A stretch of DNA of 18,332 bases from Oculatellaceae cyanobacterium bins.114. Lineage in GTDB: Bacteria > Cyanobacteriota > Cyanobacteriia > Elainellales > Elainellaceae. The stretch lies in contig JANRJA010000043.1 of assembly GCA_033764315.1 (NCBI GenBank), positions 1-18,332 on the forward strand. Reading direction: 5' to 3'. The notes beneath the pieces are model-generated. The model was given only the letters and a program-made list of their open reading frames with translations, made no database searches and was not told the DNA's origin. Positions 1 to 18,332 of the stretch are shown piece after piece (position 1 is the first letter of the stretch; every line of letters starts with the position of its first letter). The translations under genes were made by a program, and so were the position numbers.

Positions 1-708
1 AGTCCCGTAGACCGGGATTCAGGTTTTGCGACGTGGGAGCCAACAAGTCAGCGTTGTGCTGATTGTGGCGTTTCAGGTTTCAGTCCCGTAGACCGGGATT
101 CAGGTTTTGCGACGCTTCACTAATGCAGATCCACGACTCAATGACTGAGAGTTTCAGTCCCGTAGACCGGGATTCAGGTTTTGCGACGTAAAATTACTGT
201 TTGCAGTGCGAGACGATCGGCAAGTTTCAGTCCCGTAGACCGGGATTCAGGTTTTGCGACGTCTTCTGATTGGCTGATCAGGAAGACTGTTGCTATCGTT
301 TCAGTCCCGTAGACCGGGATTCAGGTTTTGCGACCTTTTCTGGCAATGAGATTGGCTCTGAAGTTTGGGTTGTTTCAGTCCCGTAGACCGGGATTCAGGT
401 TTTGCGACTTTGATTTGCCGCGCATCAGGGCAAATATTGGGCAACTTAATGTTTCAGTCCCGTAGACCGGGATTCAGGTTTTGCGACTTTGAACCCGGTA
501 ATCAACCGCATCCAATGCCACAAGGTTTCAGTCCCGTAGACCGGGATTCAGGTTTTGCGACCGTCTTGAACTTCGACTTCGAGGGCGATCGTTTGATGTT
601 TCAGTCCCGTAGACCGGGATTCAGGTTTTGCGACACGTCTTGAACTTCGACTTCGAGGGCGATCGTTTGATGTTTCAGTCCCGTAGACCGGGATTCAGGT
701 TTTGCGAC
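1..708 (-). CRISPR. CRISPR array, 10 repeats visible (first truncated by the window edge) and 9 spacers of 36-44 nt; repeat in transcribed sense GTCGCAAAACCTGAATCCCGGTCTACGGGACTGAAAC
   Basis: Identical 37-nt repeats at 1-32 (partial), 77, 151, 224, 298, 372, 451, 525, 598 and 672. The repeat has a TCCCG/CGGGA hairpin and an ACTGAAAC 3' end typical of Cas6-processed repeats. Orientation is inferred from the GAAAC end and from the leader and cas2 lying on the right. Confidence 0.99.
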
Positions 709-927
709 AACGCAGTGTAGGAACCTTGCAATGAAAGGATTCTAGCCACCATTTTGGCAAACCTCTTGTGAGATGTCCAAATCCAACCTCTAAAAACCTA
801 ACACAGATATTGTTGCTCACCTTAACCAAGAGTTGAAAGTATTGATTTTTCAAGGTTCTGGCGGTTTTGTCAAACCCTCCAAGGATTTTGCCCTTGCTGA
901 GGTTTGCCAAAATTTGAGATGCCCTAA
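709..927 (-). promoter_or_regulatory. CRISPR leader with repeated TTTTG(G/T)CAAACC motifs
   Basis: Non-coding stretch between the cas2 stop and the first repeat. It carries a perfect 15-bp inverted repeat (751-765 / 899-913) and a third degenerate copy at 865-879. Confidence 0.85.
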
Positions 928-1221
928 TCATAGAACGATCGCTCCTTCCTGTCGCGGTTTCTCTGAACCATAGGCGATCGTCCGTTTTAGTGCTCCAGCA
1001 TCCAAAACATAAATTCTGACTGAATCCTCGTCTGGTTTAATGAGCGTCTCTAACTGAATCTGTAACTTTGTGAACTGTACAGCTGTTAAAAAACATTCAA
1101 AAACGCTGTATTGAGTCCATTTGCCGTAACCAGATAACAGCTTGTGCAGCCGGGTACGGCGTTTATTAGCTACCTTTGTGTCTGGTAAATCGTAAATGAT
1201 GAGATAGAACAGTGTTGTCAT
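928..1221 (-). CDS. cas2: CRISPR-associated endonuclease Cas2
   Basis: YLIIYDLPD N-terminal motif, QYSVFEC and DSVRIY. Start moved to ATG 1221 (MTTLFY, 97 aa), just after the cas1 stop. Confidence 0.96.
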   Translation of the reverse strand: MTTLFYLIIYDLPDTKVANKRRTRLHKLLSGYGKWTQYSVFECFLTAVQFTKLQIQLETLIKPDEDSVRIYVLDAGALKRTIAYGSEKPRQEGAIVL

Positions 1222-1226
1222 TTGCT

Positions 1227-2216
1227 CTAACGCAACACCAATGGTTGATAAGGAATCCCCTCTTGTAAATGTCTTGCTAAGAGACGTGCTTGCAGCTCGA
1301 TCGCTCGACGATAAGTACAACGGTATTCAAATACCGGATGCTTAAATTCATCGCTCATTTTGCGTTCAAATGCTTGGAGAAACCCCTTTCGTCCTGAATC
1401 TGAAAGACGGTAGGCACCGAGACTTTCACTAAAGTCCTTGGGTTGGATTTCTCGGTTATTCATCACGGCTAGCACCAAATTATCAGCCACTAGTGGACGA
1501 AACTCTTCCATCAAATCCAGCACCATCGCGGGTTGACCTCGACTGACTTCATGCAAGTAGCCAACATAGGGATCTAGTCCTGCTAAATGGACAGCGGCTG
1601 TAACCTGCACCCGTAAAAGCCCATAGGCAAAACTCAATAGAGAATTGGCTGGATCAGTTGGCGGACGGCGGTTGCGTCCCTGAAACTTCCACTCGTGATC
1701 TAGCATTTTTACCCAGAAAGCAAAATATTCTCGTGCCGCCATGCCTTCCATGCCTCGTACCTGATCGATGGTGGTTTGGGTCTTTACCTGGCTCTTACGA
1801 AGCTTTAGAGGATTGTCTCGTTCGTTATGGCGATATAACACGGTGTACTGGTTATGAATTTTGGCAGTGACGATCGCCTTCACCAAGTCCAATCGCCGTT
1901 CTAAATCCTTGTAGACCTGATATTGAGCCAACCGTAGTTGCCCATTACGTGACTCACCGGGAAGTGCGGAACCCAAATACTTGCCAAAACTAGACAGATA
2001 GTGAACTGGCATTCCCAACTCTAAGGCATACATCAGTGCATCGCCTGTTACTTGAGGGTTGCCCATTAGAACAACCTGTTCAACCGTCTGAGCTGGAATC
2101 GATTGCTTTTTCCACGACCCATCTTCTTGCTTGAGGGCAACCGTGAAGGCTTCGTAGACTTTGCTTAAAACTGCATCCGGTTGAGTCACATAGAGAACTG
2201 ACATGGGGTTGCTCAC
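1227..2216 (-). CDS. cas1: CRISPR-associated integrase Cas1 (resembles cyanobacterial I-D-associated Cas1)
   Basis: RGMEGMAAREYF, RNRRPPTDPANSLLSFAY, GYLHE and LDLMEEFRP motifs. The start is either GTG 2216 (overlapping the cas4 stop) or ATG 2204. Confidence 0.98.
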   Translation of the reverse strand: MSNPMSVLYVTQPDAVLSKVYEAFTVALKQEDGSWKKQSIPAQTVEQVVLMGNPQVTGDALMYALELGMPVHYLSSFGKYLGSALPGESRNGQLRLAQYQVYKDLERRLDLVKAIVTAKIHNQYTVLYRHNERDNPLKLRKSQVKTQTTIDQVRGMEGMAAREYFAFWVKMLDHEWKFQGRNRRPPTDPANSLLSFAYGLLRVQVTAAVHLAGLDPYVGYLHEVSRGQPAMVLDLMEEFRPLVADNLVLAVMNNREIQPKDFSESLGAYRLSDSGRKGFLQAFERKMSDEFKHPVFEYRCTYRRAIELQARLLARHLQEGIPYQPLVLR

Positions 2217-2785
2217 TTGATTAATTGCTTGACTTCAAACGGCAGACAAATGCCCTGCAAACTACACGCCTGACACTTTTTGGGATAATCAATGGGTATA
2301 GGCATGGATTGATAGACAGCAAGACGGGCAGCTGCGATCGCCGCTTCGGTTGCTTGCCTTAATTCAGACGTAAACGGAACGGTTTGCCGCCTGCGGTTGG
2401 CGTGATAAAAGATCTCTCCATAGGCAAGACTGCGCCCGGTTTGTTCCTCCAGACACAGGGCGGCGGCACAGAGTTGAAAATGATCGCTCAAATGCCTCGC
2501 CATTTTGCCTTTTTTGTATTCCAAAGGAATCAATTGTCCTTCCCGTTCCTCGACCGCATCGATGACACCTGAAACCAGGAGGCGATCGCTCCACACCCAC
2601 TGTTGTTGGTGAATCAGCATGTCCTCTTCCTGAATGACACCTTCCTCGTTGATATTGCGGTGCAAATGGCGACCCATAAGGATATGCTCGTTGTCAGCCA
2701 TCTCACCCAACACGTATTCCAGGTAAAAACGGCGTGGGCAATATTCCCAGGCATTAAGGTATGCCAGGGGCAAATATTCTTCCAT
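2213..2785 (-). CDS. cas4: CRISPR-associated nuclease Cas4
   Basis: YCPRR plus C-terminal CxxCxxxxxC Fe-S cysteines, and RecB-like GVIDAVE..LEYKKG. It lies directly upstream of cas1. Confidence 0.96.
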   Translation of the reverse strand: MEEYLPLAYLNAWEYCPRRFYLEYVLGEMADNEHILMGRHLHRNINEEGVIQEEDMLIHQQQWVWSDRLLVSGVIDAVEEREGQLIPLEYKKGKMARHLSDHFQLCAAALCLEEQTGRSLAYGEIFYHANRRRQTVPFTSELRQATEAAIAAARLAVYQSMPIPIDYPKKCQACSLQGICLPFEVKQLIK

Positions 2786-2807
2786 TGCTTTGGAGGCTTC
2801 CCCTCTT

Positions 2808-3794
2808 CTAATTTTCTTTACCTTTTAGTCGTGTTTGTCCCATGCCCATTGTGGTTTTACGACCAACCCCCGCAAAAGAAGCAAAGTGAGCGAGAATTGT
2901 GGCGATTCTGGCTTGTTCTGGATTAGGAAAGCGATAGCGAACCCAGCCCACAGAACCAATTTCAGAACCTCCTTCCATCCGAAATGTCTTTGTTCTGAGT
3001 TCATACATTGCGACTAAACTCTGCCATTCCACTTTTGGAAAGTGCAGATGGTTGGGGGCAAATGCATTCCAGCGACGATGTAAACCGGCAAATACAAATT
3101 CGGGTAAAGGAAACGGTTGAATCTGTTGTCCTTGCTTAAAGCTAGTGGGTGAAAGAAACTCTAGCTCAATCGCTTCTTTCGGTATGGTCTGTGTCAGTTG
3201 CTCAAACTGATTCATTTGCACAATATCAATTGCTTGTCCCAATCGACAGGCAATGTTTGCCAAGAGCATTTCTTGTCCCAAACTGTGACTCAACCCTAGC
3301 AATAAGGGAGCAAGTAGCTTCTTTTGTAGAAGGCTGATCCGCAGTTTTGGGTGAGAACCCGGACTGATCGATAGGGTAAAGGGAAGCTGGCTTTGCTGAT
3401 GTAAGTGGTCTGCTAGTGCTGAATCAGCGATCGCTAACCATTGGGAAAACTGGGCGTGAATGGCTCGTCCCATTGAACGTGGTAGTGACTCTGCTGGCGT
3501 TAACGAAATTTGCAATACGTGTAAATCGTGATTGTCAACTTCAATACCAGTGAATTCGTAACAGTTACCTTGCCACGCGATCGCCACATTCCAAATTATT
3601 TGCTGACAGATTGTCTGCGTTAATGTCGAGTAGTCTTGCGCCTCAGCAACTAGCATCACTTTCGTCACACCGTTTTGCTGAACGAGTGGAATCCAAGCTT
3701 GGACTGGCTCAAACTTGGATAGCCAGTCTGCTAAACCAATGGCTTGCAGGGTTGAACTCCTCAACGGTTTCAGCACGATCGTCAAGCCAGCCAT
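2808..3794 (-). CDS. cas6: CRISPR pre-crRNA endoribonuclease Cas6
   Basis: C-terminal G-rich loop FAGVGRKTTMGMG, plus FLSPTSF and GRAIHA. Start is placed at ATG 3794, just after the cas5 stop; the ORF track starts at 3833. Confidence 0.95.
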   Translation of the reverse strand: MAGLTIVLKPLRSSTLQAIGLADWLSKFEPVQAWIPLVQQNGVTKVMLVAEAQDYSTLTQTICQQIIWNVAIAWQGNCYEFTGIEVDNHDLHVLQISLTPAESLPRSMGRAIHAQFSQWLAIADSALADHLHQQSQLPFTLSISPGSHPKLRISLLQKKLLAPLLLGLSHSLGQEMLLANIACRLGQAIDIVQMNQFEQLTQTIPKEAIELEFLSPTSFKQGQQIQPFPLPEFVFAGLHRRWNAFAPNHLHFPKVEWQSLVAMYELRTKTFRMEGGSEIGSVGWVRYRFPNPEQARIATILAHFASFAGVGRKTTMGMGQTRLKGKEN

Positions 3795-3795
3795 G

Positions 3796-4566
3796 CTAGT
3801 TAGGTTGTCGTTTGTAGAAGTCATAGCGGGCACTGGTAGCAGTAAGTTGTAGAGGCAATAACCCTGGTTTAATGATGCGATCGCTATCTACTCTGACTTT
3901 TTCATCAGAATAGGGATTGATCCGTCCAAAGGTGGCTTTCTCGCCTAAATCATCCATCGGCTGAAGTGTGAAGCTTGAATTGGCATCCACCTCAACAGTG
4001 GGTTGCGCTGTTGCTTGAGTTTGATCAGGGCAATATTGGAAAAAACAACCCCGTTTGCCAAAGTAGTTGATTTGAGAGAAGAGCGTTGTGAGTTCGGCAA
4101 TGCGCTCAGTTACGCCACAGCAAAGTGTTAGTTCGTCTGCTAAATGCACCCACTCTCGAAACACAAAGCCATCAGTCAAAGGCATTGTGGGGCGAGTCTT
4201 ATCTGCCTTATCTGCGGTCTGATCGTAGTAACGCAGCTTATAGCCGTTGCGATTTACAACTAAAGCGTTTGGCGGTAGCACGCGAATTTCCAGATCTCGA
4301 ATCCAGGCAAAGTCCTGCTTAATCCAAGCATCAAAATCTGTTGAGTGGCTGGCTCCCTGGTTTTCTAGCATCACTTTGAGCAATGCCATCTTGATCGCAT
4401 AGGGCGTTGGCACTAGGTTGGTTCGTGCTGCCATACTGGTGGCATCCGATCGCTTAAGAGAAAACAAGCTGACAGGGGAATAGACAACTGTTAGCCACTT
4501 CTGCTCTCCTCTCGCCTTTTGGGAGAGGGGTTGGGGTTGAGGGTCTTTACTCGTTGCCTTCGCCAT
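3796..4566 (-). CDS. cas5: Cas5-family Cascade subunit (I-A-like)
   Basis: N-terminal YSPVSLFSLK..TNLVPTPYAIKMAL RAMP motif and C-terminal INYFGKRGCF G-loop. It sits between cas7 and cas6. Confidence 0.82.
   Translation of the reverse strand: MAKATSKDPQPQPLSQKARGEQKWLTVVYSPVSLFSLKRSDATSMAARTNLVPTPYAIKMALLKVMLENQGASHSTDFDAWIKQDFAWIRDLEIRVLPPNALVVNRNGYKLRYYDQTADKADKTRPTMPLTDGFVFREWVHLADELTLCCGVTERIAELTTLFSQINYFGKRGCFFQYCPDQTQATAQPTVEVDANSSFTLQPMDDLGEKATFGRINPYSDEKVRVDSDRIIKPGLLPLQLTATSARYDFYKRQPN
4504..4545. repeat. Short palindromic interspersed element inside the cas5 5' coding region
   Basis: CTCCTCTC..TTTT..GGGAGAGGGGTTGGGGTTGAGGG resembles the common GGGAGAGGGG..GGGG.GAGGG dispersed repeat. 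It is translated in frame as DPQPQPLSQKARGE. Confidence 0.6.
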
Positions 4567-5521
4567 TGTTGGTCTCCCACGGCTGTGCTTGTTGAATCAA
4601 CTGCTCGATCTGGTCAGCAAACTGAGCAAAGTCGTCAAAGGGATACTCAAGAATTGTTCCTTCACCGTTGATGCGATTCAACGTCTGAGTCAAACTGCTA
4701 ATTTGCCGTTGATAGCTCTCAATCTGCAATGGACTGATCATCGGGGCAGGACAACGTTTGGTGCTGACTGTGACTACACCTTCAAAGCGATCGGGATGGG
4801 GCAAGTGCGTATTTCGCTTAGCTCCGTTGGGTTGCAGATAGGTATACAACACACTCTTAAGCAACGCATCTAATCGCTTTTTACGTTCAGCCGTATCGAT
4901 CGCGTAGTTGAAACTGTGGGGATTGTAGCCGATACGAAAGGCTTCAATATTCAGTACCGTTGCATATAAACCAGAACTGACCTGGACGTTGTAAGGGGTA
5001 GGATTATCAACCCCATATTTGGCATGAAAGTAGCTTTGAGTTTTGACAGAACCAGGAATACCAACCACAGCTCCAAATTCAATCACTGATTCACGTTTCA
5101 AGGTTTGTCCACCCTTAACCGTTACCATAAAGCCTTCTAAATCACTGATTGTGCACAGAGTTAAAACCTTATTGGTGCGACTTGTTAAATCTGCTTCCTT
5201 GTCTGTGAAAAAAGGCTTTTCCTTGGTTTCAATACTGATGTCATATCCAACTCGATCAGGATTAAACTTCTCTCCACCTTGTGAAAGGGTTAATTGTGAT
5301 TCGATCGCCACCCGATGTAAATGCTCTGCTTGAATGTGTTTCAGCATATCGCCAGAAATGCCATTTACGTACTGCGGTTCAGGATCATTCTTGTCAATGA
5401 TGTAATAGCGGCGTGTAAGAGATTGATTGCCCTCATTGCCTTCATTATTGAGTGCATGAAGTTGCCAAGACAGTAACCCAGAAATTGAAATTGAGTAAAC
5501 CGGAAATGTTTTTTGAGCCAT
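4547..5521 (-). CDS. cas7: Cas7 backbone subunit, DevR/Csa2 (type I-A-like) family
   Basis: ISISG..HALNNEG.EGN, NGISGDMLKH, SDLEGFM..KRESVIEFG and GAKRNTHLPH motifs. The ATG overlaps the HEPN stop (TAATG). Confidence 0.9.
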   Translation of the reverse strand: MAQKTFPVYSISISGLLSWQLHALNNEGNEGNQSLTRRYYIIDKNDPEPQYVNGISGDMLKHIQAEHLHRVAIESQLTLSQGGEKFNPDRVGYDISIETKEKPFFTDKEADLTSRTNKVLTLCTISDLEGFMVTVKGGQTLKRESVIEFGAVVGIPGSVKTQSYFHAKYGVDNPTPYNVQVSSGLYATVLNIEAFRIGYNPHSFNYAIDTAERKKRLDALLKSVLYTYLQPNGAKRNTHLPHPDRFEGVVTVSTKRCPAPMISPLQIESYQRQISSLTQTLNRINGEGTILEYPFDDFAQFADQIEQLIQQAQPWETNNGEGNE

Positions 5522-5862
5522 TATTCATTTTCTCCTTGTTGTACAAAAGCTTGGACCCTTGATTTGAGATCGGGTAAATCGTGCTCAACAATGCGCCAGA
5601 CAATTTCCAGATCCACCCTGAAATATTCGTGAACCAGGATATTGCGGAATTCCACAACCGCAGCCCAAGGAATCTCAGGATGCTGGTCAGTGAATACTTT
5701 GGATAACTTGCTGGATGCCTCACCAATGATTTGCAGATGATGCACAATCCAGATTTGAACCAGTTCATCTTGATTGAACCTGTCTCGCCCCGGAGTGGCA
5801 TACCGTTCAACCTGAGCAATTGCCTCCAAAATATCCTGCAATCGTTCTTTGTCACTTCTCAA
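5521..5862 (-). CDS. hepT: HEPN (HepT/DUF86-like) RNase toxin
   Basis: Rx4H catalytic motif RNILVH followed by EY, plus IIGEA and PEIPW. The TTG start overlaps the MNT stop (TTGA). Confidence 0.92.
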   Translation of the reverse strand: MRSDKERLQDILEAIAQVERYATPGRDRFNQDELVQIWIVHHLQIIGEASSKLSKVFTDQHPEIPWAAVVEFRNILVHEYFRVDLEIVWRIVEHDLPDLKSRVQAFVQQGENE

Positions 5863-6170
5863 AGTGGGATTGCCTCCTTCAAGACCTGCTCTCGAATGCG
5901 GTCTTTTAAAGCTGGTTCTGTGGCAATGTCCACTTTACGCCCCAACAATTGCTCTAGCTCTAACTTCAAGCCTGCTGGAAACCAGGGAGTGATGCGATCG
6001 AGGGAATAATCCACTAGCAAATCAATATCGCTTTGCTCATCTGCTTCCCCCCGCGCTACGGACCCAAATACTCGTAGGTTATAGGCTCCATGTTTGGCGG
6101 CGATCGTAAGAATCGCTTCGCGTTGGCTACCTAGTAAATCATCCATGTCATTACAAGATGGGTGTTTCAT
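5859..6170 (-). CDS. mntA: Minimal nucleotidyltransferase (MNT) antitoxin
   Basis: FGSVARGEADEQSDIDLL (GSx10DxD) and LEQLLGRKVDI. Start is set at ATG 6170 (103 aa), 10 nt after the cas8 stop. Confidence 0.92.
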   Translation of the reverse strand: MKHPSCNDMDDLLGSQREAILTIAAKHGAYNLRVFGSVARGEADEQSDIDLLVDYSLDRITPWFPAGLKLELEQLLGRKVDIATEPALKDRIREQVLKEAIPL

Positions 6171-6180
6171 TGAGTTTCCC

Positions 6181-6672
6181 TTATGCGCTCTCATCTGTGT
6201 TATCGTCATCGCCGGACGGTGCGCCATCGGGTTCTCCTTCTAATGGCTTTTTCCATTTCGCATAGCCATAAGCTAGCAGCAGGTTCGCCACAAGACTCCA
6301 TTTGAAAGGCTGTCCGTCATCTAGCAGCACTAAAAACTGTTCTAAATCTTCGTTCGTCACCCATACTCTTCTAAGCGATTTATTATCTTTCAAAAGTTGT
6401 TCAGAGATTCGCATATTCTCATTGTCATAACTAGTGAGAAAGGCTGATAGCTCAGCAATAAAATCTTGCTTAGAACCCAACTGATTACTTAAGCGTTGTG
6501 CCAATCCATAAGTACGCTGCCAATCAAGTTCTATAGTGCCTTCTCTGGTTTTGATTTTCCCAGCATAGACTGTGGCGCTGTTGATGGCTCTAGCGATTCT
6601 GAGAAAACCCTTATTCTGGGTAATATCCTTGATCGACCATTTTTGGTCAGCTTTGTCGAAACTTCGAGTCAT
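6181..6672 (-). CDS. Probable internally translated Cas11 small subunit (163 aa, MTRSFDKADQ...)
   Basis: In-frame ATG (codon 454 of the large subunit) preceded by AAGAAGGA with 9-nt spacing. Internal Cas11 translation is established for I-B, I-C and I-D systems. Confidence 0.62.
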   Translation of the reverse strand: MTRSFDKADQKWSIKDITQNKGFLRIARAINSATVYAGKIKTREGTIELDWQRTYGLAQRLSNQLGSKQDFIAELSAFLTSYDNENMRISEQLLKDNKSLRRVWVTNEDLEQFLVLLDDGQPFKWSLVANLLLAYGYAKWKKPLEGEPDGAPSGDDDNTDESA

Positions 6673-8031
6673 GATGTCTAATCCTTCTTGAGAAAATCGT
6701 TTCGGTGCATATTTTGCTTTTGGATCTGCCAATTGCCTCACGATGTAATCGGCATAGCTGATGTTGAATCGAAAAAACTGATTGAGGTCATTGCCTGTAA
6801 TAAAGTCTCGATAAGAGTTCAGAAGTTCTCCATTGCCTTCATCGATCGAGAGCGATCGCACCACTGCCAAATGCTCATCTAAAAGACTTTGGTAGTTTTT
6901 CACCTCTTCAGCCGTTTCTGGTCGAATCCAGTCGGGTAAACCGAGACTAAAAACTTCTTTAACACCGTAAACTTGCCCCTTAGACCCGAAATGAGTGCCG
7001 CTAAATCCAGACACCATTTCTTTAATCGAAGGGCTACGCGATCGTTGTTTAATCGGTTTGCCAATCTCTTTAGCAGGATGATGTTTTAGGAGTTCTTTAG
7101 AAAGCCCGATCGACATTTCTGCGTCAAATCTGGCAACTCCGTGTGCGCCGCTCGGCGGGCTAAATTTCCTGACTTCATCTAAAACCTCCCGATAGCTGGA
7201 AAGGCTCAAGTCCTTTGGCTCTAATAACACCATGCGCCAATCGAAAGTATTGTCAGAAACTTTGATGCGTTCAGCAATACCAAACTCAAATAAACCTACG
7301 GCGATCAACCATAGCAATAGCCATTCTTCCTTTTGCCCGCTGCCGTCAACCTTATTGGTATCTGCTTTCAGACGATTTACGCCTTGAACAGAGGTTGGGA
7401 AAAAAATTTTGACTGCACTAGCTGGAGCCGGAAGACTTGTACCCGTAAAGGCTTTGAAGGATGCCGTAGCCTGAGCAATTTCATCACCCTGCGATCGTTT
7501 GTTGATTTCAGCAAAGGCTTTAAAGACTGATGCCACCAATGCTCCAAAATGTTGCTGAATATCCCAGCCTGCTTTCCAGAGGGCATTATGGTTGCGATCG
7601 TGCCGCATCGAAGTGAGAATTACCCCATTTTGAGTCCGCGCATCCGGTTCGGTTGGCTTATCTTCGTCAGCTAATTCCAACTTCTCCCGTTTAGACTGAC
7701 GCTGAAACTCTCGATAGCGATTGCGCGTCTCACTATTTTCTTTTGTGTTGAAGAAATCAATCTCAGACCAGTCTAAACCTGCGATTGCTTCTGTTTTGTC
7801 CCCTTTGACCGGACGTAGGAAGTCTTCATATTGGAGCGTAGAAGCAATTTCGTTAGGGTCAAGATCCTGCTTTAGCTGAATTTGATAACTTGTACCTAAG
7901 TCAGCTAATTTAATTTCTTTCACTCCATAAATCTGTAATTGGGCAATGTAAGCAAGCCGCGCCAAACCCAACATTAAGCAGATATCTGCATAGGTTCCAT
8001 ACTGTTTTGGAACCCTAAGCGCATTAACCAT
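6181..8031 (-). CDS. Putative Cas8-like Cascade large subunit with C-terminal small-subunit-like region
   Basis: 616 aa, placed first among the Cascade genes, with GGAG RBS. The N-terminus LRVPKQYGTYAD..LGLARL is Cas8-like. No N-terminal HD domain is visible, so it is not Cas10d. The call rests mainly on context. Confidence 0.72.
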   Translation of the reverse strand: MVNALRVPKQYGTYADICLMLGLARLAYIAQLQIYGVKEIKLADLGTSYQIQLKQDLDPNEIASTLQYEDFLRPVKGDKTEAIAGLDWSEIDFFNTKENSETRNRYREFQRQSKREKLELADEDKPTEPDARTQNGVILTSMRHDRNHNALWKAGWDIQQHFGALVASVFKAFAEINKRSQGDEIAQATASFKAFTGTSLPAPASAVKIFFPTSVQGVNRLKADTNKVDGSGQKEEWLLLWLIAVGLFEFGIAERIKVSDNTFDWRMVLLEPKDLSLSSYREVLDEVRKFSPPSGAHGVARFDAEMSIGLSKELLKHHPAKEIGKPIKQRSRSPSIKEMVSGFSGTHFGSKGQVYGVKEVFSLGLPDWIRPETAEEVKNYQSLLDEHLAVVRSLSIDEGNGELLNSYRDFITGNDLNQFFRFNISYADYIVRQLADPKAKYAPKRFSQEGLDIMTRSFDKADQKWSIKDITQNKGFLRIARAINSATVYAGKIKTREGTIELDWQRTYGLAQRLSNQLGSKQDFIAELSAFLTSYDNENMRISEQLLKDNKSLRRVWVTNEDLEQFLVLLDDGQPFKWSLVANLLLAYGYAKWKKPLEGEPDGAPSGDDDNTDESA

Positions 8032-8126
8032 ACAACTTCACTCCGTTCAGGTGAGTTACCAACCAATTTGAGTCTTTCCTGAGAGACTATCCTCCAGGGA
8101 AAATCTGTCTCTACCTTGCAAAACAA

Positions 8127-8411
8127 TTAAGAAGCACAGTAAAAACTAACAGGGATAAACTCACCACTCCAGCGCCATAAACGGCTATTTTTTATTTCTG
8201 AGTCAGCCGTAATAATCAGCGAGCCATAGAGGGAAGATAGTTGAAGAAAACCAGATCGTCCTTTTCGAAGGATCTCTTGAGCCGTTAAATGCTTACCTAT
8301 AAGTTGTTTAATCAGCAGACGCACCTGATGCGTAGTCTGGTGTTTCGTAAGCACAAACTGCTCTGAGCTTAGATTCAGTTCTGCCTGGTGCAGTGTAGAA
8401 TAATTGGACAT
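8127..8411 (-). CDS. Hypothetical 94-aa protein directly upstream of cas8
   Basis: GAGGA RBS 7 nt before the ATG, co-oriented with the cas operon. No family recognised. Confidence 0.55.
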   Translation of the reverse strand: MSNYSTLHQAELNLSSEQFVLTKHQTTHQVRLLIKQLIGKHLTAQEILRKGRSGFLQLSSLYGSLIITADSEIKNSRLWRWSGEFIPVSFYCAS

Positions 8412-8479
8412 GGGGATTTCCTCATTAAAAAATCAATCTGAGCCTGGATTGCGAGTCCGTAAGCTTAGATATTTGCGTT

Positions 8480-8517
8480 GTAGGGTGCTTTTCGGGTATC
8501 AATCGGAAGCACCCTAC
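8480..8517. repeat. GTAG-bounded inverted repeat or hairpin (REP-like, or 5'-leader RNA structure)
   Basis: GTAGGGTGCTT (8480-8490) pairs perfectly with AAGCACCCTAC (8507-8517). Confidence 0.7.
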
Positions 8518-8544
8518 GCTTTTAAGGTAGCATAAATTTTTAGG

Positions 8545-8565
8545 GTGTATGCTAATGAATTGAAA
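8545..8565 (+). promoter_or_regulatory. Putative Cascade target (GTG PAM plus 18-nt protospacer) in a probable promoter region
   Basis: GTG|TATGCTAATGAATTGAAA matches the guide TATGCTAATGACTTGAAA (8627-8644) at 17/18. The region is AT-rich with TATGCT/TAGCAT -10-like hexamers. Confidence 0.75.
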
Positions 8566-8583
8566 AGTGATATTCTTTTCCGT

Positions 8584-8674
8584 GTGGCAGGCTTGCGTAA
8601 TAAATCCTGGTTGACGGGACTGAAACTATGCTAATGACTTGAAATTGCATTCATGGCAGTCGCTAGTCTGCCAC
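8584..8674 (+). ncRNA. crRNA-like regulatory RNA (solo degenerate repeat plus guide; CreA/CreR-like)
   Basis: 8590-8626 matches the array repeat at 21 of its last 24 nt, keeping the hairpin (one G-U) and ACTGAAAC. A guide matching a nearby site follows it, and a 14-nt imperfect stem encloses the unit. Confidence 0.82.
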
Positions 8675-8689
8675 TCATATCTTTCTCCT

Positions 8690-11425
8690 CTAATGCAGTT
8701 GTACTGATCTCCCATCACAAATCCGTAATGCCCTGACAACCAGCCAGTAAAGCTGCTGATAAGGCAAATCATCTTCCCTGATTTTCTTGCCGAGCTTAAA
8801 CTCCTCTATGTCATAAGTCCGCTCAAATTCAGGAAGATGATCAGGTATTGCCAATTTTCCTTCTAGTCGTTTGCTCAATTGCCGCCAACTCTGTTGAATT
8901 ACCTCATTTGCTTTCGGATGCAGATGAATCGTTTCGTCGGAATCATCCCACCCCTTTGCCCAGGCAGAATGATGTCGCCCTGCTGCCATTTCAACTGTGT
9001 GACAAATCAAATCCACTTGGCTCTCATGCGCCTGAAACTGGCTCTCTAAAATGGGCGCGAGAGCAGCATCTAGCAACTTGAAGGTAATAAATGCACTTTC
9101 TACTGCATGAGATGGACGGGGATTTTGGGTGGTGTAATCCTCATAAGCCTTTTTGAAACCATCATGTTCAGGATGATGATCGGTGTGTGCCAAAAGTTGA
9201 TTCGCTGGATTTGTAATTTTGAACGCAGGCTTTTCAGATAGGCTTTGATAAAGCGCATAGGCAGCCCTTTGCCATCCACCCATCGCTTCCTGCCATTTCA
9301 CTTGCAGCTTACCGAGGTCATGGGTAATGACAGCCAAAAACACCAAAAGCTCAAATAGGGCTGTTGTCTGAGCTAATGTCGCTTGCGGAAAAAATTTACG
9401 AGCAATAAATCGCCCGCCTGCAAGGCTTAGTTCGGCGCTAGAGCTAGACACTATGGCAGGGGTCGGTTTTCCGTCAATCAACAGTTCTCCGGCAAAATCT
9501 CGCTCCCAGCACGTCCACATCCGTCCTAAATGACCCAAGTAAGTATCCATCTGGTAGCTATATTCTTTACTTACCTTTGCTTTGGGCTTCTTTTTGGGTG
9601 ATTGATAACTGCCATCGATGTGAACCCCAATCTGGAGTCCTACATCACGATCGTATTCAACATATTTTGGATTTACGACTAACCGAATACTCTCAGTCAG
9701 TTCTTTCTGAGTCTTGACAGGTTGTGCTTTGGGCAAGGTGTAGCCTTCCCCCGATTTACCTTCTGGTGGTACGACTTTTTTGAATAGCCATGTTTGGTCG
9801 TGGCTATCCAGATATTCGTGCCAGATTTTGATCAGAGTCGTGCGAGGTAGTGAAAATGGCTGAAGCTGTTTCACATCAACATCATTAGACACATCAAGAT
9901 CAATCATCGTAGGGTCTTCAATCATGAATACACTGCGATTATCAACATGGCGAATCAGATTCTCAGCAACGTTACGTTTGCCTTGAAATACCGCATCATC
10001 GAAATCAATCTCAAACTGACTCTTGTTCCGCGATCGCTTCCCTGCTTGTGTCTGATCTTCCTCACCATGTACCTGATTAATCCAGTTTTCCTCAATGGCA
10101 AACCCTACAGATAAATCGGCTTTACCCAAGCTCTGATGTTCTAGCAAAGCATCCCAAGTCCCTTCACAGACTTGATTATTCTTATAAGGCATAAAACTGA
10201 TTTTTTCGGAACGACCTTCTGCTTGGGCGATCGCCTCATCATCATCTTCTGACTCTGTCAACGCTTGTCGCTCATCACCGACCCATATCTGCCGATAAAC
10301 CACTACCTGTCCTGATTCGCCCCGAAACCGAGCACAGCGTCCTGCCCGTTGCAAAAGTGCATTCATTGGGCAAAGCTGCGTATGCATCACTTCGGAGGTG
10401 ATGTTGATGCCAGCTTCAACTACTTGTGTCGAAATGAGGATTTGGCAAACAGCTTCATCTTGCTTTCTCCAACCCTCGGCAAAGATCCTTTGCAAGTCTT
10501 CTTCCTTCTTCTTTCGATCTTCCGGTAAGAAGCGTGAATGCAGTAGGGTGATCAAAACATGACCTGGTGCAATCTCACGCAAATCCTGAAAAAGGCTCTG
10601 AGACTTAGCGACAGTATTGCAGATAACGATCACTCGTTTGCGATCGTGCTTTTGAATATCCTGCAAAATCACTTCAGCTCTAAGCGGTTCTGGGCTGGGG
10701 TTAAACAGCCGTTTGCGACTCCCTTCAATTTTTGCTAAATCATCACCCTCAACATTCACTAGATGCAAGACATCTTCTGGATATCCCTTTCTTGGCGTGA
10801 CCTCTTGTTGAATTTGCTGTGCTAACTCATGAGTTAAGGTTGCAGTCATGAGCAAATAAGGTGAAATTCCTTGCACCTGTTCTAACAGCTTAAGCGTAGT
10901 GGCAAAACTGCGATCGGGATCAAGTAAATGTAATTCGTCAAATACCAGGTAAGACGCAAATACCACGCCAGCATTCACATTGGCAGAACCGCGCCCGACC
11001 GAATAGGGAATACTCAAAAAACTGCTCAGCAGTTGGTCAATCGTACAGAAAACAATATCACCCTCAAATCTTGGATCTTCCGGGTTTTCGCCTGTCTGGA
11101 GTGTAACAACCAATGGGCGTTTTGGTGGATAAATCTTTTCCCATACTGTGACGTAGTTTTTTGTACGATCGCGCAAGCTAGTTGCTAATGTCCGCAACGG
11201 CACGATGTAAATAAGCTTATTGGGAAAATCTTGAATGTTTAGCACCTTGGCAAACAGGAAAGGGGCGATCGCGGTTTCTGTTTTTCCCGATCCGGTTGGT
11301 GCTCTCAATAAAACATTTTGCTGTTTCAAAATTTTAGCGATTGTCTCACGCTGAAACTTTCGTGGATATTTCCCTTCTCCCAACAATTCTTCAAATAATT
11401 GGTCAATTTGTTCTAATTCCACCAT
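8690..11425 (-). CDS. cas3: Cas3 helicase-nuclease with C-terminal HD domain
   Basis: APTGSGKT, DELH, MTAT, LHSRF, STQVVEAGINI and QRAGRCAR helicase motifs. C-terminal THDLGK, HAVES, HHS and ICD HD-nuclease motifs. AAGGA RBS. Confidence 0.95.
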   Translation of the reverse strand: MVELEQIDQLFEELLGEGKYPRKFQRETIAKILKQQNVLLRAPTGSGKTETAIAPFLFAKVLNIQDFPNKLIYIVPLRTLATSLRDRTKNYVTVWEKIYPPKRPLVVTLQTGENPEDPRFEGDIVFCTIDQLLSSFLSIPYSVGRGSANVNAGVVFASYLVFDELHLLDPDRSFATTLKLLEQVQGISPYLLMTATLTHELAQQIQQEVTPRKGYPEDVLHLVNVEGDDLAKIEGSRKRLFNPSPEPLRAEVILQDIQKHDRKRVIVICNTVAKSQSLFQDLREIAPGHVLITLLHSRFLPEDRKKKEEDLQRIFAEGWRKQDEAVCQILISTQVVEAGINITSEVMHTQLCPMNALLQRAGRCARFRGESGQVVVYRQIWVGDERQALTESEDDDEAIAQAEGRSEKISFMPYKNNQVCEGTWDALLEHQSLGKADLSVGFAIEENWINQVHGEEDQTQAGKRSRNKSQFEIDFDDAVFQGKRNVAENLIRHVDNRSVFMIEDPTMIDLDVSNDVDVKQLQPFSLPRTTLIKIWHEYLDSHDQTWLFKKVVPPEGKSGEGYTLPKAQPVKTQKELTESIRLVVNPKYVEYDRDVGLQIGVHIDGSYQSPKKKPKAKVSKEYSYQMDTYLGHLGRMWTCWERDFAGELLIDGKPTPAIVSSSSAELSLAGGRFIARKFFPQATLAQTTALFELLVFLAVITHDLGKLQVKWQEAMGGWQRAAYALYQSLSEKPAFKITNPANQLLAHTDHHPEHDGFKKAYEDYTTQNPRPSHAVESAFITFKLLDAALAPILESQFQAHESQVDLICHTVEMAAGRHHSAWAKGWDDSDETIHLHPKANEVIQQSWRQLSKRLEGKLAIPDHLPEFERTYDIEEFKLGKKIREDDLPYQQLYWLVVRALRICDGRSVQLH

Positions 11426-12398
11426 GTTCAGATTCCTTTATATATTTCTTGCTCATGCTTTCAATTTCATCTCGAATCAGTTTCACTAATTCTGGTGGAG
11501 ATTGAGCAATTGCTCCTTTGCCATAAAAGAGAACCCAACGCTTGATTTCATTCAATCCTCTTGCGACAAAATTCAGTGTCAATGAACCACCTGAATGCTC
11601 TTCAATTTGCTGGGTGGGGTGCCAGCGTCGCTCTCGAATATAAGGTGCTGTTACAGAATCAAACCAAATTGAAATTGGCATGGGTATACCACCGACTTCA
11701 TGTTGGAAAACTAATTCAAAGTGATCCTTTGCGTCAAAGGTAGGGTCAATCTCAAATGTCTCATCTACCAAATCTAATGTTTTAATTCGATCTACCCGAA
11801 ACCAACGTACCTCTTGTCTTGAGTGGCAATAACCTGTGACGTAAGGATTATTTCGAGAGAAGTGAAGTATATATGGATCAACCATTCGCTCAGAATGAGC
11901 ATTTCGACCTGCTGTATAGTAGGCAATTTTGACTCGTTGATGCTTTTGACAAGCAACTTCTAATGTGTGCCAAATTTCTGGATCTAGGCTGAGTTCTGCT
12001 CCAGCTCGGAATAGCACCTGTTCATTAGCAAGTTGTTGCAAATCTACCCAGGATTGTTCGGGTAAACGTTCAGCTAAACGAGCAACTGCTGATTGCAGCT
12101 CTTTGGCATACGCTGATCCTGCATATGCTTCTAGCATTCTTGCGCCTAACGTTAGAGCAAATAACTCTCCCTTACTTAAGGAAATACTTGGTAATCGCCA
12201 CTCAGGATCAGAGTAGTAATAGCCTTTTGTCTTGCTCCACACGATTGGGGCATTGAATCGATCGCGCAGAAAAGTAAGGTCATTGTGAATTGTTCGTTCA
12301 CGCACCTCAACGGCTTCAGCTATGCTTCGTGCTGTTTGTCGTTGTCCAGAACGTAATAAGGTGTCAATTTGAAGAAGACGTTCTAAATGTCGAGACAT
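11403..12398 (-). CDS. HTH-WYL-WCX transcriptional regulator
   Basis: N-terminal wHTH (ARSIAEAVEVRERTIHNDL), WYL-like ERMVDPY..PYVTGYCHSRQEVRWFRVDRI, and C-terminal RWVLFYG..SPPEL. Start is set at ATG 12398. It overlaps the cas3 start. Confidence 0.92.
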   Translation of the reverse strand: MSRHLERLLQIDTLLRSGQRQTARSIAEAVEVRERTIHNDLTFLRDRFNAPIVWSKTKGYYYSDPEWRLPSISLSKGELFALTLGARMLEAYAGSAYAKELQSAVARLAERLPEQSWVDLQQLANEQVLFRAGAELSLDPEIWHTLEVACQKHQRVKIAYYTAGRNAHSERMVDPYILHFSRNNPYVTGYCHSRQEVRWFRVDRIKTLDLVDETFEIDPTFDAKDHFELVFQHEVGGIPMPISIWFDSVTAPYIRERRWHPTQQIEEHSGGSLTLNFVARGLNEIKRWVLFYGKGAIAQSPPELVKLIRDEIESMSKKYIKESEHGGIRTN

Positions 12399-12433
12399 TC
12401 TACTTAAGCAATTTTGTCCCAATCCTAACCGTA

Positions 12434-12460
12434 GAACTCTGCAAAAACCTTGCAGAGTTC
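12434..12460. promoter_or_regulatory. Perfect 11-bp inverted repeat, candidate WYL-regulator operator
   Basis: GAACTCTGCAA-aaacc-TTGCAGAGTTC, about 35 nt upstream of the WYL start codon. Confidence 0.6.
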
Positions 12461-12664
12461 AAAAACTTCTAAGGTTAAGGTGTAAAGTTTAATTTCAAAT
12501 GGGATCGTTTCAAGGTTGATAGATAACTGCTCCAAAGCTTTGAGACGATGCTGACAATTTAGGTAAGTTCTAGGCGGCAAGAGTACTCATCTAAAAAAGT
12601 ATGGAATCGTTATGGTGTATTGAGATAACAAGAAAAGACACATTCCATCGTGTCTGTATTAAGC

Positions 12665-12931
12665 ATGGGAAAGAAGGGCATTACCTCCGCTCGTGGGGTG
12701 GGTGAGATTTACAACGAGACAAAGACTGAGCAAGTGAACCTGTTGCTAACCAAACAGGGGGTGTTGCTCCTGAATGCTCTGGCTAAAGCTCACGGTCTGA
12801 GCCGATCAGAGTTGATTGAACAGATTGCGCGGGGGCGTTTGCGCGTGACACCTCCGCAGTTTTCCAACCCTTCACAGATGAAGCGGTTATTCTTCACCAT
12901 TACCAGGTCATATATGCCGCCGAAGCCCTAG
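12665..12931 (+). CDS. Small ribbon-helix-helix (CopG-like) DNA-binding protein
   Basis: QVNLLLT strand followed by LLNALAKAHGLSRSELIEQIARG helices. The start is ATG 12665 or GTG 12650. Confidence 0.65.
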   Translation: MGKKGITSARGVGEIYNETKTEQVNLLLTKQGVLLLNALAKAHGLSRSELIEQIARGRLRVTPPQFSNPSQMKRLFFTITRSYMPPKP

Positions 12932-12977
12932 CCCTTATCAGCTCTGGTTTTGGGGATAGTGGATAGAGAGCTATGAG

Positions 12978-13001
12978 AGACGCGATAAATCGCGTCTGTA
13001 C
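12978..13001. repeat. REP-like palindrome
   Basis: AGACGCGA-TAAA-TCGCGTCT followed by GTAC. It resembles the GTAGAGACGCGAT..ATCGCGTCTCTAC class of cyanobacterial palindromes. Confidence 0.65.
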
Positions 13002-13017
13002 GAAGAGGGGAGTGATT

Positions 13018-13263
13018 ATGGCTGGTGTGGATATTGGTTTATTGATTGGAATCATTTCGTCCGTCGCGGGTGCGCTGGCGTGGTATCGCTCCTTGGCGCG
13101 ATCGCAGTACGCACGAGAACGTGAACTCGCCCACATCTTGAAGAATCAAGAGCAAACGGGGTTAGTGCTGCATGATTTGGTGGATCAGGTGGATGAGTTG
13201 GGCGATCGCCTCACTAAGCAGGAAGCATTAATCATCACTGCATTTGCGAGGCTCAAGCCATGA
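13018..13263 (+). CDS. Small phage-like membrane protein (one N-terminal TM helix plus coiled coil)
   Basis: GGGGAG RBS before ATG 13018 and a hydrophobic segment IGLLIGIISSVAGALAW. It lies upstream of the terminase genes. Confidence 0.6.
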   Translation: MAGVDIGLLIGIISSVAGALAWYRSLARSQYARERELAHILKNQEQTGLVLHDLVDQVDELGDRLTKQEALIITAFARLKP

Positions 13264-13397
13264 CACGCGAGCAGGAGTACATCAAGCGGGTGGCATTAGA
13301 ACTGCTGGTTGATTATGTCTGGGCGAAACAACGCCAGAAGGAGCGGCAACAGTGGCAAGACGATTCAACGCAACTAGAGCCGCTTCAGCCCTTGTAG
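13260..13397 (+). CDS. Small hypothetical protein, 45 aa (MTREQEYIKRVALELLVDYVWAKQRQKERQQWQDDSTQLEPLQPL), absent from the ORF track
   Basis: ATGA start/stop overlap with the previous gene. It fills the gap to the next gene. Confidence 0.45.
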   Translation: MTREQEYIKRVALELLVDYVWAKQRQKERQQWQDDSTQLEPLQPL

Positions 13398-13720
13398 AGG
13401 CAACGTTAAAGCCAGATAGACAGGTAGCGATTGAGTTTGGTGTGAGTGTGAGAGCGATCGAGTATTGGCGATCGCGGCTGAAGGTGGATGAGGAGTTACA
13501 GAGAGAGTTTCGGAAGATGGCAAACGATAAATTAAGTCAGTGGGTGGGTGAGATTCCAGAGTCGTTGGAGTTGGCGATCGGGTTTATTGCGAGTGCGGCG
13601 CGGTGTGGTGATACGACTAATCCTGACATGGTTAAGGCGATGACCGGGGCGATCGCCACCCTCAACGAAGTCATGCTGGTGCAGGAGGCGATGTCTAGCC
13701 GTAAAGCTGCAATGGGATGA
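13352..13720 (+). CDS. HTH protein, candidate terminase small subunit
   Basis: AAGGAG RBS and HTH-like DRQVAIEFGVSVRAIEYWR. It lies immediately upstream of the large terminase. Confidence 0.6.
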   Translation: MARRFNATRAASALVEATLKPDRQVAIEFGVSVRAIEYWRSRLKVDEELQREFRKMANDKLSQWVGEIPESLELAIGFIASAARCGDTTNPDMVKAMTGAIATLNEVMLVQEAMSSRKAAMG

Positions 13721-13799
13721 ATAAGTTATAAGTTTTGAGTTTTGAATTTTGAGTTGGCGTCTTAACTCATAACTCAAAACTCATAATTCAAAATTCATA
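13721..13799. repeat. Inverted arrays of 7-nt tandem repeats (STRR-like)
   Basis: (TTTTGAG/TTTTGAA)n followed by complementary (AACTCAT/AACTCAA/AATTCAA)n, able to form a long hairpin. Confidence 0.8.
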
Positions 13800-13824
13800 T
13801 CTCTTCTTGGGTGGTGATTCCTAA

Positions 13825-15296
13825 ATGTCCTCAGATTTGAATTCCCGAATTGAACGCAAGCTTAAGCAAATAGACAAGCTGTTCCCGGTTGAGAAGTCCA
13901 TTAAGTGGCAACCTCAGCCGGGTTCTCAGTCGTTGGCGTATCATTGCCCTGCTGACGAGTTGTTCTATGGTGGGTCGCCTGGGGGCGGCTGAGTAAATCA
14001 GATTTAATCCTGGGACTGGCTCTGAGCCAACATAAGCGATCGCTCATCCTCCGCCGTCGTGCCCTAGACCTGGCGGCAATCAAGGAGAGACTGACTGAAC
14101 TTACAGGACGTCTGCCCACAAACGAATTCAGAGTAGCGGGTCGTTATATCCAGTTGGGGGGCTGCAAGGATGAAAGCAGTAAGTACAAGTTTCAAGGTCA
14201 AGCCCATGACCTGAAAAGTTTTGATGAGGTGAATCAATTTTTAGAGAGCCAATACACCTACATCAAGACTTGGAATAGAACTGCTGAACCGGGGCAACGG
14301 TGCAGAGTGGTTAATAGCTTCAACCCTCCGACATCACCAGAGCAGAGATGGATCATTAACTATCTAGCTCCGTGGCTGGATAAGAAACACCCCAAACCTG
14401 CCATGAGTGGAGAGGTGAGATATTACATCAAGCGTGATGAGGTGGACGGACCCGAACCCGTAGAAATTAAAGGTAAGTTGGTCTATCCCATGAGCCGCTG
14501 TTTTATCCTCAGTAAAACGAGTGACAACGCTCTGCTGATGGCGACTGGCTACGATCGCCTATTGGCTAACCTGCCTCCAGAACTGGCGGCACTGACAGAC
14601 TTTGCAAGCTCAATGCAAGATGACCCCTATCAAGTCATCCCTACGAAATGGGTAGAGCTGGCACAAGACCGCTGGCGATCGCGTTGGGGTGCGGGGTATG
14701 ACCCTACTAGGACTAATGAAACGATGCCCACAATTCGCAACACCTTACAGGATGCGATCGCGGGTGACATTGCGCGGGGTGGAACGGATGAAACGGTAAT
14801 CGCTACCAGACACGCTGACAATGTGTTTTTGTGGGGCTATGCGGGAAAGGAGACACCAGACGGGGCAACGGCTGCCAGTAAGCTTTTGCAGCACAGGCAA
14901 GGCAATAGCCGCATGAGCATCGATGTGATTGGGTGGGGGTCTAGTGCCTATGACCACTTGAAAGGGTTAGGGCATCAGCCCTATGCGTTTAATGGTTCTA
15001 CTGCGTCGCCTGCTCGAACCAGGAGTGGGCAATTTGGCTTTGTGAATAAACGGGCTGAAGCCTATTGGAAGCTGAGAGAGATGTTAGATCCTGAGTATGG
15101 GGCTACGCTGTCTCTGCCGCCACATCCAAAGCTGTTAGGAGACTTGACTGCTCCGCGTTGGTTTCTGTCACTCCGGGGTATTCAAGTTGAGGAGAAGGCA
15201 GAAATTAAGAAGCGGTTGGGGCGATCGCCTGATACGGGGGATGCGGTGGTGATGGTGTGTGATGTGGGGGGGTTGGTGTATGGTTCGTCGTTTTAG
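13825..15296 (+). pseudogene. terL: Phage terminase large subunit disrupted in Walker A
   Basis: ATG 13825 reads WQPQPGSQ..ELFYGGSPGGG then TGA (13990). KSDLILG..ILRR resumes at 13995 in the frame of ORF 14154-15296. That frame has the Walker B-like SFDEV, FNPP, and nuclease motifs GDIARGGTDET, IDVIGWG and SPDTGDA. Confidence 0.88.
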
Positions 15297-15307
15297 GGCT
15301 GGATTTG

Positions 15308-15374
15308 AGGGCGTAGCATTTGGGCGAGGAACTGGGGAGTGGTGCAAGGATTGATCTGCCAAATGCTGCGCCCT
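15308..15374. repeat. REP/REPIN-like inverted repeat
   Basis: AGGGCGTAGCATTTGG (15308-15323) versus CCAAATGCTGCGCCCT (15359-15374): 15/16 complementary, 12 nt after the terL stop. Confidence 0.7.
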
Positions 15375-15516
15375 TATGGAAGAGGAGCTGACCATGATGC
15401 TGAGAACTGGGTTGGTGTGAGCGGCTTTATTCTCCGGAATAAGGTCTATTTTGTGTGAATTGACTTAAAGTTGTCGCTGGCTCCGAACCGATCGCTGATA
15501 TCTCGTTGGAAAGTGG

Positions 15517-18273
15517 ATGAGTATGGATGAGCAGCGGGTACAGGCTTATGATGAACCACGGAATCAGGCGTATCGTTCTTTGATTGAGCAATTGATGTGG
15601 TGTGAGGAGGGAGAAGCAACGGCTGTTTTACAGCAACAGGCTGTGTGGGTTGATGCAGGATTGCTGGAAGAGATCGCACTGGAAGTAGAGAGGTTAAAGT
15701 GCCGAGGGAAGGGTAAAGCTGCACAAAGGTTACAACAGATCCGGGGGATTGTAGCTGATTGGGTTGCTGAGCATTCAGATGGGGGAGTAACTGAACCATC
15801 TGAGGCAGAGATGATCACAAATTTGTTGGGTGAAGGAGTTACACAATTACCACAGGTGACCGAAATAGACACAGCAACATCGGTAGGGACAGAAGCGGCA
15901 GGGCGTTTTTTGTTGGAGACGTTGCAGTTAGTGGCAGGTAGTAAAGGCAATCCACAGCAAGTCTACCCAGTGTGGGCGCAGCAGCAAGCTCAGTTTAATG
16001 CTGACCTGCTGGCAGTTTTGCCTCCAGTAGTAATGCAATTGTTAGGGAATGCGCCACGAGAACAGCAAAGAGTAATCGCAGCCATTTTAGTAGATTTTGG
16101 CAATTTGATTCAACAGTTTCCTTTGGGGACTCGCTGGATCAATATGGAGCTGGGTATTGCCGCTTACAGCCAAGCGTTGACAGTGAGGACACAGACGGAG
16201 ATGCCACTGGAGTGGGCAGACACGATGAATAATCTGGCGCTTGCCTACTCTAACCGCATCCGAAAGGATCAGGCAGCGAACCTGAAACAGACAGTTGACT
16301 ACCAGCAGAAACCTTTGACAGATGGAAGTCAACAGGCGCTAGAGATCTCGTTCACATTTTTAGGAGATGCTTTAAAGCAAATAGGGACTGCATTGAGCAA
16401 TGGAGATGTAAAGCAAGGTTATTCCTTCTTAGAGAAACATCAACACCAATTGAATGCAACACTATTGCAAGTAATACCCATTTTTGGATCTACATATCTC
16501 AATAGAGACACAAGTTCAGATTTAGTTTTTGCATTATCATCTTTCGGCGCGCTTGGTAGCATCATAATCGCTGATGATTCTTCTTTAGGGCGGCGTAAGA
16601 TAAGTTTGGAAATAGCCATCAGTGTTTTCCAATCAATTTTGCAAGCTTTTAGCCAAAAGTCATTATCAGCTCTGTGGACAGTATCTCAATTTTGTTCTGC
16701 GTATAACATCGAACAGCTTATTCCAACAATATGGGCAGCAACACAAAATGATTTGGCAGGAGCTTACACGAACCGCATTCTAGGTGACCGTGCCGATAAT
16801 ATCGAACAGGCAATTAAGTCCTTCAAGCTAGCGTTGCAGGTATTTACCCATAAGAAATTTCCAGAAGAATGGGCAACAACGCAAAATGGTTTGGCAGGAG
16901 CTTATCTTGAGCGCATAAAAGGGGACGGTGTTGATAATATCGAGCAAGTGATTAGGATCAGCAATTTAATCTTGCAGATAATGACTCAAAAGTCATCTCC
17001 AGAGGTATGGGGAGTAACTCAAAATAACCTGGGACTAGCTTACACGAACCGCATTCTAGGTGACCGTGCCGATAATATCGAACAGGCAATTAAGTCCTTC
17101 ACACTAGCCTTGCAGATTAGAACATATGAATCATTCCCAAAAAAATGGGCAATGACACAAAATAACCTGGGAGTAGCTTACGAAAAGCGCATTTTAGGTG
17201 ACCGCGTCGATAATTTTGAACACGCCATCAAGTCCTTTAAGCTAGCGTTGCAAGTATTTACCCGTGAGGTATTCCCAGAAAGATGGGCACAGATACAGGG
17301 CAACCTGGGAAACATGTATATGGAGAATACTTTAGGCGATCGCGCGGATAGCGTAGAACAGGCTATCGAGTTCTTCAAGTTAGCGTTGCAAGTATTTACT
17401 CGTGAGGCATCTCCAGAAGAATGGGCAGGAACGATGATGAATTTGGCGCTTGCCTACTCTAACCGCATCCGAGGCGAGCGCGCTGAGAACATCAAGCAAG
17501 CCATCGTGGCTTACCGAGCTAGCCTGGAAATTTTTGAGCCTGAGTTGTTTCCCAATGACTGTCGCAGAACCGCTCGTAGCTTAGGGAATCTTTACAGCGA
17601 GCAACACCGCTGGGGAGAGGCTGAGGCTATCTATCAAACCGCCCTGGAAGCGGCTGAACGGCTGTATCAAAGTTCCAATCTTTTAGATGGCAGGGCTGCT
17701 GAACTGGTGGAAACGGCTGACCTGCCCCGGTGTGCTGCCTATGCGTCTGCCCGGTGTGGCAAGTTTGAGAAGGCGGTTGAAACGCTGGAGCAGGGGCGGG
17801 CGCGTGGGCTGAGTGAGACGCTGGAACGTGACCGGGCTGACCTGTCCCAGCTTCAGCAGAGCCGCCCCGACCTCTTCAACCAATATCAAGACATTACGGC
17901 TCAACTCCGCAATTTGGAGAGTCAAGACCGGATGCGGATGACCTCTGAGGATCGCCATAGCCTCACTCCGGAAGCTTATCGTAATCTTGCAGTTAACCTG
18001 CGTCAGCAACTCACAATTCTTGTGCAACAGATCCGTGAAGTCCCTGGGTATGAGGGATTTTTGGATTTACCGTCGGTTGAGGATGTTTGGGATGCGGTTG
18101 GTCAGGAGCGACCGTTGGTGTATCTGGTGTCTACTCCGATGGGTAGCCTTGCTCTTATTATCGGAAGATTCTCCCTAGCCTCCCTTGAAAGGGGCAGGGC
18201 TGATCTACTGACTGTAGAAAATAGAAAATGGAGAAACTGTCCTCTCCATCTTCTCAACGATGAGTCTCATTAA
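15517..18273 (+). CDS. TPR-repeat protein of the cyanobacterial TPR-CHAT type, apparently truncated before the CHAT domain
   Basis: MDEQRVQAY N-terminus (alternative start 15523), 46-aa repeats WAxTQNNLGxAY..RI.GDRADN.EQAI, and linker LEQGRARGL..QIREVPGYEGFL..PLVYL. The sequence ends without the His/Cys CHAT motifs. Confidence 0.85.
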   Translation: MSMDEQRVQAYDEPRNQAYRSLIEQLMWCEEGEATAVLQQQAVWVDAGLLEEIALEVERLKCRGKGKAAQRLQQIRGIVADWVAEHSDGGVTEPSEAEMITNLLGEGVTQLPQVTEIDTATSVGTEAAGRFLLETLQLVAGSKGNPQQVYPVWAQQQAQFNADLLAVLPPVVMQLLGNAPREQQRVIAAILVDFGNLIQQFPLGTRWINMELGIAAYSQALTVRTQTEMPLEWADTMNNLALAYSNRIRKDQAANLKQTVDYQQKPLTDGSQQALEISFTFLGDALKQIGTALSNGDVKQGYSFLEKHQHQLNATLLQVIPIFGSTYLNRDTSSDLVFALSSFGALGSIIIADDSSLGRRKISLEIAISVFQSILQAFSQKSLSALWTVSQFCSAYNIEQLIPTIWAATQNDLAGAYTNRILGDRADNIEQAIKSFKLALQVFTHKKFPEEWATTQNGLAGAYLERIKGDGVDNIEQVIRISNLILQIMTQKSSPEVWGVTQNNLGLAYTNRILGDRADNIEQAIKSFTLALQIRTYESFPKKWAMTQNNLGVAYEKRILGDRVDNFEHAIKSFKLALQVFTREVFPERWAQIQGNLGNMYMENTLGDRADSVEQAIEFFKLALQVFTREASPEEWAGTMMNLALAYSNRIRGERAENIKQAIVAYRASLEIFEPELFPNDCRRTARSLGNLYSEQHRWGEAEAIYQTALEAAERLYQSSNLLDGRAAELVETADLPRCAAYASARCGKFEKAVETLEQGRARGLSETLERDRADLSQLQQSRPDLFNQYQDITAQLRNLESQDRMRMTSEDRHSLTPEAYRNLAVNLRQQLTILVQQIREVPGYEGFLDLPSVEDVWDAVGQERPLVYLVSTPMGSLALIIGRFSLASLERGRADLLTVENRKWRNCPLHLLNDESH
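16761..17101 (+). repeat. Exact 65-nt direct repeat within the TPR array
   Basis: 16761-16825 is identical to 17037-17101. The offset is 276 nt, or two 138-nt units. Confidence 0.9.
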
Positions 18274-18332
18274 GCATCTGCAACAGATTCAAGACTTCCG
18301 GTCTCAACCCGAGTATCCCCTTTGGGTCGTAT

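Follow-up and report, generated by a model that had tools for sequence, protein, structure and literature searches.

A solo CRISPR pseudo-repeat between cas3 and orf94 of a cyanobacterial I-A-like/I-D hybrid locus probably encodes a crRNA-like RNA for self-repression

The window, that is the whole stretch of DNA analysed, is a complete contig of 18.3 kb belonging to a genome of 6.6 Mb. Every cas gene of the window is carried by the minus strand, in the order WYL regulator, cas3, a gap of 278 nt, orf94, the Cas8a-like gene, an MNT gene with a 136-aa ORF, cas7, the Cas5a-like gene, the Cas6d-like gene, cas4, cas1d and the array. The preliminary description of this DNA had given the same gene order, but its HEPN label was abandoned, as the 136-aa ORF (5445-5855) returned zero family matches in Pfam, NCBIfam and PADLOC. 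The array and the genes are listed below.

1..710, minus strand: CRISPR array with a 37-nt repeat, reading GTCGCAAAACCTGAATCCCGGTCTACGGGACTGAAAC on the minus strand; 9 full repeats and 1 partial, spacers of 36-42 nt
1227..2216, minus strand: cas1 of the type I-D family (Cas1d; TIGR04093 cas1_CYANO, 416.9 bits, cut-off 385)
2213..2785, minus strand: cas4 (PF01930, 2e-21)
2808..3833, minus strand: cas6, Cas6d-like (PF10040; PADLOC Cas6d, 2.5e-81)
3796..4566, minus strand: cas5, Cas5a-like (PADLOC Cas5a, 3.8e-67)
4547..5521, minus strand: cas7, DevR/Csa2 family (PF01905, 3.5e-53; TIGR01875)
5445..6227, minus strand: inserted gene pair, MNT nucleotidyltransferase at 5859-6227 (PF01909, MntA-like) and the 136-aa ORF
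6181..8031, minus strand: large subunit, Cas8a-like (PADLOC Cas8a, 4.3e-31; no match in Pfam or NCBIfam)
8127..8411, minus strand: orf94, encoding a small protein whose cas-linked family is uncharacterised; downstream of the target site, it is the first gene
8690..11425, minus strand: cas3, with an N-terminal helicase (TIGR01587, 177 bits) and a weak C-terminal HD domain (cas3_HD, 30.3 bits, below the cut-off of 43.45)
11403..12422, minus strand: HTH-WYL-WCX regulator

The array extends past the contig start, and two of its adjacent spacers (562-597 and 635-671) are identical in sequence, which corresponds to a duplicated spacer-repeat unit. The MNT gene and the 136-aa ORF sit between cas8 and cas7, inside the effector operon; a comparable ORF pair was observed at 5709-6502 of the related locus L010 and is absent from the Nostoc plasmid locus. 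The cas3 gene is a single 911-aa gene in the window; in five plasmid loci (L059-L063) the annotation splits it into a DEAD/DEAH helicase gene of ~200 aa and then a Cas3' gene. A gap of 95 nt holding a hairpin separates orf94 from cas8. The Rfam search of the window matched no family.

The preliminary description had referred to the PAM of I-D-type systems; an I-D effector did not withstand the analysis of the subunits. In the test for type I-D, neither a Cas10d large subunit nor a Csc2/Csc1 backbone was recognised, and Cas8a-, Cas7 (Csa2/DevR)- and Cas5a-like proteins were found instead with the PADLOC models; in the true I-D loci L041 and L045, analysed for contrast, Cas10d was matched with E values from 1e-203 down to 0. 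As the large subunit is Cas8a-like and not Cas10d, the effector is not of type I-D. The type I-A effector genes Cas8a, Cas7 (Csa2) and Cas5a were all recognised, by PADLOC models only, Cas8 and Cas5 having remained unrecognised by Pfam and NCBIfam, and neither the type I-A small subunit Csa5/Cas11 nor separate Cas3' and Cas3'' could be recognised among the window ORFs. The traits of type I-D are Cas1d (cas1_CYANO above its cut-off), Cas6d and a repeat ending in GGGACTGAAAC. As judged from these family models, the locus is a hybrid, in which an I-A-like effector is combined with adaptation genes, a Cas6 and a repeat of the I-D kind.

In the gap between cas3 and orf94, the plus strand carries the following elements.

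8545..8547, plus strand: PAM-like trinucleotide GTG, 5' of the target
8548..8565, plus strand: protospacer-like target, 17/18 identity with the guide
8590..8626, plus strand: pseudo-repeat GGCTTGCGTAATAAATCCTGGTTGACGGGACTGAAAC, with hairpin 8605-8609/8615-8619 including a U.G pair and handle ACTGAAAC at 8619-8626
8627..8660, plus strand: pseudo-spacer; positions 1-18 complementary to the target strand, remainder conserved and matching nothing in the target

A degenerate repeat had been proposed on the strand opposite to the cas genes, and its coordinates held: compared with the array repeat in reverse complement, the pseudo-repeat agrees at 24/37 positions overall and at 21/24 positions in its 3' part. 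With at most 3 mismatches, this 24-nt 3' part occurs 10 times in the window, i.e. in the 9 array repeats and in the pseudo-repeat, for an expectation of 0.00 (200 shuffles). The word CGGGACTGAAAC is found in 10 copies in the 6.6-Mb genome, all of them on the window contig (9 in the array, 1 in the pseudo-repeat), and the reversed word, used as control, occurs 6 times in the genome. Two further Cas6 genes were observed in the window genome on contigs C129 and C222, where the repeats lack CGGGACTGAAAC; these extra Cas6 genes indicate that the same genome holds more CRISPR-Cas loci. In fold predictions, the array repeat and the pseudo-repeat share one 5-bp hairpin, whose pseudo-repeat version is TCCTG/CGGGA with one U.G pair, and the 8-nt handle ACTGAAAC is exact in the pseudo-repeat, in agreement with the stem and handle first described. 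The guide begins exactly where the handle ends. Its first 18 nt (8627-8644, TATGCTAATGACTTGAAA) match 8548-8565 at 17/18 positions with a sole mismatch at position 12, as had been noticed, for 0.01 expected chance matches; the pairing ends at position 18, and the GTG said to precede the target is read at its place. On the strength of the shuffle, genome-count and match-expectation statistics, chance is ruled out.

Related loci were collected through orf94. Its close relatives amount to 5 proteins, orf94 included, and the profile search yielded 35 clusters of 59-183 aa, mostly 90-97 aa. In genome searches, orf94 was detected in 2/401 cyanobacterial genomes with the single protein and in 3/401 with the profile, in 2/57 genomes of the window's own order, and in 17/389 genomes of the family holding G244. 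From the latter search 13 loci were examined, four weak or partial matches (L078-L081) having been dropped before counting; L073 was also discarded since its coordinates coincide with those of L059 and both are the same record. By tblastn, 7 of the 13 loci are I-A-like (cas3, gap, orf94 homologue, cas8-like gene), 4 are true type I-D loci (divergent WYL, orf94 homologue, cas3d) and 2 show the WYL gene only within the flank. A pseudo-repeat opposite to the orf94 homologue, together with a matching site, was present in 9 of these 13 loci, namely in 7/7 I-A-like and 2/6 I-D-context loci, and was absent from L043, L074, L075 and L077 and also from L041. L059 is a complete I-A-like locus; it lies on a Nostoc sp. 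UHCC 0302 plasmid whose annotation lists the orf94 homologue as hypothetical. A metagenome scan with the orf94 alignment and a viral-contig scan for orf94 found nothing, and neither did a metagenome scan with the pseudo-repeat pattern.

Eleven loci were compared: the window, L009, L059, L067-L072 and the type I-D loci L076 and L046. The module, i.e. pseudo-repeat, guide and nearby GTN-flanked match, is thus found in the window and in 10 further loci, among which the Cas8 proteins are only ~50% identical. Loss of the guide-target match in related loci had been named beforehand as a result that would speak against the proposal; the match was kept in all 11 loci, with GTN throughout and with covariation of guide and target. 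Each of the 15 positions lying outside the sixth positions shows at least 2 matched guide/target letter pairs in the 11 loci. The expected tolerance at sixth positions was also borne out, as positions 6 and 12 account for 14 of the 19 mismatches found over positions 1-17, a pattern expected for a Cas7-backbone effector. In L059, L071 and L072, the mismatches are located exactly at 6, 12 and 18 and the other 15 positions all pair; computed over three independent lineages, the hypergeometric P of such a placement is 1.7e-4, or 9e-4 without position 18. The runner-up target sites score 9-11/15 only, and this puts the choice of target beyond doubt. In all 11 loci, the last handle base is also the first base of the second copy of the match, and the target of the window group is inverted in orientation with respect to the Nostocales loci.

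Several of these loci are informative individually. L009 (Coleofasciculus MAG, Cas8 87% identical) has the same module with a GTA PAM; its guide and target both diverge from those of the window at positions 6, 8, 10 and 12, with the same new letter in both at 6 and 10 and a mismatch at seed position 8. The search for sequencing runs containing the stretch returned DNA runs and contigs with small shares, and no RNA run. For metagenomic contigs the comparison was restricted to X1, which is ~93% identical to the window and whose guide differs only at positions 6 and 12 and target at 6, 12 and 17; X2 was left out, its differences being partly listed, and X3 and X4 lie outside the element. In L010 (Synechococcales MAG, Cas8 83% identical), both orf94 and the pseudo-repeat are missing and cas3 and cas8 are 60 nt apart, an empty site indicating that the module behaves as a cassette. 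In the type I-D locus L046 (G244), two tandem targets 29 nt apart were found at 8447-8496, one matching at 18/21 with GTG and the other at 19/21 with GTA, and 0/300 shuffled guides reached 19/21. One of these targets lies over the upstream region of the guide gene and the other beside the orf94 promoter.

According to passages of PMC10212523, type I-D systems use a GTN PAM and a 5' handle of 8 nt, and every sixth base is flipped out. A GTN trinucleotide adjoins the target in 11/11 loci (GTA in 10, GTG in the window), and these targets, taken with the I-D-type adaptation genes, predict a GTN PAM for the Cas8a-like effector. No protospacer of the window array spacers was found in phages or plasmids and none was found for the G278 array; against the window's own genome, the array spacers gave only sub-threshold matches of 20 nt.

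A second pseudo-repeat was not recognised, since 8659-8695 agrees with the repeat at 14/37 positions by eye and this match is not kept in L009. At its place, a covarying long-range helix of 12-14 bp joins the 5' leader to the 3' end of the RNA.

8584..8597, plus strand: 5' arm of the clamp helix, pairing with 8661-8674
8661..8674, plus strand: 3' arm of the clamp helix, starting at pseudo-spacer position 35, the start of the next repeat in an array

Across the 9 I-A-like loci, the start of the 3' arm falls at guide position 30-35, the place at which a following repeat would be expected to start. In the alignment of these 9 sequences, 97.9% of the cells pair, against 36-48% for slid controls, and compensatory changes affect 8 pairs, of which 7 belong to the clamp; 0/500 shuffles reach these values. 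The clamp contains 11 G.U cells and the pseudo-repeat hairpin an invariant U.G, which favours the guide strand as an RNA. In the I-D loci, the score was reached by 72/200 (L076) and 108/200 (L046) helix shuffles and is not significant, so a firm claim for the clamp is confined to the 9 I-A-like loci; a perfect 8-bp helix does occur in the L046 fold of minimum energy. The hairpin of the pseudo-repeat bears an insertion of 15-25 nt (alignment columns 53-75) in most Nostocales copies (L059, L067, L068, L070-L072); it resembles a duplicated half-hairpin, and the outer TCCTG/CGGGA pairs are invariant. A mobile element of the MITE type was considered for the inverted arms and rejected, as the genome contains a single copy of the intergenic region and the 11 G.U pairs favour RNA.

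The position of the target relative to promoters was analysed for orf94 and for the guide gene.

8438..8518, minus strand: 5' leader of orf94, with two conserved hairpins at 8438-8471 and 8480-8518
8525..8530, minus strand: candidate -10 box of the orf94 promoter, TACCTT, placed by eye from homology to the Nostocales boxes
8571..8576, plus strand: putative -10 box of the guide RNA gene, TATTCT, ending 7 nt before the 5' arm

In L059 and L046, promoters with 10/12 consensus positions face the orf94 homologue, and the target overlaps their -35 box or adjoins it: the last six bases of the L059 target are the -35 box of TTGAAA-17-TACAAT, and the second target of L046 ends 5 nt before TTGACA-18-TATGCT. 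At equal distance, the Nostocales loci show a -10 box (TAGATT, TATATT or TACAAT) followed by the two-hairpin leader. The location of the target at a promoter, as claimed in the preliminary description, was thus recovered in the Nostocales loci by overlap with the -35 box; in the window, the consensus scan detected neither a minus-strand promoter nor a promoter or terminator for the guide element, and the orf94 promoter was placed there by homology only. A distance of 17 nt separates its candidate -10 box from the target, the corresponding -35 would be a poor one, and the PAM and target should occupy about -27 to -47. On the guide side, equivalent -10 candidates are TAATCT in L009, TATTCT in L059 and TATAAT in L046, so that the end of a TAnnnT box precedes the 5' arm by 4-9 nt in four lineages out of four; the target would be located at -36 to -19 of the putative start of the guide itself. 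The leader of orf94 appears structured as well. The minus-strand fold of 8470-8530 has a z of -5.1, a compensatory change is found in L009, and both hairpins also occur in the Nostocales loci. Leader hairpins of orf94-family genes were noted at 8438-8518 in the window, at about 8884-8960 in L059 and at 6169-6401 in L045, and a leader hairpin of the same kind exists in a type I-D locus without pseudo-repeat. The leader of this family may be a cis-regulatory RNA in its own right.

Taken together, these data make it likely that 8584-8674 of the plus strand encodes a crRNA-like regulatory RNA directing the locus's own Cascade to the adjacent promoter, resulting in self-repression. Such an RNA would consist of a 5' leader, the pseudo-repeat, a pseudo-spacer of ~34 nt and a 3' trailer. 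Cas6 would cut at the pseudo-repeat hairpin, leaving the usual 8-nt handle ACUGAAAC on the guide, which would be loaded by the Cascade of the locus (Cas8a-like, Cas7, Cas5). The complex should then recognise GTG at 8545-8547, guide positions 1-17 pairing with the minus strand at 8548-8565, and is proposed to stay bound without licensing Cas3 because pairing stops after ~18 nt. Bound Cascade would cover the -35 region of the promoter driving orf94 and, probably by read-through, cas8-cas7-cas5-cas6, co-transcription of orf94 and cas8 being assumed; it would also cover the -35 to -10 of the guide's own promoter. The predicted outcome is a negative feedback: a shortage or inhibition of Cascade, or its occupation by array crRNAs, would relieve the repression of orf94 and of the effector genes. 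At the level of sequence comparison, the feature is real and the mechanism well supported, and the comparative proof of a self-repression circuit is unusually clean.

The same binding mechanism could serve another purpose. As in CreTA, the guide may mainly silence orf94, which would be a toxin or an abortive-infection factor released when Cascade is lost or blocked by an anti-CRISPR, the effect on cas8-cas6 being secondary; this reading differs from cas autoregulation in its purpose only. The distribution of orf94 speaks for such a safeguard, since orf94 and the pseudo-repeat co-occur without exception in I-A-like loci: all 9 orf94-bearing loci examined at the DNA level (window, L009, L059, L067-L072) carry the pseudo-repeat, X1 being a tenth, and none of the 8 loci without orf94 does (L010, L060-L063, L014, L025, L026). 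The empty site of L010 and the cargo genes placed under type I-D mini-arrays between cas3 and the large-subunit gene, as described in sections of PMC10120712, point in the same direction. However, orf94 homologues head genuine I-D operons without pseudo-repeat in 4/6 I-D-context loci and in L041, and the absence of the guard would be odd for a toxin, though a divergent WYL regulator adjoins. Moreover, the searches assigned orf94 neither to a toxin family nor to a known fold. On balance a safeguard is possible, on the unlikely side.

The family itself returned no match in Pfam, NCBIfam and PADLOC and no usable match in the ESM Atlas, and the best Foldseek hit of the predicted fold (AF2 pLDDT 81; two models) against the PDB had an E of 0.1, i.e. 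no fold match. A winged helix was considered for orf94 from the order of secondary-structure elements in the first model and is not claimed. At three true type I-D loci, orf94-family genes were observed heading the operon beside the divergent WYL regulator (L041 7602-7901, L045 6402-6686, L046 8658-8942). From this genomic context, the family looks like an unrecognised cas-associated gene.

The remaining explanations dispense with guided binding. A decoy RNA that merely soaks up Cas6 or Cascade subunits and guides nothing, comparable to phage RNA anti-CRISPRs, is very improbable: such a role has been proposed for single repeat units in portions of PMC10120712 and PMC10651486, but a decoy has no need of a match between spacer and target, and it would not be expected to show covariation at 15 positions, a conserved GTN and mismatches at sixth positions. 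Protein operators are more doubtful still. The two 18-bp copies would then be bound by a protein such as orf94 or the WYL regulator, with the repeat-like sequence as a decaying relic, in keeping with two similar sites within a divergent promoter region, with the WYL regulator encoded by the locus and with the secondary-structure order of orf94, which resembles a winged helix in the first model. Against this, the fixed start of the second copy at the last handle base in 11/11 loci would be unexplained by operators, the relative orientation of the copies varies between lineages, direct in some and inverted in the rest, the 6-nt period of tolerated mismatches and the GTN next to the target agree with Cascade instead, and the 7-bp inverted repeat of the window (TAGCATA/TATGCTA) is lost in L009 by eye. 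Finally, a functionless or chance remnant of an old inverted array is hardly credible: stand-alone repeats are common and many thought spurious according to parts of PMC10120712, but the match statistics, the conservation at ~50% Cas8 identity and the covarying RNA structure speak against it, and the comparative data already contradict it.

The self-repression circuit belongs, by its sequence features, to the class of CreR/CreA RNAs and regulatory mini-arrays, whose mechanism is established elsewhere and which has descriptions for types I-B, I-D, I-E, I-F and V-A. CreR/CreA was shown experimentally for I-B, I-E and V-A and predicted for I-C, I-D, I-F and I-U in the available text of bioRxiv 10.1101/2023.03.10.532045, and crRNA-like RNAs with partial matches repress cas and cargo promoters (bioRxiv 10.1101/2023.03.10.532045 and PMC10120712, in part). 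Solo-repeat CreA genes are mentioned in an excerpt of PMC9458426. As in these systems, hairpin and 5' handle are preserved in a degenerate repeat located away from the array, the spacer-like part is partly complementary from the seed end, the target is in or beside an effector or cargo promoter (by homology in the window), and guide and target evolve together; the GTN next to the target would be the counterpart of their cognate PAM. Haloarcula CreA represses the creT and cas8 promoters simultaneously, according to an extract of bioRxiv 10.1101/2023.03.10.532045, which is comparable to the predicted repression of orf94 and cas8. Unlike CreR/CreA, the present element has no recognisable second pseudo-repeat and shows the covarying leader-trailer helix instead; its cargo is a conserved protein of 90-97 aa and not a small RNA toxin, and the I-A-like effector with I-D-type adaptation genes, known from sequence alone, differs from the systems shown experimentally.

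Another close parallel is with the type I-D mini-arrays treated in passages of Shmakov et al. (PMC10120712), which occupy the interval from cas3 to the large-subunit gene, run against cas3 in their transcription, have PAM-flanked targets with sixth-position tolerance, and include cargo genes and relatives with empty sites. The element described here shares the location and the orientation, the seed beside the better-conserved repeat, the target upstream of a cargo gene with its putative PAM, the sixth-position mismatches and the empty sites in relatives. Those mini-arrays have two repeats and cas10d, whereas one repeat with a clamp and a Cas8a-like subunit are found here; in the same passages, no mini-arrays are reported for bacterial subtype I-A. 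The Cas9 RNAs tracr-L and scaRNA, as far as partial accounts of them go, likewise are natural, partly matching guides that make an effector a promoter repressor, but they belong to class 2 single-protein effectors and have another RNA architecture. The six cyanobacterial genus names searched for are absent from the main texts of PMC10120712 and bioRxiv 10.1101/2023.03.10.532045, whose supplements or figures may hold these loci, and the literature search returned, by titles or abstracts, no cyanobacterial report of such elements.

Since the mechanism is established, the locus opens no new field. In its sequence organisation, it is a distinct architecture within a known class, combining a solo repeat and clamp with a hybrid effector and a fixed protein cargo. 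With it, the circuit is extended to a cyanobacterial hybrid of I-A-like and I-D components and is linked to a small protein family which also heads I-D operons and which is a candidate new cas-associated regulator or safeguard. The solo repeat with its conserved 5'-3' clamp may explain how a Cascade-competent RNA is made from one repeat. A tentative and rather doubtful extension is that the single pseudo-repeat does the work of two, as a circularly permuted two-piece crRNA, and forms with orf94 a cyanobacterial cassette. After the Cas6 cut, the leader fragment would retain the repeat hairpin, probably bound by Cas6, and the clamp would hold this fragment where the hairpin of the next repeat sits in a normal crRNA. 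If true, a cassette of guide, promoter and small protein would plug into type I-D and I-A-like systems and would make an effector or regulator of unknown kind depend on Cascade activity.

At the other end of the contig, four tandem units of 138 nt, 67-71% alike, were observed at 16730-17419 within a 918-aa ORF (15517-18273), which suggests a repeat protein having no relation to the guide RNA.
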